Source: Shigella phage ESh21. From it: a DNA stretch of 64,000 nucleotides. Positions 1 through 64,000 of this stretch are shown here, piece by piece. How positions within the stretch are numbered: the stretch's first letter is position 1; the number at the start of each line of letters is the position of its first letter. The position numbers and the translations under genes were made by a program. Below the pieces are notes generated by a model. It saw only the letters and a list, made by a program, of their open reading frames with translations, did no database searches and had not been told where the DNA came from. The stretch is from the sequence record ON528731; one strand, written 5' to 3'.

Positions 1-2
1 GT

Positions 3-221
3 GCAGCAGGGATTGTAAAACAGGGAGCACCATACCGTTCCTTCAATCTGGAAACTGCTCTTATGCTTTCCTTCACAAGTGGTGAAAAGACTACCACTTA
101 TCTGTTTACTGATGCTGCAACGGTATCAGCTATCAAGGACAGCACCATTAAAGCTGGGGTTAACGCTGCTGCTAAAGCCTCAACAATGGCTGCAAATGTG
201 CTTGCTAAAGTTCTAGGTTAA
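3..221 (+). CDS. C-terminal fragment of a gene starting upstream of the window (hypothetical protein)
   Basis: Frame open from window edge to TAA at 219-221; hairpin terminator follows. Confidence 0.35.
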   Translation, partial: AAGIVKQGAPYRSFNLETALMLSFTSGEKTTTYLFTDAATVSAIKDSTIKAGVNAAAKASTMAANVLAKVLG

Positions 222-231
222 GGTTAATATA

Positions 232-256
232 GAGGCTCCTTCGGGAGCCTTTTTCA
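232..256 (+). terminator. Rho-independent terminator
   Basis: AGGCTCC-TTCG-GGAGCCT hairpin followed by T-run. Confidence 0.7.
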
Positions 257-273
257 TTTCTAGGAGAAGTTAA

Positions 274-621
274 ATGACATTTAAAGAATTTTGTCAAGCT
301 GCTTTTGTAATCATGTTTCTGTTAGGTGTTGGTGCTTGGGGAGGTTATACTTACAAGACCAGCCAAGTTAACGAGAAAGAGTTGACTAATCAGAGATTGG
401 TTAGTGTTGCTAAGGATGCTTACCAAGAAGGTTTAGCAAACCTTAGCGCTAATTACAAAAACGATTTGAAAGATGTGCTTGCTAAAAACAAACACACAAA
501 AGAGGTATTAACTTATGAAAAAACTAAGACAGAGTTTCTTAATATTTGTGCTACTGAGTCTTATGTCAGGGTGTTCAATGAACAAGGTGAACAGTACCTT
601 CAAAAACTCCCAAGTAAGTGA
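274..621 (+). CDS. Membrane protein, i-spanin-like (N-terminal TM helix, charged periplasmic region)
   Basis: AGGAG Shine-Dalgarno 8 nt upstream; N-terminal hydrophobic segment FVIMFLLGVGAWGG. Confidence 0.5.
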   Translation: MTFKEFCQAAFVIMFLLGVGAWGGYTYKTSQVNEKELTNQRLVSVAKDAYQEGLANLSANYKNDLKDVLAKNKHTKEVLTYEKTKTEFLNICATESYVRVFNEQGEQYLQKLPSK

Positions 622-784
622 GAGTGACAAGTACACTCAGGAAGAAACTAGGTACACTGTCAAAGGTACTAAGGGTGAAGACCTTGCTAGTGCTATGGAG
701 TTTTATCGTGATGGATTCTATGAATGTGCTATCAAGGCAAACAATTTGATTGATATGATTTTGTTAGGGAATAAGCAGCAATGA
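515..784 (+). CDS. Lipoprotein, o-spanin-like, overlapping 274..621 in another frame
   Basis: Signal peptide with lipobox LMSGC; AGAGG SD; starts inside upstream gene and extends past its stop. Confidence 0.45.
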   Translation: MKKLRQSFLIFVLLSLMSGCSMNKVNSTFKNSQVSESDKYTQEETRYTVKGTKGEDLASAMEFYRDGFYECAIKANNLIDMILLGNKQQ

Positions 785-1050
785 CAGAGAAGAATGAAAC
801 GTTCTATGTAGAAGGTTATCTACTACTCCCAAGACCAAGCAACACTTACATGAGAATTGACTTCTTACCAACAATCATGGATGATATCATGTGTCACCTA
901 TTCATACAGGGAATCACGGCACAGTTAAAACATGTTGGAAGAGAATGTAAGATTCGTGTTGACAACCATCCTGAAATCAAAGAGAATCACTATATCTGGT
1001 TCGGTGAAGATTCCAAAGAAATCTACGCAACGTTAAAAACGAGGGAATGA
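781..1050 (+). CDS. Hypothetical protein
   Basis: ORF in six-frame track; ATGA overlap with upstream stop. Confidence 0.5.
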   Translation: MTEKNETFYVEGYLLLPRPSNTYMRIDFLPTIMDDIMCHLFIQGITAQLKHVGRECKIRVDNHPEIKENHYIWFGEDSKEIYATLKTRE

Positions 1051-1217
1051 TTGTGGACAAACAGAAGCTTCTTAACTTGATTGAAGAGTATGGTGATACC
1101 CGTTTTAATATTGGTATTGCACAGGTTAAAGATTCAATTGAAAACTCTACCTTATGGGAAGAAGCTTCAGAAGCAATCTTACAACAAATTAAAGAGGTAA
1201 TCTCTAATGGAACTTAA
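1047..1217 (+). CDS. Small hypothetical protein (56 aa)
   Basis: ATG at 1047 overlaps upstream TGA stop (ATGA); below ORF-track length cutoff. Confidence 0.3.
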   Translation: MIVDKQKLLNLIEEYGDTRFNIGIAQVKDSIENSTLWEEASEAILQQIKEVISNGT

Positions 1218-1533
1218 TGGTAAAACCATTGTAGCCGTATTCTCAGATAATGAGAAAGATATTGGTGTAGCCCAAGTGACATATGGCAATGGTGAGTTTC
1301 TATATGGTGTAATCGCCATGATTGGTACAAGAGGTGATACCCCAACATTCCAAGATTGTGTACATAAGCTTGAAGAGTCTGTTAGAAATCATTGGTGTCT
1401 CGTTTGGATGAACGATAATGATATCAAAGAGCGTTACGCTAAAATTGGTATTGACATTGTTGGAATTGAACATGTAGACTTGTATCAACTAACTGAAAAG
1501 GTGATGTATGAAAGCAATAATCACACGCTGTAA
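1207..1533 (+). CDS. Hypothetical protein
   Basis: ORF in track; tight operon packing. Confidence 0.5.
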   Translation: MELNGKTIVAVFSDNEKDIGVAQVTYGNGEFLYGVIAMIGTRGDTPTFQDCVHKLEESVRNHWCLVWMNDNDIKERYAKIGIDIVGIEHVDLYQLTEKVMYESNNHTL

Positions 1534-1762
1534 GAAGACTAGAAAAGCACTTGGTGGTGCAATCTTTGTAGGTCGCCGAGAAGTAATTCCATTTAGCGCA
1601 AAGATTTGTGAAGGTTCTGTGTTAGGGCATAGACATTTCAAAGATGGTGATTTCAAACATTACGTAGGCAAGTACCTGAGTGAGTCATTGGGAGAGTACA
1701 AACAACGCCAATATAAAACTCACAATGATGTTTTCTTCCAAGAGGTAATTTCAAATGGCTGA
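1508..1762 (+). CDS. Hypothetical protein
   Basis: ORF in track. Confidence 0.45.
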   Translation: MKAIITRCKKTRKALGGAIFVGRREVIPFSAKICEGSVLGHRHFKDGDFKHYVGKYLSESLGEYKQRQYKTHNDVFFQEVISNG

Positions 1763-1955
1763 TTTCTGCAAAGATTGCTCTATTGAAATGTTTGGACGAG
1801 ATACAGGAGACTTGAAAGGTCTTATCACTGAAGAAGATTTCAAAGCTGGTTATGCTATGCCAACACTCTGTGAAGGTTGTGGTGGAATCTGGGTAGACCA
1901 TGAAGGGCAACGTGTAAAACCTTCTGAAGATAAAGAATCGTGGGAGAAATGGTAA
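1755..1955 (+). CDS. Small Cys-rich protein (CxxC...CxxC, zinc-ribbon-like)
   Basis: CKDC and CEGCGG motifs in translation. Confidence 0.45.
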   Translation: MADFCKDCSIEMFGRDTGDLKGLITEEDFKAGYAMPTLCEGCGGIWVDHEGQRVKPSEDKESWEKW

Positions 1956-1956
1956 C

Positions 1957-2751
1957 ATGGGCATTGTAAAAATCATTAAAGGTGATATCTTTGAAGCCTT
2001 TGATAACCAGAAGTTTGATATCATTGGTCACGGATGCAACTGCATGAACTTGATGGGTGCAGGTATTGCAGCAACAATCTCAAAACGCTACCCAAAAGCT
2101 TATGAGACTGACGCTGAAGTTTATGAGACAGTTGGTGGTGAGAACCATAAACCTGTACATCTTATGCTTGGCAATATCTCTGTAGCACGTTTCAAGCAGG
2201 GTCGAATTGCTAACCTATACACTCAGGTTATCACTGGTAAAGATGCACGTTACAATGCCTTAGAAGCAGCTTTGCAGCGTCTTAACAACTACTGCAAAGT
2301 AAACCAGCTTAAGAAGGTTGGTCTTCCAATGATTTGTGCAGGGATTGGTGGTCTGGATATCTTTGCAGTTACTTCAATCATTAACCAGACAATGAAAGAT
2401 GTAGACGTTTACCTTTATGTCTATGAAGAAACAATGCACAGACGACTAACCAATAACATAGTTGGTTGGAACAACTACAGTGAACCTCAACACTTTGATG
2501 GTGTCGCAGTTGTGAAGGATAATCAAGTTACACTACGGGTAAAACGGAAGGGTAAGGTGCATAAAAGTAACCCTCCGGTTGAGAAGTACTCTCTGAGTAA
2601 CGCTCAAGTTACCCACCCGTTACATGACCACTGTTTGAGAGCAGTAACATTTGGTGACAATGCAAGTGTTTACCTTCTTGCACAAGACCATGAAGAAGCT
2701 GATAAGATTATCTCTGATAAACGTTTTAGCTTTGTTGAAGCACGTAACTAA
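1957..2751 (+). CDS. Macro domain protein (ADP-ribose binding / ADP-ribosyl hydrolase-like) with C-terminal extension
   Basis: GDIF...FDIIGHGCNCMNLMGAGIAATI and KVGLPMICAGIGGLD resemble macro-domain motifs (GDIT, VNAAN..GGGV..AI, PxIxTGxxGxP). Confidence 0.65.
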   Translation: MGIVKIIKGDIFEAFDNQKFDIIGHGCNCMNLMGAGIAATISKRYPKAYETDAEVYETVGGENHKPVHLMLGNISVARFKQGRIANLYTQVITGKDARYNALEAALQRLNNYCKVNQLKKVGLPMICAGIGGLDIFAVTSIINQTMKDVDVYLYVYEETMHRRLTNNIVGWNNYSEPQHFDGVAVVKDNQVTLRVKRKGKVHKSNPPVEKYSLSNAQVTHPLHDHCLRAVTFGDNASVYLLAQDHEEADKIISDKRFSFVEARN

Positions 2752-2811
2752 GTAACTTTGTAAAGTATTCACAATAGAGTAAGCCTTTCTTGTTCTTGCA
2801 AACACAAGGTA

Positions 2812-3008
2812 AGGAGGGCTTTTTCATTTCAAAATCGTGCAGATAAAGGTCTATAAAGAAATCTGTAGAGTGAAATCAAAGTCAACTCCAAAGGGAAAAT
2901 TCATTTTCAATTTGTGCAGGTGAACTCCAAAGAGCTTTTTCATTTCAAAATTGTGCAGAGAAAAATCAGGTCGGGCAAGAAAATTCATTTTCAATTTGTG
3001 CAGGTAGC
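2812..3008. repeat. Four tandem copies of a ~40-bp repeat (core TTTCATTTTCAAATTGTGCAG)
   Basis: Copies near 2822, 2901, 2936, 2981 alternating two variants. Confidence 0.7.
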
Positions 3009-3016
3009 CAGATATA

Positions 3017-3057
3017 GCCAGCCAGCCCCACCACCCCCTCTTACTCCCCTTCCTCCC
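3017..3057. repeat. C-rich polypyrimidine tract
   Basis: GCCAGCCAGCCCCACCACCCCCTCTTACTCCCCTTCCTCCC in otherwise AT-rich DNA. Confidence 0.6.
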
Positions 3058-3178
3058 AAAAGTCAAGAGAAAAATTTGTAGCGGATTAAAAAATAATTCT
3101 TGACTAGTTTTCTGTTTAGTGCTATGTGTACGCGCCCGTTTCATTCACAACATGCCAAAAATATTTTTAAAAATTTGC

Positions 3179-3207
3179 TTGACTCTAAAAAACCAGTCTT
3201 ATAGTAT
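3179..3207 (+). promoter_or_regulatory. Sigma70-like promoter for first early cassette
   Basis: TTGACT - 17 bp - TAGTAT. Confidence 0.55.
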
Positions 3208-3257
3208 TTGCATCAACGGGAAGCAATCCCAACAATCCTAAACTGGAGATTCAAAAA

Positions 3258-3464
3258 ATGTTATATCAACGGGAATTAATGATTGTCGATAATAACAAAA
3301 CTAAAAAACGTCGCTTCTTTATGTTAATCTGTGACGTGTGGCAAAGAATATCTGAAAAGGATTATGACAAGTATGTTGATACATCAATCAGGTCGGATTG
3401 TTATTTGACAAATCACACAAGACAGTTTACAAGACATACAGCAGTTTACTACTATGACGTTTAA
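3258..3464 (+). CDS. Hypothetical early protein
   Basis: Conserved leader CCTAAACTGGAGATTCAAAAA immediately upstream of ATG. Confidence 0.5.
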   Translation: MLYQRELMIVDNNKTKKRRFFMLICDVWQRISEKDYDKYVDTSIRSDCYLTNHTRQFTRHTAVYYYDV

Positions 3465-3476
3465 AAGGGCTTGACA

Positions 3477-3638
3477 ATGATTAAAGAAAGCAATGTAATA
3501 CGTTACAAGGATTTAGACGGCTACCCTAAAACGGGAAAAGTTTTCTATCTTTACAAGTCAGTGATGGGTAATGACTGCATAGCCCTAACAAATGGCGACA
3601 AAATAACCATGAAAGATTTTATAAAAATTATTGCATAA
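3477..3638 (+). CDS. Small hypothetical protein (53 aa)
   Basis: ATG 13 nt after upstream stop; below ORF-track cutoff. Confidence 0.3.
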   Translation: MIKESNVIRYKDLDGYPKTGKVFYLYKSVMGNDCIALTNGDKITMKDFIKIIA

Positions 3639-3643
3639 AGTGC

Positions 3644-3696
3644 TTCACATGGGGTTTAAAAGGTAGTATCTTAAGCCCCAGATAAAGAACTTTATC
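3644..3696 (+). promoter_or_regulatory. Promoter-embedded stem-loop cassette plus palindrome GATAAAGAACTTTATC
   Basis: TTCACA -35 in 5' arm, hairpin GGGGTTTA/TAAGCCCC, -10-like TATCTT, then 16-bp palindrome. Confidence 0.5.
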
Positions 3697-3726
3697 ACTA
3701 AACAATCCTAAACTGGAGAATCTAAA

Positions 3727-4110
3727 ATGAAAAAATACTATATGCCAAAGTTTATCAAGAAAGAAAACTTTCGCGATGCTCTGGAAAATTCCATGAATGA
3801 GCAATTCAAAGGCAAAATAATTGTTGTACACGCATACAATTTTAAGTATGATGTAAACGGTAACAAGATAAACCACTACACCGTTACAATGTTAGATGAT
3901 ACACTCTCAGGAGAAAAAGCCATCATCAATGCACTGGCTGCACGTGGTAAAACGTTAATCCGTTGTGATAAACGCCGCTATCAGGGTGGCACTTATGGTT
4001 ATGAGGATGCAATCTATCATCTTGCTAATATGGGTTACAATGTCGAAAAAGCTGGCGTATCTCAAATGATTGGTAGTGATGGGTATGTAACAGATTTCAA
4101 AATTAACTAA
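3727..4110 (+). CDS. Hypothetical early protein
   Basis: Conserved leader upstream. Confidence 0.55.
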   Translation: MKKYYMPKFIKKENFRDALENSMNEQFKGKIIVVHAYNFKYDVNGNKINHYTVTMLDDTLSGEKAIINALAARGKTLIRCDKRRYQGGTYGYEDAIYHLANMGYNVEKAGVSQMIGSDGYVTDFKIN

Positions 4111-4118
4111 TAAAGTGC

Positions 4119-4172
4119 TTTACATGGGGTTTATGAGTTGCTAGTATAAGCCCCAGATAAAGAATTTTATCA
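4119..4172 (+). promoter_or_regulatory. Promoter-embedded stem-loop cassette plus palindrome
   Basis: TTTACA - 17 bp - TAGTAT overlapping hairpin GGGGTTTAT/ATAAGCCCC; palindrome GATAAAGAATTTTATC. Confidence 0.55.
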
Positions 4173-4197
4173 CTAACCTAAACTGGAGATTCTAAAA

Positions 4198-4710
4198 ATG
4201 AAATCAGTCGAAAGCACCTTTGAAGTTCAAAAAGAAAAATTTACTATCATCTTTGAAGCAATGAATGTTTATGAGCCTTCCCATTGTGTGGATAACTGGC
4301 AATTCACTGATGAGCATAAAGGAGGAGTTACAATCAAAGTTAAAAACTCAGAACGTAACGGCTACAAATATGCAATTCCTATGCACTATGCGCTTTCACA
4401 GCTTGCCAGTGATTACGCAAAACAGGGAAGGGATAACCCATCATTAGCCGCTTACAAGAGCTTACAAGATGAACTAGAAAGGGATTTAGGGGCTAATAGC
4501 TACATTCTATACGCCTCAGTAGTTGACGCTGAAGGCAACACGGTTTTAAATAGTTTTTCCCTTGCGTATGGTTTTGATTGGTGCTATCTTGACGGGGAAG
4601 ATTTAGATTCACGCTTAAAAGAGGAAGTAAGCAATTCAGGTGCTGAAGAGGAAGTTTTAGAGCGCTTGGAAGATTTAAAAGATAGTGTGATGAATATCTT
4701 TAATATCTAA
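4198..4710 (+). CDS. Hypothetical early protein
   Basis: Conserved leader upstream. Confidence 0.55.
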   Translation: MKSVESTFEVQKEKFTIIFEAMNVYEPSHCVDNWQFTDEHKGGVTIKVKNSERNGYKYAIPMHYALSQLASDYAKQGRDNPSLAAYKSLQDELERDLGANSYILYASVVDAEGNTVLNSFSLAYGFDWCYLDGEDLDSRLKEEVSNSGAEEEVLERLEDLKDSVMNIFNI

Positions 4711-4716
4711 AAGTAC

Positions 4717-4769
4717 TTTACATGGGGGTTATCAAGTTGCTAAGATAGCCCCAGATAAAGAGCTTTACC
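4717..4769 (+). promoter_or_regulatory. Promoter-embedded stem-loop cassette plus imperfect palindrome
   Basis: TTTACA, hairpin, GATAAAGAGCTTTACC. Confidence 0.45.
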
Positions 4770-4795
4770 AACAATCCTAAACTGGAGAATCTAAA

Positions 4796-5086
4796 ATGAA
4801 AATTCCTGCTAATGTACGCTCAAAGTTAAGCCAATTACTACAAAACATTTCTTTTGTAGAATCTCATAGACGTTCACAGGATGTTATAGAGTGGTATCAT
4901 GGGAAGATTAACAAGAAAGAAGTTTTAATCTGTATTTGGAACTTTCAAAAAGAACATGGCAAGCCATTGCTTCAGGTTGACATTTATGATAATACTAGCA
5001 AATCAGCAGTAAAATCAAAAGCTGATATGATTGATTCATATGAAATTAGTCACACTGGTAGATTATCACACGTTGGGAAGGTTTAA
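4796..5086 (+). CDS. Hypothetical early protein
   Basis: Conserved leader upstream. Confidence 0.5.
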   Translation: MKIPANVRSKLSQLLQNISFVESHRRSQDVIEWYHGKINKKEVLICIWNFQKEHGKPLLQVDIYDNTSKSAVKSKADMIDSYEISHTGRLSHVGKV

Positions 5087-5087
5087 A

Positions 5088-5414
5088 ATGTTACTTTCTG
5101 GTATCGCAATTCTGATTTCAATTGTGGCGCTATATAAAGCTTATCAAGCCTCAGACTATGCAGATAAGGCTATCACAAGGAAAGTTAAAATAAACCTTGT
5201 AAGTAGCTTCTTAGAGCGTTTAAGCGTGGAACAATTACAACGTTTAGAGATGGGATTCAGGTTTAAGGCAGACACTTATCAAATCAGTGATGTTTTATCC
5301 GGTAACTTTGAGCTTGTTAATGATTACAATGCGTTACTAAATGCTATTCAAGCTACTGATTTAAAAGAATATTATCCGGTTATTGCACAAGAAATTAATA
5401 AACGCAAAAAATAG
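5088..5414 (+). CDS. Hypothetical membrane protein (N-terminal TM helix)
   Basis: Start moved to ATG 5088 with GGAAGG SD; the longer ORF from 5031 overlaps the upstream gene. Confidence 0.45.
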   Translation: MLLSGIAILISIVALYKAYQASDYADKAITRKVKINLVSSFLERLSVEQLQRLEMGFRFKADTYQISDVLSGNFELVNDYNALLNAIQATDLKEYYPVIAQEINKRKK

Positions 5415-5497
5415 CTTGCAAAGGCAAATCAAAACAAGTAAAGTACTCATCAACGGGGTAAGCAAGCCCCTAACAATCCTAAACTGGAGAATCTAAG

Positions 5498-5770
5498 ATG
5501 TATACAACTAATAATGGCAGAACTTTAAATGTAACTTTAAAGCACTATATAGACGGTGTATTAAACTTTGAAGACTTGCAAGCAGAGCAGCACTTGTTAG
5601 CTTGGCAAGTAGCAGGATTACAAAAAACCGCCACCGGATATGGGAAGAAAATCCCTACATCTTGGAAAGTTCGATACCTTGGAAAGTTACGCAGAATTTA
5701 TCAAGATGTTTACAGTAATAGTGGTGTAAGTTACATTATTGTTAGCGGTAAAAAGTTACATCTTGCTTAA
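5498..5770 (+). CDS. Hypothetical early protein
   Basis: TTGCAA-17-TAAAGT promoter and conserved leader upstream. Confidence 0.5.
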   Translation: MYTTNNGRTLNVTLKHYIDGVLNFEDLQAEQHLLAWQVAGLQKTATGYGKKIPTSWKVRYLGKLRRIYQDVYSNSGVSYIIVSGKKLHLA

Positions 5771-5778
5771 TAAAGTGC

Positions 5779-5831
5779 TTTACATGGGGTTTATAAGTCG
5801 ATAGTATAAGCCCCAGATAAAGAACTTTATC
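5779..5831 (+). promoter_or_regulatory. Promoter-embedded stem-loop cassette plus palindrome
   Basis: TTTACA - 17 bp - TAGTAT with hairpin; GATAAAGAACTTTATC. Confidence 0.55.
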
Positions 5832-5857
5832 ACTAACCTAAACTGGAGATTCAAAAA

Positions 5858-6259
5858 ATGGCTACGAACAAAGATATAGCAGTACTGAAAGCACGTTTGA
5901 CCGTTAACCGTATTAATGCTATCACATCAACCGCACCAGATGAGGTTTTACATAACATTATCGGTAAAATTCAGGGTGTAATTTTAGACGTTGAAAACAT
6001 CAGAGATTCACTTGCAAATGTTGCACAGGGTGTTACACTTGACGGCGCACAATATGAAATGGCTGATATGCTTTCAAAGTCAAAAGTTCTTAATAAAGAA
6101 TTAGACTTGAAAATGTTTCGATTTGCTGTTAAAGTGTGGCTATCTGTTGAGTTTGATGCTAACTTTGCAATTGCTGATTTCTTCGCAACGTGGTTACAAC
6201 GTAATTTAGAAAAGCAAGATTTTCAAGATATCTGCGATACAATTTACGCAGAACTTTAA
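5858..6259 (+). CDS. Hypothetical early protein
   Basis: Conserved leader upstream. Confidence 0.55.
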   Translation: MATNKDIAVLKARLTVNRINAITSTAPDEVLHNIIGKIQGVILDVENIRDSLANVAQGVTLDGAQYEMADMLSKSKVLNKELDLKMFRFAVKVWLSVEFDANFAIADFFATWLQRNLEKQDFQDICDTIYAEL

Positions 6260-6343
6260 AAAACGTTTGACACTGATTTTTAGATATATTAAAGTACTAT
6301 CAGACGGGCAAGCAAGCCCACTTCCTAAACTGGAGATTCAAAA

Positions 6344-6901
6344 ATGAAATGCTTTCACGGAACTACTCAAGAAAACTTTGTGAACCTGCTGAGTGGTGGA
6401 GAAAAACCTTCAGGGGCTTGGAATTGCTCAGACAGTGACGGGTGTTTTTATGTTTACCCTGTTAGTAAGTTCTATGATGTAGAGGATATGAACGCAGAAC
6501 AAATCACTGAAGAGGGTATTAGAAACACTCTGGATAGCGCAAGTATCACAGCGGCTTTCCAGATGAAATCACAAAAAATCGTTATCTTGGAACTCGATAT
6601 TCCAGAGGATGAATTACAAGATGACTGGAGCTGTGAGAATATGAAAGACGTTGCAAGCTTTACAGAACACTTTGATAAATCTTGGATTAAAAAGATTTAC
6701 ACAACTGATTTTAATGCTATGTATGCACCGTTTTTTGTACCTAACTTGAACAATAGAAATCTTGGCTATGTACCTGATGAATTACATAACATTGCTGTAA
6801 TGGTTCAACGTAGCGATGAGATGAATAATGTTTATTGTGACATTTTCGAAAATATGCAATCTAACATCACAGAAAGCAATATAAACGACTTTACAGCATA
6901 A
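6344..6901 (+). CDS. Hypothetical early protein
   Basis: TTGACA-17-TAAAGT promoter and conserved leader upstream. Confidence 0.55.
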   Translation: MKCFHGTTQENFVNLLSGGEKPSGAWNCSDSDGCFYVYPVSKFYDVEDMNAEQITEEGIRNTLDSASITAAFQMKSQKIVILELDIPEDELQDDWSCENMKDVASFTEHFDKSWIKKIYTTDFNAMYAPFFVPNLNNRNLGYVPDELHNIAVMVQRSDEMNNVYCDIFENMQSNITESNINDFTA

Positions 6902-6964
6902 ACCATAGAATCATACCAGATAACCGTAAAAGCCCCACACAGGGGCTTACAGGAGCTTTAAAAG

Positions 6965-7201
6965 ATGCTTACAACAATCTATCTCATGCTTGCCGTTTGC
7001 TCTGGTGCAAATAATTGTCATTATGGCATTATGGAATCCTTTGAAGGCACTAAACAAAATGCGGAAGAGGCTTGTAATATTGCTAGACAAGATTACCCCA
7101 AATCATCTAAAATGGGTTGCTACGTCTTACAAGGTGAAGACGAAAACACAGAATACTACGAAAATATTAATGAAGATGAATTTTTAGAGATTTACAAATA
7201 A
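6965..7201 (+). CDS. Small Cys-containing protein with N-terminal hydrophobic segment (possibly secreted)
   Basis: ORF in track; N-terminal hydrophobic stretch. Confidence 0.45.
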   Translation: MLTTIYLMLAVCSGANNCHYGIMESFEGTKQNAEEACNIARQDYPKSSKMGCYVLQGEDENTEYYENINEDEFLEIYK

Positions 7202-7206
7202 AGTAC

Positions 7207-7259
7207 TTTACATGGGGCTTAAAAGGTAGTATCTTAAGCCCCAGATAAAGAGCTTTACC
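7207..7259 (+). promoter_or_regulatory. Promoter-embedded stem-loop cassette plus imperfect palindrome
   Basis: TTTACA, hairpin GGGGCTTA/TAAGCCCC, GATAAAGAGCTTTACC. Confidence 0.45.
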
Positions 7260-7286
7260 AACAATCCTAAACTGGAGAATCTAAAA

Positions 7287-7628
7287 ATGGCATACGTAAC
7301 AGTAATTACTGACAAAGAAAATTCATCTTGGTCTACTCAGGTTAGCGATAAAATGTCCCCTATGCAGTGTCTCAAGTACTTTGAGCAGTGGAACCGTGGG
7401 GAAGATGTAAGCCCTTTTCAGGTGATGCAGGTTGTACACGTTGACAATGACGGCAACAAAACAACACTTAACACTGAATACTACGCAAGCCGTTTTGAAA
7501 CTAGAGCAGAGGCAATGAAACAATTACGTGAAAAGGGTTACAGTCACATAGCTGGATTAATCTGGAATGACTTACTAAAACAGCAGTGTATGACCTATGT
7601 CAAGCCTGAAAAAATCTTTATAAGCTAA
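7287..7628 (+). CDS. Hypothetical early protein
   Basis: Conserved leader upstream. Confidence 0.55.
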   Translation: MAYVTVITDKENSSWSTQVSDKMSPMQCLKYFEQWNRGEDVSPFQVMQVVHVDNDGNKTTLNTEYYASRFETRAEAMKQLREKGYSHIAGLIWNDLLKQQCMTYVKPEKIFIS

Positions 7629-7813
7629 TCAGTAACTTACAAAATACTTTGAAAAAACTGTTGACTTTACCCCTTGACAATAGTACATTTGTTCGAGGGG
7701 GTTTATCTAAAAGGATTCACTTGAAAGATTCTTTATAGATAAGCCTTGCAATTGCTTCAAAGATTCTCTATAGTTCTCTCAGTTGGTTAACTTCCTAAAC
7801 TGGAGATTCTAAA

Positions 7814-7933
7814 ATGATTATTTTGTATATGATGGTATTCTCAGTAGTGACCCCTTTCATACTCTTAATAGCCAGCGAAATAGATGATAAAATCTTTGAT
7901 AAAAAGCTTGCAAAGGCAAATCAAAACAAGTAA
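7814..7933 (+). CDS. Small hydrophobic peptide (39 aa)
   Basis: Conserved leader directly upstream of ATG; below ORF-track cutoff. Confidence 0.3.
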   Translation: MIILYMMVFSVVTPFILLIASEIDDKIFDKKLAKANQNK

Positions 7934-7997
7934 AGTATCTATCAAGGGGAAGGAATAAGGCTTCCCCCACTAAATAATCCTAAACTGGAGATTCAAA

Positions 7998-8525
7998 ATG
8001 AATAAGTTCACAGCAATCAATACTATCCGCTCAAAAGATGTAATGAAAAAACCTGTAAAAGACACTTTCGAATTTACTCTTAAAGATAAGTTGTTTGCAG
8101 TTATCACGAAAGGGGAAGATAAAAAATATTACATTCATCGCCCAAATCAGCAAATGCTAACCACTAACAACTTTATGAAGGCTGTGGCAATGATTCTGCC
8201 TGATTTTATGGCTATCGTTGCAGAGATTCACGAAATGGCTATAAAAGCCACTAAAAACGAGCTAAACCGCTATAAAATGGCTTATGAGCGTTCTATCAAG
8301 TCTCATAATCTTTTTATTGCAATCCACCATACGGGGATGTATGCTATGGGGACGGGTAACCAACAATACCCGCTCTATGATGTAGAAAATATCTATACAG
8401 GTGATTATCCAACAACTAAATTTAAGATTACGCTGGGGGAGGCATTAACTAGGGGGATTCGACTTTACGAACAATCTCTAAAAAACTTAGAAAATTCACT
8501 TGACGAAACGTTAGCGAATCTTTAA
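7998..8525 (+). CDS. Hypothetical early protein
   Basis: Conserved leader upstream. Confidence 0.55.
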   Translation: MNKFTAINTIRSKDVMKKPVKDTFEFTLKDKLFAVITKGEDKKYYIHRPNQQMLTTNNFMKAVAMILPDFMAIVAEIHEMAIKATKNELNRYKMAYERSIKSHNLFIAIHHTGMYAMGTGNQQYPLYDVENIYTGDYPTTKFKITLGEALTRGIRLYEQSLKNLENSLDETLANL

Positions 8526-8589
8526 AGTATCTATCAAGGGGAAGGAATCACTTCCCCACTAAAAATTCCTAAACTGGAGACTTAAAAGA

Positions 8590-8766
8590 TGAATTTTGAA
8601 CAGCGTATGATTGCAAAATTTGGTGCTAAACGTTGGGAAGAAATGAAAAAAGAGCATGAAGAAAAGAAAAATGAAGAAATGGTAGTCATCACTGGTACAG
8701 ACTTGTTAAATCATTCAGTTACTAATTACATCATTTCCGGCAATTCTTACAAGAAAGTTATTTGAT
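8590..8766 (+). CDS. Small hypothetical protein (58 aa)
   Basis: Conserved leader upstream; below ORF-track cutoff. Confidence 0.3.
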
Positions 8767-8837
8767 TAGTCTTGACAAGGGGCATAAAAGCCCCTACTTT
8801 AAGACTCTAAAACAATCCTAAACTGGAGATTCAAAAA

Positions 8838-9089
8838 ATGGCTACTATCCGCGCAACTGTAAACACTTTTGGTTTTAACGTGTTAGATGTTAAGTTTGAT
8901 ATGGTAGGTACTGGTGATGCTTTTGGAATGGTTGAAATGTGCTTAAAGGCAACTATTCAGGACTATAAACCAACTGAAAACTTCTGGAAAGAAGTCAAGC
9001 AGGAAGTCTTGAAAGATGGTGTGACGTCTTACTATTGGGGTGATTCTCTTATCACGCTTTACCATCAAAAATTTGGTTATAATGACTAA
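8838..9089 (+). CDS. Hypothetical early protein
   Basis: Conserved leader upstream. Confidence 0.5.
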   Translation: MATIRATVNTFGFNVLDVKFDMVGTGDAFGMVEMCLKATIQDYKPTENFWKEVKQEVLKDGVTSYYWGDSLITLYHQKFGYND

Positions 9090-9129
9090 CAAGACGCCGC
9101 AACGGGGCAAATAGCCCCAGACACCTTTC

Positions 9130-9153
9130 AAGCCCCTTAAATGGGGCTTTTTA
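9130..9153 (+). terminator. Rho-independent terminator ending the early plus-strand array
   Basis: AGCCCC-TTAAAT-GGGGCT followed by TTTTT. Confidence 0.7.
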
Positions 9154-9540
9154 ACGTCTATACAATCTCTTTCTAGACATTTAGAGTAATAACTCTATAG
9201 CTTACTCTATAACCTCTTATCAAATCAACTTAAATATAAGCCCATAACCCGAAAGGGAAGGGCAACCATTAAAACGCTCTATAACGCTCTATAACAGCCT
9301 TATCAACCTAACTTAAGCAATCATATTAACCCACTCTAAAAATCCCTTTATAGAGCTTCCTAGAGCCTTAAAAGAATCTTATAAGGGTGTAAGCTTTATC
9401 ATCTCGTTAGTCTCTTGTGAATATCTAAACAGGGCTGCAAAGTCACTTAAAAGTTACGTAAAAAGAGCTATAAAGTATCGTAAACACTAGCCCCCTTAAC
9501 ATTTCTTTAACAAAATCTTAACAATCCCTACATAGTTATG

Positions 9541-10026
9541 CTTGTTAGCAACTTGTTAGCACCTTGTTAAATCTCTGTTAAGACTACGTTACAACCTTGT
9601 TAGGCTCTTTGAAGTCCCTATATAAGCCCCTGTAAAGGGCTATAAAGAGCTATACAGGTAATTGGGCTATAGATACTAGTAAGAACCTTAGAAGAGGCTA
9701 CATAGAGCTATACAGGGCTTTTAAGAGGGCTGTTTAGAGAATCACTGAGAGGGATAGGGAACTATAAGAGAAGAGAAGTTGTGTTTGTAAACAATCACTG
9801 TGACCATGTTAATAAATGGTTAAACATGTTAAGAACTTAATAGACACTTGTTAATTATCTTAACAAAATAACTTTTAAATTTAACATGTTAGGGACTTGT
9901 TAGTAATTTGTTAAACCCTTGTAAGAACTGTTAAACTCTTGTTACATCCTTGTTAGAACTGTTAAGGGATTGTTAAGAACTATGGAGACTTGTTAGAGAC
10001 TTGTTAGAGTTGTAAAGAAATTGTTA
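9541..10026. repeat. Array of more than 20 YTTGTTAR repeats, the 9887-10026 run phased at about 10.5 bp
   Basis: TGTTA starts at 9887, 9898, 9909, 9920, 9929, 9940, 9951, 9960, 9971, 9991, 10002, 10011, 10022. Confidence 0.7.
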
Positions 10027-10279
10027 ATGATATTTTAAGATTTTGCAAAGGGGATGTTACAGGGCTGTTAAGGGCTACCAAGCAGATATACACCCTTTGT
10101 AGATATTTTTCAGATACTCCCAAGAACCTAAAAAGTGACCTACCTAGTCTATTTTATAAAAATTTTATAGAACTGAATAACTATCTATACACTATCTTCT
10201 ATAAAACAGGTAATAACAGGCTTATAAGATATCTTGTTAGTAACGTGTTAGACCTTGTAGGATAAGCCTTTACAGGGAA

Positions 10280-10560
10280 TACCTGTTTAGTGCTATATAA
10301 CAGTCTATATAGAGGCTTAGTAATCCCTAGTGAACCATCTATAGAGGGTATCATCCTTAACATAGAGATTAAGATGGATATAGGGGCTTCTAAGGGGCTA
10401 TGGAGAAGCTAGGAAGGTGATTGTATAGGTGTGGAAGAGGGCTTGTTAGAGAGCTTTATAGAGGGCTATTTAGAAGGTGCTATATAGTTTCACTAGATAG
10501 GGACTAAGAGGCTATATAGATACTATATAATACTATATAGAGAGTATGCTTAGATAGGTT
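10280..10560. repeat. Cluster of palindromic GCTATATAG-type repeats
   Basis: Copies near 10283, 10297, 10349, 10455, 10479, 10511, 10522, 10532; related GCTATAAAG copies at 9461-9720. Confidence 0.6.
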
Positions 10561-10663
10561 GTTGAAGAGGGTATTGATATTTTATCACATATCATGGTGA
10601 CCAAAGATGAACGGAGTGAATCCAAATTTTATAAGAACTATAAATTTCGTAAATTTTACTCAA

Positions 10664-10711
10664 TAAAAAGCCCCTATGAGATAGATTCTATCGAATCCAT
10701 ATTAAGGGGCT
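10664..10711 (-). terminator. Rho-independent terminator for the minus-strand operon
   Basis: Minus-strand hairpin AGCCCCT...AGGGGCT followed by T-run. Confidence 0.55.
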
Positions 10712-10720
10712 ATGTAGTTC

Positions 10721-11392
10721 TTAGCAAAGGTTCTCTATAACAGCCTGAATAGCTGGAATAGTCGTGTGAAAGAAGTGAGTGTCTCCGTTATGTGATTCTC
10801 GTATCTGTAACATGATAGCGTGACCCTTGATAGGGTAGCATTGAATGTGATAACGATTCCCGTTAAACACTGAACCAAACCCTGTACAGAAACTTTCCAA
10901 GTCAGCTTTAGAAAGAAACTCTTCTTTCCCTGTGATTTTTATACAGACACCTCTATTAACTCGTGAAGGGTTTATATCTTCTGCAAAGAGCATCTGTTGA
11001 CCACCTAAAGAGGTCATAGAGATTTCTTTACGGTTCTGCTGCTTAACATACATCTCAAGCTTCTTCAAAGTCTCTTCATAGAACGGATAATATTTATTCA
11101 CAAAGATACCTTCAAGTGGCTCTTTACCTGAGTCTTCTCGTTCCATCTTAAGTCGATTAACAAGTAATTCTAAAGACCACTTCTCACTTTCATCAAGATA
11201 TGTATTGATATCATCTAGACTCAGTACCAGATACTTTCTTTCAAGTTCAAACTTTTTCATCTCTATCAAATCCTTAAAACATTTCTTAGTAATTGCTTCC
11301 CATTCTTCGGAGTTCTTCCGCTTCCTCTTCAGATGGGGAACCATATCTGTTAAGTTCTTCCAACTCTTCTTCAGTAGGTGTCCCATAATCAC
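10721..11392 (-). CDS. Hypothetical protein
   Basis: ORF in track. Confidence 0.5.
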   Translation of the reverse strand: MIMGHLLKKSWKNLTDMVPHLKRKRKNSEEWEAITKKCFKDLIEMKKFELERKYLVLSLDDINTYLDESEKWSLELLVNRLKMEREDSGKEPLEGIFVNKYYPFYEETLKKLEMYVKQQNRKEISMTSLGGQQMLFAEDINPSRVNRGVCIKITGKEEFLSKADLESFCTGFGSVFNGNRYHIQCYPIKGHAIMLQIRESHNGDTHFFHTTIPAIQAVIENLC

Positions 11393-11823
11393 ATCTTAAG
11401 TTTGAAAGTATTTTTACCATTGACCTGAATATACCCATCATTTTCAACTATCCAGTGTGCGGTTGAGAATGCACTATATGCGTTTGCTTCACCATAACCA
11501 ATAAACTTACCATTACACCCACTTTCAATAAGTATTGTACCTACTGGTTCACCTGTACCAATGGTTTCTACAATATAGAGTGTGTTTAGCTTTATGGAGC
11601 TATCTTCAGTCTCTTCTTTGAAGCGTTCAGGTAGAGACATATCAAGCCCTTCAGTTATTACAGATTGCATGTAAGCTTCTGAACACTCCCAGATAAAGCT
11701 ATGTAGAAGAACCTTTGCAGCATGTCTTGAACAACCAAATTCTGCAACGATATCTTTATACATATCGTCTTTAGTTCCATTGTTAAGTAGAGCTTTACGT
11801 ACTACCTCTTTAACACTCTTCAT
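11389..11823 (-). CDS. Hypothetical protein
   Basis: Start placed at internal ATG with GAGG SD; longest ORF extends to 11874. Confidence 0.45.
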   Translation of the reverse strand: MKSVKEVVRKALLNNGTKDDMYKDIVAEFGCSRHAAKVLLHSFIWECSEAYMQSVITEGLDMSLPERFKEETEDSSIKLNTLYIVETIGTGEPVGTILIESGCNGKFIGYGEANAYSAFSTAHWIVENDGYIQVNGKNTFKLKM

Positions 11824-12112
11824 CGTTCCAATCCTCATCTCTCTCAATTTGAAACTCTTCAGGTAACTCTGCAACTGCTTTCAAGTAATAAGCCTCTTGG
11901 ATGCTGCAAAGGTCTTCATAACCACCATTCATAAGCCAGTTATAACCTTGTGGCACACCTTTTTCATCACAGAATCCAGTGTAGAACATTGCTTTATGAA
12001 TCATGTTAAGTGATTTGTAAGCAACTTCAACAACATAGAAAGTATTATCTTTCCAACCACCCTTTGGAGGATGGATACCTTTAACACCTCTGGATTGTGG
12101 AGTCATAGTCAA
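11810..12112 (-). CDS. Hypothetical protein
   Basis: ORF in track. Confidence 0.45.
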   Translation of the reverse strand: MTMTPQSRGVKGIHPPKGGWKDNTFYVVEVAYKSLNMIHKAMFYTGFCDEKGVPQGYNWLMNGGYEDLCSIQEAYYLKAVAELPEEFQIERDEDWNDEEC

Positions 12113-12552
12113 CCTTTAGATAATTTTGCATTAACAATGTTTAAAAGGGTTTGAGTAGATAACTTACCAGATTTCAAGTATGGAAGCAATGGTTCTAGTG
12201 CATTATCAATCTCAATAGACATTTTTACGATTTCTTTTTCAAAATCTTCTTGCAGAATATTATATGTAGGTGACTTACCTAAGTCTTTGTCACTAACCTT
12301 GGCAATTTGAATATCAAAGCTTTTATGGTCAGCATGAGCTACACCTCTGTAGAGAAAGTCATTATTAAAAGTGATAATCTCTCCACACTTAAAAGACATT
12401 TCATCATCACCCTCTCCAATTTTGAAATCATTAGCAAGTTCTATTGAAAACGGGTAACGGCTGTAGTCAATTTCTCTGACTGTACCTAGGGCTACACGCT
12501 CTCTTGTTGTATAATTGACAAGAGACACAATTTCATATTTCTTCAGTTTCAT
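12109..12552 (-). CDS. Hypothetical protein
   Basis: ORF in track; ATGA-type overlap with downstream gene. Confidence 0.5.
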   Translation of the reverse strand: MKLKKYEIVSLVNYTTRERVALGTVREIDYSRYPFSIELANDFKIGEGDDEMSFKCGEIITFNNDFLYRGVAHADHKSFDIQIAKVSDKDLGKSPTYNILQEDFEKEIVKMSIEIDNALEPLLPYLKSGKLSTQTLLNIVNAKLSKG

Positions 12553-12595
12553 TTTTCGCTACCTCTAAACAGGGGCTTTTACACCCCTTGACAGA

Positions 12596-12805
12596 TTACT
12601 CTTCAACAGATTCTTTATCTTTCTTTGAAGAAGCCTTTTTCTCTTTCTTCTTAGGTTCAGTTGCTGCAATAGCAATGTCAACAAGCTGTACCAAGTCAGA
12701 TTTAATTACTGTCACTGGCTGTTCATTATAGAAACCTTTCTCAAGGTATTCTTTGAACTCTTCCAGAGAGTTAAAGCCAAAAGGCTTGATAGGTGTTCTA
12801 ATCAT
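12596..12805 (-). CDS. Hypothetical protein with Lys/Glu-rich C-terminus
   Basis: ORF in track. Confidence 0.4.
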   Translation of the reverse strand: MIRTPIKPFGFNSLEEFKEYLEKGFYNEQPVTVIKSDLVQLVDIAIAATEPKKKEKKASSKKDKESVEE

Positions 12806-12875
12806 TTATCCTCCGAGATATCTTTTAAGATTTTCTGGTTAATCATTTCCGCAATAGCATAGCGGATACAAATTA

Positions 12876-13382
12876 CTAAAATTTTAGGTTGCATTCTTTA
12901 CTTACCTCTCCAAACTTACTCTCAAACTCTACAATCTTCTTCTTGTGAGTTGTCATTCTCCAACATGAGAGGATGATACCAATTACAGGGATAACATACA
13001 AGAACCAAATCTCATAAATTTTCTTCTCAGCTTGGTTAAACGTTAAATCCTGCATGTACATGCCACTGAAGGATATTACACAAATCATGGCAAGGAATAC
13101 AGATAACATAATTGCTATTCCTGCCCAACCTCTAGTATTATGTTCAGCATTTCTACGCTTATTTTCCAGATTGATAAGTTCGTTATAGTCGGCTGAGAAA
13201 TCTCTGTAGAAAGCTTTCAGATACTCCCTGCTGTAGCCTTCAAAGCATCCTGTACCAAACCAATTTTCACCACCGAAGTGTGAAATAGTTCCTTCGTCAC
13301 CGTTTGCTTTCACAATCTTGAAAGATACATGGTGTCTTGACTTCTCATAAGAAATCTGGTCTCTTGAATCTTCATAAATCAT
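12876..13382 (-). CDS. Membrane protein (two predicted TM helices)
   Basis: Hydrophobic segments AGIAIMLSVFLAMICVISF and IWFLYVIPVIGIILSCW. Confidence 0.5.
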   Translation of the reverse strand: MIYEDSRDQISYEKSRHHVSFKIVKANGDEGTISHFGGENWFGTGCFEGYSREYLKAFYRDFSADYNELINLENKRRNAEHNTRGWAGIAIMLSVFLAMICVISFSGMYMQDLTFNQAEKKIYEIWFLYVIPVIGIILSCWRMTTHKKKIVEFESKFGEVSKECNLKF

Positions 13383-13597
13383 TGTTCAATCCTCTTTAAT
13401 CGTGCATTCCACTCTCTGTCAATCATTCTCTGGAATGTCTTACCTCTGGGAGTAACGTTCTTAAGTGATTCTTCAGTACATACTAAGATATCACCTCTGG
13501 CAAACTTGCCATAACACTGTTTAATCTTCTTGGCTCGTCTGTACTGCTCAGAAATAGAGAGCGTCCAGTATTCGCCTAGAGTTGTAAACTTTTTCAT
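13379..13597 (-). CDS. Hypothetical protein
   Basis: ORF in track. Confidence 0.45.
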   Translation of the reverse strand: MKKFTTLGEYWTLSISEQYRRAKKIKQCYGKFARGDILVCTEESLKNVTPRGKTFQRMIDREWNARLKRIEQ

Positions 13598-14343
13598 TCT
13601 GTCACCATTGCGTTGTAGAATTGCCTTTGAATCTCTTCAGCAATCTGATAAGGTGTGAAACCAGCTTTTAACATCATCCTGACTGTGTACTCAATGTCAT
13701 TCTTATTAACCACATGGTCTGTGACACTGATTGCTTCTTTTAACTCTTCCACATTCTTTTTAGCATCTTCACAAGTGCTGGTCAACATGGAGTCAAATTT
13801 CTTTTGTGGTGTAGTCCAAGCATGGCTATGTGGATTTGCATCACAGAAATACTTGAAGTAATCTCTGACATTATCTACAACCAGAGTTTGATGACCGACT
13901 TCTTTAGTTGTGTATCGAGACTCTTGCTCAGGTAAATCTGCAAGTCTGTGTGTAGGAGCCTCAATAGTAACATCAATCGCTCTAACCTTTGGAGTTACCT
14001 CTTTCTTCAGAGTCGGAGTTGCCTCAAAAGTTGCCTTTTCAGACTCTTCATAATCTTCATCTTTAACAATCCCAGTATCTACCAAAGCAATACCAAGGAG
14101 GTCTCTAAAGCTTCCTGTGAATACCAGATTTTCTATATCAGCAGTTGAATAAACTTTACCAGCCCACAAATGTCCTTCTGCAAGGTTTTGAGAATCTGGG
14201 TACAGCTTGAAGTGTATATTTTTCAAAGGTCTGAAGTACACCACACCACTATCAGAGACATGCGTGACCGTAGCTGCAACTCTACGCAATGGGTTTTCCT
14301 TGACATATATAAAAATTGTGTCTGATTCTTTAACTTTGTTCAT
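13594..14343 (-). CDS. Hypothetical protein
   Basis: ORF in track. Confidence 0.55.
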   Translation of the reverse strand: MNKVKESDTIFIYVKENPLRRVAATVTHVSDSGVVYFRPLKNIHFKLYPDSQNLAEGHLWAGKVYSTADIENLVFTGSFRDLLGIALVDTGIVKDEDYEESEKATFEATPTLKKEVTPKVRAIDVTIEAPTHRLADLPEQESRYTTKEVGHQTLVVDNVRDYFKYFCDANPHSHAWTTPQKKFDSMLTSTCEDAKKNVEELKEAISVTDHVVNKNDIEYTVRMMLKAGFTPYQIAEEIQRQFYNAMVTE

Positions 14344-14413
14344 TTTATCTCTCCAATAAAAAAGGGAACCACCTTTCGATAGCTCCCATCATACAAAATT
14401 CTATATATTACTG

Positions 14414-15007
14414 TCAAGCATATCTTTTAGGCAGTAGTGTACTTTTTCTGCTTCGAACATCTTCAAGGATAGATATAAAGTCATCAGAAGCACCCTTCCA
14501 AGGGCTGAAGTTTGGGATGTGTTGACGAATAGCTTCAATAATCGTCTTCATACCTGTGTTCTTCATCCACCAATCTGAACTTGAGGCAGTCATAACAAAG
14601 AACTGCTCATCATCTGTTAAGATGACCTCTTTAGTGAATGGAGAAGTGTACGTAGTGATAATAGAACCACCATTCATATAATATGTACGCTTGTGAACTT
14701 TATCAAGCATATCATGCAGGTCACCAAACAGTTTCACAACCTCTTGGTGGTTAATGTCTTTCTCAAGGTCTAAACGGTACTTCAGAAGTGCTTCATCAAC
14801 TTCTTTAGATGAGAACTTAAAGTACTGCACATCTTCAATGATACATGCAGAGATGTTGTTCACATCCATAGTCAATTTGGCAATTTTTGCTGGTGAGTTA
14901 ATGTTTGGCTGGAACGCAGCAAGCACACCCTGAACATTGCCGTAGTGTTGAACTAATGCAACTTGTGGAGAGTCAACTCCACCATTTTCTTTAATGTTTA
15001 CACTCAT
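14414..15007 (-). CDS. Hypothetical protein
   Basis: ORF in track. Confidence 0.55.
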   Translation of the reverse strand: MSVNIKENGGVDSPQVALVQHYGNVQGVLAAFQPNINSPAKIAKLTMDVNNISACIIEDVQYFKFSSKEVDEALLKYRLDLEKDINHQEVVKLFGDLHDMLDKVHKRTYYMNGGSIITTYTSPFTKEVILTDDEQFFVMTASSSDWWMKNTGMKTIIEAIRQHIPNFSPWKGASDDFISILEDVRSRKSTLLPKRYA

Positions 15008-15008
15008 A

Positions 15009-15359
15009 CTATAGCTTCCTCACTAAATACTTTTTAAGTGGTGTCTTCGGTTTTTCAAAGACCTCAATAGAATTTATTTTAATACCCTCACCACGCATAC
15101 CTGTGGATTGGTAGATATAGAACTCAAGCATCCCTATACTCTTAGCTGGCATATCATGCTTAACAAAAATGGTCACTGATTCTTTACTTTTCAGTATTAC
15201 TGTACCATCTTTATACACAAGCTTATCAGGTTGTTTATAGTCAAGCATGTCGAACATCAGAAATAATCTTTGCTGACACATATCAAGTCTTGATGATAGG
15301 GATTCTTGTATATCTGCGAAATTCTTATAAACAACTATGTGGAGCTTAAGCATCTGCAT
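15009..15359 (-). CDS. Hypothetical protein
   Basis: ORF in track. Confidence 0.5.
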   Translation of the reverse strand: MQMLKLHIVVYKNFADIQESLSSRLDMCQQRLFLMFDMLDYKQPDKLVYKDGTVILKSKESVTIFVKHDMPAKSIGMLEFYIYQSTGMRGEGIKINSIEVFEKPKTPLKKYLVRKL

Positions 15360-15639
15360 ATTCTCTGACGAAGAAGTAGTTGATTTTGTTATCAGATATC
15401 ATAAGGTCATAGCAAGTAATCTCAAACTTACTCTTTTCAGCATCATAGCTTGTGTATGGCTCAGAAACTTGCTTTGTTGATACCTTCGGGTTATTAGGGT
15501 TTAAAAGGCCACCATAAAGTTTCTTAATGGCCTTTGTTACTACACCCCAGATAACATCATCAGTCAGTTCTTCGTACAGGTCAAAATCAGCTTCATAGCT
15601 GAAGTCATTAATTGGAAAGATAACCTGTACTCTACTCAT
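15346..15639 (-). CDS. Hypothetical protein
   Basis: ORF in track. Confidence 0.45.
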   Translation of the reverse strand: MSRVQVIFPINDFSYEADFDLYEELTDDVIWGVVTKAIKKLYGGLLNPNNPKVSTKQVSEPYTSYDAEKSKFEITCYDLMISDNKINYFFVREYADA

Positions 15640-15640
15640 A

Positions 15641-16021
15641 TCAGATTACCTGTGTCACTTGCAGCGCTTCTGTTATAGAAATATCACCAACTTTCTCTTC
15701 TTTGATAAAGGTGAAGGTTAGTAAGGTATCTTGCAGTTCTTCTTCAAGTGGTACTCCGTTCAGTTCATCATAGATAGATTGGGTAGTCCAGCCTTCCTGA
15801 CCATCTGGGTAGTAAATGGCATATTTCGGGAAGTCAATACCACACCAACCAAAGACAGGACAACCATCTTCATCGTTATATCGGTGATGTAGGACACTAC
15901 CACTTTTCACAAAACGAAGTCGCAACTCACCGTTATGTTGGTACACAACTGCATTTGCTTCTTGCTCACCCATGTTTCCATGAGCAGAAACGTCAACAAT
16001 TACTGGAATCTCTTTATTCAT
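15641..16021 (-). CDS. Hypothetical protein
   Basis: Start placed at internal ATG (MNKEIPV) with GAGG SD; the longer ORF overlaps the upstream gene. Confidence 0.45.
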   Translation of the reverse strand: MNKEIPVIVDVSAHGNMGEQEANAVVYQHNGELRLRFVKSGSVLHHRYNDEDGCPVFGWCGIDFPKYAIYYPDGQEGWTTQSIYDELNGVPLEEELQDTLLTFTFIKEEKVGDISITEALQVTQVI

Positions 16022-16412
16022 AATAACCTCTCTCAGCTTTCTCAATCTTATCCAGAAGTTTATTGCACTGGTCGTTGTGGTAAATAGCCTCACGATTGTG
16101 CATTGCTTTCTGTTTCTCAAGTAGAGTTTTATAGTAACCTGATAACTGTGCTCTTGTCAAGGGGTGTTCTGAAATAATATCTAAAGAACTTTCACCGAGA
16201 GAGCAGAAAAGGCCATCATCGTTCACGTCATAAAGTTCGTTTGTGTAGAACCCTTTGTTAGCCATTGTGATAGGTGAACGCTCAACGACCTCGACAATAA
16301 ACTTGGTGACAACCTTACCTCCGTAAGTGATAAGTTTGCTTCCATAGACTCTGACCTTCATACCGCTTCTTGTGTACTTAAAAGTACCAACATCATCAGC
16401 CCAAAGTTTCAT
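16014..16412 (-). CDS. Hypothetical protein
   Basis: ORF in track. Confidence 0.5.
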   Translation of the reverse strand: MKLWADDVGTFKYTRSGMKVRVYGSKLITYGGKVVTKFIVEVVERSPITMANKGFYTNELYDVNDDGLFCSLGESSLDIISEHPLTRAQLSGYYKTLLEKQKAMHNREAIYHNDQCNKLLDKIEKAERGYYE

Positions 16413-16428
16413 AGTTTTCTCCTAGATA

Positions 16429-16452
16429 TAAAAAAGGCTCCCGAAGGAGCCT
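16429..16452 (-). terminator. Rho-independent terminator downstream of endolysin gene
   Basis: GGCTCC-TTCG-GGAGCC hairpin with T-run on minus strand. Confidence 0.65.
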
Positions 16453-16461
16453 ATGAATATA

Positions 16462-16926
16462 TTACTTTGGATATACCGCGTCAAGATAAATCTTCGCTTC
16501 CATTCTACGTCTGTTTGTCAGACCTTTAGAAGCAACTTTCTTACCGTTGATGGTTACCTTATTCCACCACTGCATAGCTTCTGCACAGCCAACTTTGTTA
16601 CCAGCATTGTGACGCCTCATGAAGGTTGATTCCTTCATAGCCCCAATACCGATGTTGTAGGTTTCAATAACCAGTGCGTCAAATTCATTCTGGGTAGTTG
16701 GAGCACTGATAGCTTTGTTCACAGCTACTACAAACTTCTCAACATCAGCAAGTAGATAACTGTTAGCTTGGGCTTCATTGATTTTCATACCCATCTTGAC
16801 AGGTTGACCATTGATACGGATTGTACCATAACCAATTGTAGGAATACCAGCAGAGTCTTTGTAGGCTTCTAAACGAAGCCCCTCAAAGAACTTGATAGCT
16901 TCCAATCCTTGAGGGGATAATTGCAT
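16462..16926 (-). CDS. Endolysin, T4 lysozyme-like (glycoside hydrolase family 24)
   Basis: FEGLRLEAYKDSAGIPTIGYGT matches the T4 lysozyme catalytic motif [21 protein letters not shown]. Confidence 0.9.
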   Translation of the reverse strand: MQLSPQGLEAIKFFEGLRLEAYKDSAGIPTIGYGTIRINGQPVKMGMKINEAQANSYLLADVEKFVVAVNKAISAPTTQNEFDALVIETYNIGIGAMKESTFMRRHNAGNKVGCAEAMQWWNKVTINGKKVASKGLTNRRRMEAKIYLDAVYPK

Positions 16927-16928
16927 TT

Positions 16929-17813
16929 TTAACCTCCTACTACGTTAACCACTACAGTAGCTGGGTTTGAAGTAACACTTCCACCTGCTCCAGTAACTAC
17001 ACATACATAACTTCCTGCATCACCAGCAGTCGTAGTATTCTCTTTGGTGTAGGTTGCTGCTGTAGCACCAGAGATTTCTACATTATCTTTCTTCCACTGG
17101 TAACCTGTAGCTCCGGTTGCAACAATATCAAGAGTCAGTGTGTCACCTTCAGTGATTTCTTGGTTTGCTGGCTGTTTAGTGATTACTGGAAGTGCATTCA
17201 CAGTAACTGTTGCAGCATCTGAAGTGACAGTTGCACCACCATCACCAGTAACTACACAGGTGTAAGACCCAGCATCAGCAGGGGTTACGTTTGTTTTAGT
17301 GTATGTTGCAGAAGTTGCACCAGAGATGTTAGAAGCACCCTTCTTCCACTGGTAACCAGTTGCATTTGTAGCAACAACTGTCAAGGTTAGAGTACCACCC
17401 TCATTAACAGTTTGGTTAGTTGGCTGCGTGGTGATAGCTGGTGGCACAACTGCATCAATCAGTTTAGCATTCAGCATTGAGAAAGGTTTAACCCTTGCAA
17501 GCCATTCACAGTAAATAGTGTCAACATCTTTACCGTTGATGATTGCATACTGCAAATCCATGAAGAAGTCAGCAGTTCTCATTTGAGCACCTACAGAGTA
17601 TAGTAGTTCTTCAGAGAATGGAACTGTGTAGCTTGGGGTGTAGTTTAAATCGGTAACCTCAGCAATGTCTGACTCAGGCCACGGAGAGCTATATGTCAGT
17701 GGTAGCACAGCTTCTTGATACGTTCTGAAGTCGTATCTCTTACCAGCTTTAACATTCGCAATAAAAACCTTTACGAACTCTTTAAAATCTGGATATGTTT
17801 TTGCTTTAATCAT
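16929..17813 (-). CDS. Protein with two tandem Ig-like domains
   Basis: Two ~80-aa repeats (TLTLxVVATxATGYQWKK...AGSYxCVVTGxGG); N-terminal domain paralogous to 17810..18178. Confidence 0.6.
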   Translation of the reverse strand: MIKAKTYPDFKEFVKVFIANVKAGKRYDFRTYQEAVLPLTYSSPWPESDIAEVTDLNYTPSYTVPFSEELLYSVGAQMRTADFFMDLQYAIINGKDVDTIYCEWLARVKPFSMLNAKLIDAVVPPAITTQPTNQTVNEGGTLTLTVVATNATGYQWKKGASNISGATSATYTKTNVTPADAGSYTCVVTGDGGATVTSDAATVTVNALPVITKQPANQEITEGDTLTLDIVATGATGYQWKKDNVEISGATAATYTKENTTTAGDAGSYVCVVTGAGGSVTSNPATVVVNVVGG

Positions 17814-18178
17814 TTATTAGCCTCTAATCTTGCGTTTAGTCTGAAATAACCTTTGTGTTGAGGTGATACATCACCAACTACAACACCTTCAATCTTATAA
17901 CCCTTTCCCATTACATACTGAATGTCCATTAAGAATGTCCCTAGACCAACAATATGAAACATCGGATAAAGTAACTCTTCAGAATCTGGTAGGTCAGTTT
18001 TTGGGATGTATTTAACGGTAGCTGTAGTTGGGTTGATATCCTTCTCAGGCCATTTACTATCACGCCATGTTAAGGGTGTCGGAAGTACATCATCAAGATT
18101 ATACCTTTCACCTTCTTGAACACTTTGGACATAAGATTGTAGGAAGCAATAAAAGTCTTTTCTACTCTTTGCCTTCAT
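17810..18178 (-). CDS. Hypothetical protein, paralog of N-terminal domain of 16929..17813
   Basis: Shared pattern W..S.WPE.DI...SEELLY...FxMDxQY. Confidence 0.5.
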   Translation of the reverse strand: MKAKSRKDFYCFLQSYVQSVQEGERYNLDDVLPTPLTWRDSKWPEKDINPTTATVKYIPKTDLPDSEELLYPMFHIVGLGTFLMDIQYVMGKGYKIEGVVVGDVSPQHKGYFRLNARLEANK

Positions 18179-18194
18179 TATCTTTCCTTAACAA

Positions 18195-18216
18195 ATAAAA
18201 AGGGGCTTTCGCCCCA
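18195..18216 (-). terminator. Rho-independent terminator
   Basis: GGGGC-GAAA-GCCCC hairpin with T-run on minus strand. Confidence 0.6.
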
Positions 18217-18221
18217 AAAAC

Positions 18222-25079: not shown

Positions 25080-25110
25080 CTTCTAAGGGTTCTTACGAGA
25101 GTCCTTAAAT

Positions 25111-25187
25111 GTGGCCTTATCATAAATGGATAATGACCCATGCTGTGAACATGGTCTATACGGGTTCGATTCCCGTAGGTCACCCCA
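25111..25187 (+). tRNA. tRNA-His (anticodon GUG)
   Basis: Anticodon stem CCATG/CATGG, loop CTGTGAA, discriminator C; no encoded G-1. Confidence 0.65.
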
Positions 25188-25193
25188 ATTCAA

Positions 25194-25270
25194 TAGCTCA
25201 ATTAGCTTATATGGTTAAAGCGCGTGTCTGAAAAACATGAGAACAGGGTTCAAATCCCGATGGGCTACCA
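25194..25270 (+). tRNA. tRNA-Phe (anticodon GAA)
   Basis: Loop CTGAAAA; T-stem weak; 3' boundary uncertain. Confidence 0.5.
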
Positions 25271-25285
25271 ATTTATAGGTGCATA

Positions 25286-26020
25286 ATGAAAGAGATGACA
25301 GGACAAGGTAAAGAGATTTTCAGTCTCCTTAAATCCGGTAACGGGTTCTCTAACCCTCTTATTACTGGTGCAGCAGTTCTTGGTGGTACAGTTGCTGCTT
25401 CTCAGTCATTAGTAACTTCTATTGGTTCTGTATCAGACCCAGCTACCCAGCAAATTCTTATTGCTGCTGGCTTGACAACTGCCTTACTAAGCAGCTTTAC
25501 AACAAGCCTTGGTAGCACCACTTCAACGACAACTACTTTAACTGACTATGGACAGAAGTCTGTAGATGAGTTTTCACAACGTATGCAAGTAGCTAAAGGT
25601 TACTCTAACGTTATGGGAGCAGCAGGTGAACAAGTCGGTTGTACACCGTTTAGTGGAATCATGGGAGTTGCTACAGAGTACGGTAACAAAGCTATGGATT
25701 TGATTAATACATCCATAGACGCTGTAAATGGCGTTCTAAGCGATTTACAAGATGCGATTGATAAAGGACTAGACACTATCTCTGAACTCGCTACACAAGC
25801 TGTTACAGCGATTAATGAGGGTATGGCAAAGATTACTGCCTACGCTAATGAAGTGGCTCAGATGATTGCAGATGAAGCAGCCCTGATTGCTGACTACCTT
25901 AAAACGAATATTAACGGTTTTCTTGCTAATGTCTTACCAGATTGGTTTGATGATGCTTGTAAAACTGGTGTGATTGATACAATCGCAACTCCAGAGATGA
26001 AAGATGCTCTAAACAAATAA
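25286..26020 (+). CDS. Hypothetical protein with Ala/Gly/Ser/Thr-rich N-terminal half
   Basis: 244-aa ORF between tRNAs. Confidence 0.55.
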   Translation: MKEMTGQGKEIFSLLKSGNGFSNPLITGAAVLGGTVAASQSLVTSIGSVSDPATQQILIAAGLTTALLSSFTTSLGSTTSTTTTLTDYGQKSVDEFSQRMQVAKGYSNVMGAAGEQVGCTPFSGIMGVATEYGNKAMDLINTSIDAVNGVLSDLQDAIDKGLDTISELATQAVTAINEGMAKITAYANEVAQMIADEAALIADYLKTNINGFLANVLPDWFDDACKTGVIDTIATPEMKDALNK

Positions 26021-26023
26021 TTT

Positions 26024-26116
26024 GGAAGATTAACCCTAAAAGGTAAGGGAGCAGTTTGCTAAACTGCCAGTAACCGAGAAATCGGCGTACCAGTTCAAGT
26101 CTGGTATCTTCCTCCA
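26024..26116 (+). tRNA. tRNA-Ser (anticodon GCU), long variable arm
   Basis: Acceptor GGAAGAT/ATCTTCC perfect, anticodon stem GCAGT/ACTGC, 93 nt. Confidence 0.7.
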
Positions 26117-26123
26117 AATTAAT

Positions 26124-26200
26124 GTGTCGGTGGCAGAAATGGATTATGCGCCTGTCTGCAAAACAGGTATATAAGGGTTCAAGTCCCTTCCGATACTCCA
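26124..26200 (+). tRNA. tRNA-Cys (anticodon GCA)
   Basis: Anticodon stem CCTGT/ACAGG, loop CTGCAAA, T-arm AAGGG-TTCAAGT-CCCTT. Confidence 0.65.
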
Positions 26201-26233
26201 ATTTAAATAATATCTCTCTCAAAGTTATTATAT

Positions 26234-26293
26234 GCCCTGCTATGAGTATTCTCCCTTTCGCTACCGGAGAGTATTTTTAGACAGGGCTTTTTT
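26234..26293 (+). terminator. Long hairpin terminator ending the tRNA array
   Basis: GCCCTG...CAGGGC with inner pairing, followed by TTTTTT. Confidence 0.55.
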
Positions 26294-26420
26294 GTAGAGT
26301 TATACTTTATGGGAAGACCTATACAGTATGTCTCTGGCATACATTGTGGTTTCTCCTTGACGGTCTCTGCACCGTCTTTTTTCAGGAGAATCACTATAAC
26401 TTTAATTTTGGAGAAATACA

Positions 26421-26627
26421 ATGAACGAGACTAATGTTTACAAAGAACTATATGAAACTCAGAAACAGGCTCAAATGCTTCAAGCAACTGTAATGGCTGT
26501 GGCTGAACGTTTAATTGTTGCAACTGGTATTAACCCACAAGAAGCAACGATGGATAAACTTCTTAATTTAGTAGATGAAAAGTTTGGTGTAGAACCTAAA
26601 CAGGAATCTGAAGAAGTTTCTGAATAA
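26421..26627 (+). CDS. Small acidic protein upstream of large terminase (possible packaging accessory)
   Basis: ORF in track; position only. Confidence 0.4.
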   Translation: MNETNVYKELYETQKQAQMLQATVMAVAERLIVATGINPQEATMDKLLNLVDEKFGVEPKQESEEVSE

Positions 26628-26648
26628 TTCTATTTGCAGAGGTGCTTA

Positions 26649-28250
26649 ATGGACTTAAATGTTATTAAGCAGAAGCGAGTGGAAGATGTAAGGAAAGTCC
26701 TAGCAGGTGAGTTGGGGCTTTCTGAAGAAGTAAAAGATATTATCAAATCCTTTGGTAAAGACCCCTCTAAATTCCTTCCAACTCAAATTCTGACTTTATT
26801 AAGATATACCCCAGACCAAGTAAGACTCATCTTTAAATTGATGACTGACAAGAACTATGTAGCTCCACAGCCTGGCTCTCAAGAGGTATTCTTGAATACC
26901 AATGCTGACTTGGTGTTATATGGTGGTGCTGCTGGTGCTGGTAAGACTGCTGCCCTTTTAATGGACTCTTTGAGATTCATTGATGACCCTAACTATAACG
27001 CTGTATATTTCCGTCGAAATACTACACAGTTACAAGGTGGTTTATGGCCAGCAGCTAAAAAGCTATTTGGTAAGTTTGGTGGAATCCCACACGAACAGAA
27101 AATGACTATTACGTTCCCTTCAGGAGCGACTATTAAGTTTACTTATTTGGAACTTGAAAAACACTCAGAAGGTCACCAAGGTATCGAATACTCAGCTATT
27201 TACTTCGACGAAGGTACACACTTCTCGGCTTCACAGATTTCATATCTTCAGACACGTTTGCGTTCTGGTGCTGAAGGTGACTCATATATGAAGATTTCCA
27301 TGAACCCAGATAGAGACCACTTTATTTACGATTGGGTAGAACCATTCCTAGATGAAGAAGGTTATCCAGACCCGTCTAAATGCGGTAGGATTCGTTGGTA
27401 TGTTATGAGTGATGGTGTAATGGTTTCTGATTGGGACAAGAATAAGATTCTTGAAATGTTCCCTCTAGAGATTCCTCAAACATATACCTTTATTTCTGGT
27501 ACGATTGATGACAACCCAATTCTTGATTTCTTAGAACCTAAGTATCGTGGTAAATTGGAAAATAACACACCAGTTAACGTTGCTCGTCTTCGTTTTGGTA
27601 ACTGGAAAGCTCGTGCAGAAGGTTCAAACTATTGGCAAAGACAATGGTGTGAGATTGTTGATAGTGTTCCAGCAGACGTATTTGATGTTCGTGCTTGGGA
27701 CTTAGCAGCAACATTACCCTCAGAAGTTAACCCTAATCCTGACTGGACAGCAGGTGTGAAAATGGGTAAATCTAAAAAAGATGGTTGCTATTATGTAATT
27801 AACGTAGTAAGATTTAGAGATAGACCTTCTGGAGTTGAAACACAAATTAATATGACTGCTGAAGGTGATGGTAAACGTACTGGTATTTTTATCCCACAAG
27901 ACCCAGGCGCTGCTGGTAAATCCTACGCAACATCTCTTATTAGAAAACTTGCTGAGAAAGGCTATAGAGCAAGAGCTAAACCTACCAATAAAGATAAAGT
28001 TACCCGTTTTGCGGGTTTCTCTGCTGCTTCAGAAGCTGGTCTTGTTAAAATTGTTAGAGGCTCTTGGAATGAAGCTTATTTCCAAGAACTAGAAGGTTTT
28101 TGTGGTGATGGTCGTACTAAGGATGACCAAGTGGATGCTACCAGTGATGCTTTCAACAGTCTTAATGAAGTTAAACTATTCAAGCCACCTTCAATGGGTA
28201 CTCATACAGATATTGTAAGAAGTAATCCATACGAAGGGCTGAGATTCTAA
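26649..28250 (+). CDS. terL: Terminase large subunit
   Basis: Walker A-like GGAAGAGKT; ~530 aa; followed by portal; start set to ATG 26649 with GAGG SD. Confidence 0.8.
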   Translation: MDLNVIKQKRVEDVRKVLAGELGLSEEVKDIIKSFGKDPSKFLPTQILTLLRYTPDQVRLIFKLMTDKNYVAPQPGSQEVFLNTNADLVLYGGAAGAGKTAALLMDSLRFIDDPNYNAVYFRRNTTQLQGGLWPAAKKLFGKFGGIPHEQKMTITFPSGATIKFTYLELEKHSEGHQGIEYSAIYFDEGTHFSASQISYLQTRLRSGAEGDSYMKISMNPDRDHFIYDWVEPFLDEEGYPDPSKCGRIRWYVMSDGVMVSDWDKNKILEMFPLEIPQTYTFISGTIDDNPILDFLEPKYRGKLENNTPVNVARLRFGNWKARAEGSNYWQRQWCEIVDSVPADVFDVRAWDLAATLPSEVNPNPDWTAGVKMGKSKKDGCYYVINVVRFRDRPSGVETQINMTAEGDGKRTGIFIPQDPGAAGKSYATSLIRKLAEKGYRARAKPTNKDKVTRFAGFSAASEAGLVKIVRGSWNEAYFQELEGFCGDGRTKDDQVDATSDAFNSLNEVKLFKPPSMGTHTDIVRSNPYEGLRF

Positions 28251-28262
28251 TAGGTAGAAAGA

Positions 28263-29729
28263 ATGGCAGATATCACAGAAACACAAGAAAGCCTTCCTCC
28301 ATTCAGAATGGGTGAGGTTGGGAGTCTTGGCCTTAAAGTTCGTTCAGGAAGAATCTATGAAGAACCTAGACAGGCTTTAAGATTCCCAGAAAGTATTAAG
28401 ACTTTCCAACTTATGATGCGAGACCCAGCAGTAGCTGCATCTGTGAACATTATTAAAATGTTTGTCAGAAAGGTTAACTGGAGATTCGTACCACCGAAGG
28501 GTAAAGAGAAAGATGCGAAGCTAATTGAAAGAGCAGAGTTCTTCAACTCATTAATGAATGACATGGAGCATGATTGGGCTGACTTTATTAACTCTGTTAT
28601 GTCATTCTGTACTTATGGCTTCTGCGTAAATGAAAAGGTTTATAAGAAACGTCAAGGTAAGAAAGGTAAATATCCTTCCAAGTACAATGATGGTTTAATT
28701 GGTTGGGCTAAGTTACCAATCAGAAATCAGTCAACACTGGATAAGTGGTATTTTGATGCTGACTACAGAAAAGTTACTGGAGTTAGACAGAACCTGAGAA
28801 ATGTCTCTTATATTACTGGTGCAATCAATCTTGCAGAACAACCATTGACAAGAAAACTCCCTAGAAGTAAATTCTTGCTATTCAAGTATGATGATGAATA
28901 TGGAAACCCAGAGGGACGTTCACCACTCCTTAATGCTTATGTACCTTGGAAATATAAGGTTCAGATTGAAGAGTATGAAGCAGTTGGTGTATCAAGAGAC
29001 TTAGTGGGTATGCCTAAGATTGGTCTTCCACCAGATTATCTGGATGAGAATGCAGAACCTGAAAAGAAAGCTTTCGTGAAGTATTGCAAAGATATCGTGA
29101 ATGATTTAATTGCAAATGATAGAGCAGGTATTATCTGGCCTAGATTTATCGACCCAGAAACTAAAGAAGATATCTTTGAGTTCTCATTAGTTTCTAGACA
29201 GGGTGCTAAGGCTTATGATACAGGTTCAATCATTGACAGATATTCTAAGCAGATTATGATGGCCTTTATGTCAGATGTTCTTGCTATGGGACAATCAAAA
29301 TATGGTTCATTCTCTTTGGCAGACTCTAAGACAAGCTTGTTAGCAATGTCTGTAGATATTCTTCTGAAGCAAATCAAGAACGTTATTAACCGTGACCTAG
29401 TAGCACAGACTTACGCTCTGAATATGTGGGATGACGAAGAACACGTTGAGATTGTTTATGATGATATTGAAACTCCAGACCTAGAAGCTATTGGTGCTTA
29501 TATTCAGAAGACCGTTGCAGTTGGGGCTATGGAAGTTGATAAGCCATTGTCTGATAAGTTAAGAGAACATATTGGTTTACCACCTGCTGATTCATCTAAA
29601 CCTGTATCTGAAGAATTATCTCCTAACACTCAAAGTCGTTCTGGAGATGGTTATAAGACTGCTGGAGAGGGAACTGCTAAGACTCCTTCAGCAAAAGACC
29701 CAAGTACAGCTAACAAGGCAAACAAATAA
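28263..29729 (+). CDS. Portal protein (putative)
   Basis: ~490-aa ORF immediately after terminase; acidic C-terminus. Confidence 0.6.
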   Translation: MADITETQESLPPFRMGEVGSLGLKVRSGRIYEEPRQALRFPESIKTFQLMMRDPAVAASVNIIKMFVRKVNWRFVPPKGKEKDAKLIERAEFFNSLMNDMEHDWADFINSVMSFCTYGFCVNEKVYKKRQGKKGKYPSKYNDGLIGWAKLPIRNQSTLDKWYFDADYRKVTGVRQNLRNVSYITGAINLAEQPLTRKLPRSKFLLFKYDDEYGNPEGRSPLLNAYVPWKYKVQIEEYEAVGVSRDLVGMPKIGLPPDYLDENAEPEKKAFVKYCKDIVNDLIANDRAGIIWPRFIDPETKEDIFEFSLVSRQGAKAYDTGSIIDRYSKQIMMAFMSDVLAMGQSKYGSFSLADSKTSLLAMSVDILLKQIKNVINRDLVAQTYALNMWDDEEHVEIVYDDIETPDLEAIGAYIQKTVAVGAMEVDKPLSDKLREHIGLPPADSSKPVSEELSPNTQSRSGDGYKTAGEGTAKTPSAKDPSTANKANK

Positions 29730-30229
29730 TGGCAGAAGTTATCTCTATTTCAAATGCTACTAGAGTGCATTCCTATAGAGGTGTCTTAATTATCACTGAT
29801 GATTTAACTATAGAGGCTGGCTCAAGAGTCAGCCTATCAGGGTATATTAGTGGTGGTGGAACCTCTGACGTTTTCACTATTTGCAGGTTACTTGATGCTC
29901 CAATGAACGGAAATCCGTTTATTTCAAACAATTGTAGCGAAATTGTTAAAATTCCATTTGACAGTTCATGCCTTTTGGGTGTAAAGTTATATAACTGTGA
30001 GAATAAACGTGTTAACGTTAATAGTGTTGAAGCTGCTTTCATTACCATTGATACAGCATTTCAATCTCCAATGACAGTAAACAAGTCTACTAACAGACTT
30101 GAATACATTTTTTCACAAAATGATTACAAAGTACTTGTCAAAGGTAAAGTTTATGATATGATTGTAAATGTGGTGGATGAATCTGGTAACCATTCAACAG
30201 TCCTTAAACAAAAAGTAAGGTTTAATTAA
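29729..30229 (+). CDS. Hypothetical protein
   Basis: ORF in track. Confidence 0.5.
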   Translation: MAEVISISNATRVHSYRGVLIITDDLTIEAGSRVSLSGYISGGGTSDVFTICRLLDAPMNGNPFISNNCSEIVKIPFDSSCLLGVKLYNCENKRVNVNSVEAAFITIDTAFQSPMTVNKSTNRLEYIFSQNDYKVLVKGKVYDMIVNVVDESGNHSTVLKQKVRFN

Positions 30230-30561
30230 TGGGAACATTAACTATTGATGGTAAGAATAAAATCCTAGCCACACTAACCCCGACGACTATTGTATTACAC
30301 AATGTAGACCCAACGGCAGACCCTACAGCAAATAAGGTTACTCAGCCAGTGGCTATCTTCTTTTCGGAACCTGATAATGGTCTAATTGCCTCAGAAGATA
30401 CGGTAAACATTACTGTTCCGGCTTCTGCAACGGTTTCACATTATAGCCTATGGGATGAGAATATCAAGTGCGTTGCAACAGGTACTTTGAGTAAACCTCA
30501 GTTCTTTGCTGAAGAAGGTATCTATGTTATCTCTTCAGTGTCCGTTGACTTAAACAAATAG
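30229..30561 (+). CDS. Hypothetical protein
   Basis: ORF in track. Confidence 0.5.
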   Translation: MGTLTIDGKNKILATLTPTTIVLHNVDPTADPTANKVTQPVAIFFSEPDNGLIASEDTVNITVPASATVSHYSLWDENIKCVATGTLSKPQFFAEEGIYVISSVSVDLNK

Positions 30562-30572
30562 GGTGAGTAATA

Positions 30573-31910
30573 ATGAGTTCGAATATCTTCAGGCTTGCTG
30601 ATAGATTGTTCAACCAACCTTTACTAGCCACTGAATCATTAGCTCACTCAGCAGCGACTTATGTAAATAACCGCTTGCTAGGTGAAGTACAAGCAGCAGT
30701 AAACTTCGACAAACCTAAAGGTGAAGCAAGAAGTCTTTTAAAAGTTAAAGATGATATTGCTATCATCCCTATTATGGGTGGCCTAACACATCGTATGACA
30801 TTTATGGATGCTATGTGTACTGGTGGTCTGAGTTCTTATGAAGGTTTACGCAGAGGCTTCGACGAAGCTTTAGCAGATGAATCTATTAAGACTATCGTAC
30901 TGCATGTTGACTCAGGTGGTGGTGAAGCGTCAGGTTGCTTTGAGTTGGCACGTCACATCATGGCTTCAAGAGGCCAAAAGAAAATTATCGCTTATGTAGA
31001 TGAGTTCGCTTGTTCCGCTGCATATGCTCTTGCATCTTCTGCCGAAGAAATTATTTCATCACCAGACGCAGACGTTGGTTCAATCGGTGTAATTATGGTT
31101 CACCAAGAATTAACAAAGGCTTTTGAAAAGAATGGCGTTACAATTAACGTTATTAAAGCTGGTGAGTTTAAAGGTATGGGTTCTCCCTTCCAAGCACTTT
31201 CAGAAGAAAGCAAAGAAAGACTTCAAAAGAGAATTAATGACACCTATTCAACCTTTACAGGTTTTGTAGCTGAATCTCGTAATCTCTCTGAAGAAGCTGT
31301 AAAGAATACTGAGGCGAATGTTTATTCTGCTCAGGAAGCTCTTGAACTTGGTTTAATCAATTCAATCATGTCTCAAGATGATTTCTTAAATTACTTACAA
31401 GGTTCTGAAGAGGCTCCTGTAAGTTTAAACGTTGACAATTCAGGTGAAGAAATGACTGAACAAGAAAAGCAAGAACTAGAAGCTTTGCGTCTTCAGGTTG
31501 CTCAAATGAAAGCTAAAGAACAGGAAGCTACTCTGTCAGATTTAACTGGCAAGATTTCTGCTTCTGCTGAAGCTTTTGGGTTTGATGCAAAAGAAGCTGC
31601 AACAGCTATTTTAGGTGCTGGTCTTGACAACCCTCTGAGTGTTCTGTTTATGAATGCTATGGAAGGTGCTAACCAGAAACTTAATGAAACTATCGCGTCC
31701 CATGCTTCTGCAATGTCTGAGAAGGACTCAGAAATCACTAAGCTGAAAGAAACTGCTGGTGCTGTTCTGGAACATTCTACAGCAATGGAAGAAATTGGCA
31801 ATAACGGTGAAGCAGATTTGGAAGAAGAACAAGAAGCTCCAAATGCTGATGCAAACACCGACCAACGCAAACTGGCTCTCCAGAATGCTTTGAAATCTCT
31901 TATCAAATAA
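30573..31910 (+). CDS. Prohead protease (S49/ClpP-like) fused to coiled-coil scaffold-like C-terminus
   Basis: IVLHVDSGGGE and ACSAAYALAS motifs typical of S49 peptidases; C-terminal half Glu/Ala/Lys-rich. Confidence 0.7.
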   Translation: MSSNIFRLADRLFNQPLLATESLAHSAATYVNNRLLGEVQAAVNFDKPKGEARSLLKVKDDIAIIPIMGGLTHRMTFMDAMCTGGLSSYEGLRRGFDEALADESIKTIVLHVDSGGGEASGCFELARHIMASRGQKKIIAYVDEFACSAAYALASSAEEIISSPDADVGSIGVIMVHQELTKAFEKNGVTINVIKAGEFKGMGSPFQALSEESKERLQKRINDTYSTFTGFVAESRNLSEEAVKNTEANVYSAQEALELGLINSIMSQDDFLNYLQGSEEAPVSLNVDNSGEEMTEQEKQELEALRLQVAQMKAKEQEATLSDLTGKISASAEAFGFDAKEAATAILGAGLDNPLSVLFMNAMEGANQKLNETIASHASAMSEKDSEITKLKETAGAVLEHSTAMEEIGNNGEADLEEEQEAPNADANTDQRKLALQNALKSLIK

Positions 31911-31922
31911 GGAACACAAATA

Positions 31923-32300
31923 ATGGCATATCAAGGTTTTACTAAATTAGGTGAAAGAGAACCTCTGAATGATATCATTCTATGGGAACAGATTACACCA
32001 ACTGGTCACTCTCGTAAAGAGTATGCTCCTGTAGCCAGCACAGAATACCGTGTAGGTGAAGTTCTGAAAGCTGACGGCTCTAAAGTAGCTGCTGGTCAAG
32101 AAGCTCAGGCTGACTCTGTTTGTATCGTAAACTTCTATGCAGACCTGCAACTGTCTTACCACGGTCAGTTGAAAGTTGTTGGCATTTACCGTGACGCTGA
32201 ACTGAAGGACATGCTTACACTGGAAGACAGTGTTGATGCTGCTGCTGTTAAGTCTGCCCTGAAAGCAAAAGGTATTGATTTCGTACCAACTGGCCTGTAA
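31923..32300 (+). CDS. Hypothetical head protein (possible decoration protein)
   Basis: Position between protease and capsid genes. Confidence 0.4.
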   Translation: MAYQGFTKLGEREPLNDIILWEQITPTGHSRKEYAPVASTEYRVGEVLKADGSKVAAGQEAQADSVCIVNFYADLQLSYHGQLKVVGIYRDAELKDMLTLEDSVDAAAVKSALKAKGIDFVPTGL

Positions 32301-32331
32301 TTAATAATAAGACATTCTGGAGAATTTTATA

Positions 32332-33438
32332 ATGGCATTAACTAATTCTGAAAAAAGCAGATTTTTCCTTGCTGACCTGACTGGTGAAGTCCAGTCTATC
32401 CCAAATACTTACGGTTATATTTCCGGTTTGGGACTGTTCCGTTCTGCTCCACAGACTCAAACTACTTTCCTGATGGACTTGACAGATTGGGATATCAGCT
32501 TGCTTGACGCTGTAGACCGCACTAGCCGTAAAGCTGAAACAAGTGCTCCTGAACGTGTTAAGCAGATTAGCTTCCCAATGATGTACTTCAAGGAAGTTGA
32601 AAGCATCACTCCTGACGAAATTCAGGGTGTACGTCAGCCAGGCACTGCAAATGAACTGACTACTGAAGCAGTTGTACGTGCTAAGAAGCTGATGAAGATT
32701 CGTACCAAGTTCGATATTACTCGTGAGTTCTTGTTCATGCAAGCCCTGAAGGGTAAAGTAATTGACGCTAACGGTGTTCTGTACGCAGACCTGTACAAGC
32801 AGTTCGATGTAACTAAGAAGACTATCTACTTCGACCTTGACAACCCGAACTCTGATATCGATGCGCACATTGAAGACCTGCGTATGCACATGGAAGACGA
32901 AGCTAAGACAGGTACTGTAATTAACGGTGAAGAAATTCACATCGTTGTTGACAGAACTTTCTTCAGCAAACTTACCAAGCATCCGAAGATTCGTGACGCA
33001 TATCTTGCACAGCAGACTCCTCTTGCTTGGCAGCAGATTACTGGTTCTCTAAGAACTGGTGGTTCTGATGGTGTTCAGGCTCATATGAACACATTCTACT
33101 ACGGTGGTGTTAAGTTTGTCCAGTACAACGGTAAGTTCAAAGACAAGCGTAACAAGACTCACACTCTGGTGAGCATTGACGGTGTGTCCGATGTTAATAT
33201 CGGTGTAGGTCACGCTTTCCCTAACGTTGCAATGCTGGGTGAAGCAAACAACATCTTTGAAGTGGCTTATGCTCCATGTCCTAAGATGGGTTACGCAAAC
33301 ACTCTTGGTCAGGAACTGTACGTATTCGAATATGAAAAAGACCGTGACGAAGGTATTGACTTCGAAGCTCACTCTTACATGCTTCCATACTGCACACGTC
33401 CTCAGTTACTGGTTGACGTTCGTTCAGATGCTGCTTAA
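32332..33438 (+). CDS. Major capsid protein, lambda gpE-like (putative)
   Basis: 368-aa ORF after protease-scaffold with GGAG SD; C-terminal pattern resembles lambda E. Confidence 0.65.
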   Translation: MALTNSEKSRFFLADLTGEVQSIPNTYGYISGLGLFRSAPQTQTTFLMDLTDWDISLLDAVDRTSRKAETSAPERVKQISFPMMYFKEVESITPDEIQGVRQPGTANELTTEAVVRAKKLMKIRTKFDITREFLFMQALKGKVIDANGVLYADLYKQFDVTKKTIYFDLDNPNSDIDAHIEDLRMHMEDEAKTGTVINGEEIHIVVDRTFFSKLTKHPKIRDAYLAQQTPLAWQQITGSLRTGGSDGVQAHMNTFYYGGVKFVQYNGKFKDKRNKTHTLVSIDGVSDVNIGVGHAFPNVAMLGEANNIFEVAYAPCPKMGYANTLGQELYVFEYEKDRDEGIDFEAHSYMLPYCTRPQLLVDVRSDAA

Positions 33439-33459
33439 TACAGATAAGGAGGGTTATTA

Positions 33460-33909
33460 ATGTGTTACACAGGCGACCCAGCCAATAACCCTCTTGATAG
33501 AGTTAGAATCCTCTGCACCGATACTGACAATAACGAATTACTTATTGAACAGTCGGTGCTTGAGTGGTTCTACCAAGAATCTGGAAAGGATGAAAAGAAA
33601 GCAGCCATCAAAGCTCTTAAATATTTACTCTTTCAAGTAGCCAAGATGGGAGATGAGAAAGTTGGTGGTGTTTATTTACGTAACTCTTCCAGATTCAAAT
33701 CTCTAAAAGCTGCATATGACGACCTAGTTAAAAGCTCTGTTAATGGAATCCCTTATGCGGGAGGTATTAATCAGTGCGACATTGATATGCGTCGTCAAAA
33801 TCCTTGCTCTGTCAAGAAATATACTGAATACGGTGATGCTGCACGTTATTATGGTAGAGATTACTGTGAACGTGTGAATGGTGTATTTGTTATCGAGCGA
33901 GATGAATAA
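33460..33909 (+). CDS. Hypothetical head-tail joining protein
   Basis: Position. Confidence 0.4.
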   Translation: MCYTGDPANNPLDRVRILCTDTDNNELLIEQSVLEWFYQESGKDEKKAAIKALKYLLFQVAKMGDEKVGGVYLRNSSRFKSLKAAYDDLVKSSVNGIPYAGGINQCDIDMRRQNPCSVKKYTEYGDAARYYGRDYCERVNGVFVIERDE

Positions 33910-34391
33910 TGGTTAAAAGGGTTATTCACCCCGCTAGAGCTAAATTAGTCGGGGCTATGAAGAACTTGCATACGGCTAATGCTCAAGTTGGGTATTTTCA
34001 AGAACAAGGTCAACATAGCTCTGGTTTTTCTTATCCTGCTTTAATGTATTTACACGAAGTTATTGGGGTTCCCTCTGCTTCTGGTAAAGTTTATCGTAGG
34101 CTGTTTGAAATTACTATGATGTTATCTCAACAGACCTTGTTAGAGCAGACTAAGAAGAATCTCTATAAGCAATTAAACAGTCTTAATACTGACCCCTCAG
34201 ATACTTTAGAAGCGTTTGCAAAGAGTGCTCAGAAAGCAATTAAAAGAGGTTTTGGTAATACGGCTATATTGCCTCCTAACGCTCCATCTACAGTTAAAAA
34301 GAAAGGCTTTAATGCCCCTCTTGTGGAAACTGGAGATTTACGAGATAACCTTGCTTATAAAATTTCTACAAAGAAAGGTATTAAGAAATGA
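33909..34391 (+). CDS. Hypothetical head-tail joining protein
   Basis: Position. Confidence 0.4.
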   Translation: MVKRVIHPARAKLVGAMKNLHTANAQVGYFQEQGQHSSGFSYPALMYLHEVIGVPSASGKVYRRLFEITMMLSQQTLLEQTKKNLYKQLNSLNTDPSDTLEAFAKSAQKAIKRGFGNTAILPPNAPSTVKKKGFNAPLVETGDLRDNLAYKISTKKGIKK

Positions 34392-34789
34392 GGCTCTTGA
34401 ACAGACACAGTTTTGTAGTTAAACGTAAGGTCTCTGAAGATGGTTATTACAATAACGATGGTGATTGGGTAGCTTCTCAGGATATTGTAGCAATTAACTG
34501 CAAAGGTAATATTCAACCTTATATCAAGGGTTCTGTAAAGAATGGTACTCAGATTGTTTTACCTGAAGGTATCAGATTAACAGATACAAGAATCCTTTTC
34601 ACTGTAGCTAAATTAAGAACGTCTGATGACGTTGATTGGACTGAATCTGACATTGTTATGATTGATGGACACGAATACGAAGTCTTCATGACGATGGATT
34701 GGTCTGAACAATTAGCTCACACATCCCATTATGAATATATCATCATTAGAAGGGATAAGATGAATGCAGTTAGAAACAGCAGAACTTGA
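34388..34789 (+). CDS. Hypothetical protein
   Basis: ORF in track. Confidence 0.45.
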   Translation: MRLLNRHSFVVKRKVSEDGYYNNDGDWVASQDIVAINCKGNIQPYIKGSVKNGTQIVLPEGIRLTDTRILFTVAKLRTSDDVDWTESDIVMIDGHEYEVFMTMDWSEQLAHTSHYEYIIIRRDKMNAVRNSRT

Positions 34790-35363
34790 AAAGGGGATTG
34801 TTAGAACTTTGGTAGATGTTATTGGTCACCGTTTAGCAAGAGATAAGAATAACAGACCAAACGTTATTAGGGCTTACCCTTCTGACAATTCTAATGACAA
34901 AGGTTTAAAACCTGACCAGCCATTTATTACGGTTTATTGTCAAGATGCTACCACTCCTTATGGATGGGTTCTTGATAAGTTTGTGGAAGACGATGTAGTT
35001 TGTTACAGAATTGCTTTTCAGATTCCAGTATTAATTACCGTGAATGGTAAAGGTGCTCACAGTATTATGCTGGAGCTAAAACAAAGATTAGAGATGAGTA
35101 CGACAAGAGATTTATTAGCTCAAGAGACAGGTGCTTCAGTACTTGACACAGGGGCTATCCCAAATGACTACACTTATCTCAACACAGACTTTGAAAATTC
35201 TGCACCTCTTGTTGTAACCCTTGTAAAAAATTCAGTATTAAAAGATGAACATGGAAGTATTATTGAACATGTCATTGTGGATGGTGAATTAGTTTACGAG
35301 GAAGGACAGGAGCCACCAGAATATACTATCCATCTAGATGTAGACTCCAAAGGGGTAAAATAA
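34764..35363 (+). CDS. Hypothetical protein
   Basis: ORF in track. Confidence 0.45.
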   Translation: MQLETAELEKGIVRTLVDVIGHRLARDKNNRPNVIRAYPSDNSNDKGLKPDQPFITVYCQDATTPYGWVLDKFVEDDVVCYRIAFQIPVLITVNGKGAHSIMLELKQRLEMSTTRDLLAQETGASVLDTGAIPNDYTYLNTDFENSAPLVVTLVKNSVLKDEHGSIIEHVIVDGELVYEEGQEPPEYTIHLDVDSKGVK

Positions 35364-36716
35364 ATGTGGAATCCAATTGTTAATGTAGATATTACATTGA
35401 ACACAGCAGGGACTACAAGAGAAGGTTTTGGTTTACCATTATTCCTTGCTTCAACAGATAACTTTGAAGAAAGAATCCGTGGTTATACTTCATTAACAGA
35501 AGTGGCTGAAGACTTTGATGAAAGTACTGCTGCATATAAAGCTGCAAAACAGCTATGGAGCCAAACTCCAAAAGTAACTCAACTGTATATTGGTAGAAGA
35601 ACTATGCAATATACAGTTTCTATTCCTGATACAGTTGCTGAAGGAAGTGAATATTCATTAACAGTTGCTATTGGTGGTGGTGTTTCTCAGCCATTCCAAT
35701 ACACTGCAAAAGAAAGTGACACAGCACTTATTGTCTTGAGTGAGTTTAAATCACAGATTGAAGCAAGCCCAACAATTAAAAATAGTGTGAATGTTAGTGT
35801 AACAGGTACTGGTGCTTCTGCGACGATGATTATTACTAAAGCTGGTGATAATGATTTCGTAAAAGTAACATCTATCACGGCTACAACATCTATTGCAGCT
35901 ACAACTGCTGACACAGCTTCCGCTGCTCTGGCGTCCATCGAAACTTATTCAACAGATTGGTACTTCATCTCAGCAGAAGACAGAACTCAACAGTTTGTCT
36001 TGGCAATGGCTTCAGAGATTCAGGCTCGTAAGAAGATTTTCTTCACAGCTAATGCTGACGTTAAAGCTTTGCAAGGAACTGAATTAACCTCTGCAACCGA
36101 TGTTCCGGCACAGTTAGCTAAAAATAGGTACACTCGTACAGTTTGCTTGTGGCATCACACATCTGAGTATGACTACCCAGAAATGGCTTACATCGCATAT
36201 GGAGCACCATATGATGCAGGTTCAATTGCTTGGGGTAATGCTCAATTAACTGGTGTTGCAGCATCTCTACAACCTGCTAACCGTAGACCACTGACAAGTA
36301 TTCAGAAGTCAGCTTTGGATACTCGTAACTGTAACTTCATTGACCTTGATGGTGGAGTTCCTGTAGTGCGTAGGGGTATCACTTCTGGTGGTGAATGGAT
36401 TGATATTGTACGTGGTGTTGATTGGCTTGAATCTGATTTGAAAACATCTCTAAGAGACTTGCTAATTAACCAGAAGGGTGGTAAGATTACTTATGATGAT
36501 ACTGGTATTACCCGTATTCGTCAAGTCATTGAAACCTCTCTACAAAGAGCAGTTAACAGAAACTTCCTGTCATCTTACACAGTTAATGTTCCTAAAGCCT
36601 CTCAAGTTGCTTTGGCAGATAAGAAAGCTCGTATCCTGAAAGATGTTACCTTCGCAGGTATCTTAGCAGGGGCTATCTTGGATGTTGACTTGAAAGGTAC
36701 AGTGGCTTACGAATAA
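35364..36716 (+). CDS. Tail sheath protein (putative)
   Basis: 450-aa ORF immediately upstream of tube, chaperone pair and tape measure. Confidence 0.55.
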   Translation: MWNPIVNVDITLNTAGTTREGFGLPLFLASTDNFEERIRGYTSLTEVAEDFDESTAAYKAAKQLWSQTPKVTQLYIGRRTMQYTVSIPDTVAEGSEYSLTVAIGGGVSQPFQYTAKESDTALIVLSEFKSQIEASPTIKNSVNVSVTGTGASATMIITKAGDNDFVKVTSITATTSIAATTADTASAALASIETYSTDWYFISAEDRTQQFVLAMASEIQARKKIFFTANADVKALQGTELTSATDVPAQLAKNRYTRTVCLWHHTSEYDYPEMAYIAYGAPYDAGSIAWGNAQLTGVAASLQPANRRPLTSIQKSALDTRNCNFIDLDGGVPVVRRGITSGGEWIDIVRGVDWLESDLKTSLRDLLINQKGGKITYDDTGITRIRQVIETSLQRAVNRNFLSSYTVNVPKASQVALADKKARILKDVTFAGILAGAILDVDLKGTVAYE

Positions 36717-36731
36717 TAGAGGTAAATTGGA

Positions 36732-37178
36732 ATGGCTATGTATCAGCAATATTCCCCTAAAGACGTTGTATGTAGCTGGAACGGCATTGCTATCGAAGGC
36801 TTTGCCCCAGACTCATTCTTGCGTCTACAGAGAACATCACCACTTGTTACACCAGTTGTAGGTGCAGGTGGTCAAGTAGCTCTGACAAGAAATGCAGATA
36901 AGACAGGTACTATTGAGATTGAGCTAATGCAGACTTCTCTCTCTAACCAGATGCTTTCTGCAATTCAAGCTAAACAAGATGACATGGAACTTGAAGAAGA
37001 TATCTCATCTAACTTTGTAATTTATGACCCATCTGGTTCAGTTCTGGCAACAGGTATCAATGCTTGGTTGCAAGAGCTTCCACAGATTGAATTAGGTCGT
37101 GACCAGAACTCGAAAACTTGGATTTTCGGTTGTGAGAAGTTAGATTACACTTCAACAATCCCTGCATCAAGCGTTTAA
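36732..37178 (+). CDS. Tail tube protein (putative)
   Basis: 148-aa ORF between sheath and chaperones. Confidence 0.5.
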   Translation: MAMYQQYSPKDVVCSWNGIAIEGFAPDSFLRLQRTSPLVTPVVGAGGQVALTRNADKTGTIEIELMQTSLSNQMLSAIQAKQDDMELEEDISSNFVIYDPSGSVLATGINAWLQELPQIELGRDQNSKTWIFGCEKLDYTSTIPASSV

Positions 37179-37254
37179 CAAATCCTAATAAGGGGGAGAC
37201 TGTAAAAGGTCTTCCCCTTTTGTGTTTTTATAGCATAACTTTTAAGGAATCACA

Positions 37255-37662
37255 ATGAAGACTGAAACAAAACATATTAATGGTAAGAAGGTGACGATTA
37301 TCCTTCTTGGTGCAAGAGATGGTATCAAAATTTCTATGAAGCTTGGTAAGGTCGTTGTACCCACCTTTGCTCAGATGATTACCAGTCTTGCTGGTAAAGA
37401 TGAGAATCCAGAAGCTCCTAAAGTTCCTTTCAAAGAACTGGTAGAAGCTTGCTTTGACAGAATTGATGAGTTAGATATTGACTCAATGGCAGAATTACTA
37501 TTTCAGGGGGCAACTGTTGATGACTTCCCACTGAAAATTGATAGTTACTTCCAAGCAAACTACGGTGAATTTATTGACTTCTTAGCCTTTGCTTTGGAGG
37601 CAAACTTCGGAAGTTTTTTCGAGGCAAGCATTTTCAAAAGCCTAACTTCTCAGGAAGCTTAA
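37255..37662 (+). CDS. Tail assembly chaperone (short form)
   Basis: Immediately upstream of tape measure; contains slippery heptamer near its 3' end. Confidence 0.55.
   Translation: MKTETKHINGKKVTIILLGARDGIKISMKLGKVVVPTFAQMITSLAGKDENPEAPKVPFKELVEACFDRIDELDIDSMAELLFQGATVDDFPLKIDSYFQANYGEFIDFLAFALEANFGSFFEASIFKSLTSQEA
37614..37620 (+). other. Candidate -1 programmed ribosomal frameshift site T_TTT_TTC
   Basis: X_XXY_YYZ heptamer in frame of 37255..37662; the -1 frame is open through 37898. Confidence 0.5.
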
Positions 37663-37670
37663 AGTATGTT

Positions 37671-37898
37671 ATGCAGACCCCGCTGACTGACGGGGCTGTA
37701 GAATCAACTTATGAAGAAGCAGATGAGATGAAATTTGTGCTTGCCATTTATGGAATGGAAGGGTGTAAAGAAACACTCGACCAACTTTTCTCAATGACTT
37801 TCGTTGACCTATTATCTCTTCGTCAATATCTGGAAATCCAGAAGTCATACAAAGAAGAAATGGCCTATAACGAACTCAGAAAGGCAGGTAAAATTTAA
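37671..37898 (+). CDS. Tail assembly chaperone extension (likely expressed as frameshift fusion)
   Basis: ORF in -1 frame relative to 37255..37662, ending at the tape measure start. Confidence 0.45.
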   Translation: MQTPLTDGAVESTYEEADEMKFVLAIYGMEGCKETLDQLFSMTFVDLLSLRQYLEIQKSYKEEMAYNELRKAGKI

Positions 37899-40132
37899 TG
37901 GCACAGTATACAGTTGATAGTTTTATTGTGGAACTTGGATTCAGTGAAAAGGTTGTAAAAGGTTTACAGAGAGTTGAAAAGATGGCTATGCAATCTGCTC
38001 AACGCATCGAAAGAAACATTAACAAAGCCTTTGACGTGAAGCCTAATAAAAGTTCTCAAGAAGCTCTAAACAGACTTGTTAAAAACGCTCAGACTGCTTC
38101 GGGCAGAATCAATAAATCCCTAAACAACGCTCTCAATTTAGATTCCCAAGGTGTTAAATCTCTACGTAAATTAGAGACACAAGGGAAGAAGACAGCTAAA
38201 GAAATTAATAAGGCTCTCAGACAAGCTATGAACGTTGACGGTAAAGTTAATATTCGTGGTGGTGCTGGTAGAGGTCGTGGAAATACCGTTCCCCCAGTGG
38301 GTGGAGGTTCACCAAGAGTTAGGCCTGATATTGCTCAGAGACAAATGGAAAGGATGTTTAATAACAACTTCTACTCTGGCCTTACTCGTCGTCTTGAAAC
38401 TATTGGTGGACAGGGTAACCAAATGGCTGCTTCTTTCAGAGGCAACTTGCAAGGAATCTATAACAAGTATAAAGGGAGTGGTAAGGTTGGTGAATATGAG
38501 ATGGAAGTTAAAAAACTCATTGACACAACCAAACGTTGGGTTATTGCAGAAAATGCTAGAATCAAGGCAGTCAAAGAATCAGCTTGGCTACAGGATAGAG
38601 CAAACTCTTCACTAAGACAGTTAATTGGTGGTTTTGTTTCCGCCTATGCTTTGTTAGAATTAGCTCAGAAGACAATTGATGCAGGTGTTAAAAGACAGTC
38701 TGCACAGTTAGCCTCAACAGCTATCTTTGGAGCAGATACACAACAAGCTAGAATGTTCGCTGCTACGTTCGCTCACCAGATTGGTCAGAACTACACAGAC
38801 ACTATGAAGCAGTACTCAAACTTCGCTGCTGGTGCTCAACCTGCACTTGGTTTTGAAGGTACTCAGGAGTTCTATAAGAATGCTGCAATGTTCTCTCGTA
38901 TTAGAGGGGCATCTGATGAAGACTTGAAAGGTATCATGGTTGCTTTCCAGCAAATGGCATCTAAGGGTAAAGTTCAGGCTGAAGAACTCCGTGGTCAGTT
39001 AGGTGACCGTTTGGCAGGTGCTGTTCAGTTGTTCTCTGATGCTATCGGTAAGACTCCACAAGAACTTGATAAGTTGATGCAGGATGGTAAGCTACTTGCT
39101 AAAGACGTTCTTCCAAAAGTCTCTGAGAAGATGAGAGAATTGGTTGACGCAGCAGGTGGTATGAATGCTGTATCTAAGCAGACTGCTACATCAATGGGTC
39201 AAGCAAAAGCTATGTGGGATAACACCTTAGTGGCTCTCTTCAACAACTCTAGTGATGGTATCTCACAGTTGTCTAACTCCGTTGCAATGTTCTTGCAAGG
39301 TTCCCTTGGGACTACTGAAGCTCTTGGTACTGGTATTGACTACCTGTTAAAAGGTGCTAGTAACCTTCTGGACTTCATCACAGATATCATGTATCGAATC
39401 TCTGGACTGTACTACCTAGCAATGGGATATTACAGTGATTTAGGTGCAAGTCAACAGAAACTTATCAAGGACTCTGCTGAGTTAGTTGCAACGTTTACTG
39501 CTATCGGTGTTGCAATTGCAACTATCACGAAAGTTGCTAAAATCTTCGGTGGTACTGTAGCATTTGTCAAGAGTATTTTTGAAGAAGGTATTTTGGCTAA
39601 GATTGCTCAAAAGCTTGGTCTGACAACAGCAGCAGAGACAGTAGCTACAACGGCTGGTGTAACAGGAACTAGAATGGCTCTTGGTGTAGGTGGTTCTGCA
39701 CTTATGCTTTCAAGTTCGGCTGACCCAAATGCTGGGAAGAGATTTAGTGATGTTAATACACCAAACCCTTTCAACGAAGCTATTGCTGGGGTTACCAATG
39801 CTAAACGTCCGATGTTCTTTGACCAAAATGGACAGTTGAGGTTCGCACAATATACCACTGACACTTCTGGAAATATTCAGAGAGTGGATAATGGATTGTC
39901 AAATTGGGATATCATCATGAACAACCTGTCTGAGTCTTTAAACAACTTTGCAACTAAGTTTAACCAGACACCAATGATGATGAGTCCATCTGGATTCCCA
40001 TTACAAACTAAGCAGACGCTTAATGTTTCCTTTAATCTGGATGGTAAGCAGATTGCTAATAAAATGGTGGATATCACTAATAAGAGTCAGGAAGATATTC
40101 TGTTAAGTTCTAGCTACCCAGAGGATGAATAA
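37898..40132 (+). CDS. Tail tape measure protein
   Basis: 744-aa protein after chaperone pair; long Ala/Gly-rich segments. Confidence 0.75.
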
Positions 40133-40937
40133 TGTTATGGGATAACAACATGCAAATCAAGTATTCTGGAAAGGATGGTATTTATTTCCATCTGAGGGAT
40201 AATGTAGATGCTTTCCTTACACTATCTGCAACAGAAAACATGGAGTATGACTCACCTATGTTGGTGACAACTCAATCGGTTCAAAGTGGTCAAACAGTCA
40301 CAGATAACGTACAGCGTTCTCCAAAGACTATTTCCATTAGTGGTGTTGTTGTAGTGGGCTACGAAGGTAGCCTTCTATTAACTCGTCAAGGTCAACTTGT
40401 AGAGAACTTCATTAGTACAGTTGAAACGTGGAGAGACCAGAAACAGATTATTTCAATTGTCTGTAAAGATGGTATCAAGATTGATGATTCTATTATTACA
40501 CAGTTTAAAGCTTCGAAGGAACATACAATTGCTAATGGTCTTCGTATTCAGATGACCTTTCAAGAAATTAACTTTAAAGCTGTAGTTGGGACAACTGATG
40601 TTTCTGCTGCAACTGGTAAAACAGCGACGACAAAAGATGATGGAGTTACTTCTAAGAAGAATACAGGTAACACTACAACATCTATTGGAAATGGTAAACT
40701 GAACTGTCAACTATTATATGACTTGCGAGCTAACGGAGTAAGACCACTTTCTAGTGCAGAACAGAAAGCTTTAGGTAATTGTGGTCTTTCTGCAAACACT
40801 AGTAAAGGTGTTACATCATTTAGTGATAAAGCTAACGCTGATGCTGCAAGTGCAATTAGGCAGTCTCAACTTACTGCTGGTGAAGGTAATGCACTTAAGA
40901 CTCATTCTGTAAACCCTAACAAAAAAGGAACTTACTA

Positions 40938-40938
<1 letters not shown>
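40132..40938 (+). CDS. Tail/baseplate protein (hypothetical)
   Basis: Position after tape measure. Confidence 0.45.
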
Positions 40939-42893
<1,955 letters not shown>

Positions 42894-42894
<1 letters not shown>

Positions 42895-43310
42895 TGAAGA
42901 CAGATTTTGCAATTAATCTTGGTGGAGACTACGTAGCGAAAATGGGTAATGACTCTGTATACGTAGCCCACGGAGATTTAAAAATTACGGGTAATCAAAT
43001 TAGAATTATCCCAGAAGATGATAAAGCTACACAGGTAGCACAGAGATTACATATTAGGTGTCTTCTAAGGGCTGGAGAAGTATTCTTTAATACCTCTGCT
43101 GGGTTCCCTTATTTGCAGCTTGCTAAGTTTAAACAGAAGACCTCTATTTTTGATAATTATATGAAAGGTTACCTTGTTGAAACGAGAGATGTAACAAACA
43201 TCTACAACTACTCTTCAACAATGGACAATGCAATGAGAAAAGTGTCAGTCAGATTTAATGCAACGACAACTGCTGACAATGTTGAAATTAATACAGAGGT
43301 AAACATTTAA
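42894..43310 (+). CDS. Baseplate wedge protein (gpW/gp25-like, putative)
   Basis: 138-aa ORF directly upstream of J-like protein. Confidence 0.4.
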
Positions 43311-44779
43311 TGGCTGGATTAACAACTACAGGTTTACAAACAAAAAGATATCAAGAAATCTTGGATGATGTTAAAGCAAGTCTGTATAGAGATATCTCAC
43401 CAAACCTTGATGTTTCTGAAGATAGCGAACTTGGGTTATTCTTAGCTTCTGTTTGCCGAGGTCTTGCAGACGTTCATGAAATCTTGTCAGAAATCTATGA
43501 TGGTGGTACTATTGACAAAGCTGAAGGATTCAGTTTAGATGATGTAACAGCTTTGAATGCTGTATACAGATATGTGGCACAGGCTACAAGAGGTCAAGCT
43601 GAGTTCACTGGTAATTCTGGTGCTCCTGTACCAGCCACTACAAGATTAAGAAGCACAGCAGGTAACATCTTTTACCCTGTGTCAACTTTCACACTGACTC
43701 CATCTTATTGTGTAGAGGCAAACTTAGAAGTTAACTCTTTACGAACAGATGCAAACTATGTCATTATCATTGACAACATTGAGTATTCATATCATCCGAC
43801 TAGCTCTGACACCATTACAACATTGCTACAGAAACTTGCAGACTCTATCAATGGCGGTATTGTTGCAAAGGCTGAAGTTATTAATGATGGTTCAGTGCTA
43901 AGAATTTATAAAGACACTGGAGATATCATTGCCAGAACTAACCCTATGGTTGTGACTGCAACGACATTCTTAACATTTACAAAGATTACCTCAATCAGTG
44001 ACGTTGTAGCAGATGAAACTGGAGCTATCCAGACTCTGGCAGGAACCTTGATTGAGATTGAAACAACTGTAGATGGTCTTGACAGTGTTTTCAACAGATA
44101 TGACTTGACAACTGGTCGTGATGAGGAAACTGACACAGAACTGAGACAACGTTACTTAGAATCTTTGGCTGTTACTGGTGTGGGTACTCTGGATGCTATT
44201 GTAGCTGCTGTAAAGAGAGTTCAAGGTGTGTCTGACGCTTCTGGTGTAGAGAATGACACTGAGACAACAAACTCTGATGGTCTTCCTCCGAAGTCTTTTA
44301 AGATTGTTGTAGTTGGTGGTCAGAATGATAATATTGCACAGGCAATCTGGGACACGAAACCTGCTGGTATTCGCCCATTTGGTTCAATCTTTGGGACTGC
44401 ATATGACTTAGGTTCTCTCCCTCATGAGGTTTACTTTAGCAGACCAATGCCTAAATATGTTTTTGTCAAGGTTGCTTACTCTCTTTACGATGAAGAAACT
44501 CTTAACATCCCTGAACAGGATATTCACGACAGGATTGTTCAAGGCATTAATGCTTATGGTAGAACATTGAAAGTGGGTAATGATGTAATCCCTAATAGAA
44601 TCTATGGACATATCTATGACGTGATTCAAGGTATTGAAATTAATGAGATTAAGGTTGCACTCTCAAATAACCAAGCAATCCCACCTGCTGAGGGCCAGTA
44701 CACTACTTCAAGAATCACTATTGATGGTGACCAGTACACTGTTTGGGAAAGCTCACAGTATACAATTGCCAAGGAGTAA
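43310..44779 (+). CDS. Baseplate J-like protein (putative)
   Basis: 489-aa ORF in baseplate block. Confidence 0.45.
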
Positions 44780-44781
44780 CA

Positions 44782-45639
44782 ATGTTTAAAAAGATTGAAA
44801 ACTTTTATGAGAAAACATTGGACGAAAGAACTGTAACTCAATTCAAAGACAAGTTTATCTACACAAGCCTATTGAAATCTATCACAGATGAGTTACAATT
44901 ATTAGAGGATATTAGTAATCAGTTATATACTGAAAGGAATATTCGTGTAGGTGTTGGCACACAACTTGATAACATCGGGGCTTTAATTAAAGTCCCTAGA
45001 CCTATTGGTGCTGATGATGACACTTACAGAGCTATCCTCTACATTCAAATTTTCTTAAGACGTTCTGACACTACACCAAGCTTTTTACAAAAAGCTGTCA
45101 TGACTCTTTACGATGCCTCATTCAGCCAGATTTTTGAGCATATTACGCCAAAGACTGGTGGGATTGTTGTCCGTGTAAACACTCGTAATAATGTGTTAGA
45201 TACAGCATACACGCTTTCTAAGATTGCTGCAACAACTATTGGTTCAGCAGTTATTCTTAGAGATGTTACCTTAAATGGTACTGCTTGGACTCCTGTAGAG
45301 GTTGCTGATTCATCTCTGGCAATCACTGATGAGAGCAACAACTGGTTCGTAACCAACACTAACAAGGGTCTAATTACGAACAACACAGGTGGCTCTCTAG
45401 AAGCAAATAAATTAGGTAGTTTTGCAGATGCAGGTGTAAGAGATGGTTATGTCAGAGTTGATAAAACTGGTGGCAGTACCAGTAAAGATTATTTAAAAGT
45501 CAGCAAAACAAACAATAGCAACGACTATTTTATTGCTGGTAAAGAAACAGTAGCAGGTGGTGATTATGGGGTTATGGCAGAAGTCGCCCAAATCGTCAAA
45601 GGCAGAAAAGATAAATCTCAACAAGAAGGAAGTTCATAA
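44782..45639 (+). CDS. Baseplate/tail fibre-associated protein (hypothetical)
   Basis: Start set to ATG 44782 with AAGGAG SD; longer ORF overlaps upstream gene. Confidence 0.45.
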
Positions 45640-45938
45640 TGTCTCTTTCATGGTCTACAGACACAGTGGATGCTGATGGTAACCAGCTTAAAGTTTTACC
45701 ACCTCCAGAAATTCAAGCCACTGGCCTATTAAGGGGTGAGCCTATGGGTCGTCAGTGGTTCAACTATATTATCAACTATTTGCTTAATAAAGTAAATGGT
45801 ACGGTTGGAGAGGTTCGTTCATTTGCTACGGAGCAACCTGATTTAGTTGCCAATGGTTGGGAATTAATTGACACAGTAACAGGAACTGCACACACCAGCA
45901 CTACTAACCTTTACACATATGAATATAAAGGGAGCTAA
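45639..45938 (+). CDS. Hypothetical protein
   Basis: ORF in track. Confidence 0.45.
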
Positions 45939-45940
45939 TA

Positions 45941-47116
45941 ATGGCAGTCGGTGAAATTCAAATTAGTGCATTACCTCAAGCCTCATTACCTATTGATTTA
46001 AGTGATATCTTTCACCTTAAGCAAGGTATTGAGGATAGGCGATGCACACTTGAGCAATTACTTGCTCCACACGCATCTTTGAGAAATAACCCACACGGTG
46101 TTACAAAGATTCACGTAGACCTTGGGAATGTTGTTAACGCACTCCAATTAGTGGCTGCTAATAACTTGTCAGATGTGGTCAGTGTTGAAGAGGCTAGACA
46201 GAATCTTAATATTCTATCAAGTGATGAAGTCAATACTCTTATCCAGAACCACATTAATGACAAGAATAATCCTCACAACACCAACAAGATTCAAGTAGGT
46301 TTGTCTAATATCCAAAACTGGACATATTCAAACTCTTATTCTGAAGATGCTGATAAGTATGCTACTGCAAAAGCTGTGAATGCTTTATATAGAGCTATTC
46401 AGGATAGCTATCCAATTGGTACTATTCATTTATCAGTTAACCCTGCGAACCCAACTACATATTTACTTTGTGGTGGTACTTGGGAGTTAGTTTCTAAAGG
46501 AAGGTCTCTTGTTGGCTATGACACAGATACAAGACCTGTAGAATCAGTATTTGGTTCTGCTACTGCAACACTTACACAAAATAACATTCCAAGTCACACA
46601 CACTCTGTGTTGCTAACTGGTGGTGGACACTCTCATAATGCAACAGTAGTAATTTCTAGCTTTGACTATGGGATTAAGAACACATCAAGTTTTGATTATG
46701 ATTCTAAGGCCACAAATGACTCTGGAAGCCACGCTCATAACGTTAATGGTTCTGTAAGCAGTGCTGGTAGTCACAGCCACAGGATTCCATTGAGGGGTTC
46801 TGACAGGGGTGGTGTGAATGCTATCACAGCATCGGCTGATGCAGGTATTGGTAATGCGTCATATACAGACTTTGATGGGGTTCATACACATACATTCAAC
46901 GTTAACTCTTCAGTTGGTGGTAACCACTCTCACAGTGTGTATATTGGAGCACATGGACACAGTGTTGTAATTGGTTCGCATGGACACTCTGGTACTGTGA
47001 CAGTTCAATCTTCTGAACACACTCACTCAGGTACAACTGGTGCATTTGGTGCTGGACAAGCATTTAATATTGAGCAACCTTCTTATGTTGTATATGTTTG
47101 GAAGAGAACTGCGTAA
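45941..47116 (+). CDS. Tail fibre protein with His-x-His repeat C-terminal domain
   Basis: Repeated HTHS/HSHN/HSHR/HGHS motifs; C-terminus ...VWKRTA shared with 47162..49537. Confidence 0.6.
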   Translation: MAVGEIQISALPQASLPIDLSDIFHLKQGIEDRRCTLEQLLAPHASLRNNPHGVTKIHVDLGNVVNALQLVAANNLSDVVSVEEARQNLNILSSDEVNTLIQNHINDKNNPHNTNKIQVGLSNIQNWTYSNSYSEDADKYATAKAVNALYRAIQDSYPIGTIHLSVNPANPTTYLLCGGTWELVSKGRSLVGYDTDTRPVESVFGSATATLTQNNIPSHTHSVLLTGGGHSHNATVVISSFDYGIKNTSSFDYDSKATNDSGSHAHNVNGSVSSAGSHSHRIPLRGSDRGGVNAITASADAGIGNASYTDFDGVHTHTFNVNSSVGGNHSHSVYIGAHGHSVVIGSHGHSGTVTVQSSEHTHSGTTGAFGAGQAFNIEQPSYVVYVWKRTA

Positions 47117-47161
47117 TTATTTTATAAGGGGCTGTGTAGCCCCTAGAAAGAGGATTTATAA

Positions 47162-49537
47162 ATGGCTGAATATAAGCTAAGTGAGCTAAACAGTATTGAC
47201 ACAGTTCGCTCAGAAGATTTACTTCACCTAAGAGTCATCAAAAGGTCTGATATGCTTGGTGATGAAGACCGTAAAATGACCTATGCAAATTTCCTTGCCT
47301 CTTTCAAACTAGAAAGATTCTTACAACTAACTGGTGGAGATATGGTAGGGAATCTTGGCATCGTTAAATTAAGATACGGTGGAAAAGACTTATTAGACCC
47401 AACAGGTTCTTCTGAGGTTATTCTTGGTGACACTGCCAAAACCTTTAGAATTAATGCGAGTGCTTTAAGATTAACTGTAAACGATGCCACAAGGTCTGCA
47501 ACAGTTTATCACACACTTAATAAACCATCTCCTAATGAATTAGGTATGAGAACTAACACTGAAAATGATGCAAGATATGCTATGAAGGAAACTGAAAATA
47601 CTTTCTTGGCAAGACAAATCATTAATATCAACGGTGTTGGTCTAACACTTAAAAGTATCTTACCAGATGGTGGAGCATATATTGAAGCAAGGGATTCAAA
47701 CAATGCTTTAAGATTCACAGTTGGTAACTTGACTTCTAGTACTGATGTTACATTAGTTAATAGTAAGGGTGCTACGTTGACTCTTGGAACAAACTCTGTT
47801 AGTGTTGATAAGAATTTTGAAATCAATGGACAGGTTCAGCCTAATAACTGGAATAACCTTGATGCAAGATTCTTTACACAGACTGCTGCTGACCAGAGAT
47901 TTGCAAAACTTAATGCAAGTAATAACTTTGTTGGGGTTAACAATTTCAATGGTAAGACTTATGTTATTGCAGATAGTAATGCACTTAACTTAAGAGCGGT
48001 TACAGAGAATGCTGCATTATTTATGCGTGGTTATAACAGCGCTGGGACAGGAACTTGGTATGTAGGTCAACCAGATGGTACGCAGTCTGAGATTGTTTTA
48101 GCAAACCAGATGACAAATGTTAACTTGAAAATTGCTACAGAGTTTTCATTTAACAAAGCTATCAATGTAGCTGGTCAGGTAAAACCAAGTGACTTTTCTA
48201 ACTTTGATACAAGATATGTTCCAAGCTCTTTGACGAACGTTCTTGCAAGAACTAATGCTGAAAACGTTTTTACTAGTCCACAGACTATCAATACTGACAG
48301 CGACAATCCTTTTAGACTACAGACAACAGTACAAGACTCTGGAATCTACATGTCTGCACATAATGCTAATGGGAGCAGGAGATGGTGGTTGGGTATTGGT
48401 GGTGCTGGTCAAAACAATGTGGTACTTAACAATGATGTAACAGGAAAGGCAATCAATATTGGTACTGATTTAGATGTGAATACACATGTAAATATTGTTG
48501 GACAAGTAAGACCAAGCGATTGGTCAAACTTTGACTCAAGATACTACACACAATCTGCTGCAAACTCAAGATATATGTTGTCTGGTGTATCTGGAACTGG
48601 AACAGAAGTAGGTGATGGCACAGGTGTTGCTTGGGATGCAAAAACAGGTTTGTACAATGTTACAAGTGCAAGTGGTGGTTCATCTCACTTAGTTTACCAA
48701 ATGCACCTTGGAATTGGTGCATCTACACCTTCTGCACAGCTTAGGTTCGAATACAAAAATGGTGGAATCTACTATAGAACAGCAAGGGATAGTGTTGGTT
48801 TTGAGGAGTTTTGGACTAAAATCTATACAGATAAGGCTAAGCCTACACCTTCTGAACTTGGTGCTTACACCAAGGCTGAAGTAGACCAACGTATTGCTTC
48901 CGCTGTAACTGATGCCACAGACCTTAAGAAAGTGTATCCAGTTGGTATTGTGACGTTCTTTGCTTCTAATGTCAACCCAAATACAGCTTTCCCAGGCACT
49001 ACTTGGACTTACTTAACTGAGGGTGCAAACAGAACTATTAGGATTGGTTCTGAAAATGGCTCTGATGTGAAAGGTCTTGGTGGTGCTGATACGGTTGCAT
49101 TAAGTGTTGGTCACATCCCTGCACACACTCACGGCTTCTCTGGGACAACTTCTTGGTTTGACTATGGAACTAAGTACACAGATGGTCAGGGTGCTCACGA
49201 CCATGACAGAGGTAATATGGAAATCTCTGGTAACTTTGGATGGTTTAGAAGTGATAATAACTCGTTCTACGTTGCAGACGGTGCTTTTGCAATGAGTGGT
49301 AGCCAAGGTGGGCATAGCTGGACAGGTTCTAACTTCACTTATGGTGCGCCAGTTAACTTCTATGCTTCCAGAACTTGGACAGGTAGAACAAGTTGGGTAG
49401 GTGCTCATGCTCACGGTGTAGGTATTGGTGGACACAACCACACATTCAGTGGTGACACTGGTGCGACTGGTTCTGGTGCAGCATTCAGTGTTCTTAACAC
49501 TTACATTAAACTAATGGCTTGGGTAAGAACTGCATAA
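47162..49537 (+). CDS. Long tail fibre protein with His-x-His motifs near C-terminus
   Basis: 791 aa; AHTHGF, AHDHD, AHAHGVGIGGHNHTF motifs; C-terminus ...AWVRTA. Confidence 0.6.
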   Translation: MAEYKLSELNSIDTVRSEDLLHLRVIKRSDMLGDEDRKMTYANFLASFKLERFLQLTGGDMVGNLGIVKLRYGGKDLLDPTGSSEVILGDTAKTFRINASALRLTVNDATRSATVYHTLNKPSPNELGMRTNTENDARYAMKETENTFLARQIININGVGLTLKSILPDGGAYIEARDSNNALRFTVGNLTSSTDVTLVNSKGATLTLGTNSVSVDKNFEINGQVQPNNWNNLDARFFTQTAADQRFAKLNASNNFVGVNNFNGKTYVIADSNALNLRAVTENAALFMRGYNSAGTGTWYVGQPDGTQSEIVLANQMTNVNLKIATEFSFNKAINVAGQVKPSDFSNFDTRYVPSSLTNVLARTNAENVFTSPQTINTDSDNPFRLQTTVQDSGIYMSAHNANGSRRWWLGIGGAGQNNVVLNNDVTGKAINIGTDLDVNTHVNIVGQVRPSDWSNFDSRYYTQSAANSRYMLSGVSGTGTEVGDGTGVAWDAKTGLYNVTSASGGSSHLVYQMHLGIGASTPSAQLRFEYKNGGIYYRTARDSVGFEEFWTKIYTDKAKPTPSELGAYTKAEVDQRIASAVTDATDLKKVYPVGIVTFFASNVNPNTAFPGTTWTYLTEGANRTIRIGSENGSDVKGLGGADTVALSVGHIPAHTHGFSGTTSWFDYGTKYTDGQGAHDHDRGNMEISGNFGWFRSDNNSFYVADGAFAMSGSQGGHSWTGSNFTYGAPVNFYASRTWTGRTSWVGAHAHGVGIGGHNHTFSGDTGATGSGAAFSVLNTYIKLMAWVRTA

Positions 49538-49623
49538 TTACCTTGTTGACTAACTGTCAAGATGGTGTTAATATTTCTTAGTAGGTATTCTCACCATCTT
49601 GGCTTAAGAAGTAAGGTGATTAA

Positions 49624-49818
49624 ATGCCAACCATTCTAGCAATCCTCTTGAAAAATCTTGGGGCATTCTTCTGGAAGCTTCTACTTTCTCTTCTTAGCGA
49701 ATACATGATTGAAAAAGTGTTCTTCAAGCTTGCAAGATACCTTGCGAGTAAAACAGACACACCTATTGATGATGAATTTGTAGATACCTTGGAAAAGGCT
49801 TTTAAGGGTGAAAAATAA
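49624..49818 (+). CDS. Small membrane protein (holin-like candidate)
   Basis: 64 aa with N-terminal hydrophobic/amphipathic segment. Confidence 0.35.
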   Translation: MPTILAILLKNLGAFFWKLLLSLLSEYMIEKVFFKLARYLASKTDTPIDDEFVDTLEKAFKGEK

Positions 49819-50192
49819 TGAAGTGGATTGAAGAGGCTTTTAAGAACAACATTGGCGCAATTGTTGTAGGTATTTTCAGTGTAATTGGTATGTACACTAC
49901 GATGCAGGTCTCTGATGGAAAGCAAGAAGTTTCTATCAACACAAAGTTACAACAGTTGGATGGTTACTCAAAAGGTAACTATTCAGCTATTCGTGATTTA
50001 CAGTCTGATATGAAACTCCTTCAGTTAGGGATGGAAAACCAGAAAGTGCAGTTAGAGAACGTTAAAGGGGAAAACGCTAAGTTGACCAAAACCCTTGATA
50101 AATTCTCAGATAGTGTGAACAACTTAGCACAGTCTGTATCAGCTTTACAAGCAATTACCGAACAAAATACACAGAATGTTAAAAAGAAATAA
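49818..50192 (+). CDS. Membrane-anchored coiled-coil protein
   Basis: N-terminal TM segment IGAIVVGIFSVIGMY then coiled-coil-like region. Confidence 0.4.
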   Translation: MKWIEEAFKNNIGAIVVGIFSVIGMYTTMQVSDGKQEVSINTKLQQLDGYSKGNYSAIRDLQSDMKLLQLGMENQKVQLENVKGENAKLTKTLDKFSDSVNNLAQSVSALQAITEQNTQNVKKK

Positions 50193-50197
50193 TGCTA

Positions 50198-50226
50198 AGG
50201 CTCCCGTAAAAAGGAGCCTTTTTTGT
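50198..50226 (+). terminator. Rho-independent terminator ending the structural operon
   Basis: GGCTCC-CGTAAAAA-GGAGCC followed by TTTTTT. Confidence 0.7.
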
Positions 50227-50228
50227 AT

Positions 50229-51128
50229 CTACTTACCTACTGACAAGGGAGCTTCAATCTTACCAGCATGTCGGTAATCTTTCAAACCACCTATAAAGTC
50301 ACTTGCTGTTAAGTGCTTCAGGTCATCAATACTGTTTAACTCAACATCAATCTCAAACTTAGGTGCTGGGTAATCTTCGTTACCTAACAACTGATAAACT
50401 TGCTGCATATGGTTCAGATAAATCTGGGTATCACCAAAAGTACCAACAAGATAACGTGGAGTTAATCCTGTCATCTTACAAAGAACTTGCAAGATAAACC
50501 CATAAGAAGCAATGTTAAATGGTAAACCTAAGAACGTATCACATGAACGTTGATACCATTTCAAGTCAACCTCTCCAGTATTCGAGATATAAATCTGGAA
50601 AAGAACATGACAAGGTGCTAATGCCATAGAGTTGCTTGAGATATCTGCTGCATTCCATGCGTTAACCAGCATGTAACGGTCTGTAGGAGACTTTTTCATC
50701 TTATCCACAAGATTACTCAACTGGTCAACGACAACCCCACCATGCCCCTCAAAAGACCTCCATTGGACACCATAGATTCGCCCACCTGCGTCTTCCAACC
50801 AATCATTTTCAGTTGCATAGGTTGTCTTTAACCAACGTTCAAAATCATCTGTCCAGATAGTCCAACGCTCTCCATCGTTCTCTCCCCAAGTTCTGTAGCG
50901 TAAATCACCCAACTTGTTTTCACCATTCAAAAACCACAATGCTTCACCTAAAACTTGACGCATGAAGGTTTGCTTTGAAGTAATTAATGGGAAACCACTA
51001 CGCATGTCAAAACGAAACTCTGGAGGTGCAAACGTTGTAATAACCTTTCCAGTTCTGGTTTTACGTTCTTCACCAACAGAAAGAACATGGTTGAGAATCC
51101 CTTTGTAGCTTACATCTGCTTGTGACAT
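50229..51128 (-). CDS. thyA: Thymidylate synthase
   Basis: DRTGTG-like, GFPLITSK, ALAPCH, YQRSCDTFLGLPFNIASY motifs match ThyA. Confidence 0.95.
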   Translation of the reverse strand: MSQADVSYKGILNHVLSVGEERKTRTGKVITTFAPPEFRFDMRSGFPLITSKQTFMRQVLGEALWFLNGENKLGDLRYRTWGENDGERWTIWTDDFERWLKTTYATENDWLEDAGGRIYGVQWRSFEGHGGVVVDQLSNLVDKMKKSPTDRYMLVNAWNAADISSNSMALAPCHVLFQIYISNTGEVDLKWYQRSCDTFLGLPFNIASYGFILQVLCKMTGLTPRYLVGTFGDTQIYLNHMQQVYQLLGNEDYPAPKFEIDVELNSIDDLKHLTASDFIGGLKDYRHAGKIEAPLSVGK

Positions 51129-51129
51129 A

Positions 51130-51675
51130 TTAGAAACGTCCTCTTACTTGTGGAACATAAATGTTGAATACAACGCTGTCATCTTTCGACGGTTTTGACT
51201 GTATTCTAGCAAAAGTTGACTCGTCATACAAGTGCTCAAAGAAACCCTTATAAGGCAGCTTAACAGTTGCTTCTTCAGTCACTTCACGGATATATGTTTG
51301 ACAAATTGCATCTGCATATGGTAAAGCTTGGATAAGAATACCTGCTCCACCAATTATACAAACATCTTGCTCAATACTACTATCCAGATGTTTTAAGAAT
51401 GCCCCAAAAGCGTCTGGGTGAACCTTAGCAAACATTACATCTTCTCTACCAAAATCTATACCTTCATACGGTAATGAGTTTGTCAGAACAAGATTATCAC
51501 GGTCTGGTAAAGGTTTACTTCCAAGACTCTTGAAAGTGTCATTACCCATAACTACCAATTGACCTGTAGTAATCCTCTTGAACTCTTGCATATCTTGCTT
51601 ATTACGAGGCCAAGGCATACCAGAGGGGCAACCAAACTCCCCGTTAAGACCGTTTGCAAAAACCAATTTAATCAT
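51130..51675 (-). CDS. folA: Dihydrofolate reductase
   Basis: N-terminal GCPSGMPW and VVMGNDTFKSLG resemble E. coli FolA. Confidence 0.85.
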   Translation of the reverse strand: MIKLVFANGLNGEFGCPSGMPWPRNKQDMQEFKRITTGQLVVMGNDTFKSLGSKPLPDRDNLVLTNSLPYEGIDFGREDVMFAKVHPDAFGAFLKHLDSSIEQDVCIIGGAGILIQALPYADAICQTYIREVTEEATVKLPYKGFFEHLYDESTFARIQSKPSKDDSVVFNIYVPQVRGRF

Positions 51676-51944
51676 TGTGTGAACCCTTTTACAATAAACC
51701 AGTTAGCAATATTCTTCACAGTTTTTACTGGATGGAATACTAAGCGTGGTTGTGGTTGATAACTGCCATAAGCCCAGAAAGAGATGATGTTGTCACAATC
51801 AGTGCAACGTGTGTACTCTTCTGCTACGTTCCCTGCCACAATCTCTGTAATCTCACCTTGGAAATTTGTACCCCCACAATGGGGGCATTTTAGAGGTTCA
51901 CCATCTTGGTTGTAGCATTGCTCAAACTTCTCAAAAAGTTTCAT
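51672..51944 (-). CDS. Zinc-ribbon protein (CPHCGG...CTDCD)
   Basis: Two Cys pairs. Confidence 0.45.
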   Translation of the reverse strand: MKLFEKFEQCYNQDGEPLKCPHCGGTNFQGEITEIVAGNVAEEYTRCTDCDNIISFWAYGSYQPQPRLVFHPVKTVKNIANWFIVKGFTQ

Positions 51945-52462
51945 TTTTTGTTTACCTTAAAAGTTTGCTGGATATCAACTACGAAGTCTAAATCATCACA
52001 CTCACTTGATAAGAAATCTTCAAAGTGCTTGGGTATAAAGCTTAGGAAGTCCATAGAACCTAAGTCACCTACTAAGCGAATGTAATAATTGTTTTCACAG
52101 GTTGCGTTAACTACATGTCGGCCTATGTATGGCTTCACAACCTCTCTGATATCATCTATGAAGATGTTCAAAAGAGCTTTGAAGGATTTAGGGTACTGAG
52201 TCCCTTCATACAAGTCAATGCTTGCTTCAGTCTTTACAGAGATTGATTTAGCATCTCTGAACTCAGTTGCGAACAGATGAGCAGGAAGAATACAAAGTGA
52301 GTCCCCAGTATCTTCATCAACCAACTCAATAGTTCCTGCATCATAGTTTGTTTTAATCAGTATTTCACCTTCTTGTGACTTTTTGGTTTCAAGGTGAGTG
52401 GTGATAATACCTCTCAACATTGATGCTTCTGGGAGCAGTAAGTTGATTCCAATCTTTTGCAT
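51941..52462 (-). CDS. Hypothetical protein
   Basis: ORF in track. Confidence 0.5.
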   Translation of the reverse strand: MQKIGINLLLPEASMLRGIITTHLETKKSQEGEILIKTNYDAGTIELVDEDTGDSLCILPAHLFATEFRDAKSISVKTEASIDLYEGTQYPKSFKALLNIFIDDIREVVKPYIGRHVVNATCENNYYIRLVGDLGSMDFLSFIPKHFEDFLSSECDDLDFVVDIQQTFKVNKK

Positions 52463-52463
52463 G

Positions 52464-52967
52464 TCATACCTCTACAAAGGTGTTTTTGTCATTATCAAAC
52501 TTGAAGAATTTTATACACTTCTGAGTCTTCCAGTCAATCTTTTGGTCATAAGAAAGACCTTGAGAGACTCTCTTACCAACTGTTTGATAGATAATTTCAC
52601 GCAGAGCGTCATATTCCTTCCAAGCTCTTGTACCAATAGTTATATTGGCTCTCTTATAGCTCTCAACAGCTTGCTCATTCCAACGTTGCTCACTAACACT
52701 ACCAACTTTGTAGAGTCTTGGAAGAAGCTCATAACCCATTTGACCTTTCTCTCTGGCAATCTTTAGGTTATGAAGGTACTCGTTAAGGCGACCGTCTTCT
52801 TCAAGCCAACGATAAAGACTCTGGAGACCAAAAATCACGTTGTTGAAGTGAGCAGCACGTTTCACAGAACCTAAATCAGCACGATAATCTGATTTAGGGA
52901 GGCTTAGAATACAATCTTGTAATACATTGTATCCAAAGTACAAGTTCAGTTTTACGGGAAGAGACAT
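52464..52967 (-). CDS. Hypothetical protein
   Basis: ORF in track. Confidence 0.5.
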   Translation of the reverse strand: MSLPVKLNLYFGYNVLQDCILSLPKSDYRADLGSVKRAAHFNNVIFGLQSLYRWLEEDGRLNEYLHNLKIAREKGQMGYELLPRLYKVGSVSEQRWNEQAVESYKRANITIGTRAWKEYDALREIIYQTVGKRVSQGLSYDQKIDWKTQKCIKFFKFDNDKNTFVEV

Positions 52968-53317
52968 TTAATATCCTCATTTTTAAAGGTGAACGTGGTG
53001 TAGTTAGTCCCATCAACATTTAGCCAGATAGCCTTAACAGATACACCATCAATATTGCCAACCAGTTCTTTGATGAACTTGTTACGAACATCATGAGCAC
53101 AAGTTGTCTCAAGCTTAATGTTAGAGATAGCGGAGCCAATTGTCATATAACCAGCAATACGCCTCTTCTCAGTATGCTTGATTCTTCCTTCTTGATACAT
53201 CTGCTTCAGGACTCCCAAGAGTTCTTCACCAAATGACTTCTCAGCACTCGTCGGTTTCCCGTAGAAACCAAGTGCAAAGTTGTCGTTGAAAATTGCATTC
53301 TTACGTTTCATAATCAA
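52952..53317 (-). CDS. Hypothetical protein
   Basis: ORF in track. Confidence 0.5.
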   Translation of the reverse strand: MIMKRKNAIFNDNFALGFYGKPTSAEKSFGEELLGVLKQMYQEGRIKHTEKRRIAGYMTIGSAISNIKLETTCAHDVRNKFIKELVGNIDGVSVKAIWLNVDGTNYTTFTFKNEDIKCLFP

Positions 53318-53613
53318 TCTGCCTTACTTAAGTTGAAGTTTAAACCAAGTTTATCACAAACACTAATCATGTAGTCAAGAGAAACTTTACCGCTACCGTT
53401 TAAGATGTTTGAAACTCTTGCTTGAGAAATCTCACAAATCTTTGCTACCTGAACTTGTGATAGATTGTTTCTTTTCATGTGAATGTGTAGTTTCTCAGAG
53501 ATATAGAACTTCATCTCATCCACATCCATTCCAGCTATGTATGCTTCCATTTCAGACTCTCTATCAGCTTCCCAATCATCTTGGGGTGCATAAGGGTCGA
53601 AGACTTTATTCAT
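53314..53613 (-). CDS. Helix-turn-helix DNA-binding protein (XRE-like)
   Basis: VQVAKICEISQARVSNILNG resembles an HTH motif. Confidence 0.5.
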   Translation of the reverse strand: MNKVFDPYAPQDDWEADRESEMEAYIAGMDVDEMKFYISEKLHIHMKRNNLSQVQVAKICEISQARVSNILNGSGKVSLDYMISVCDKLGLNFNLSKAD

Positions 53614-53809
53614 CCTTCTTCCTCCGTTTACGCGAAGTGTCTATTAAGGAATCTATACTGGTTGCTCTTACATTCTCACGAGTCCCGTTGACGAAGTGGT
53701 CTAGAGCCTCTACAACTGTATTAAAATCCTTAGCCCAAACTCTGTAAATAACTACTCCATCGTCGTCAACAACTTCACCATAGTCGATTCTACAGATGTT
53801 CTTTTTCAT
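53606..53809 (-). CDS. Hypothetical protein
   Basis: ORF in track. Confidence 0.4.
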   Translation of the reverse strand: MKKNICRIDYGEVVDDDGVVIYRVWAKDFNTVVEALDHFVNGTRENVRATSIDSLIDTSRKRRKKDE

Positions 53810-54186
53810 TGTGGCAGACCCATGCAGTGACGGTTAATGATAAAGTACTCAAACCCATCTAAAACAGACTGTGTAACACGTTCTTCTACAGCTTTAGTTT
53901 CAGAAATCTGTTCAGAACTTAGCACATCAATATTCTCAGAAACCATCATATCAGCCACATCGTTGTAGTAACCACCCATAGTGTGGTAGATGAGGTCAGT
54001 TGTACGGTCTGTCATTTCCTGAAAAGTTTCTTGAGTGATTGGTTTAGTTAACTCTCCAGACTTAGAAACAATCTTTTGAGAAAGCTCACAAGACTCCAGT
54101 TTAACTTTACCGTAGTCCATATTTGGCATAACCGCATAAGCATTGAAGCTTAGTACTGCAAAGAGACATAGTGCAAGCTTTTTCAT
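53806..54186 (-). CDS. Secreted protein with signal peptide
   Basis: Start set to MKKLALCLFAVLSFNAYA with GGAGG SD. Confidence 0.45.
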   Translation of the reverse strand: MKKLALCLFAVLSFNAYAVMPNMDYGKVKLESCELSQKIVSKSGELTKPITQETFQEMTDRTTDLIYHTMGGYYNDVADMMVSENIDVLSSEQISETKAVEERVTQSVLDGFEYFIINRHCMGLPQ

Positions 54187-54343
54187 AATTACCTCCAAAC
54201 TAACTAGTGGGTTCCTATATAATATCTTGTATATTGCTAGTATACCCACTAAGAATCTCATGTCAACAACTTTCTACATGTATAACCAAGAGAAAAATAA
54301 GATACCGATAATCACTACTGCAATTGCAATCCCCATAGTGTAA

Positions 54344-55444
54344 TCACTCATAATCTCTAATAACAAGCCCAACAGGGAACTGTAAAGACCCCTTACGAGT
54401 CATCTTCTGGAACTGAACCGTCAGAGGTTTACCGATAAACTCTTCAGGATGTTCAGCAAGATACTTCTTCTTCTCATGGGTAGTTTTCCATGAAACATCT
54501 ACAAAGACGTTAGGAAGAGTCTCTACAACGAACTTACCATGACCCCGTTTGTCAGTCTTCACACCAGTGACTTTAAACTCCTGAGTGTGCATCTTCTTGT
54601 GTTTAATCAGGAAGTAAGAACGGTGACCACACTCATAGAAGGATTCTGGGGAGATTGAACGGTACATTGCCCCTTCAAACTTCAGCTTAACCCAATTATC
54701 ATGTGCTTTGTCGAACTCTTCCCAAGAATTAACACGGATAGTCTGTACAGGAACAACCCTGCAAGCTTCACCAAGTTCAACAAGAGGTGAATTGTCAATA
54801 ACTTCACGACGCTCAGGCCAAGTCTTGGTATTATCACAGATATCATACCAGTAGAACTTAAGAAGGTGACGGTCTGGATTGTCAGTATTCTTAATCATGG
54901 ATACAATATCCTCTAAGTCCCAACCATGAGCGTAAATCTCACCATCAAAATCTTCAACTTGTGGGTGACACTTCAGCATTAGGAACAAATCTGGGATTAG
55001 CTCTGCTGGTACATTATAAACAGTGTTTTCACGAGAATAAGCCGTGAAGCTTACTGTATCAACATCTCTTGAAATCCTGCAACGAACACCATCAAGTTTA
55101 GGTTGAGCGTCAGCAGGGAACTTCAGGTATTTTGCGTGACTAATCTTTACAGCATCGTGAGCAAGCTGTACACCAACCTTTTCAACGTTCTCTGCTTCAG
55201 ACTTTGTGTAAGCATAACCTTTACGGTCTACTTGCTTCTTGTACTTTGCAGAAACTTCAAAGAGAGCTTGCTGTTCAGCATTACGCTCATTCTTCTTACC
55301 GATGTTCTTAGATTCTGCTGTGTACTCTTCAAACATCATCTTGCCATTTTCTTTACCATAAGTTGTGACGACTTTATCACCTACAGCAACACATGACCAG
55401 ACGTTGAAAGAACCATCTTTATTTTGTTTGTACAGAATTGTCAT
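54344..55444 (-). CDS. ATP-dependent DNA ligase
   Basis: KLDGVR nucleotidyltransferase motif (KxDG). Confidence 0.8.
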   Translation of the reverse strand: MTILYKQNKDGSFNVWSCVAVGDKVVTTYGKENGKMMFEEYTAESKNIGKKNERNAEQQALFEVSAKYKKQVDRKGYAYTKSEAENVEKVGVQLAHDAVKISHAKYLKFPADAQPKLDGVRCRISRDVDTVSFTAYSRENTVYNVPAELIPDLFLMLKCHPQVEDFDGEIYAHGWDLEDIVSMIKNTDNPDRHLLKFYWYDICDNTKTWPERREVIDNSPLVELGEACRVVPVQTIRVNSWEEFDKAHDNWVKLKFEGAMYRSISPESFYECGHRSYFLIKHKKMHTQEFKVTGVKTDKRGHGKFVVETLPNVFVDVSWKTTHEKKKYLAEHPEEFIGKPLTVQFQKMTRKGSLQFPVGLVIRDYE

Positions 55445-55535
55445 TTATTACGTGCCTCACAAGCTAGACAACCTTTTGTGAAAAATGAGTGCCAAGAGCA
55501 CCCTCCAAAATCTTCAGAGATGATATGTAAGATTC

Positions 55536-55793
55536 TCATTGCCACTTACCTTCTAAATACACATTTACAACTTGGTGGTCATAATCATCTTTAAGTTTAT
55601 GCTTGACCTCTGCAACTCTGTGGTTCCAATCATTAATCTCAACAGTCTCCCCTTCTCGTGGGATAACTGGATTGCGTTGACCTTCAGTCATAGTGCTGAA
55701 GATGTTTTCATACTTATAGATAAAGTTTACCAGAACCTGCATATCAATATCCTCCATCAAAAACTGTGGTGTGTGACTGACTATTCTTTCCAT
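55536..55793 (-). CDS. Hypothetical protein
   Basis: ORF in track. Confidence 0.45.
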   Translation of the reverse strand: MERIVSHTPQFLMEDIDMQVLVNFIYKYENIFSTMTEGQRNPVIPREGETVEINDWNHRVAEVKHKLKDDYDHQVVNVYLEGKWQ

Positions 55794-55989
55794 ACTTGTA
55801 AGAAGTTGTAGTCTGAGAATTTGGGCAGCGAACTACAATAACATCCCTGCTAATGGCATCACCATTAAGTTTATAAATCTTGCAGTCTTGCATTTCTGGA
55901 GGAAGTCTGTAAGAAGCATCCTTATTCTCATAAGAAGGGTTACATCCAACCAGTAGGACTACTAAAGCTGGTATCAATAATTTTAACAT
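55744..55989 (-). CDS. Small lipoprotein
   Basis: Signal peptide with lipobox LLVGC. Confidence 0.45.
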   Translation of the reverse strand: MLKLLIPALVVLLVGCNPSYENKDASYRLPPEMQDCKIYKLNGDAISRDVIVVRCPNSQTTTSYKYGKNSQSHTTVFDGGY

Positions 55990-55999
55990 TTCAAACCTC

Positions 56000-56266
56000 T
56001 CAATAAAATAAATCTGAAGCTTTTGAATTTACAGGATTCAAAGAACCTTCGTAATGTTCTTCATAACCCTCTTGGCAGATATTATACAGTTCTTTGAATC
56101 GGGCTTCATCAACTGGTTTAACATCTTTCTTAGCGCATAAGAAGAGATACCAATCGTACCCCAAATCTCTGCACCAAGCCTCTGAGACAAAAGCTATTGA
56201 TTTATCTTCGCTCTTGAAGATTGCTAAAGCTTCATGCTCTTTATTGCTCATTTTTGGTGTCTCCAA
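56000..56266 (-). CDS. Hypothetical protein
   Basis: ORF in track. Confidence 0.45.
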   Translation of the reverse strand: METPKMSNKEHEALAIFKSEDKSIAFVSEAWCRDLGYDWYLFLCAKKDVKPVDEARFKELYNICQEGYEEHYEGSLNPVNSKASDLFY

Positions 56267-56457
56267 AATTCAATGTCAATAAGTTCCTGTGCAATACTCT
56301 TCAGATTCCCTTTCAAGAAAACCTTTTCAGAGTTAGGTAGGCTCGCATTATCAATGAGTCTATTCATTCTGTCAAAAAGAGTTTTCTTCCGATTCTTGAT
56401 AGTATCTTTTGAAGCACCTTGCATCATGGCGAGATGGGTTCTTCCACGGTGGCTCAT
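56248..56457 (-). CDS. Hypothetical protein
   Basis: ORF in track. Confidence 0.35.
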   Translation of the reverse strand: MSHRGRTHLAMMQGASKDTIKNRKKTLFDRMNRLIDNASLPNSEKVFLKGNLKSIAQELIDIEFWRHQK

Positions 56458-56654
56458 AGACGTTCACCTTTAAGGTAGCCTGTCTTATCCTTGATAATCT
56501 TGCCCCCAGCGATAAAAATATCAACCTTGAAAAGATTTTCATTAGAAAGCTTGAGGTGCTTATGGCTACTGCAAATGATGATGCACATAGCCTCAATCTC
56601 ACTTTGAGAATATCCAGCACATTGCAGTTGAACTTCAATTTCTGAAATAGTCAT
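56454..56654 (-). CDS. Hypothetical protein
   Basis: ORF in track. Confidence 0.35.
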   Translation of the reverse strand: MTISEIEVQLQCAGYSQSEIEAMCIIICSSHKHLKLSNENLFKVDIFIAGGKIIKDKTGYLKGERL

Positions 56655-56715
56655 ACAAGTCTCCTATACAATATAGAGTATAAGGTACTCTTCCATGAGC
56701 ACCTTGTCAACACTA

Positions 56716-59415
56716 TTAGTGGACTTCAAGCCACGATTTACCAACCTTACCAGTACCCGTTACCAAAGTATCCTTCTTCAGTCCCAAGTTTTTAGAAGCT
56801 TGACCATAATACCAGTCAGTTACTGCCTTAACTTCTGCTGTCATGCTTTCTGGACATTCCCAGCTTGTTTCGTCGTGGTAAGCACAAAGTAAACGAGCAC
56901 CGATAGCTGGCTTACGACCATTTAGTTTCATCAAACCTTCATCAATCATACGACGACAAGCAAGGTTGATTGCTTCATTCTGAACTTGTGCTTCTGAACC
57001 CATCAACAGATAGTTCAAGAGTTTGTGTGGAGATTTACACCACAACCACGCCCCAGCAACCTGAACAAATCCACCTTTAGCAATTGCAGCAGTTTTACCA
57101 AAGACCTCTTCAAGAGCTTTCTTAGTTGCTTTAAAGTCAGCTTCTAAGTTATCAATCAGTTTCTTAATCTTCGGCAAACGAACAAAGTAAGTCTGCTTAG
57201 TCAATGCACCTTCTTGAGTAGTTGAAGCTTTGATGGTCTTAGCAAACTTCTCATCACCCGCACCGAACAGCAGTGCATAGATACCGTTCTTAGCTTTCTT
57301 ACGACCCTTACTAATCTCATGGAGAAGATTCTCATCCTGAGTCATACGACAAGTCAAGATATCCTGCTCATCATTCAAGCTGAAGTAAATACTGTTCAGT
57401 GTGTGAGCATCAGTGCCTGAATAGACTACGTACAAGTCGTTTTCAGAGTCATAACGCAGATACTTGTCAACTTCTGGGTTAAGGTATTCGTCGAAGTGTT
57501 TGCAGTAATAGCGACCATCTTCTTGACGAATAAACTCAATTTCTTCCTTACCTTCTGTTACTGCTTTGGTGAACTCTTTATCACCCATAAAGTTACACAG
57601 TAACACAAGCTGTGCAGAGTTCATATCAACGGATACTACGTTGGTTCCTTCTTCACAAATCCAGACTGCCCTCATTGGTTCCCCGTAAACAGCAGCCCCA
57701 GAAGGTACGTTCACAATACCATACTGTGTCATACGACCAGTTGAAGTACCAAACACCATTGCACCAGCACTCAAGCGACCATCTGGACGAATCTGGTTTA
57801 ACCAACCTTTCTCGTCATCTTTTGAGTTCTCAATAGTTCTACGTCGGTGCATCAAAGTATAGTACTTCGCAATCTTTTGTCCAAGTTCACCTTCAATGGT
57901 GTCATAAGAAGATTCAGTAAGTTTAGGTGAAGTACGAATCAAGCAAGGCTCAAGCAAATCTGTGTACTTCCTAACAGACCAGTTATGCTCAATGTAATGA
58001 ACCCCTTCATGCTCAATGTAGTTCAATCCACAACGTTCAACCATCTCATCCCACTTAGGATGTTTACGAATCATCTTCTTATTATCTTTGAAGCGGCATA
58101 CCTTGATTGGACGGTTATCAGAATCCTTTTTGTAGTTCCAATCATCAGGAATCCAGCCAACAGATTTCAAGTATTCCTTCACCACTGCAACTTGAGTCAT
58201 ACGTGAAACTTCAAACTCAATTGGTGTATAAGGTGCATCAACAAGACCTGTGTAACGGCTTGACTCCATTTCAAAGTGATTTACTACGTGGTTATTGTAG
58301 TACTTCACAGTTTTAACTGTCTTAACTGGCTTCCAATCCTTACACTTCTTGCCAACCTTAGCATTCAACTCATTGCAGATTGCACGAGCATCTTTCATTG
58401 CTACAAAACCTTCCCTGTACTCTTCGCCAGTGACAGTGTTAGTTGGAGTGTAGCAATTACGTTTCTCAATGTTGAAAATCTTTGTAGTTGGTTTCCCATA
58501 TGGCTTGATAGGGTACGTCTTCAGTTCCCCTTCACGCATCTGCTCACGATACTTTGTCTTTGGATACTTTGTGATACGTTTCAAACCATCTACATGACCA
58601 AATGTTTCAACATACTCATTCCATGCCTTGGCAAACTCTTCACCAGTTACTTTACCTTTCGTCTTAATAGTCGGAGGTAGGAACGGTTCAACTTCAGAGG
58701 CTAACTCAGAAGTCATCTTATCCAGTTCTTCTACACAGGACTTCATAAGGTCAATGTTAGCTTTCCAACCATTAATAGCTTGTTGACTCATCCAGAAAGA
58801 AGTCTCTTTAGCTCGCATGTAGGTTTCGTAAGTATCTACACCACACTTCTTAAGCTTAAGGTATTCATTATCCATAGCACGTTTTGCTTTGGCGTTGATT
58901 CGAATATCCTCAACAACACGGTTAAGAATATCAGCGTTCCACACACCCCACTCTTCAATCTCTGGTTTACGAACACCGACACGAGCACCCCATGCAGCCA
59001 AGCCATGAGCACCCTTGTAGCCTTTTGGTGTAGGTCTATCCATCCACTGCACACGAGATTGGATAAGTGAATCCTGAAAGAAGTCACTCCAAGGTTTACA
59101 CTTAGGATTATCAAAGTTCCACAGGTCAGGTGCAATATGGTTGAACACCCACCAGTCATAACCAAGACCATTGTGGATACAAAGGCGTTTGGCTTTCAAT
59201 GCAAACTCCACACCTTCACGCAAACCACCTTTGATGTATTTTGTATACTTGTGACCAAGGATAGGCTCATCAGTGAAAACCCACACAGCAGGTTCATCAC
59301 TATCATCTTTGTAATCTGCGAATGCCATAACGTGAGCTTTTGTAAACTCAAGCAGCAACCCGTCAGTTTCTGTATCACCAACCAAATGTAAGTTCTCAAA
59401 ATCTACATTGTTCAT
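56716..59415 (-). CDS. DNA polymerase, family A (T7-like), with 3'-5' exonuclease domain
   Basis: N-terminal VGDTETDGL exonuclease motif; HGLAAWGARVG and C-terminal region resemble T7 DNA polymerase. Confidence 0.9.
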   Translation of the reverse strand: MNNVDFENLHLVGDTETDGLLLEFTKAHVMAFADYKDDSDEPAVWVFTDEPILGHKYTKYIKGGLREGVEFALKAKRLCIHNGLGYDWWVFNHIAPDLWNFDNPKCKPWSDFFQDSLIQSRVQWMDRPTPKGYKGAHGLAAWGARVGVRKPEIEEWGVWNADILNRVVEDIRINAKAKRAMDNEYLKLKKCGVDTYETYMRAKETSFWMSQQAINGWKANIDLMKSCVEELDKMTSELASEVEPFLPPTIKTKGKVTGEEFAKAWNEYVETFGHVDGLKRITKYPKTKYREQMREGELKTYPIKPYGKPTTKIFNIEKRNCYTPTNTVTGEEYREGFVAMKDARAICNELNAKVGKKCKDWKPVKTVKTVKYYNNHVVNHFEMESSRYTGLVDAPYTPIEFEVSRMTQVAVVKEYLKSVGWIPDDWNYKKDSDNRPIKVCRFKDNKKMIRKHPKWDEMVERCGLNYIEHEGVHYIEHNWSVRKYTDLLEPCLIRTSPKLTESSYDTIEGELGQKIAKYYTLMHRRRTIENSKDDEKGWLNQIRPDGRLSAGAMVFGTSTGRMTQYGIVNVPSGAAVYGEPMRAVWICEEGTNVVSVDMNSAQLVLLCNFMGDKEFTKAVTEGKEEIEFIRQEDGRYYCKHFDEYLNPEVDKYLRYDSENDLYVVYSGTDAHTLNSIYFSLNDEQDILTCRMTQDENLLHEISKGRKKAKNGIYALLFGAGDEKFAKTIKASTTQEGALTKQTYFVRLPKIKKLIDNLEADFKATKKALEEVFGKTAAIAKGGFVQVAGAWLWCKSPHKLLNYLLMGSEAQVQNEAINLACRRMIDEGLMKLNGRKPAIGARLLCAYHDETSWECPESMTAEVKAVTDWYYGQASKNLGLKKDTLVTGTGKVGKSWLEVH

Positions 59416-59674
59416 TTTAACTCCCTCTCAAATCACACTGCTTAATACCCTACTCCAATTTTTATGAAAAAGCAAGTTGACAAAGCACTTGACAAGGTGT
59501 TAATCTTTGCGGAGTGGGTTCTATCTTAATAGACTCTCTTTACAGGTTAACTATACAGATTCTTTAAAACCCTTAAAAGATTTTTAATAGTCTTTTAAAA
59601 GCTTTAAAGTTATACGTATAGAATACGTAAAGATAAGAGATTAAAATCTTTATAGAAACTTAGTAGAGGCAATT

Positions 59675-60097
59675 ATGCAGAGGATGTACATTCACCCAGA
59701 TATACAAAACTTCATTGATGCTTTAGAGAAACTTGAAAGGCTTGACTTAGAAGCACAGAAGGAATATGCTTTCCATCATCGACGTATGGTTGATGTGCAG
59801 CATGAGATAGAGTTGTCAGAAGGGTACGACGATAAGATGAAGTGTTCAGTCTTTGAGCACATGAAAGAGATATCTTCAGAAAGACGTAAAGCAAAAGATA
59901 CTATCTTTTTGATAGATACCTTAAAAAATAAGTTGCAAAATGGAACGGATTTAGATAGTCTATCACAACTGCTTCAGGATGCAGAGAATACATGGGACAG
60001 GAATTACTTCCCAAGGTCTGAAAAAGGACTTGACTTCTCTTCACAAGAAAGCTTAAGATTATCACGACTAACTATTAACAAAATAAGAGAGAATTAA
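59675..60097 (+). CDS. Hypothetical protein
   Basis: ORF in track. Confidence 0.5.
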   Translation: MQRMYIHPDIQNFIDALEKLERLDLEAQKEYAFHHRRMVDVQHEIELSEGYDDKMKCSVFEHMKEISSERRKAKDTIFLIDTLKNKLQNGTDLDSLSQLLQDAENTWDRNYFPRSEKGLDFSSQESLRLSRLTINKIREN

Positions 60098-60098
60098 T

Positions 60099-60902
60099 AT
60101 GACTACTGTAAATGAAATGCTGTCCTCAAAAGGTATTGATAGCAACTTTATGCTCAATACAATTGAAAGTCTTGCTATTGTAATGCGTAGCAACACATTT
60201 AGTTCCAAGGTAATGCCTGAATCATATCAGGTTAATGGAGATATCTCTGATGAGTCATCGTTTCGCTCGCAAGTTAAACTCCTTCTAAGTGACCGTAAAC
60301 TAGCTCTGGCATCTGTAGCGGTTGGTGTAGATGCCTTTGCTGGTTATATCTTTGACAACATGCAGACTGGTGACTTCAAAGTTCTTTCTGAGGAAGAGAA
60401 AGAAGGAATCCTTAACTTCTCTGAAGATGCTACCTTTGAACTGATTATCAACTCAATTGCAAGTGTTATGGCTGTTCTTGAGAAGCGTGTTCAAGATAAA
60501 CTTCCACGCTATGAACAACTTGATTGGGGATTCGTAGATATCTTTGAGCGAGTGCTGGAGATGGTGGCCCTTACTAGTGAGCAACTTAAAGAGGTTGTTG
60601 CGCGTGAAGCTGAACATGGACTTGATGAGATTCAGGTTAAACTTACCGCATTGGTCCCATCAATCATCACTGTAATGGGTATCCACGCTCTGTTTGAAGT
60701 CGCTCAACTGATTGATGCACCTATCGAGTTTGTTGAACAGATTGCTGGTGATGTAAGTGGTGAAGCACTACGCGAAGTCATTATGCAGACTGGTGCAGCA
60801 GTACTCCAAGAGAAAATTGCTATCCACTTCGGTGATGAGTTTGTTGAGACTCTTCAGGCTATCTCTGAAAAAGAAAAACTGGACTCTAACCAGATTCACT
60901 AA
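60099..60902 (+). CDS. Hypothetical protein
   Basis: ORF in track. Confidence 0.5.
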   Translation: MTTVNEMLSSKGIDSNFMLNTIESLAIVMRSNTFSSKVMPESYQVNGDISDESSFRSQVKLLLSDRKLALASVAVGVDAFAGYIFDNMQTGDFKVLSEEEKEGILNFSEDATFELIINSIASVMAVLEKRVQDKLPRYEQLDWGFVDIFERVLEMVALTSEQLKEVVAREAEHGLDEIQVKLTALVPSIITVMGIHALFEVAQLIDAPIEFVEQIAGDVSGEALREVIMQTGAAVLQEKIAIHFGDEFVETLQAISEKEKLDSNQIH

Positions 60903-60960
60903 TACAATTGTTTTCCCCAAGCCTCCTTAATTGGGGGCTTTTTATTATGAGAGGTATATT

Positions 60961-61698
60961 ATGAAGAGTATTATTGCATTCACTGGTAAGGCACGTTCTG
61001 GTAAAGATACTTCCTGCACCATCGTTAAGAACCACTTGATTGAAGAAGGCTACACTGTTAAAGTCTTTGCGTTCGCAGATAATCTTAAAGCAACTGCTGG
61101 AGATATCTTTGACTTAGATTGGCAAGACTTGTATGGCGACACCAAAGAGAAACCTCAGAAATTTGACTTAACATTCTCAAATGTGCATAGTAACGTTAAA
61201 TATTCTTTCTTCAGACACTTGAAAGATAAAGGTATACATAATGATGAGAAACTTTGTGGTGAAATCACAGACAGACTTATCAAAGAACTGAAGAAGGTTG
61301 CTAAACCGACTCTCTTGACAAGGATGGGTTTCAGGAATGAATACATCTTCTCTTCACGACAAATCCAACAAGTTTGGGGTAGTGAGGTTATTCGTAAAAT
61401 CCTTGGGGAGCGTTTCTGGATTATTGACCTTGCAGAAAGAATAGAAAAGTTTTATGGTGAAACAGAAAGAAAAGGCCACATTCCAGTAATCCTAATTTGT
61501 GATTTGAGGTTTGATATTGAAGCGGAATTTATCAAGAGCTATAATAGTCAAATCATCGAAGTGACCAGAAATGGTATTGAGCAGGTTGCTTCACACCATT
61601 CTGAAAAAGGTATCTCTACACGCTTCGAAAGAGATATTATTCAGAACAACGGAACAATAGATGAACTTGCAGATAAACTGAAAGTCATCATAAAATAG
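60961..61698 (+). CDS. dNMP kinase (T4 gp1-like, putative)
   Basis: AFTGKARSGKDT P-loop resembles T4 gp1 FLSGVKRSGKDT; start set to ATG 60961 with GAGAGG SD. Confidence 0.65.
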   Translation: MKSIIAFTGKARSGKDTSCTIVKNHLIEEGYTVKVFAFADNLKATAGDIFDLDWQDLYGDTKEKPQKFDLTFSNVHSNVKYSFFRHLKDKGIHNDEKLCGEITDRLIKELKKVAKPTLLTRMGFRNEYIFSSRQIQQVWGSEVIRKILGERFWIIDLAERIEKFYGETERKGHIPVILICDLRFDIEAEFIKSYNSQIIEVTRNGIEQVASHHSEKGISTRFERDIIQNNGTIDELADKLKVIIK

Positions 61699-61705
61699 AG
61701 AGATA

Positions 61706-61903
61706 TTGAAGATGAGAGATAATAACTTGAAAGTTGTTGACCACCGTAGTGTAGAACTCTCATCTCTTTCTAAAGAAGTAATGATGGAGCGACTTGAAAG
61801 GGTCGCTTCTCGTCGGAAAGAGATTGCAGAAGAAATTCATGAATTAGATAAGATTGAGAATGGTCTTAAAGCAGAACTGCGTCGTAGAGGTGTCAATGGC
61901 TAA
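61706..61903 (+). CDS. Hypothetical protein
   Basis: ORF in track. Confidence 0.4.
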   Translation: MKMRDNNLKVVDHRSVELSSLSKEVMMERLERVASRRKEIAEEIHELDKIENGLKAELRRRGVNG

Positions 61904-63884
61904 ACCAAGAAAATTAAAAGAAGCTGGTCAATTTGTAGGACATTGTGCATGTCCTAAATGTGATTCTTCAGATGCAGGTTCAATTTATCATCACGACGAC
62001 GACTCATATTCAATGACTTGTTTTAGTTGTGGTAAAGGTTTTCCAGAGTGGGATTTTGATAAAGGTCAAATTGTTAGCACAATGTCTACAGGTTCTGATA
62101 GTAAAAATCGTAAGTTTCGTGGTATGGATTTAGATGATGTTAAAGAAAACCTCGAAGCAATGGATTTAAAAGACAGGAAGATTCCTGCAAAGGTTTTAGA
62201 ACGTCTTGGTATTAAAGTTGACGTAGATGAGAATGGAGATATTGACGCTCATTTCTATCCAACTTATAAGAAGGATGAAGATGGGAAATTGAAGCATGTT
62301 GGTTATCGAGTTCGTCACAAATACCCTGATGACCACCCTAAAGAACAGCTTCGTGGTAAGTTAAAAGACTTCTCAGGTGGTGTAGGTGATATCAAAGGTG
62401 AACTGGCTATGTTCGGTTCATGGATTGCACCTGAAGGTGGTAATCGCTTATTCATCTGGGAAGGTGAGATGGAGTGTGCTACAGCAGTCTATATGACTTC
62501 TTTGGCAATTAAGGATAAGTCACGTAGAAAGAACTACTGTCACGTATCTGTCCCATCTGGTGCAAACGTTAAGTCTATCAAGGAGAATTATCAGTACATC
62601 ACATCCTTTGATGAGATTTACCTTTGCTTCGACAACGATGAAGCAGGTGCCAAGGTAACTAAGGAAGCTGCTGGTATCCTTCCTATTGAAAAGGTTCGAC
62701 TGTTCCAGTACCCTGAAGGTGTCAAAGACCTTAGTGAGTGGTGGACTAAATTCTTTAAAGACAAAGATACAGTCTTAGAAGGGTTTAAGCAGAGAATCTA
62801 TAATGCACCTCGTTACTGCCCTGCTGGTATTAAGAACTTTGCAGATGGTTTCGAAGCAATGAAGAATCGTGGTCAGATTCCTTTGATTCCTTTTCCAGAA
62901 TCTTTCGGGGATTTGAACAAGTTAACTTATGGTGGTTATGGGTTAGGCGAAATCACTACACTGGCTGCACCGTCATCTGTTGGTAAATCTGCCTATACTC
63001 GTGAAATGATTTATACAGCATGGAAAGATACTGAGTACAACATTGGTGTAATTCCTGTAGAAGATACTTACGAAGAACTTATGGAAATGCTCTGTGCAAT
63101 CCATCTAAGTAAGCAGATTTCAGAGATTCCTTACGATGAGCGAGATTGGGATGAGCTAAAAGGAGCACATGCGGATTTGTCAAAAGGTCGTCGTATTCAC
63201 ATCGTAGACCATCAAGGGGCAATTGACCAAGACAACTTGCTAGAATTTGTTGACTATCTTGTTAATAGTCTTGATTGTAAGATTATCATCCTTGACCCAA
63301 TTACATTGGCTTTGTCACGCTCTGATACTGACGAAGAAGAAGTCCTGTCTGAACTGTTGCGTCGTTGCAAGCGTTATCAGTATGCTCAGGTAAACGTCTG
63401 TCACGTTCGTAAGAGTGCAGGTGGTCAGAAAGCTAACTCTGAAGGTGGAGATATCTCTGAAGAAGATATCAAGGGTTCTGGTGCATACTTCCAGATTTCT
63501 ATGAACAACATTTTGTTAATGCGCAACAAGGTTGACCCAGACCCTGTTAAGAAAAACTTGACAAAAATCAAGTTAACTAAATGTCGTCGTCATGGTAAAT
63601 CCACTGGTATTGCTGGTCACACTTGGTATAATCCAGAAACAGGCCGTCTTATCAAGGCTGCTGGTTGTGGTGTTGATATTGATGGTGCAGCAGAGAATAT
63701 CCGTCAGCAGTATGGTATTGGTGATGCTGAAGACCATTACGATGATACCATGCCACACTATGAAGATGAAGCATTTGACCGTGACACTGGAGAGTTGTAT
63801 ACTCAAGAGCAACGTCAGAGTTCTACAATTCCTCCTGCAATCAATGAGGATGGTGATGATGACTGCCCGTTTGAAACTGACTGA
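61896..63884 (+). CDS. DNA primase-helicase (T7 gp4-like)
   Basis: N-terminal Cys4 zinc finger, TOPRIM-like LCFDNDEAGAK, helicase P-loop APSSVGKSAY and IIILDPI; start at ATG 61896 with GAGG SD. Confidence 0.85.
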   Translation: MAKPRKLKEAGQFVGHCACPKCDSSDAGSIYHHDDDSYSMTCFSCGKGFPEWDFDKGQIVSTMSTGSDSKNRKFRGMDLDDVKENLEAMDLKDRKIPAKVLERLGIKVDVDENGDIDAHFYPTYKKDEDGKLKHVGYRVRHKYPDDHPKEQLRGKLKDFSGGVGDIKGELAMFGSWIAPEGGNRLFIWEGEMECATAVYMTSLAIKDKSRRKNYCHVSVPSGANVKSIKENYQYITSFDEIYLCFDNDEAGAKVTKEAAGILPIEKVRLFQYPEGVKDLSEWWTKFFKDKDTVLEGFKQRIYNAPRYCPAGIKNFADGFEAMKNRGQIPLIPFPESFGDLNKLTYGGYGLGEITTLAAPSSVGKSAYTREMIYTAWKDTEYNIGVIPVEDTYEELMEMLCAIHLSKQISEIPYDERDWDELKGAHADLSKGRRIHIVDHQGAIDQDNLLEFVDYLVNSLDCKIIILDPITLALSRSDTDEEEVLSELLRRCKRYQYAQVNVCHVRKSAGGQKANSEGGDISEEDIKGSGAYFQISMNNILLMRNKVDPDPVKKNLTKIKLTKCRRHGKSTGIAGHTWYNPETGRLIKAAGCGVDIDGAAENIRQQYGIGDAEDHYDDTMPHYEDEAFDRDTGELYTQEQRQSSTIPPAINEDGDDDCPFETD

Positions 63885-64000
63885 TAGTTATCTGAAGGAG
63901 GGCATCACGCCCTTCTATTCAGAAAATAGCACTAAAAAATTTGCAAAAGATTGCTTGACTAAGATTGAAGAGTTCGCTAAAGTACTAATCAACAAGGGGC

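Follow-up and report, generated by a model that had tools for sequence, protein, structure and literature searches.

What function is served by a stretch of phage DNA that is crowded with copies of one short motif and appears to encode nothing? Such a stretch was found at positions 9541-10026 of a 64-kb segment of Shigella phage ESh21 (record ON528731; the whole 64,000-nucleotide segment is referred to here as the window). The source phage is a Felix O1-like myophage (Ounavirinae). The first-pass annotation, which was made from the sequence alone, had described an array of YTTGTTAR repeats and had proposed a cis-acting nucleoprotein site, such as a replication origin, a partition site or a packaging site, or alternatively an array titrating a host DNA-binding protein. 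When TGTTA cores were counted, 19 were found on the + strand and 2 on the - strand of this interval, compared with four or fewer in every other 486-bp stretch of the 64-kb window; the array is real and lies far above chance. Its presence and coordinates were therefore borne out, but the reported number of more than 20 copies was too high for the strict YTTGTTAR motif, which occurs 11 times (10 copies on the + strand and 1 on the - strand, where the background over the two strands together is 0.21 per 486 bp). When one mismatch was allowed, 21 copies (18 and 3, respectively) were recovered over a background of 3.2. The region also lacks open reading frames, as had been claimed, given that no open reading frame (ORF) of at least 40 aa was present between 9132 and 10198. 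Moreover, the array starts before 9541, with inverted copies (TAACA) at 9497, 9508, and 9519 in strict 11-bp spacing, and it continues to the right with two direct copies at 10055 and 10066.

The motifs had also been placed on one face of the helix, on the grounds that copies in 9887-10026 were 9-11 bp apart with a mean of about 10.5 bp. With two TGTAA variants included, the spacings in this run were 11, 11, 11, 9, 11, 11, 9, 11, 20, 11, 9, and 11 bp, so that the claim held with a mean of 10.4 bp, apart from one skipped unit. Helical phase was then assessed by a Rayleigh test. For the 19 elements of the right-hand block, the best period was 10.30 bp with R = 0.83, whereas the 99th percentile of a null of random positions was 0.62; at a period of exactly 11.0 bp, R was just 0.12. 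Local spacing of 11/11/9 bp keeps these approximately 19 elements in phase at 10.3 bp across about 280 bp. Overall, this local 11/11/9 spacing gives 10.3-10.4 bp per unit and keeps the elements on one face of the helix for about 25 turns.

Comparison with related phages suggested where in the phage genome the array resides. By homology, the array would constitute the body of a short direct terminal repeat (DTR), predicted at 9490-10079 (590 bp). In the record of phage HP1, identical 570-bp repeat regions are annotated at the two ends, and base 1 and base 570 of HP1 align to window positions 9490 and 10079, respectively. The predicted DTR appears once in the window, the assembly being circularly joined. 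In Ro111lw, the distance between the corresponding boundaries was 613 bp, which is its published PhageTerm DTR length, and in UAB_Phi87 the corresponding interval was 614 bp, compared with a published 608 bp. The two Bal31-sensitive SpeI end fragments of UAB_Phi87 total 7141 bp, and the SpeI sites flanking the homologous gap are 6568 bp apart; because this arithmetic leaves 573 bp, a DTR-sized remainder, the ends of UAB_Phi87 were placed in that gap. By the same arithmetic, the start of the UAB_Phi87 record, which would put the gap 14.6 kb from the termini, was rejected as a physical end, and that record was evidently opened at an arbitrary point. The records of HP1, I14.1, and Ro111lw all begin at the base homologous to window 9490, those of ECOH1 and BPS15Q2 begin within about 15 bp of it, and that of Erwinia phage Prophecy begins 1 nt off the homologous point. 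The alignment revealed DTR boundaries that are fixed, defined by sequence, and conserved among relatives. According to published work (PMC4837284), Felix O1-group terminase falls into a cluster with those of DTR packagers. The elements, which conform to the consensus a-C-T-TGTTA-R-R (7-8 bp), fill the predicted DTR with about 25-30 copies, mostly in one orientation; TGTTA itself occurs 21 times on its + strand. The arrangement of the region is summarized in Table 1.

Table 1. Organization of the predicted terminal repeat, its flanks, and the large terminase gene (window coordinates).
Feature	Position	Strand	Description
Predicted DTR, 590 bp	9490..10079	.	Predicted by homology to HP1, Ro111lw, and I14.1
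Left-terminal conserved block	9490..9540	-	GCCCCC, three inverted TGTTAA elements, then CCCTACATAGTTATG
Left direct sub-array	9541..9603	+	CTTGTTAG/A at 9541, 9552, 9563, 9574, 9596; degenerate ACGTTAC at 9586; every unit in 11-bp register
Central DTR, without TGTTA phasing	9604..9804	.	Second repeat family GCT(A/T)T(A/C/T)(A/T)AG at 9639, 9649, 9707, 9717, 9729 (spacing 10-12 bp); 21-bp insertion specific to the window at ~9768-9788
Right direct array	9805..10026	+	~17 TGTTA/TGTAA elements; 11/11/9 = 31-bp super-unit; phase-locked at 10.3 bp jointly with the elements at 10055 and 10066
Right-terminal conserved block	10027..10079	+	ATGATATTTTAAGATTTTGCAAAGGGGATGTTACAGGGCTGTTAAGGGCTACC
Junction AAGCAGATATACAC	10080..10095	+	Directly adjoins the DTR on its right side; may belong to the cleavage signal
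Left non-coding flank	9090..9489	.	From the last + strand gene to the DTR; CTATA/TATAG-type repeats abundant
Right non-coding flank	10080..10720	.	AT-rich conserved block 10150-10172; TGTTAG pair at 10235, 10246 and further copy at 10444; dense GCTATNNAG/TCTATAG repeats at 10380-10545
Large terminase subunit	26634..28250	+	Pfam Terminase_6N, Terminase_6C; PHROG 979 ('terminase large subunit'), E=6.5e-232

The two edges of the predicted DTR resemble each other in mirror image. In six phages, a GCCC(CC)TTAACA element was found 6-8 nt from each DTR end in mirror orientation, and the right terminus, when read from the end inward, mirrors the left terminus (GGTAGCCCTTAACAGCCCTGTAACA versus GCCCCCTTAACATTTCTTTAACA). 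An inverted repeat (9492-9521 versus 10035-10064) was 77% complementary. The outermost copies at each boundary point inward, and therefore both physical ends look alike when seen from outside. The symmetry of the cut positions about the shared boundary element is imperfect (6 versus 8 nt). The boundary blocks GCCCCCTT... and ...GGGCTACC were among the best-conserved columns of the alignment of enterobacterial phages. The left-terminal block was almost invariant across the enterobacterial relatives, and two Erwinia phages kept its TAACA elements at 11-bp spacing from the record end onward; the right-terminal block was conserved in part among the Erwinia phages. The junction just outside the right boundary was nearly invariant in all 11 relatives covering it, including the Erwinia phages, in which AAGCAGATATACA is conserved too.

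The first-pass annotation had considered that absence of the array from close, syntenic relatives would speak against a function. When relatives were inspected, the array was found to be kept in 11 of 11, including the two Erwinia phages. In all 10 enterobacterial phages (the window and nine relatives), the DTR contained 15-22 TGTTA motifs on the + strand, and the Erwinia phages retained 14 although little else was similar. The best period was 10.28-10.46 bp in 12 of 12 phages. R values of 0.76-0.91 exceeded the 99th percentile of the null in the 10 enterobacterial phages, whereas the two Erwinia phages fell slightly under it (R of 0.77 versus 0.81-0.82). Among eight enterobacterial phages, the cores were 0.90 identical compared with 0.73-0.78 for the spacers, and conservation was maximal at register 0 and minimal at ±5. 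Insertions and deletions of at least 9 bp measured 9, 11, 11, 21, 22, 22, 22, 23, and 34 bp, close to whole helical turns. The proposal of a cis-acting nucleoprotein site with its motifs on one face gains support from these data, because the elements are phase-locked, the cores are conserved over the spacers, and the indels preserve phase. The arrays are not obligatory for this mode of packaging, because distant Pseudomonas relatives such as PaP1, with its 1.2-kb DTR, have a terminal repeat that is coding and devoid of arrays.

Among the functions put forward for the locus, a packaging site fitted best, because the array, by homology, makes up the body of the DTR, where terminase generates the genome ends. 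We therefore favor, with a probability of roughly 0.55, the reading that the DTR array is a platform for protein binding on one face of the helix that serves packaging and the terminase-dependent formation of ends. Each packaged linear molecule would carry the DTR at its two ends, and the replicating concatemer would carry one copy per junction. We infer that a sequence-specific protein binds cooperatively along the face of the array, or wraps the DNA; this binder would most probably be a small terminase or another phage packaging or end-binding protein, possibly together with a host factor. The bound array would flag the repeat to the large terminase, whose action is expected at the DTR boundaries, and the outermost elements would position two cuts, 6-8 nt away and on opposite strands, after which the repeat would be duplicated in T7-type fashion. 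The bound array may also double as a stop signal that ends a packaging run. Given that TGTTA pairs and the second repeat family are also present outside the DTR, the system is larger than the repeat itself.

Candidates for the binding protein were sought among the ORFs near the large terminase gene, the DUF7217 protein, and the genes flanking the gap, and neither a small terminase nor another DNA-binding protein could be assigned among them. A 68-aa ORF just upstream of the large terminase gene was rejected as a small terminase, being acidic and without a match in PDB or Pfam. Also rejected was the 244-aa DUF7217 protein, which looks helical or structural; its homologues are restricted to the family, and some of them carry apolipoprotein-like helical matches. 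Neither protein looked like a DNA binder. The genes flanking the gap matched only PHROGs without assigned function, and no winged-helix or OmpR-type phage protein was present among the 25 of 45 Pfam families listed for the 105 ORFs. The array region was also searched for other functions. No Rfam match was obtained at E≤1, no terminator-like sites were detected, and promoter-like sites were not in excess (10 found versus 6.6 ± 3.1 expected), the matches being the TTAACA units themselves. Hairpins such as that at the right end of T7 were not found either, since the DTR edges folded no better than shuffled sequences. There is no competing coding or RNA function for the array region.

A different binder is suggested by the resemblance of the array, in motif and spacing, to the ArcA box (consensus TTGTTAA-N4-TGTTAA), which makes ArcA a concrete candidate for the titrated host protein of the first-pass annotation. 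Under this alternative, which we consider unlikely, the repeats would be binding sites for host ArcA-P, which would coat the terminal repeat in the anaerobic gut; the Felix O1-like DTR, judged by its motifs, would be a giant ArcA-P array of 25-35 ArcA-type repeats with consensus-strength triplets a few bases from each end. ArcA-P could then act in end formation or end protection as an architectural factor that depends on redox state, or the array, once replication has brought it to hundreds of copies, could titrate ArcA-P as a decoy and so de-repress respiratory carbon oxidation for phage production. The known hosts (Escherichia, Salmonella, Shigella, Citrobacter, and Erwinia) are Enterobacterales and are expected to encode ArcA. 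From 115 published ArcA boxes the consensus TTGTTAATAAAATGTTAA was obtained, and when the window was scored with the ArcA matrix, 15 of the 24 sites that reached the 10th percentile of the 115 real boxes fell in 9496-10234. The terminal site TTGTTAAAGAAATGTTAA scored 20.3 bits, compared with 18.9 bits for the best real ArcA box, and the left-terminal block scored as two overlapping ArcA-box-like sites (20.3 and 17.4 bits). The DTR contained 35 matches to a single ArcA repeat that scored no lower than the bottom quartile of real repeats (59 per kb versus 17 elsewhere). However, because the analysis set out from TGTTA at 11 bp, the matrix test is circular in part. ArcA sites were reported to consist of 2-5 direct repeats at a centre-to-centre distance of 11 bp (or 22 bp) that are bound cooperatively (Park et al. 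2013, PMC3798270). The array resembles such operators in its (T/A)TGTTAA core, its 11-bp centres, its groups of 3-4 units, which recall the common multi-repeat architecture of ArcA sites, and its occasional 22-bp skips. It differs from them in having 25-35 units, in its location at a phage genome terminus, and in its spacers, which are richer in purines and GC than the AT-rich ArcA spacers. In the enterobacterial phages, 24-31% of the TGTTA copies are followed by G, compared with 2-3% of real ArcA repeats; the corresponding figure for the Erwinia phage is 0%. Moreover, the 9-bp phase resets correspond to no known ArcA spacing, and a 12-bp spacing abolished ArcA binding at putP (PMC3798270). 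The region also offers no promoter or outward-facing gene that ArcA could regulate; the flanking genes converge on it.

In a Salmonella RB-TnSeq screen, disruption of arcB lowered infection by Felix O1, which would make arcB a non-specific host factor; but arcA was absent among the Felix O1 matches in the stored screen data, and the arcB effect was common to a T5-like phage and was attributed to RpoS (PMC8744999). In an IMG/VR scan for four TGTTA motifs at 11 bp, at least 120 loci were retrieved, most of them perfect tandem repeats of 11 bp with no host assigned. Tandem repeats of 11 bp containing TGTTA were present in at least 107 unrelated viral contigs, and therefore the pattern is not specific to ArcA; as evidence on ArcA itself, the scan is uninformative. 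The comparable terminal arrays of T7 and SP6, built from other motifs, also count against a need for ArcA. In the literature searched, nothing specific was found on ArcA with Felix O1 or on transcriptomics of the Felix O1 group, nor was a comparable virulent-phage DNA sponge or terminus-bound host response regulator.

The remaining alternatives invoke replication, DNA shape, or partition. Helically phased direct repeats are typical of iteron origins, and a phage initiator might bind the phased repeats of this array, bend the DNA, and open the conserved 87%-AT block at 10150-10190, which is separated from the array by 70 bp on its right side; in addition, many other viral contigs contain perfect TGTTA tandem repeats of 11 bp, and some of these repeats may be origins. 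Yet neither a DnaA box at one mismatch or fewer nor a strict IHF consensus was found, no initiator gene was recognized, and no Rep-like family was present among the 25 of 45 Pfam families listed. The primase-helicase resembles T7 gp4 in type (Toprim + DnaB_C) and has no origin-binding domain of the P4-alpha kind, and the turn in GC skew at this locus merely follows the convergent orientation of the genes. Packaging, unlike an origin, accounts for the exact coincidence of array and DTR and for the mirrored cut sites, and we regard the origin proposed in the first-pass annotation as very unlikely. It is also improbable, in our estimation, that the array works with no dedicated protein, as a stretch of intrinsic planar curvature or as a dense ladder of microhomology. 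In T7-type replication, terminal repeats must recombine or anneal into concatemers, and curvature or microhomology would favor this annealing or recombination, or the handling of DNA in the capsid. Sequence-directed curvature needs just such phasing, with an asymmetric AT-rich element recurring every 10.3 bp for about 25 turns, and whole-unit indel steps are the expected product of slippage between units. Neither property, however, calls for a pentamer that stays invariant from Felixounavirus to the Erwinia phages while the spacers drift, and the inverted copies at both cut sites are left unexplained. A plasmid-type partition centromere bears a formal resemblance to the array, given that the 11-bp iterons of R1 parC are also short direct repeats at about one helical turn. 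Partition is implausible because the phage is virulent; the family has linear DTR genomes, the array coincides with the genome ends, and no partition ATPase or centromere-binding protein was found among the 25 of 45 Pfam families listed for the 105 ORFs. Lifestyle and location effectively refute this reading.

Short DTRs occur in many therapeutic and model phages, and their recognition and duplication by terminase are poorly understood. The Felix O1 group presents a much clearer version, in which the motif is under visible purifying selection, phasing on one face is strict, indels come in whole turns, and mirror-image copies stand at both cut sites. The array thereby provides a directly testable model, and with the boundary sequences the true ends of the approximately 270 database genomes of Ounavirinae can be assigned from sequence alone. 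Were the match to ArcA functional, maturation of the phage genome or takeover of the host would be linked to the oxygen status of the gut, which would be relevant to phage therapy with Felix O1-like phages.

With packaging as the preferred reading, the nearest likenesses are the terminal arrays of T7 and SP6. In T7, 11 copies of CCTAAAG (CTAAAG) were found in the first 340 bp, compared with 0.8 expected, at a spacing of 13 bp, both inside the DTR and beside it; in SP6, 7 copies of CTTAGT lie in a run of about 90 bp just after the DTR, at a spacing of 12 bp. As in these phages, the locus studied here is, by homology, a non-coding sequence of a few hundred bp that is repeated exactly at the two genome ends, and it is crowded with a 6-8-bp motif in one orientation in or abutting the DTR. 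The motif differs from those of the CCTAAAG and CCTTAGT arrays, however, and fills the repeat itself. Whereas the T7 and SP6 elements, at 12-13 bp, drift around the helix, those of the Felix O1 group are spaced at 11/11/9 bp and stay in phase at 10.3 bp; mirror-image copies stand at both cut sites, no hairpin was found at the ends, and the source phage, a myovirus not related to T7 or SP6, has a large terminase of the T4 type. To our knowledge, the role of the T7 and SP6 arrays has never been established, the T7 heptamers having had no assigned function since their first description, and therefore the analogy brings no proven mechanism. A broader parallel is offered by the pac and cos regions that are bound by small terminases, namely the pacL and pacR boxes of SPP1, the cosB R sites of lambda with IHF, and the pac hexamers of P1. 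There, too, several short repeated elements beside the cut site nucleate a bent or wrapped complex, but those regions comprise 3-7 elements and come from phages with headful or cohesive-end packaging, whereas about 25 elements lie inside an exact DTR here. Finally, the 'a' sequence of herpes simplex virus is a terminal repeat with internal DR2/DR4 reiterations and flanking pac1 and pac2. Like the array, it combines a reiterated short unit inside with conserved, unique edges, which in the herpesvirus carry the cleavage and packaging signals; unlike the array, it comes from a eukaryotic virus and is built of GC-rich 12-bp units with no evident helical-face logic and no sequence relationship to the Felix O1 group.

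The first-pass annotation described more than 20 copies of YTTGTTAR, and this count was found to be true of the core TGTTA, not of the octamer. In 9541-10026, 19 TGTTA copies lie on the plus strand, compared with at most 4 in every other 486-bp stretch of the window; strict YTTGTTAR occurs in 10 + 1 copies, and 21 are reached only when one mismatch is permitted. The array is also wider than first described, with inverted copies at 9497, 9508 and 9519 (exact 11-bp steps) and direct copies further on, at 10055 and 10066. Most steps are 11 bp, but every three or four units a 9-bp step comes in (11+11+9 = 31 bp). When phase was tested in the right block (the 19 elements of 9805-10026, 10055 and 10066), the best period was 10.30 bp (R=0.83; null 99th percentile, 0.62), and R at 11.0 bp was 0.12. 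With this period and the 9-bp steps, the elements keep to a single helical face, as had been proposed, through about 25 turns, and the earlier mean spacing of about 10.5 bp was essentially right. Such an array bears the hallmarks of a cooperative protein-DNA complex, either one-face or wrapping.

The window comes from a Felix O1-like myophage (subfamily Ounavirinae). BLAST analyses of the 1.63-kb gap that holds the array matched 254-273 phage records, with Shigella phage ESh22 (92%) at the top and Citrobacter phages Moogle and Michonne at 84-85%. The gap lies where two gene blocks converge; in Felix O1, the corresponding place is between genes 23 and 24, where two convergent transcription units meet (PMC3185647). 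The description of the region as ORF-free was confirmed, inasmuch as no ORF of at least 40 aa lies between 9132 and 10198.

Features of the window discussed in the text
Feature	Position	Strand	Remark
Macro-domain protein	1957-2751	+	264 aa; amid early-type small genes
Gene block end, left of gap	9089	+	
Non-coding gap	9090-10720		
Second repeat family	9090-9489, 9604-9800, 10080-10720		
Predicted direct terminal repeat (DTR)	9490-10079		590 bp
Window-only insertion	9768-9788		21 bp
AT-rich block	10150-10172		70 bp outside right DTR boundary
Gene block end, right of gap	10721	-	
Protein with two immunoglobulin-like domains	16929-17813	-	294 aa
tRNA genes	21465-26200	+	25 genes; between divergent promoter region and large terminase gene
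Acidic ORF	26421-26627	+	68 aa
Large terminase	26634-28250	+	

In distant BLAST matches, the records of several relatives open at or near query position 401, which is window position 9490. In phage HP1, whose annotated 570-bp repeats at the two record ends are identical, base 1 (GCCCCCTTAACAT...) aligned with 9490 and base 570 (...GCTGTTAAGGGCTACC) with 10079. The same two boundary sequences are 613 bp apart in Ro111lw, exactly the DTR length that its authors obtained with PhageTerm (PMC6454146), and 614 bp apart in UAB_Phi87 (published length, 608 bp). Moreover, the Bal31-sensitive SpeI fragments of UAB_Phi87 sum to 7141 bp (4322 + 2819), whereas the SpeI sites around the gap are 6568 bp apart; the excess of 573 bp is the size of one repeat. 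The record of Erwinia phage Prophecy starts one base off the homologous point. On the basis of the HP1 alignment, these distances and fragments, and the Prophecy record start, the array is predicted to lie inside the DTR, which is present once in the window because the assembly was joined through it. Where the DTR lies had been documented before in some relatives.

Conservation was assessed in an alignment of 12 phages, namely the window with nine enterobacterial relatives and two Erwinia phages (genus Kolesnikvirus). The TGTTA cores make up its invariant columns. Across eight enterobacterial relatives, identity was 0.90 in the cores versus 0.73-0.78 at the remaining positions, and when the core mask was shifted, conservation peaked within one base of register 0, with a trough at +/-5. 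All 10 enterobacterial phages carry 15-22 plus-strand TGTTA inside the DTR; the Erwinia phages, which otherwise have little in common with the window, carry 14 on the plus and 7-8 on the minus strand. The best period was 10.28-10.46 bp in 12 of 12 phages; R passed the null 99th percentile in all 10 enterobacterial phages and, at 0.77, stayed just under the threshold (0.81-0.82) in the two Erwinia phages. Alignment indels of at least 9 bp (9, 11, 11, 21, 22, 22, 22, 23 and 34 bp) are near whole helical turns and account for DTR lengths of 569-625 bp. The motif logo reads a-C-T-TGTTA-R-R-R. Among the 10 enterobacterial phages aligned, one insertion, holding a small palindrome (TGTTTGTAAACA), is found in the window only; being two helical turns long, it keeps the phase.

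The best-conserved parts of the gap are the DTR boundary blocks and AAGCAGATATACA directly outside the right boundary. Read inwards in six phages, the left end is GCCCCC-TTAACA-N5-TTAACA-N5-TTAACA, and the right end, which resembles it, is GGTAGCCC-TTAACA-N5-GTAACA. The outermost motif copies thus lie 6-8 nt from both predicted cut points, in opposite orientation. Folding of both DTR ends revealed no hairpin. In Shigella phage vB_SflM_004, the left-terminal block is replaced by unrelated sequence (GCATCTTCTTGTGTTTAATCAAGAAG... where relatives have GCCCCCTTAACATTTC...) and part of the right block is a second divergent patch; the boundary divergence could reflect recombination or an assembly problem.

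The TGTTA-free parts of the gap are occupied by a second family of repeats, GCT(A/T)T(A/C/T)(A/T)AG / TCTATAG, frequently spaced at 10-12 bp, which may be the site for a second protein. GCTATA, CTATAT, TCTATA and like hexamers are 15-30-fold enriched relative to the rest of the window, and the unit CTTGTTAGAG seems to combine the two families. In the Erwinia phages (phiEa104, 1240-1560 and 2270-2490), a different phased repeat, (C/T)TTCTAAG in 11-bp steps, marks the left flank, and runs of GTTAAGA occur in the right one. Their DTR retains TGTTAA; the DTR motif is thus kept across genera, and the flank motif is lineage-specific. An AT-rich block (CTATTTTATAAAAATTTTATAG) near the right boundary is kept in most enterobacterial relatives, and the 40-bp stretch from 10150 is 87% AT.

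The array is a genuine cis element under strong selection and corresponds to the terminal repeat predicted for this phage. Two features link it with end formation, namely that it coincides with the repeat and that mirrored elements stand beside the cut sites; the reading that fits best is a platform for packaging and end formation. A phage DNA-binding protein, most obviously a small terminase that has so far escaped recognition, would coat the repeat; the outermost elements would then position the large terminase for two cuts on opposite strands, and repeat duplication would follow in the T7-type manner. The complex may also halt the motor at the genome-length end. No candidate for the binding protein was found near the terminase or the gap, where the adjoining genes are without known function. 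The ORF just ahead of the large terminase gene, in the usual small-terminase place, encodes a strongly acidic protein with no match in Pfam or PDB, and the DUF7217 protein looks structural.

Among the cis-acting roles first proposed, packaging stands best. A partition site is effectively ruled out by phage lifestyle and array location, and a replication origin is a weak reading, given that no DnaA boxes (one mismatch or fewer) and, among the Pfam hits listed, no initiator were found, the primase-helicase is T7 gp4-like, and GC skew merely follows gene orientation. A purely structural role, as curvature or a recombination ladder, would leave unexplained both the invariant pentamer across genera and the mirrored terminal copies.

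The array might instead bind host ArcA, which binds cooperatively to boxes of 2-5 direct repeats spaced 11 bp (or 22 bp) apart (PMC3798270); the consensus of the 115 boxes listed there is TTGTTAATAAAATGTTAA. Motif and spacing agree; with a matrix from those boxes, 15 of the 24 window sites that score at or above the 10th percentile of real boxes lie in 9496-10234, and the terminal triplet, at 20.3 and 17.4 bits, equals or exceeds the best chromosomal site. However, between a quarter and a third of the copies have G after TGTTA versus 2-3% in real sites, the spacers are less AT-rich, the 9-bp resets are not a known ArcA spacing, the array has no promoter to regulate, and 11-bp tandem repeats with TGTTA are common in unrelated viral contigs (IMG/VR scan). 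We regard functional ArcA binding as unlikely; that ArcA would bind the consensus-strength terminal sites in vitro seems likelier. The ArcA reading is of higher interest but lower probability than packaging. Perfect 11-bp tandems at the IMG/VR loci (L017, L056, L121, L054, L081 and others) include TGTTAGGTATA x15 and TGTTAAAGAAT x18, some at contig ends. IHF classically assists terminase complexes, yet the gap contains no strict IHF consensus. In Salmonella RB-TnSeq, disruption of arcB, himA, himD (IHF), crp or rpoN lowered Felix O1 infection; arcA was not among the Felix O1 host factors in the stored data, arcB, himA and himD also served a T5-like phage, and RpoS activity was suspected by the authors behind much of the shared resistance network (PMC8744999).

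In the literature searched, we found no description of the internal phased array of the DTR or of its ArcA-box likeness. Its nearest counterparts are the short DTRs of T7 and SP6, with terminal arrays of CCTAAAG (11 CTAAAG in 340 bp versus 0.8 expected; 13-bp spacing) and CCTTAGT (a run of 7 CTTAGT; 12-bp spacing), respectively; in the Pseudomonas relative PaP1, the DTR is coding and without arrays. Compared with this known kind of feature in T7 and SP6, the Ounavirinae version differs in that its array has another motif, is helically phased, fills the repeat, and ends in mirrored terminal copies.

Follow-up and report, generated by a model that had tools for sequence, protein, structure and literature searches.

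A predicted Hoc-like capsid decoration protein and a conserved copy of its capsid-binding domain beside the endolysin gene of Shigella phage ESh21

Results

Organization of the locus

The window analysed here, a stretch of 64,000 nucleotides of Shigella phage ESh21 (sequence record ON528731), carries on its minus strand three tightly packed open reading frames of 122 aa (17810-18178), 294 aa (16929-17813) and 154 aa (16462-16926). In the direction of transcription, the features of the locus are:

18202..18215, minus strand: intrinsic-terminator-like hairpin, GGGGCGAAAGCCCC followed by a T-run, between the upstream 196-aa ORF and the paralog gene
17810..18178, minus strand: paralog of 122 aa with the capsid-binding domain (CapBD) only, phrog_4463, ortholog of Sf14 gp21, Felix O1 ORF37 and bas63_0125
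17810..17813, minus strand: ATGA overlap of the paralog stop and the Hex-Dec start, read from the sequence as translational coupling
16929..17813, minus strand: Hex-Dec, predicted Hoc-like hexamer-centre capsid decoration protein of 294 aa, assigned by orthology to solved proteins
16462..16926, minus strand: GH24 endolysin of 154 aa (PF00959, 5e-39; phrog_7)
16435..16452, minus strand: intrinsic-terminator-like hairpin that closes the three-gene unit

The two hairpins, 18215-18202 and 16452-16435, enclose exactly the paralog, Hex-Dec and endolysin genes; their counterparts in Felix O1 are listed as t38 and t35, respectively, and both bracketing terminators are also annotated in Mijalis. From the T-run of the upstream hairpin to the ATG of the paralog there are only ~14 nt, within which lies the RBS AAGGA, and a sigma-70 promoter sought in this interval has no space there. 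Promoter-like matches across the region were not in excess either (8 found vs 9.7 expected from shuffles). The ATGA overlap is kept in the six cultured phages examined, Mijalis, KPS64, Felix O1, Bas63 and Sf14 among them, and the distant contig L010 has TAATG at this junction instead. At the downstream junction, the endolysin RBS (GGAGG) lies inside the last Hex-Dec codons and the endolysin ATG follows 2 nt past the Hex-Dec stop. A fusion of the paralog and Hex-Dec by frameshift or readthrough was considered and rejected: TAA TAA stands right before the Hex-Dec ATG, and no slippery heptamer accompanies it.

In this region the phage shares 98% identity with Shigella phage ESh22, ~84% with the Moogleviruses Sf13, Sf17 and KPS64, and ~77% with Felix O1, and the window belongs to a Mooglevirus-like myophage of the Felix O1 type. 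The gene with the Ig-like repeats lies ~14.5 kb from the capsid gene and on the opposite strand, with a 25-tRNA array (21465-26200) between the two. The genes of the morphogenesis block used in this analysis are:

26649-28244, plus strand: terminase
28263-29726, plus strand: portal
31923-32297, plus strand: beta-tulip Dec
32332..33438, plus strand: major capsid protein (MCP), 97.8% identical to Sf14 gp34 by tblastn, predicted docking partner of Hex-Dec
35364-36713, plus strand: sheath

The first-pass annotation of this DNA had placed the two genes next to the endolysin, in its operon and not in the structural block, and this arrangement is what we found, with the GH24 lysozyme directly downstream and the morphogenesis genes on the other strand.

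Orthology of the 294-aa protein to a capsid decoration protein

The 294-aa product had been described as an N-terminal domain followed by two tandem Ig-like repeats, and the domain HMM search suggested as a check on this was positive: Pfam Ig_3 (1.4e-19), Ig_2 (8.8e-17) and I-set (1.2e-12) match in two stretches, at residues ~124-189 and 209-289. The two repeats share 68% identity (E 8e-33) and are visible in the protein only, as no DNA-level tandem repeat was scored for the Ig units by TRF. The domains are:

17460..17813, minus strand: CapBD, residues 1-118, with Arg79 and Arg107, delimited by alignment to the Sf14 and Bas63 chains
17199..17450, minus strand: Ig-like domain 1, residues 122-205 (Pfam Ig_3, Ig_2, I-set)
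16941..17198, minus strand: Ig-like domain 2, residues 206-291 (Pfam Ig_2 and I-set at 209-289)

A phmmer search of PDB with this protein returned, from residue 1, chain 9ncf_S of the Bas63 capsid (E 5e-256) and chain 9c2d_S of the Sf14 capsid (3e-170), and the PHROG match is phrog_3995 (1e-161); NCBIfam gave no match for the paralog, for Hex-Dec or for the upstream 196-aa ORF. Judged by its sequence, the product of 16929-17813 is the ortholog of Sf14 gp20, Bas63 Hex-Dec and Felix O1 gp36. The cryo-EM structure of Sf14 places gp20 as a monomer in the centre of the pentamer-proximal (quasi-3-fold) hexamers of a T=9 capsid, where it binds via an N-terminal helical domain of 118 aa whose Arg79 and Arg107 bridge to MCP Asp221, and its Ig domains reach outward like those of T4 Hoc (PMC11821841). 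In the cryo-EM study of Bas63 the same protein, a CapBD followed by Ig domains, was named Hex-Dec, and the number of Ig domains was reported to differ by species, from one to four (PMC12609058). Mass spectrometry of virions detects both Sf14 gp20 and Felix O1 gp36.

The residues that anchor the protein in Sf14 are present on both sides of the interface: R79 and R107 occur in the window protein and in all nine clade members aligned, and the window MCP keeps Asp221 in a context, KHPKIRDAYLAQQ, identical to that of Sf14 gp34. From homology to the solved orthologs, the CapBD of the window protein is predicted to dock as a monomer in the centres of the 60 pentamer-proximal hexamers of a T=9 capsid, with R79 and R107 forming salt bridges to MCP Asp221, and its two Ig-like domains would extend from the surface as a short fibre. 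Judging from T4 Hoc, the likely task of these domains is adhesion to surfaces or mucus, or the control of particle aggregation. Compared with Sf14 gp20, Bas63 Hex-Dec and Felix O1 gp36, the window protein is alike across CapBD and Ig region, R79, R107 and MCP D221 are kept, and the neighbourhood of paralog, Hex-Dec and endolysin is the same in these three phages; the sole difference is the number of Ig domains (two in the window, three in Sf14, four in Bas63 and one in FO1a), a variation already documented.

The likeness to T4 Hoc is one of architecture, both being non-essential monomers at hexamer centres with a capsid-binding domain and an outward string of Ig-like domains, and the PHROG matches of the window protein labelled 'Hoc-like' run through the Ig region only. 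In Hoc, by contrast, the capsid-binding domain is C-terminal, so that the domain order is reversed with respect to Hex-Dec, and the Hex-Dec CapBD is larger, topologically distinct and pseudo-C2 symmetric (PMC12609058). Whereas Hoc sits on all hexamers, Hex-Dec sits on the pentamer-proximal ones only, and no link between CapBD and Hoc emerged from the PDB sequence search, from Foldseek vs PDB or from BFVD. The Ig region of the window protein also matches chains of T5 pb10 (5lxk_A, 8zvi_a); pb10 differs in having a single Ig domain, and no similarity to CapBD was detected in it by the same three routes (PDB sequence, Foldseek, BFVD). Also related are the proteins of deeper Ounavirinae that join a CapBD to a Big_2 domain (gp008 of Erwinia phages phiEa21-4 and MM7, ORF016 of Yersinia P778 and orf65 of Pectobacterium Arno162): they belong to the CapBD family (HMM E 5e-8 to 2e-4) and are encoded directly upstream of the endolysin, but their outward domain is of the Big_2 or another Ig type and the anchor residues vary.

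Most database records would make this product a tail protein or tail fibre. The phrog_3995 family is labelled 'tail protein', and GenBank records read 'tail protein', 'major tail protein' or 'tail fiber protein', a label that goes back to the Felix O1 proteome paper of 2010, in which gp36, whose gene adjoins that of the lysin gp35, was found in virions and called 'major tail protein'. In two phages the ortholog is seen by cryo-EM to sit in the centres of capsid hexamers (PDB 9C2D and 9NCF), and the authors of the Bas63 study describe the customary 'tail protein' label as incorrect (PMC12609058); we regard a tail location as having practically no chance of being right.

Position of the Hex-Dec gene and timing of expression

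The position of Hex-Dec beside the endolysin recurs in every Ounavirinae lineage sampled: in Felix O1, Bas63, Sf14, Mijalis and KPS64, in a distant 87-kb metagenomic relative, and in Erwinia MM7, Yersinia P778 and Pectobacterium Arno162. The 2010 Felix O1 paper had already drawn attention to the odd location of the gene, and both the role of Hex-Dec as a capsid decoration protein and its place at the side of the endolysin are established knowledge. The first-pass annotation had found the Ig-domain genes oddly placed for a virion protein; the placement stands, and the anomaly it implied, that of a product outside the virion, does not, as orthologs are on the capsid by cryo-EM and mass spectrometry.

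Expression timing comes from the RT-PCR data of Felix O1, in which ORFs 36 and 37 are late, reaching their maximum at 60 min with the morphogenesis ORFs, and the peak of ORF38 and of the lysin ORF35 falls at 25 min. This published record, which places Hex-Dec and the paralog late, answers the timing check that had been proposed for them and is the sole basis for their timing here, as the literature yielded no relevant Felixounavirus transcriptome. Given the lysin peak at 25 min vs 60 min for ORFs 36 and 37, strict co-transcription of the three genes is not established.

That these genes closely abut the endolysin inside a terminator-bracketed unit could be taken to mean that they are lysis accessories, for instance a module that binds the cell wall or surface and works with the endolysin. 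The orthologs, however, are bound to the capsid, the lysin of Felix O1 peaks at 25 min and ORFs 36/37 at 60 min, and holin and spanin are located elsewhere, which leaves this reading with a negligible probability. The location of Hex-Dec is an ancestral quirk of genome organization and bears no sign of a lysis function.

The paralog is a conserved copy of the capsid-binding domain

The product of 17810..18178 can be aligned over its whole length to residues 2-118 of the 294-aa protein (34% identity, BLASTP E 4e-16), as expected from its earlier description as a paralog of the N-terminal domain alone, and the PHROG cross-matches between its family (phrog_4463) and that of Hex-Dec (phrog_3995) are reciprocal. 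Among PDB sequences it matched only 9c2d_S and 9ncf_S, with E-values of 5e-12 and 1e-8. Pfam gave no match for it, Ig domains included; the protein ends after the CapBD. An AF2 model of moderate confidence (pLDDT 72.8, pTM 0.71; shallow alignment of 11 sequences) was compared by Foldseek with PDB, where only the CapBDs of 9ncf_S and 9c2d_S were matched (TM 0.67, probability 1.00), and with BFVD, where only Ounavirinae CapBD proteins were matched; on this model the paralog is predicted to keep the CapBD fold. A word-indexed protein search retrieved only close orthologs of the paralog, all at least 75% identical, and a profile search run exhaustively over 1.84 billion representative proteins returned 13 clusters only, which indicates that CapBD is confined to the Ounavirinae group.

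The residues that anchor Hex-Dec to the capsid are not those of the paralog. The position of Arg79 is occupied by Gly (G78) in eight out of eight paralogs examined, and that of Arg107 by Gln or His in the cultured genera; of the paralogs, the distant L010 copy alone has Arg there. Tyrosine also replaces two other basic residues that do not vary in Hex-Dec (Y10 for K and Y94 for K).

The paralog is under purifying selection: its median omega (Nei-Gojobori) is 0.12, vs 0.09 for the lysin and 0.04 for the Hex-Dec CapBD, its C-terminal half is almost invariant and the alignment contains long invariant stretches. It is intact in ~230 of the 252 related phage records and is present, with synteny unchanged, in a lineage only 48% identical. 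A decaying, functionless duplicate is hard to reconcile with this persistence, with an omega of 0.12 and the invariant stretches, and with a conserved ATGA coupling and a Felix O1 ortholog that is transcribed; the loss of the gene in one lineage that kept its viability points the other way, and we consider decay very improbable.

The Ounavirinae of Erwinia, Yersinia and Pectobacterium that were examined yielded no CapBD-only paralog; the order in these deeper members is a ~190-aa ORF, the CapBD+Ig gene and the endolysin. The paralog is therefore a later addition, a tandem duplicate of the CapBD (the 5' domain) alone, and the duplication dates back to the ancestor shared by Felixounavirus, Mooglevirus and the distant uncultured lineage represented by L010. 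It was also lost again. In mio and Z31, what appears to be a 190-bp intergenic region consists of the first and the last ~70 nt of the paralog gene, and an identical ~224-bp internal deletion junction is found in 19 records from phages whose hosts are E. coli, Salmonella and Shigella. The common junction implies a single secondary loss of the paralog in a successful, viable lineage. The paralog is an accessory gene, and decoration proteins often are accessory.

The paralog in virions and in the literature

A search of the literature on related phages found nothing on the function of the paralog, and the cryo-EM papers on Sf14 and Bas63 do not mention it (PMC11821841, PMC12609058). It is an undescribed variant of the Hex-Dec family and the actual unexplained part of the locus. 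The first-pass annotation did not flag it as such.

Published proteomics of virions, the second check proposed for the two genes, separates them, with the long protein present among the detected proteins and the paralog missing. The list of Felix O1 virion proteins does not contain the paralog ortholog, though proteins of 9.7-13.7 kDa were detected; in VpaE1 virions it is not among the three extra proteins, its absence from the VpaE1 list being a matter of inference; and it does not appear in the Sf14 mass spectrometry table. The mass spectrometry negatives of 2010 and 2015 concern orthologs, not ESh21, and CsCl banding could remove a 14-kDa protein that is present in few copies or only loosely attached. 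The paralog is probably not a permanent component of the virion.

These data bear on the idea that the virion has a second structural decoration protein in the Ig-less paralog, one which has been missed so far and which would cap the centres left free of Hex-Dec (the 20 true 3-fold or the portal-proximal hexamers) or share sites at low occupancy. Its CapBD fold, its late expression and its strongly conserved C-terminal lobe would suit such a role. At the true 3-fold hexamers of Sf14, Asp221 is moved off Arg79 and Arg107 (PMC11821841), so that a copy lacking those arginines could suit a different hexamer geometry, and icosahedral averaging would smear an asymmetric monomer that sits on a true 3-fold axis. 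On the other hand, the protein is absent from the Felix O1 and VpaE1 virion proteomes though smaller or lower-copy proteins were found there, it is missing from the Sf14 table, density in Bas63 was reported on no hexamers other than those with Hex-Dec (PMC12609058), and the gene is dispensable in 19 natural records. Taken together, we judge a permanent Ig-less decoration protein to be improbable.

Absence from virions and the loss of the capsid anchors would also fit a paralog that has taken up a new function off the capsid, as a decoy or inhibitor of a host factor or defence system that recognizes CapBD, or as a regulator linked to lysis. The paralog evolves faster than the CapBD of Hex-Dec (omega 0.12 vs 0.04), it can be lost as an accessory gene, and the endolysin is adjacent. 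Late expression with the morphogenesis genes and the conserved coupling to Hex-Dec, however, suit a role in assembly better than one in host takeover, and neither Pfam nor NCBIfam gave a motif or family match to another activity; we hold this alternative to be unlikely, if somewhat less so than a permanent place on the capsid.

Discussion

Taking the locus as a whole, our explanation, to which we give a probability of roughly 0.7, is that the long gene encodes Hex-Dec and that the paralog is an accessory, non-structural, late head-assembly protein. The paralog would work while heads are being assembled, and its partners would be those of its parent, Hex-Dec. It would be made late and, through translational coupling, in a fixed proportion to Hex-Dec; the only known activity of its fold is docking into the centres of MCP hexamers, and the anchoring charges are gone. 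Such a protein would most likely be a weak or transient binder of hexamer centres, or a partner of Hex-Dec, and could in this way modulate where or when the Hex-Dec fibre is loaded.

A more specific form of this proposal can be offered tentatively, as a possibility that we consider rather doubtful as it stands. The arginine-less paralog might transiently occupy or mask hexamer centres, in the procapsid or at the 20 true 3-fold positions, or might pair with Hex-Dec, and so set the occupancy of the Hoc-like fibre at 60 of 80 hexamers; in a stronger version, the true 3-fold hexamers would carry it as a third decoration protein that has been overlooked.

The main importance of the Ig-domain gene is for annotation, since most records call its product a tail protein and the structure has been solved as a capsid decoration. 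For the paralog, the question is why a copy of the docking domain with neither fibre nor anchor is kept under selection, coupled just upstream of Hex-Dec, and the natural paralog-deletion phages mio, SP116 and REP5-12 make this question directly testable. Should the paralog decide on which hexamers the Hoc-like fibre is mounted, this would be a case of decoration-protein occupancy being set by a dedicated regulator, and such control would be relevant to the engineering of phage display on Felix O1-type capsids.

Genes around the decoration gene

In all the Ounavirinae lineages examined, the following ORF lies directly 5' of Hex-Dec, the decoration gene encoding a capsid-binding domain (CapBD) and, in the window, two Ig-like domains (Ig1 and Ig2):

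18222-18812, minus strand: 196-aa ORF, phrog_4034, function unknown (Felix O1 ORF38)

It is also kept there in the lineages that have no CapBD-only paralog (Erwinia phage MM7 gp009, Yersinia phage P778 ORF017 and Pectobacterium phage Arno162 orf66), and its omega is about 0.09. Pfam and NCBIfam searches with its product gave no match, and the product is absent from the virion protein lists. Besides Hex-Dec, a second virion protein with its gene outside the morphogenesis module is Felix O1 gp23, a 9.7-kDa hypothetical protein found in Felix O1 virions (Felix O1 literature) and not in those of VpaE1. The gp23 gene shares the minus-strand non-structural block with the decoration gene.

The decoration/endolysin unit is separated from the terminase and head genes by a tRNA array, which begins directly downstream of a gene with counterparts in Felix O1 (ORF42) and P778 (ORF021):

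19815-21299, plus strand: 494-aa protein, annotated in relatives as vWA/DUF2828 or "RNA-binding protein"
21465-26200, plus strand: array of 25 tRNA genes

The 494-aa product looks like a Ro/TROVE-like protein adjoining tRNAs.

Variants in relatives and database records

In some relatives, Hex-Dec is truncated or frameshifted right after CapBD. Shigella phage Z31, where the paralog is missing too, has it in two pieces:

L003 (Z31) 2498-3070: Hex-Dec locus, 134-aa ORF plus 55-aa fragment

The Hex-Dec of another relative, P0052, loses its reading frame within Ig1. These two forms are either natural Ig-less variants or sequencing errors.

"Staphylococcus phage SA1" (GU169904.1, 147 kb) carries the whole Felix O1-type locus at ~77% identity and is therefore probably a chimeric or contaminated assembly; Listeria phage LPML1 (OK283618.1, 87 kb) has a match to the GH24 endolysin gene.

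Probable start codon reassignment

Mechanical calling gave the following ORF:

15641-16120, minus strand: TTG start, 159 aa

The phrog_4348 match is limited to residues 34-159, and relatives have the gene annotated at 126-128 aa rather than 159 aa. Translation probably begins at Met34, an ATG inside this ORF; from there, the gene would no longer overlap over a long stretch with its 132-aa neighbour (16014-16412).

What the first reader, a model, noticed from the sequence alone, without database searches (positions are those of the whole stretch)
37614..37898. Candidate -1 programmed frameshift in the tail assembly chaperone
The heptamer T_TTT_TTC lies 14 codons before the stop of 37255..37662, and the -1 frame is open from there to the tape measure start at 37898. 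This is the position and geometry of the conserved chaperone frameshift of long-tailed phages and predicts a ~215-aa fusion product.
Basis: partly seen in the sequence, partly recalled or inferred. Interest (0 to 1): 0.5.

Follow-up and report, generated by a model that had tools for sequence, protein, structure and literature searches.

The report
Tail chaperone -1 frameshift site, confirmed
This is the usual programmed ribosome slip that lets a long-tailed phage make a short and a long version of its tail-assembly chaperone; the evidence for it is strong, but the same site is already annotated in sister phages, so it is ordinary.

Summary
T_TTT_TTC lies at 37614-37620 in X_XXY_YYZ phase within the 135-aa chaperone ORF 37255-37662. 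The -1 frame is open from 37578 to TAA at 37896-37898, which overlaps the tape measure ATG. A slip would give a 214-aa, 24.2-kDa fusion.

The window is a Mooglevirus (FelixO1-like myophage), 99% identical to Shigella phage ESh22. Moogle, Michonne and Meda already annotate a ribosomal-slippage join at the same heptamer, and two genome announcements mention it.

Comparative support is strong:
- The heptamer, its phase and the open -1 frame are kept in all 38 close relatives.
- They are also kept in 38 of 42 loci found in a second scan, which reach down to 25% protein identity and span GC 0.35-0.70.
- The -1 extension stays at 71-112 codons while the 0-frame tail varies from 7 to 48.
- Many lineages have no start codon for the downstream ORF.

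No 3' stimulatory structure was found. Instead, a Shine-Dalgarno-like GGAGG at 37596-37600, 13 nt upstream, is conserved across the family and resembles the dnaX 5' stimulator.

One open point: published Sf14 virion proteomics detected the downstream ORF product but not the upstream one. No experiment has demonstrated the fusion in this clade.

Verdict: supported, already known, low interest.

The parts
37244..37248 (+). Shine-Dalgarno sequence (AAGGA) of the chaperone gene, 6 nt upstream of its ATG
   Evidence: Read directly from the sequence. Moogle and Michonne annotate a ribosome binding site at the homologous position.
37255..37662 (+). Tail assembly chaperone ORF ('G'), 135 aa, 15.0 kDa; the product of standard 0-frame decoding
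   Evidence: Pfam PF21822 Phage_TAC_15 at 75.5 bits against a cutoff of 22. phrog_1613 tail assembly chaperone, E 5.5e-49.
37596..37600 (+). Internal Shine-Dalgarno-like GGAGG, 13 nt upstream of the heptamer; a candidate 5' frameshift stimulator (inferred)
   Evidence: GGAGG, AGGAG, GAGG or (once) AGGA ends 11-13 nt upstream of the heptamer in 34 of 38 distinct sequence variants across the family. Given Leu-Glu-Ala, GGAGG needs a Leu NNG codon plus GAG. These have usage 0.30 and 0.29 in this phage, so about 9% is expected. 5' SD stimulators are established for dnaX and many IS elements (review PMC5009743).
37614..37620 (+). Slippery heptamer T_TTT_TTC, where tRNA-Phe sits in both the P and A sites; the site of the -1 shift
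   Evidence: Phase checked. Invariant in all 38 related loci, which give 35 distinct sequences. Present at the homologous position in Arno18, H101 and 38 of the 42 loci of the second IMG/VR scan. The class H_HH.U_UU.Y is among the most efficient -1 motifs measured in E. coli (PMC4066793).
37620..37662 (+). Dual-coding overlap: the 0-frame C-terminal tail of G (EASIFKSLTSQEA) and the -1-frame linker of GT (RGKHFQKPNFSGSL)
   Evidence: Variability is equal and low at all three codon positions, 0.107/0.101/0.105. Third-position variability is zero across 37612-37637. This 41-nt stretch is the only part that blastn can still align between the window and Erwinia phages.
37620..37898 (+). -1 frame extension ('T' part), 92 codons plus stop. 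With residues 1-122 of G it forms the 214-aa, 24.2-kDa GT fusion
   Evidence: Coding signature at codon positions 1/2/3 of 0.148/0.109/0.291. phrog_4963, E 3.3e-51. The length from the heptamer is conserved at 71-112 codons, median 92, across 43 distinct family members.
37671..37898 (+). The 75-aa ORF as gene callers annotate it when the frameshift is ignored. Its ATG lies 9 nt after the G stop, AGGA lies 15 nt upstream, and the ATG is partly inside a hairpin
   Evidence: ESh22 annotates it as a separate hypothetical protein. The hairpin is shown. No equivalent start codon exists in Kolesnikvirus, L035, L029 or most distant relatives.
37898..40132 (+). Tape measure protein gene, the presumed client of G and GT. 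Its ATG overlaps the -1 frame stop (TAATG)
   Evidence: phrog_4036 at E 0, and Pfam TMP_3.

Best explanation
This is a programmed -1 ribosomal frameshift of the conserved tail-assembly-chaperone type (lambda G/GT, P2 E/E+E').

Most ribosomes translating the chaperone gene (37255-37662) terminate at TAA 37660 and make the 15-kDa G protein. A minority slip back one nucleotide when tRNA-Phe occupies UUU (P site) and UUC (A site) of U_UUU_UUC at 37614-37620. Both tRNAs re-pair with UUU UUU. Decoding continues in the -1 frame (CGA GGC AAG ...), passes the G stop, and ends at TAA 37896-37898. This gives a 214-aa, 24.2-kDa GT fusion.

The slip is probably helped by pairing of the ribosome's anti-Shine-Dalgarno sequence with GGAGG at 37596-37600, 13 nt upstream. 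No 3' RNA structure appears to be involved.

By analogy with lambda, G and the G part of GT would coat the tape measure protein, and the T part would recruit the tail tube protein. The frameshift rate would then fix the G:GT ratio needed for tail assembly.

Shown here: the anatomy, the family membership, and the comparative conservation of the site, its phase, the open frame and the SD-like element. Inferred: that slippage actually occurs, its efficiency, the role of the SD-like element, and the protein functions.
For: 1. Anatomy. The heptamer is in X_XXY_YYZ phase, the -1 frame is open to the tape measure start, and the gene order is sheath, tube, chaperone, T, tape measure.

2. Orthologous annotation. 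Moogle, Michonne (note 'ribosomal slippage (47149)', which falls inside the heptamer) and Meda carry joined CDS features at the same heptamer. The Moogle and Mijalis genome announcements mention the frameshift.

3. Close relatives. The heptamer, its phase and the open -1 frame are kept in 38 of 38 related loci from five Ounavirinae lineages at 44-97% protein identity.

4. Distant relatives. The same holds in Pectobacterium phage Arno18 and Pseudoalteromonas phage H101 at 27% identity. Of the 42 loci from the second IMG/VR scan (three are close Ounavirinae relatives, 39 have 25-49% identity; locus GC 0.35-0.70), 38 carry T_TTT_TTN. One more has G_GGT_TTT, and three keep only a U_UUU tetramer.

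5. ORF geometry. The -1 extension measured from the heptamer is 71-112 codons (median 92), while the 0-frame tail varies from 7 to 48 codons. In most lineages the first possible start codon in the -1 frame lies 30-68 codons after the slip site, and Kolesnikvirus has none before codon 55. The T part therefore cannot be made on its own.

6. The T region has a coding signature in the -1 frame. Third-position variability drops to zero at 37612-37637.

7. The slippery spelling of Phe-Phe is used 0 of 11 times elsewhere in the window.

8. H_HH.U_UU.Y heptamers are among the most efficient -1 motifs in E. coli (PMC4066793).

9. An SD-like element lies 11-13 nt upstream in 34 of 38 variants, against about 9% expected from codon usage.

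10. The T ORF product was detected by mass spectrometry in Sf14, which is 89% identical in DNA and has the same heptamer.
Against: No experiment has shown the fusion protein or measured frameshifting in this phage or any Ounavirinae. The published mentions are annotation by homology.

There is no stimulatory structure within 45 nt downstream: -6.8 kcal/mol, z = 0.05.

The SD-like element is missing in Kolesnikvirus, L035 and Yersinia phage P778, which still keep the heptamer. It is therefore not essential.

In this clade the T ORF has its own ATG 9 nt after the G stop, so some independent translation by reinitiation cannot be excluded.

The Sf14 particle proteomics listed the T ORF as detected but the G ORF as not detected. 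A pure GT fusion does not predict that result.

The second IMG/VR scan used the protein motif A[LVM][EK][AKE]NFx[SG]F as bait. The amino-acid motif is therefore guaranteed in those hits, although the codon spelling and the second Phe are not.
Confidence: 0.88

Rival explanations
1. There is no frameshift. The downstream ORF 37671-37898 is an independent 75-aa gene translated from its own ATG, for example by termination-reinitiation of ribosomes that stop at TAA 37660-37662. The heptamer is conserved only because it encodes a conserved Ser-Phe-Phe.
For: An in-frame ATG lies 9 nt after the G stop here, and 2 nt after it in Felixounavirus and Suspvirus. Many GenBank records annotate two separate genes. 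Sf14 particle proteomics detected the T ORF product but not the G ORF product.
Against: Kolesnikvirus, L035, L029 and most distant family members have no start codon near the G stop. The first one lies 30-68 codons after the slip site, yet the -1 frame stays open and coding from the heptamer. In some lineages more than half of T lies inside the overlap with G. The nearest SD-like AGGA is 15 nt from the ATG, and the ATG is partly buried in a hairpin of about -17 kcal/mol. The slippery spelling of Phe-Phe is kept family-wide, even at GC 0.62-0.70, but is used 0 of 11 times elsewhere in the window.
Confidence: 0.06
2. The fusion is made by transcriptional slippage. RNA polymerase inserts one extra U in the T6 run, and standard translation of that mRNA gives the same Ser-Phe-Phe-Arg fusion.
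For: A homopolymeric T6 run is present (T7 in H101 and several IMG/VR relatives). The protein product would be identical to the ribosomal one (read from the sequence).
Against: Bacterial RNA polymerase slippage is described on runs of about 9 A or T (review PMC5009743); 6-7 is short. The strict conservation of the run's phase relative to the reading frame (X_XXY_YYZ) is expected for tRNA re-pairing and is irrelevant to polymerase slippage. Three relatives keep only T_TTT_ATC, a four-T run that could still support tRNA slippage. The conserved SD-like element 11-13 nt upstream makes sense only for a ribosomal mechanism.
Confidence: 0.04
3. The heptamer is a chance occurrence, and the open -1 frame has no function beyond holding a separate small gene.
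For: About 0.085 in-phase heptamers are expected by chance in a 28-codon overlap. No 3' structure was found.
Against: The conservation of site, phase and open frame extends to relatives with 25-27% protein identity and across GC 0.35-0.70. Third-position variability is zero at the site.
Confidence: 0.02

Closest known systems
Orthologous annotated frameshifts in Ounavirinae: Citrobacter phages Moogle (CPT_Moogle67/68), Michonne (CPT_Michonne70/71, 'ribosomal slippage') and Mijalis, and Salmonella phage Meda (Meda_064/065)
   Same: Same genes, the same T_TTT_TTC heptamer in the same phase, the same GGAGG 13 nt upstream, and the same overlap of the -1 stop with the tape measure start. DNA identity is 80-89%.
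   Different: The 0-frame tail differs by 1-3 codons, and the first ATG in the -1 frame sits at a different position. The nearest record to this window (ESh22, 99% identical) and many others do not annotate the join.
Phage lambda gpG/gpGT tail assembly chaperone frameshift (Levin 1993; Xu, Hendrix and Duda 2004, 2013, 2014, as summarised in PMC5009743)
   Same: Two overlapping ORFs between the tail tube gene and the tape measure gene. A -1 shift occurs on a heptamer near the end of the first ORF, giving a short abundant product and a rare C-terminally extended one. No strong 3' structure is present.
   Different: Lambda is a siphovirus and uses G_GGA_AAG with tRNA-Lys (established knowledge, named). 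Here a myovirus uses U_UUU_UUC with tRNA-Phe. The proteins belong to a different sequence family (Phage_TAC_15). An upstream SD-like element is conserved here.
P2 gpE/gpE+E' and other contractile-tail phage chaperone frameshifts
   Same: The same arrangement in a contractile-tail phage, placed between the tube and tape measure genes. The review states that P2-like phages frameshift 2-3 fold more efficiently than lambda.
   Different: No detectable sequence similarity was tested or found here. The slip site and its context differ.
E. coli dnaX -1 frameshift cassette
   Same: A 5' Shine-Dalgarno-like element upstream of the heptamer. The spacing is 10 nt in dnaX (from memory) and 11-13 nt here.
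   Different: dnaX also has a 3' stem-loop, uses A_AAA_AAG, and shifts about 50% of ribosomes to make a shorter product. Here there is no 3' hairpin within 45 nt, and the shifted product is the longer one.

Membership tests
Conserved tail-assembly-chaperone -1 frameshift (lambda G/GT type, Xu et al. 2004) | Two ORFs located between the major tail (tube) gene and the tape measure gene | tested here: met
   Sheath 35364-36716 (phrog_205), tube 36732-37178 (phrog_280, KPP10_Orf10), G 37255-37662, T 37671-37898, tape measure 37898-40132.
Conserved tail-assembly-chaperone -1 frameshift (lambda G/GT type, Xu et al. 2004) | The second ORF is in the -1 frame relative to the first and overlaps its 3' end | tested here: met
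   The -1 frame is open from 37578 to 37898, with an 85-nt overlap.
Conserved tail-assembly-chaperone -1 frameshift (lambda G/GT type, Xu et al. 2004) | An X_XXY_YYZ slippery heptamer, in phase, inside the overlap | tested here: met
   T_TTT_TTC at 37614-37620, phase 2. It belongs to an efficient motif class in E. coli.
Conserved tail-assembly-chaperone -1 frameshift (lambda G/GT type, Xu et al. 2004) | The site and frame arrangement are conserved among relatives despite sequence divergence | tested here: met
   Kept in 38 of 38 close loci, in Arno18 and H101, and in 38 of the 42 loci of the second IMG/VR scan.
Conserved tail-assembly-chaperone -1 frameshift (lambda G/GT type, Xu et al. 2004) | The second ORF has no start of its own and is expressed only as a fusion | tested here: inconclusive
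   This window has an ATG at 37671 in a poor context. Kolesnikvirus, L035, L029 and most distant relatives lack any nearby start codon.
Conserved tail-assembly-chaperone -1 frameshift (lambda G/GT type, Xu et al. 2004) | The fusion protein is demonstrated, and the G:GT ratio is required for tail assembly | not testable with these tools
   The only indirect evidence is that the T ORF product was detected by mass spectrometry in Sf14 particles, without junction peptides being searched.
Pfam PF21822 Phage_TAC_15 | Score above the curated gathering threshold | tested here: met
   75.5 bits against a cutoff of 22, covering residues 9-125 of 135. The slip site at residues 121-122 therefore lies inside the domain's last conserved segment.
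dnaX/IS-type 5' SD-stimulated -1 frameshift | A Shine-Dalgarno-like sequence roughly 10-14 nt upstream of the heptamer | tested here: met
   GGAGG at 37596-37600 with a 13-nt spacing, conserved in 34 of 38 variants.
dnaX/IS-type 5' SD-stimulated -1 frameshift | A 3' stem-loop or pseudoknot 5-9 nt downstream | tested here: not met
   37621-37665 folds at -6.8 kcal/mol with z = 0.05. The only strong hairpin starts 52 nt downstream and is clade-specific.
Transcriptional slippage recoding | A homopolymeric run of about 9 or more A or T | tested here: not met
   The run is T6. The requirement is taken from the review.

The most novel reading that the evidence does not exclude
In Mooglevirus-type phages the T segment may not be only a transient assembly factor made as a GT fusion. 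It might also exist free of G, either by reinitiation at ATG 37671 just after the G stop or by cleavage of GT, and it might stay associated with the finished particle. The basis is the Sf14 particle proteomics, which detected the 75-aa T ORF but not the G ORF. That would depart from the lambda model, in which neither G nor GT is present in virions.
Probability: 0.1. Interest if true: 0.45.

Novelty: already known. Interest (0 to 1): 0.17.

Why it matters
The practical value is mainly for annotation. The nearest public record (ESh22) and many other FelixO1-like genomes list two unrelated 'hypothetical proteins', or leave a 236-nt gap, where a single recoded gene should be joined at T_TTT_TTC.

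The comparative survey adds three modest points:
- The whole Phage_TAC_15 family keeps a U-rich heptamer inside its conserved NFxSFF motif, even in genomes with 62-70% GC.
- That heptamer is usually paired with an SD-like element 11-13 nt upstream, and there is no 3' structure. This gives a compact, easily testable natural cassette for SD-stimulated -1 frameshifting on tRNA-Phe.
- The published Sf14 proteomics data could be re-searched at once to confirm or challenge the fusion.

Tried and rejected
- 3' stimulatory structure. Folding 37621-37665, 37621-37720 and 37580-37720 gave nothing better than shuffled sequence near the site. The hairpin at 37672-37698 is too far away (52 nt), lies beyond the 0-frame stop, and is absent from Kolesnikvirus, P778 and L035. 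It was rejected as a stimulator.

- The 20 nt after the heptamer as an RNA element. This stretch (CGARGCAAGCWTTTTCAAAA) is invariant within Ounavirinae. It is not conserved at the nucleotide level in Arno18, H101 or the IMG/VR relatives, while the 0-frame peptide (E-x-S-x-IF-K/Q) partly is. Dual coding explains it better.

- Sequence matches. No solved structure matched GT and no NCBIfam model matched G or T.

- Rfam found only tRNAs in the window.

- The second in-phase TTTTTTC lies in a minus-strand ORF at 32338-32982. That ORF sits wholly inside the + strand ORF 32332-33438 and was dismissed as spurious.

- The Sf14 supplementary files hold no peptide-level data.

- Structure prediction was not run. 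The fusion is not a direct translation of the window, and the relatives' sequences are not admissible as input.

Full report
**What is there.** The window is a FelixO1-like myophage of the genus Mooglevirus (Ounavirinae). The stretch 36700-40200 is 99.1% identical to Shigella phage ESh22 and 87-89% identical to Sf14, Moogle and Michonne.

The local gene order on the + strand is:
- tail sheath, 35364-36716 (phrog_205, DUF3383);
- tail tube, 36732-37178 (phrog_280, KPP10_Orf10);
- a terminator-like hairpin, 37190-37219;
- a 135-aa ORF, 37255-37662. It is a Pfam Phage_TAC_15 member (75.5 bits, cutoff 22) and matches phrog_1613 'tail assembly chaperone';
- a 75-aa ORF, 37671-37898 (phrog_4963 'tail assembly chaperone');
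- the 744-aa tape measure protein, 37898-40132.

**Checking the observation.**
- TTTTTTC occupies 37614-37620, and its first T is the third base of a 0-frame codon. The reading is AG-T TTT TTC, the X_XXY_YYZ phase.
- Thirteen sense codons and then TAA (37660-37662) follow in frame 0.
- The -1 frame is open from 37578 to TAA at 37896-37898, which shares an A with the tape measure ATG.
- A slip gives a 214-aa, 24.2-kDa protein, against 15.0 kDa for the unshifted product.

On its own the heptamer is only mildly improbable: in-phase X_XXY_YYZ motifs occur at 0.0031 per codon in this window's long ORFs, so about 0.085 are expected in the 28-codon overlap. However, none of the 11 other Phe-Phe dipeptides in long + strand ORFs uses the slippery NNT TTT TTY spelling.

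**It is already annotated in sister phages.**
- Moogle, Michonne and Meda carry two-piece CDS joins for a 'tape measure chaperone'.
- Michonne's note gives the slippage coordinate, which maps inside the same heptamer.
- The Moogle and Mijalis genome announcements mention the frameshift, citing Xu, Hendrix and Duda 2004.
- The closest record (ESh22), as well as Sf14, EcSzw-2, phiEa21-4 and SPARTY, do not join the ORFs. The last two leave the T region unannotated.

**Comparative evidence, close relatives.**
- All 38 related loci (35 distinct sequences) contain AGTTTTTTCGA exactly once, in the same phase, with the -1 frame open to the tape measure start. They come from Mooglevirus, Felixounavirus, Suspvirus, Kolesnikvirus, Yersinia phage P778 and an unclassified IMG/VR contig.
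- Between the window and the Erwinia phages (44% protein identity), blastn aligns only 41 nt, at 37603-37643, centred on the heptamer.
- In a codon alignment, third-position variability averages 0.30 but is zero across 37612-37637. This is the deepest trough in the gene.
- The T region read in the -1 frame has a coding signature: variability 0.148/0.109/0.291 at codon positions 1/2/3. The overlap has equal low values at all three positions, as expected for dual coding.
- Kolesnikvirus, L035 and L029 have no ATG, GTG or TTG in the -1 frame for 36-55 codons after the slip site.

**Comparative evidence, distant relatives.**
- Pectobacterium phage Arno18 has T_TTT_TTC, and Pseudoalteromonas phage H101 (27% identity, 132-kb genome) has T_TTT_TTT. 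Both lie at the homologous NFxSFF motif with an open -1 frame.
- A second IMG/VR scan, using a profile of eight chaperones, returned 69 loci. I analysed loci L071-L112: three are close Ounavirinae relatives, and 39 have 25-49% identity, with locus GC from 0.35 to 0.70.
- Of these 42 loci, 38 have T_TTT_TTN at exactly the same offset. One has G_GGT_TTT three nucleotides upstream. Three retain only a U_UUU tetramer (T_TTT_ATC).
- Across 43 distinct T peptides, the -1 extension measured from the heptamer is 71-112 codons (median 92). The 0-frame tail ranges from 7 to 48 codons.
- In several lineages more than half of T lies within the overlap, and the first possible start codon is 30-68 codons after the slip site. 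This pattern fits translation entering the -1 frame at the heptamer and fits little else.
- Caveat: the scan's bait was the amino-acid motif just before the site. The motif is therefore guaranteed in the hits, but the codon spelling is not.

**Stimulatory elements.**
- The 45 nt downstream fold no better than shuffles: -6.8 kcal/mol, z = 0.05.
- The only strong hairpin (37672-37698) begins 52 nt after the heptamer, beyond the 0-frame stop, and is missing from three lineages.
- Upstream, GGAGG at 37596-37600 lies 13 nt before the heptamer. GGAGG, AGGAG, GAGG or (once) AGGA ends 11-13 nt upstream in 34 of 38 distinct variants across the whole family.
- These variants include many AT-rich genomes, although in this phage GAG is only 29% of Glu codons and Leu NNG codons are 30%.
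- 5' Shine-Dalgarno stimulators are established for dnaX and many IS elements (PMC5009743). The spacing here is close to the 10 nt of dnaX (from memory).
- Kolesnikvirus, L035 and P778 lack the element yet keep the heptamer. It is best regarded as an enhancer. Its role is inferred, not shown.
- H_HH.U_UU.Y heptamers are among the most efficient -1 motifs measured in E. coli, and most heptamers shift detectably without any stimulator (PMC4066793).

**Mechanism.**
- Ribosomes translating G reach U_UUU_UUC with tRNA-Phe in both the P and A sites. A minority slip back one base, and both tRNAs re-pair with UUU.
- They then read CGA GGC AAG ..., bypass the G stop, and finish at the TAA that overlaps the tape measure ATG.
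- By analogy with lambda (review), G and GT would bind the tape measure protein and the T part would recruit the tube protein. The frameshift rate would set the G:GT ratio.
- These functional steps are inferred from the lambda model and were not tested here.

**Rivals.**
- Independent translation of the 75-aa ORF is possible in this clade, because the ATG lies 9 nt after the G stop. The context is poor: AGGA is 15 nt upstream and the ATG lies partly inside a hairpin. It cannot explain the relatives that have no start codon.
- Transcriptional slippage on a T6 run would give the same protein. The run is short, and polymerase slippage would not require the conserved phase or the SD-like element.
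- Chance is excluded by the conservation.

**One unexplained item.**
- The Sf14 structure paper (PMC11821841, Table 1) lists gp42 as detected by mass spectrometry of particles and gp41 as not detected.
- In the Sf14 records, gp41 is the G ORF and gp42 is the 75-aa T ORF. Sf14 has the same heptamer.
- This shows that the -1 ORF is translated in an 89%-identical phage. A GT fusion should also yield G peptides, and both parts have good tryptic peptides.
- The search database held the two ORFs separately, and no peptide-level data are in the held supplements. Re-searching those spectra with the fused sequence is the cheapest decisive test.

**Verdict.** It is an already known feature of this phage group and a textbook kind of recoding, so interest is low. 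The added value is the family-wide conservation of the U-rich heptamer together with an upstream SD-like element, and the Sf14 proteomics lead.

Noticed in passing
37672-37698: A hairpin (CAG-A-CCCCG ... CGGGG-CTG, about -17 kcal/mol with flanks) begins one base into the ATG of the 75-aa ORF. Suspvirus and L009 carry a two-sided change (CCCCG/CGGGG to CCCCA/TGGGG) that keeps the pairing through two synonymous substitutions. Felixounavirus has a longer outer stem and no ATG at this position. The hairpin is absent from Kolesnikvirus, P778 and L035. It could mask the internal start codon. Its function is unknown.
   Followed up: partly
Shigella phage Sf14 (L039/L040 855-1492); window 37255-37898: Published Sf14 particle proteomics (PMC11821841, Table 1) lists the 75-aa T ORF (gp42) as detected and the G ORF (gp41) as not detected. 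A simple GT fusion that is absent from virions does not predict this.
   Followed up: partly
21465-26200: A cluster of 25 tRNA genes by ARAGORN; Rfam adds one more tRNA match at 21549-21620. The cluster includes tRNA-Phe(GAA) at 25195-25270, with an A36-A37-A38 anticodon loop. That tRNA decodes both slip-site codons. It also includes tRNA-Arg(ACG) at 24519-24595, which reads the first -1 frame codon, CGA. There is no tRNA-Glu for the competing 0-frame codon GAG. Whether phage tRNAs tune the frameshift rate is untested.
   Followed up: no
37190-37219: A terminator-like hairpin (12 pairs followed by a T-rich tail) lies between the tail tube gene and the chaperone gene. Michonne and Meda annotate a terminator at the same place. 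It would lower transcription of the chaperone and tape measure genes relative to the sheath and tube genes.
   Followed up: partly
37896-37900: The -1 frame stop and the tape measure start overlap as TAATG, so only ribosomes in the -1 frame terminate at the tape measure start codon. Stop and start are overlapping or within a few nucleotides in most relatives. Tape measure translation could be partly coupled to GT synthesis (speculative).
   Followed up: no
L004 970-1205 (phiEa21-4); L043 1012-1247 (SPARTY); L003 (ESh22): Several public records leave the T region unannotated, or call it a separate hypothetical protein, instead of joining it to the chaperone gene. The annotations could be corrected.
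   Followed up: yes
L090, L092, L095-L112 (IMG/VR contigs, locus GC 0.61-0.70): GC-rich members of the same chaperone family still carry a T6-T7 run at the NFxSFF motif. In L104, L108 and L112 it is reduced to T_TTT_ATC, and L111 has G_GGT_TTT. These may be natural variants with a different shift mechanism or efficiency.
   Followed up: partly
4674, 5360, 8480 (+ strand): Other in-phase X_XXY_YYZ heptamers lie within 16 codons of the stop of ORFs of at least 120 aa: T_TTA_AAA at 4674 and 5360, and A_AAA_AAC at 8480. They were not examined for open -1 frames or conservation, and the number found is in line with chance.
   Followed up: no

Follow-up and report, generated by a model that had tools for sequence, protein, structure and literature searches.

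Short and long tail fibre genes of Shigella phage ESh21 and their predicted T4 gp37-type tips with His-x-His motifs

The window analyzed here is a stretch of 64,000 nucleotides from Shigella phage ESh21 (sequence record ON528731), in which two adjacent open reading frames occupy positions 45941-49537 of the plus strand. The first encodes a protein of 391 aa (P1, 45941..47116) and the second a protein of 791 aa (P2, 47162..49537). Nucleotide identity over 45941-49537 is 99.2% with Shigella phage ESh22 and 93.5% with Sf14; Sf13, Sf14, Sf17 and Citrobacter phage KMM2, all of them Ounavirinae, share 93-95% nucleotide identity with this region. Judged by sequence, the source phage is a Mooglevirus, a Felix-O1-like myovirus (Ounavirinae). 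The hosts of Mooglevirus are Shigella, E. coli and Citrobacter.

Both genes are located at the end of a late operon, after baseplate J / wedge 2 (with a Pfam Baseplate_J match), wedge 1 and a 99-aa protein, and the gene order around them is the same in ESh22, Sf14, KMM2, KMM4 and Silverhawkium. The 99-aa protein, encoded just upstream of P1 (45639..45938, plus strand), matches phrog_4141 (E=6.6e-61) and is by synteny the orthologue of Sf14 gp51. Its place in the gene order suggests that it is probably also the equivalent of Bas63 gp25, the 'LTF platform' that forms the seat of the long fibre (PMC12609058). Two small ORFs lie 3' of P2 (49624-49818 and 49818-50192), for which a PHROG search returned only families of unknown function and no chaperone family; they are followed by a bidirectional, terminator-like hairpin (50197-50220).

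The initial annotation regarded both proteins as tail fibres, and this identity is confirmed by PHROGs, where P1 falls into the tail fiber family phrog_2097 (E=1e-125) and P2, over its full length, into the tail fiber family phrog_4277 (E=0). P1 is also annotated as 'tail fiber' in ESh22 and Sf14. P1 is the orthologue of Sf14 gp52 and of the short tail fibre (STF) gp26 of Bas63, P2 that of Sf14 gp53 and of the Bas63 long tail fibre (LTF) gp27, and these orthologues were seen on the baseplate by cryo-EM. By orthology, P1 and P2 would be present as two sets of baseplate fibres. All of their features given below are on the plus strand.

P1 begins with a region (aa 1-47; 45941..46081) that carries an EDRRCT motif and is the best conserved segment of the P1 family (entropy 0.6); a baseplate-binding role is suggested by the corresponding domain of Bas63 and by the discussion of EDRKCT/EDRKMT in Sf14 (PMC12609058, PMC11821841). 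A predicted collar of the gp10/gp12-type 'tail collar' fold (aa ~153-228; 46397..46624) holds the first HxH motif (IPSHTHS, aa 219). The putative descending needle strand (aa 229-281; 46625..46783) has HxH at aa 230, 264 and 278, for which T4 gp37 has AHSHS, GHTHS and EHSHY. It leads into a hypervariable head loop (aa 282-313; 46784..46879), the presumed receptor-contacting tip. Column entropy reaches its maximum of 3.04 bits at aa 281-300, between the HxH clusters, and is 0.6-1.6 elsewhere. The remainder (46880..47113) would form the ascending needle strand and lead, at the C-terminus (...FNIEQPSYVVYVWKRTA), back to the collar; it has HxH at aa 315, 329, 338, 347 and 360 and aligns to NHSHT, DHSHS, AHTHT and SHGHT of T4. 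The C-terminus is conserved (entropy 0.57) and homologous to that of P2.

This layout follows the tip of T4 gp37 (2XGF), whose residues 19-228 align with P1 aa 147-363 over collar, needle and head (E=4.7e-23). All seven iron-binding HxH of T4 align with P1, six of them within aa 246-348, a stretch that aligns without gaps and in which the P1 head has the same length and position as the head segment of T4 gp37. Confidence was low for the AlphaFold2 monomer models (pLDDT 63 for P1 and 53 for P2; pTM 0.26 and 0.23), and Foldseek returned nothing below E=1e-3 for the P1 model.

P1 has also a likeness to T4 gp10, and it could be argued that it is a gp10-like baseplate wedge or adaptor whose collar clamps another fibre as gp10 holds gp12, with P2 as the only receptor-binding fibre. 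The sole Pfam match of P1 is indeed Gp10_C (aa 156-267, E=8.5e-17), its collar matches the T4 gp10 chains 2FKK, 5HX2 and 2FL8, the Silverhawkium orthologue is annotated as 'T4 gp9/10-like', and phrog_958, a baseplate wedge subunit family, matches aa 66-221. However, the gp10 matches are confined to the collar (P1 aa 142-228 vs gp10 aa 439-521, E~1e-7), the match to the gp37 tip being far stronger, and the full-length gp10 architecture with its N-terminal domains is absent from P1 (391 aa vs 602 aa for gp10). A hypervariable head loop would moreover be unexpected in an internal adaptor, and the orthologue is a 430 Å fibre along the sheath in the cryo-EM maps of Sf14 and Bas63 (PMC11821841, PMC12609058). 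Such a role for P1 is largely refuted by these published maps and we regard it as highly improbable.

P2 shares the C-terminal plan of P1 behind a much longer shaft, and its Pfam matches are three to gp37_trimer, one to gp37_C and one to Gp10_C. The N-terminal, putatively baseplate-binding region with the motif EDRKMT and the shaft together span 47162..48586. The shaft consists of three β-helix repeats of ~112 aa, matched by gp37_trimer in three stretches (E=2.8e-44), each of which ends with GQVxPxxxxNxDxR[FY] (aa 223, 338, 447); the G, Q, P, N, D and R columns of these three linker motifs are invariant and the repeat bodies variable. Next comes a knob resembling fibre protein S of phage Mu (aa 476-586; 48587..48919; Pfam gp37_C, PF12604, E=5.4e-18), of which aa 476-581 match Mu S (8JU3) aa 327-429 (E=2.2e-21). 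The predicted collar (aa 588-660), with the first HxH of P2 (IPAHTHG, aa 655), and a short descending needle strand with a second (aa 679) occupy 48923..49207. The head (aa 683-747, ~65 aa; 49208..49402), presumed to be the receptor-contacting tip, is of the RGNMEISG...ASRTWTG type; it sits between the two HxH clusters and is variable, with other cassettes in its place in relatives. The protein would be completed by an ascending needle strand, with HxH at aa 749 and 758, from which the C-terminus (...AFSVLNTYIKLMAWVRTA) leads back to the collar (49403..49534). P2 aa 589-789 score 25 bits against Gp10_C, just below the cut-off of 27, and aa 632-767 match 2XGF more weakly than P1 does (E=4e-4). 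A search for fibre tip domains finds such similarity in both proteins, through Gp10_C in P1 and 2XGF in each.

The C-terminal HxH clusters, first noticed from the sequence alone, are real. P1 has nine motifs in two groups (4+5) and P2 has four (2+2), whereas shuffles of the whole proteins gave means of 1.5 and 0.3; at least nine were reached in 0/20,000 shuffles of P1, and the corresponding probability for P2 was 2e-4. Shuffling only the His-rich C-terminal domains changed little (P1 0/20,000; P2 P=4.5e-4). Exactly nine motifs occur in 34 of 39 P1 homologues, and P2 homologues have 4 to 6. The His positions are mostly invariant or near-invariant alignment columns in the homologues of both proteins; in the P2 family, H749, H751, H758 and H760 as well as the C-terminal columns are invariant. 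The proposal that these HxH tips are receptor-binding domains has to be divided: the tips are of the T4 gp37 type (2XGF), but their HxH motifs would form the needle shaft and not the binding surface.

The related C-terminal ends of P1 (...YVVYVWKRTA) and P2 (...KLMAWVRTA) belong to a wider homology. P1 153-391 and P2 588-791 share 28% identity by BLASTP (E=1e-13), and profile-profile comparison with hhalign recovers homology over the C-terminal ~200-240 residues (E=1.5e-30), so the kinship suspected from VWKRTA and AWVRTA is borne out. For this tip module the term paralogs is justified, but it cannot be extended to the rest of the proteins: similarity between the N-termini is limited to a weak motif, D..HL..EDR[RK]xT (hhalign E=0.004 over 28 columns), and the middle parts show no relationship.

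Taken together, P1 and P2 are very likely the short and the long homotrimeric tail fibres of Mooglevirus, with T4 gp37-type tips, metal-stapled needles and heads that contact the host. A short N-terminal domain would anchor each fibre to the baseplate periphery. By homology, each fibre ends in a T4 gp37-type module, in which the chain passes from a gp10/gp12-like collar out along the needle to a small head and back to the collar. Because the chain doubles back, the presumed head is formed by the loop that separates the two HxH clusters, and because the chain returns to the collar, the C-terminal ...RTA would lie there and not at the tip. At each HxH the three chains may together supply six histidines to a single axial metal ion, which is iron in T4; with one metal per HxH, up to nine metal sites are predicted in P1 and four in P2. 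By stapling its six strands together, these sites would stiffen the needle. The head loops (P1 aa 282-313; P2 aa 683-747) would then touch the host, most likely at sugars of the LPS core. The literature points to the LPS core as the receptor of the relatives (PMC11821841, PMC8594841), and a waaH mutation was reported in Henu12-resistant Shigella (PMC12671091).

Two fibres were taken in the initial annotation to suggest dual receptor specificity, a hypothesis already contained in the abstract of the Sf14 study, which proposes two fibres 'which may bind different receptors' (PMC11821841). Since the heads of P1 and P2 are unrelated in sequence and length, the two fibres probably recognize different structures, in parallel or, like the T4 fibres, one after the other, and we offer this as a hypothesis only. 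Sequential action on LPS, as by the long and the short T4 fibres, is just as possible. It would mean that P1 and P2 act one after the other on one cell instead of serving alternative hosts, and we give this appreciable weight, if somewhat less than an even chance. In such a model, the long fibre would scan the surface and reversibly bind a variable outer structure, after which the more conserved short fibre would irreversibly bind a conserved structure of the LPS inner core and trigger contraction.

Several observations are in line with such a sequence. The P1 family looks less diverse, with 68 clusters at 90% identity, several of which have hundreds of members; P2 gave 1366 matches, a number inflated by common shaft domains, and among the 120 listed almost every cluster has a single member. 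Identity to the Felixounavirus counterparts is 66-69% for P1 and 55-60% for P2. The fibres also differ in length (430 Å vs 630 Å), and Sf14 infects many O-serotypes with common core structures (PMC11821841). However, the P1 head is hypervariable too, so that P1 is not simply a conserved anchor, and both fibres are retracted along the sheath in the maps of Sf14 and Bas63 (PMC11821841, PMC12609058), whereas the short fibres of T4 are folded under the baseplate.

Variation among relatives is not limited to the heads. Breakpoints in blastn and sliding identity delimit a mosaic cassette within P2 (aa 376-559; 48289..48838), in which the replaced stretch is 48289-48517 when compared with Sf14 and 48289-48838 when compared with Citrobacter phage KMM4, the left breakpoint being common to both. 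Sliding identity is 0.46-0.59 inside the cassette vs 0.95-1.00 in its flanks, and amino acid differences to close relatives are concentrated at aa 361-450 and 481-570. The cassette corresponds to the third β-helix repeat plus the Mu S-like knob, and the conserved GQVxP...DxRY linker forms its left border. Among close Moogleviruses the strongest divergence of P2 is in the middle of the fibre and not in the head, and host specificity may therefore lie not only in the tip.

Taken further, this could mean that Mooglevirus discriminates hosts mainly by lateral contacts of the P2 mid-fibre (aa 376-559), the HxH tip being chiefly a module for folding and trimerization. Apart from the sharp recombination borders, such a role is favored by the P2 tip, which is 98-100% identical to that of KMM4, a phage with Citrobacter sp. 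as its recorded host; moreover, the Bas63 authors noted an unexpectedly low conservation of the β-helix repeats (PMC12609058) and the Sf14 authors suggested receptor contacts 'more proximal than the tip' (PMC11821841). On the other hand, the tip region 49241-49390 is also just 81% identical to Sf14, and the mid-fibre variation could stem from sheath contacts or from escape from antibodies or host defences. The heads, too, vary across the subfamily and have been swapped with T4-type heads, for which a receptor role is accepted: in the long fibre of phage REP10, needle and head are ~90% identical to those of T4 gp37 (E=9.5e-51), and of two short-fibre homologues one (P0033) has a T4-like head and the other (P0049) a head of the RGxMEI...ASRTW type found in P2. 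With P2 aa 640-791 as the query, the matches of many Felixounavirus fibres cover only its first 42 aa. We consider a dominant mid-fibre role unlikely. It can be speculated, at slightly lower probability still, that host range is switched mainly by exchange of P2 aa 376-559 instead of the HxH tip and that gp37-type needles fold without a gp38-like chaperone; if true, a lateral receptor-binding site would exist on a T4/Mu hybrid fibre.

The reading of P1 and P2 as short and long fibres with gp37-type tips is in any case not new. The two-fibre system, the HxH tips and the two-receptor hypothesis are already known. The finding is correct, but it is an ordinary one, since cryo-EM descriptions of the near-identical Sf14 and Bas63 orthologues appeared in 2025. 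There is little biological novelty and modest practical value, although a T4-type metal-binding fibre tip proved recognizable from sequence alone by a reader without tools. For host-range engineering of Mooglevirus on Shigella, E. coli and Citrobacter, the targets would be P1 aa 282-313, P2 aa 683-747 and P2 aa 376-559.

Among known systems, the T4 gp37 tip (2XGF; Bartual et al., 2010) shares with P1 and P2 the layout of collar, needle and head. It has seven HxH and seven iron ions; P1 exceeds this by two HxH near the collar, and in P2 the HxH number just four and the head is longer and unrelated. P1 and P2 are whole single-protein fibres, unlike T4 gp37. The latter, of 1026 aa, makes up the distal half of a fibre built from four proteins and depends on the chaperones gp38 and gp57A; its C-terminus, ...IVRLA, is similar to ...WKRTA of P1 and ...WVRTA of P2. 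The collars of both proteins belong to the fold family of T4 gp10 and gp12 (Gp10_C, PF21939; 2FKK), and their first HxH lies within the part that aligns to gp10. In the gp12 collar, one zinc ion is held by an HxH from each chain. T4 gp10 itself belongs to the baseplate wedge, has different N-terminal domains and lacks a needle, the likeness of P1 and P2 being limited to the collar. In Mu S (gp49; 8JU3), the domain shared with P2 precedes an invertible receptor-binding C-terminus and assembly involves the chaperone U. In P2 it is followed by the T4-type collar, needle and head, in place of a receptor-binding C-terminus of the Mu / phage P2 type, and the PHROG search of the two downstream ORFs showed no adjacent chaperone gene of the Mu U / phage P2 G type; the Sf14 authors likewise reported no homologue of the Mu chaperone in the Sf14 genome (PMC11821841).

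The closest parallels are the fibres of Bas63 and Sf14. Bas63 (JohannRWettstein), of the sister genus Felixounavirus, has the same two-fibre arrangement, with STF gp26 and LTF gp27 on the baseplate by cryo-EM (Sci Adv 2025), both with a T4 gp37-like collar, an HxH needle and a head and with a chain that doubles back (PMC12609058). Its STF has seven HxH and its LTF six (PMC12609058), compared with nine in P1 and four in P2, and relative to the Bas63 LTF the P2 head is of the longer RGNMEI...ASRTWTG type. The Sf14 proteins gp52 ('long tail fiber', 391 aa) and gp53 ('longer tail fiber', 792 aa) are virion proteins by mass spectrometry and were docked by cryo-EM as the 430 Å and 630 Å fibres (Subramanian et al., Commun Biol 2025; PMC11821841). 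They are direct orthologues from the same genus, with near-equal lengths (391/792 vs 391/791 aa) and the same gene order of wedge proteins, 99-aa protein, fibre 1, fibre 2, 64-aa ORF, 124-aa ORF and thymidylate synthase. The amino acid identity of P2 to the Sf14-type cluster (P0088) is 88%, and Sf14 differs from the source phage in another cassette at P2 aa 376-452 and in a head region of 81% nucleotide identity, with nothing different in kind.

The two fibre genes lie on the plus strand, the first (45941-47116) encoding a short tail fibre of 391 aa (P1) that ends in ...YVVYVWKRTA and the second (47162-49537) a long tail fibre of 791 aa (P2) that ends in ...KLMAWVRTA. ORF calling and shuffling recovered exactly what the initial annotation had described at 45941-49537, with clusters of His-x-His (HxH) motifs near both C-termini. 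P1 contains 25 histidines and nine HxH motifs (aa 219, 230, 264, 278, 315, 329, 338, 347 and 360) and P2 four (aa 655, 679, 749 and 758), against means of 1.5 and 0.3, respectively, in shuffled whole proteins (20,000 shuffles). None of the 20,000 shuffles reached the P1 count, and for P2 the probability of four motifs was 2e-4. The excess was also seen when shuffling was restricted to the His-rich C-terminal domains, which together with the conservation of the motifs rules out a compositional accident of His-rich sequence. The related endings noted previously (VWKRTA/AWVRTA) were likewise borne out, as BLASTP aligned residues 153-391 of P1 with 588-791 of P2 (28% identity, E=1e-13) and the C-terminal parts matched with E=1.5e-30 when the two family alignments were compared profile against profile. 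The description of the proteins as paralogs holds for this C-terminal module, to which paralogy appears limited at the sequence level; the middle parts are unrelated, and the N-termini share a weak 28-column motif, D..HL..EDR[RK]xT (E=0.004, probability 9%). The shaft of P1 carries the motif NNPHxxxKIxVxLxNxxN twice, at 46085-46138 (aa 49-66) and 46265-46318 (aa 109-126), with the N-P-H and L/V/N columns invariant in the P1 family.

Profile searches place P1 in the PHROGs tail-fibre family phrog_2097 (E=1e-125) and P2, over its full length, in phrog_4277 (E=0). The domain check proposed with the initial annotation returned a Pfam Gp10_C collar, of the gp10/gp12 type, at aa 156-267 of P1, and three copies of gp37_trimer plus gp37_C (aa 477-586) in P2, where aa 589-789 scored 25 bits against Gp10_C, slightly below the cut-off of 27. 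P1 was also considered as a gp10-type wedge protein, and this assignment was rejected. Among sequences of solved structures, aa 147-363 of P1 matched the crystallized receptor-binding tip of T4 gp37 (2XGF) with E=4.7e-23, and aa 632-767 of P2 matched it weakly (E=4e-4), in agreement with the view that both are tail fibres with T4-type HxH tips; aa 476-581 of P2 also matched the phage Mu fibre protein S (8JU3, E=2.2e-21). The P1 alignment with 2XGF is gap-free over aa 246-348 and includes six of the seven T4 motifs, with GHTHS and EHSHY falling on P1 aa 264 and 278 before the head, and NHSHT, DHSHS, AHTHT and SHGHT on aa 315, 329, 338 and 347 after it. The seventh, AHSHS, corresponds to aa 230 in the gapped stretch directly upstream, and the stretch separating the two clusters is as long as the head segment of T4. 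P1 has two HxH more than T4 gp37, those at aa 219 and 360, both near the collar. AlphaFold2 monomer models built from the family alignments were of low confidence (pLDDT 63 for P1 and 53 for P2), as is expected for intertwined obligate trimers. A Foldseek search with the low-confidence P1 monomer model gave no match in the PDB below E=1e-3, the only hints being a weak match to the gp10 collar of 2FL8 (52 columns, probability 0.96) and one to the C24 protein (6OV6, E~2).

Within the tip module to which receptor binding was initially assigned, the physical tip lies in the loop that joins the two HxH clusters and not at the C-terminal end of the polypeptide. In the alignment of 39 homologues of P1, variability is greatest at aa 281-300, between the HxH at 278 and 315, where column entropy rises sharply to 3.04 bits vs 0.6-1.6 elsewhere; the C-terminal 30 residues rank with the most conserved. 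The equivalent head of P2 (aa 683-747, of the type RGNMEISG...ASRTWTG) has about double the length and shows no sequence relationship to that of P1. Comparison of homologues indicates that the heads are exchanged as cassettes. In the long fibre of Escherichia phage REP10 (P0155), the needle and head at aa 651-764 share about 90% identity with T4 gp37 (E=9.5e-51 against 2XGF); among the short-fibre homologues, P0033 bears a T4-like head and P0049 a P2-type head. Tip cassettes are therefore exchanged both between Tevenvirinae and Ounavirinae and across the two fibre genes. When aa 640-791 of P2 were used as query, many Felixounavirus long fibres aligned over the first 42 residues only.

The sharpest mosaic boundary among close relatives lies mid-fibre in P2. 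Here, no alignment with Shigella phage Sf14 is possible over 48289-48517 (aa 376-452), nor with Citrobacter phage KMM4 over 48289-48838 (aa 376-559), the left breakpoint at 48288/48289 being common to both comparisons. Identity is about 50% inside 48289-48838 vs 95-100% in the flanks, and the KMM4 replacement is longer, giving an 849-aa fibre. From these alignments, the segment 48289-48838 can be described as a sharp recombination cassette inside the long-fibre gene; the tip, too, differs to some extent from that of Sf14 (81% identity at 49241-49390).

The fibre region is 99.2% identical to that of Shigella phage ESh22 and 93-95% identical to those of Shigella phages Sf13, Sf14 and Sf17 and Citrobacter phage BSwM KMM2, all Felix-O1-like myoviruses of the genus Mooglevirus (Ounavirinae). 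In the KMM2 record (L003), the long-fibre gene at 2722-5097 is annotated as two CDS (2722-4512 and 4528-5097) despite 95% DNA identity to the window; a frameshift probably underlies the split and would reflect either an error of sequencing or a genuine truncation in which collar, needle and head are lost. The cluster of 25 tRNA genes at 21465-26200 (+), including Met x2, Leu x3, Lys x2, Gln x2, Arg x2 and Ser x2, is of a kind typical of Ounavirinae, and Sf14 reportedly encodes 26 tRNAs.

The late structural operon (+) runs through baseplate J/wedge 2 (43310-44779, Pfam Baseplate_J), wedge 1 and a 99-aa protein (45639-45938) to P1 and P2, and then two small ORFs. Wedge 1 probably starts at ATG 44782 (285 aa), as annotated in related records; the mechanical ORF opens at TTG 44743, overlapping the 3' end of the baseplate J gene, and the PHROG match begins at residue 14 of this longer ORF, in agreement with the ATG. 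The small ORFs at 49624-49818 (+, 64 aa, hydrophobic) and 49818-50192 (+, 124 aa, with a hydrophobic segment at the N-terminus and a coiled-coil-like region after it) matched only unknown-function families in PHROGs, and as no family of known function was matched, they were dismissed as candidate fibre chaperones. The Sf14 orthologue of the 124-aa ORF, gp55, is labelled 'putative holin' in its record; it is marked 'Yes' in the Sf14 protein table, apparently denoting virion detection (PMC11821841), which would be odd for a holin. Downstream, a GC-rich, bidirectional terminator-like hairpin with T-runs on both sides (50197-50220) separates the operon from the converging thymidylate synthase and dihydrofolate reductase genes (-). 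Promoter-like sites (10 vs 12.3 expected from shuffling) and terminator-like sites (3 vs 2.6) showed no excess, this hairpin alone being notable, and the scan gave no sign that the two fibre genes are regulated separately.

The homology to a metal-binding tip of solved structure is established, as are the conservation of the His pairs, the hypervariability of the head, the exchange of cassettes and the gene context. Extrapolating from the T4 structure and the published Sf14 and Bas63 maps, each of P1 and P2 would form a trimer in which every HxH triplet is predicted to build an axial metal site of octahedral geometry, and the N-terminal domains may be anchored at the wedge periphery or on the 99-aa putative platform protein. 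We hypothesize that LPS core sugars are the ligands of the head loops and that the two fibres may bind different structures. All support for an LPS receptor stems from relatives (PMC11821841, PMC8594841), including a waaH mutation in a Henu12-resistant Shigella (PMC12671091). The dual specificity suggested initially, if exercised in parallel, and T4-like sequential binding both fit the present data.

The observation is confirmed and its interpretation supported with refinements, and the feature itself is already known. In the Sf14 cryo-EM study, gp52 (391 aa) and gp53 (792 aa) are listed among the virion proteins and docked as fibres of 430 Å and 630 Å retracted along the sheath (PMC11821841), and their Felixounavirus counterparts in Bas63 are STF gp26 and LTF gp27 (PMC12609058); given these two papers, the fibre-tip reading is right and already published for near-identical proteins. 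In the Bas63 fibres the chain turns back at the head to give a six-stranded needle, and the T4 needle holds iron along its length, coordinated by the HxH motifs (PMC12609058). The number of HxH varies from genus to genus: Bas63 is reported to have 7 and 6 in its two fibres (PMC12609058), whereas P1 and P2 have 9 and 4, against 7 in T4, from which a needle longer than that of T4 is predicted for P1 and a shorter one for P2.
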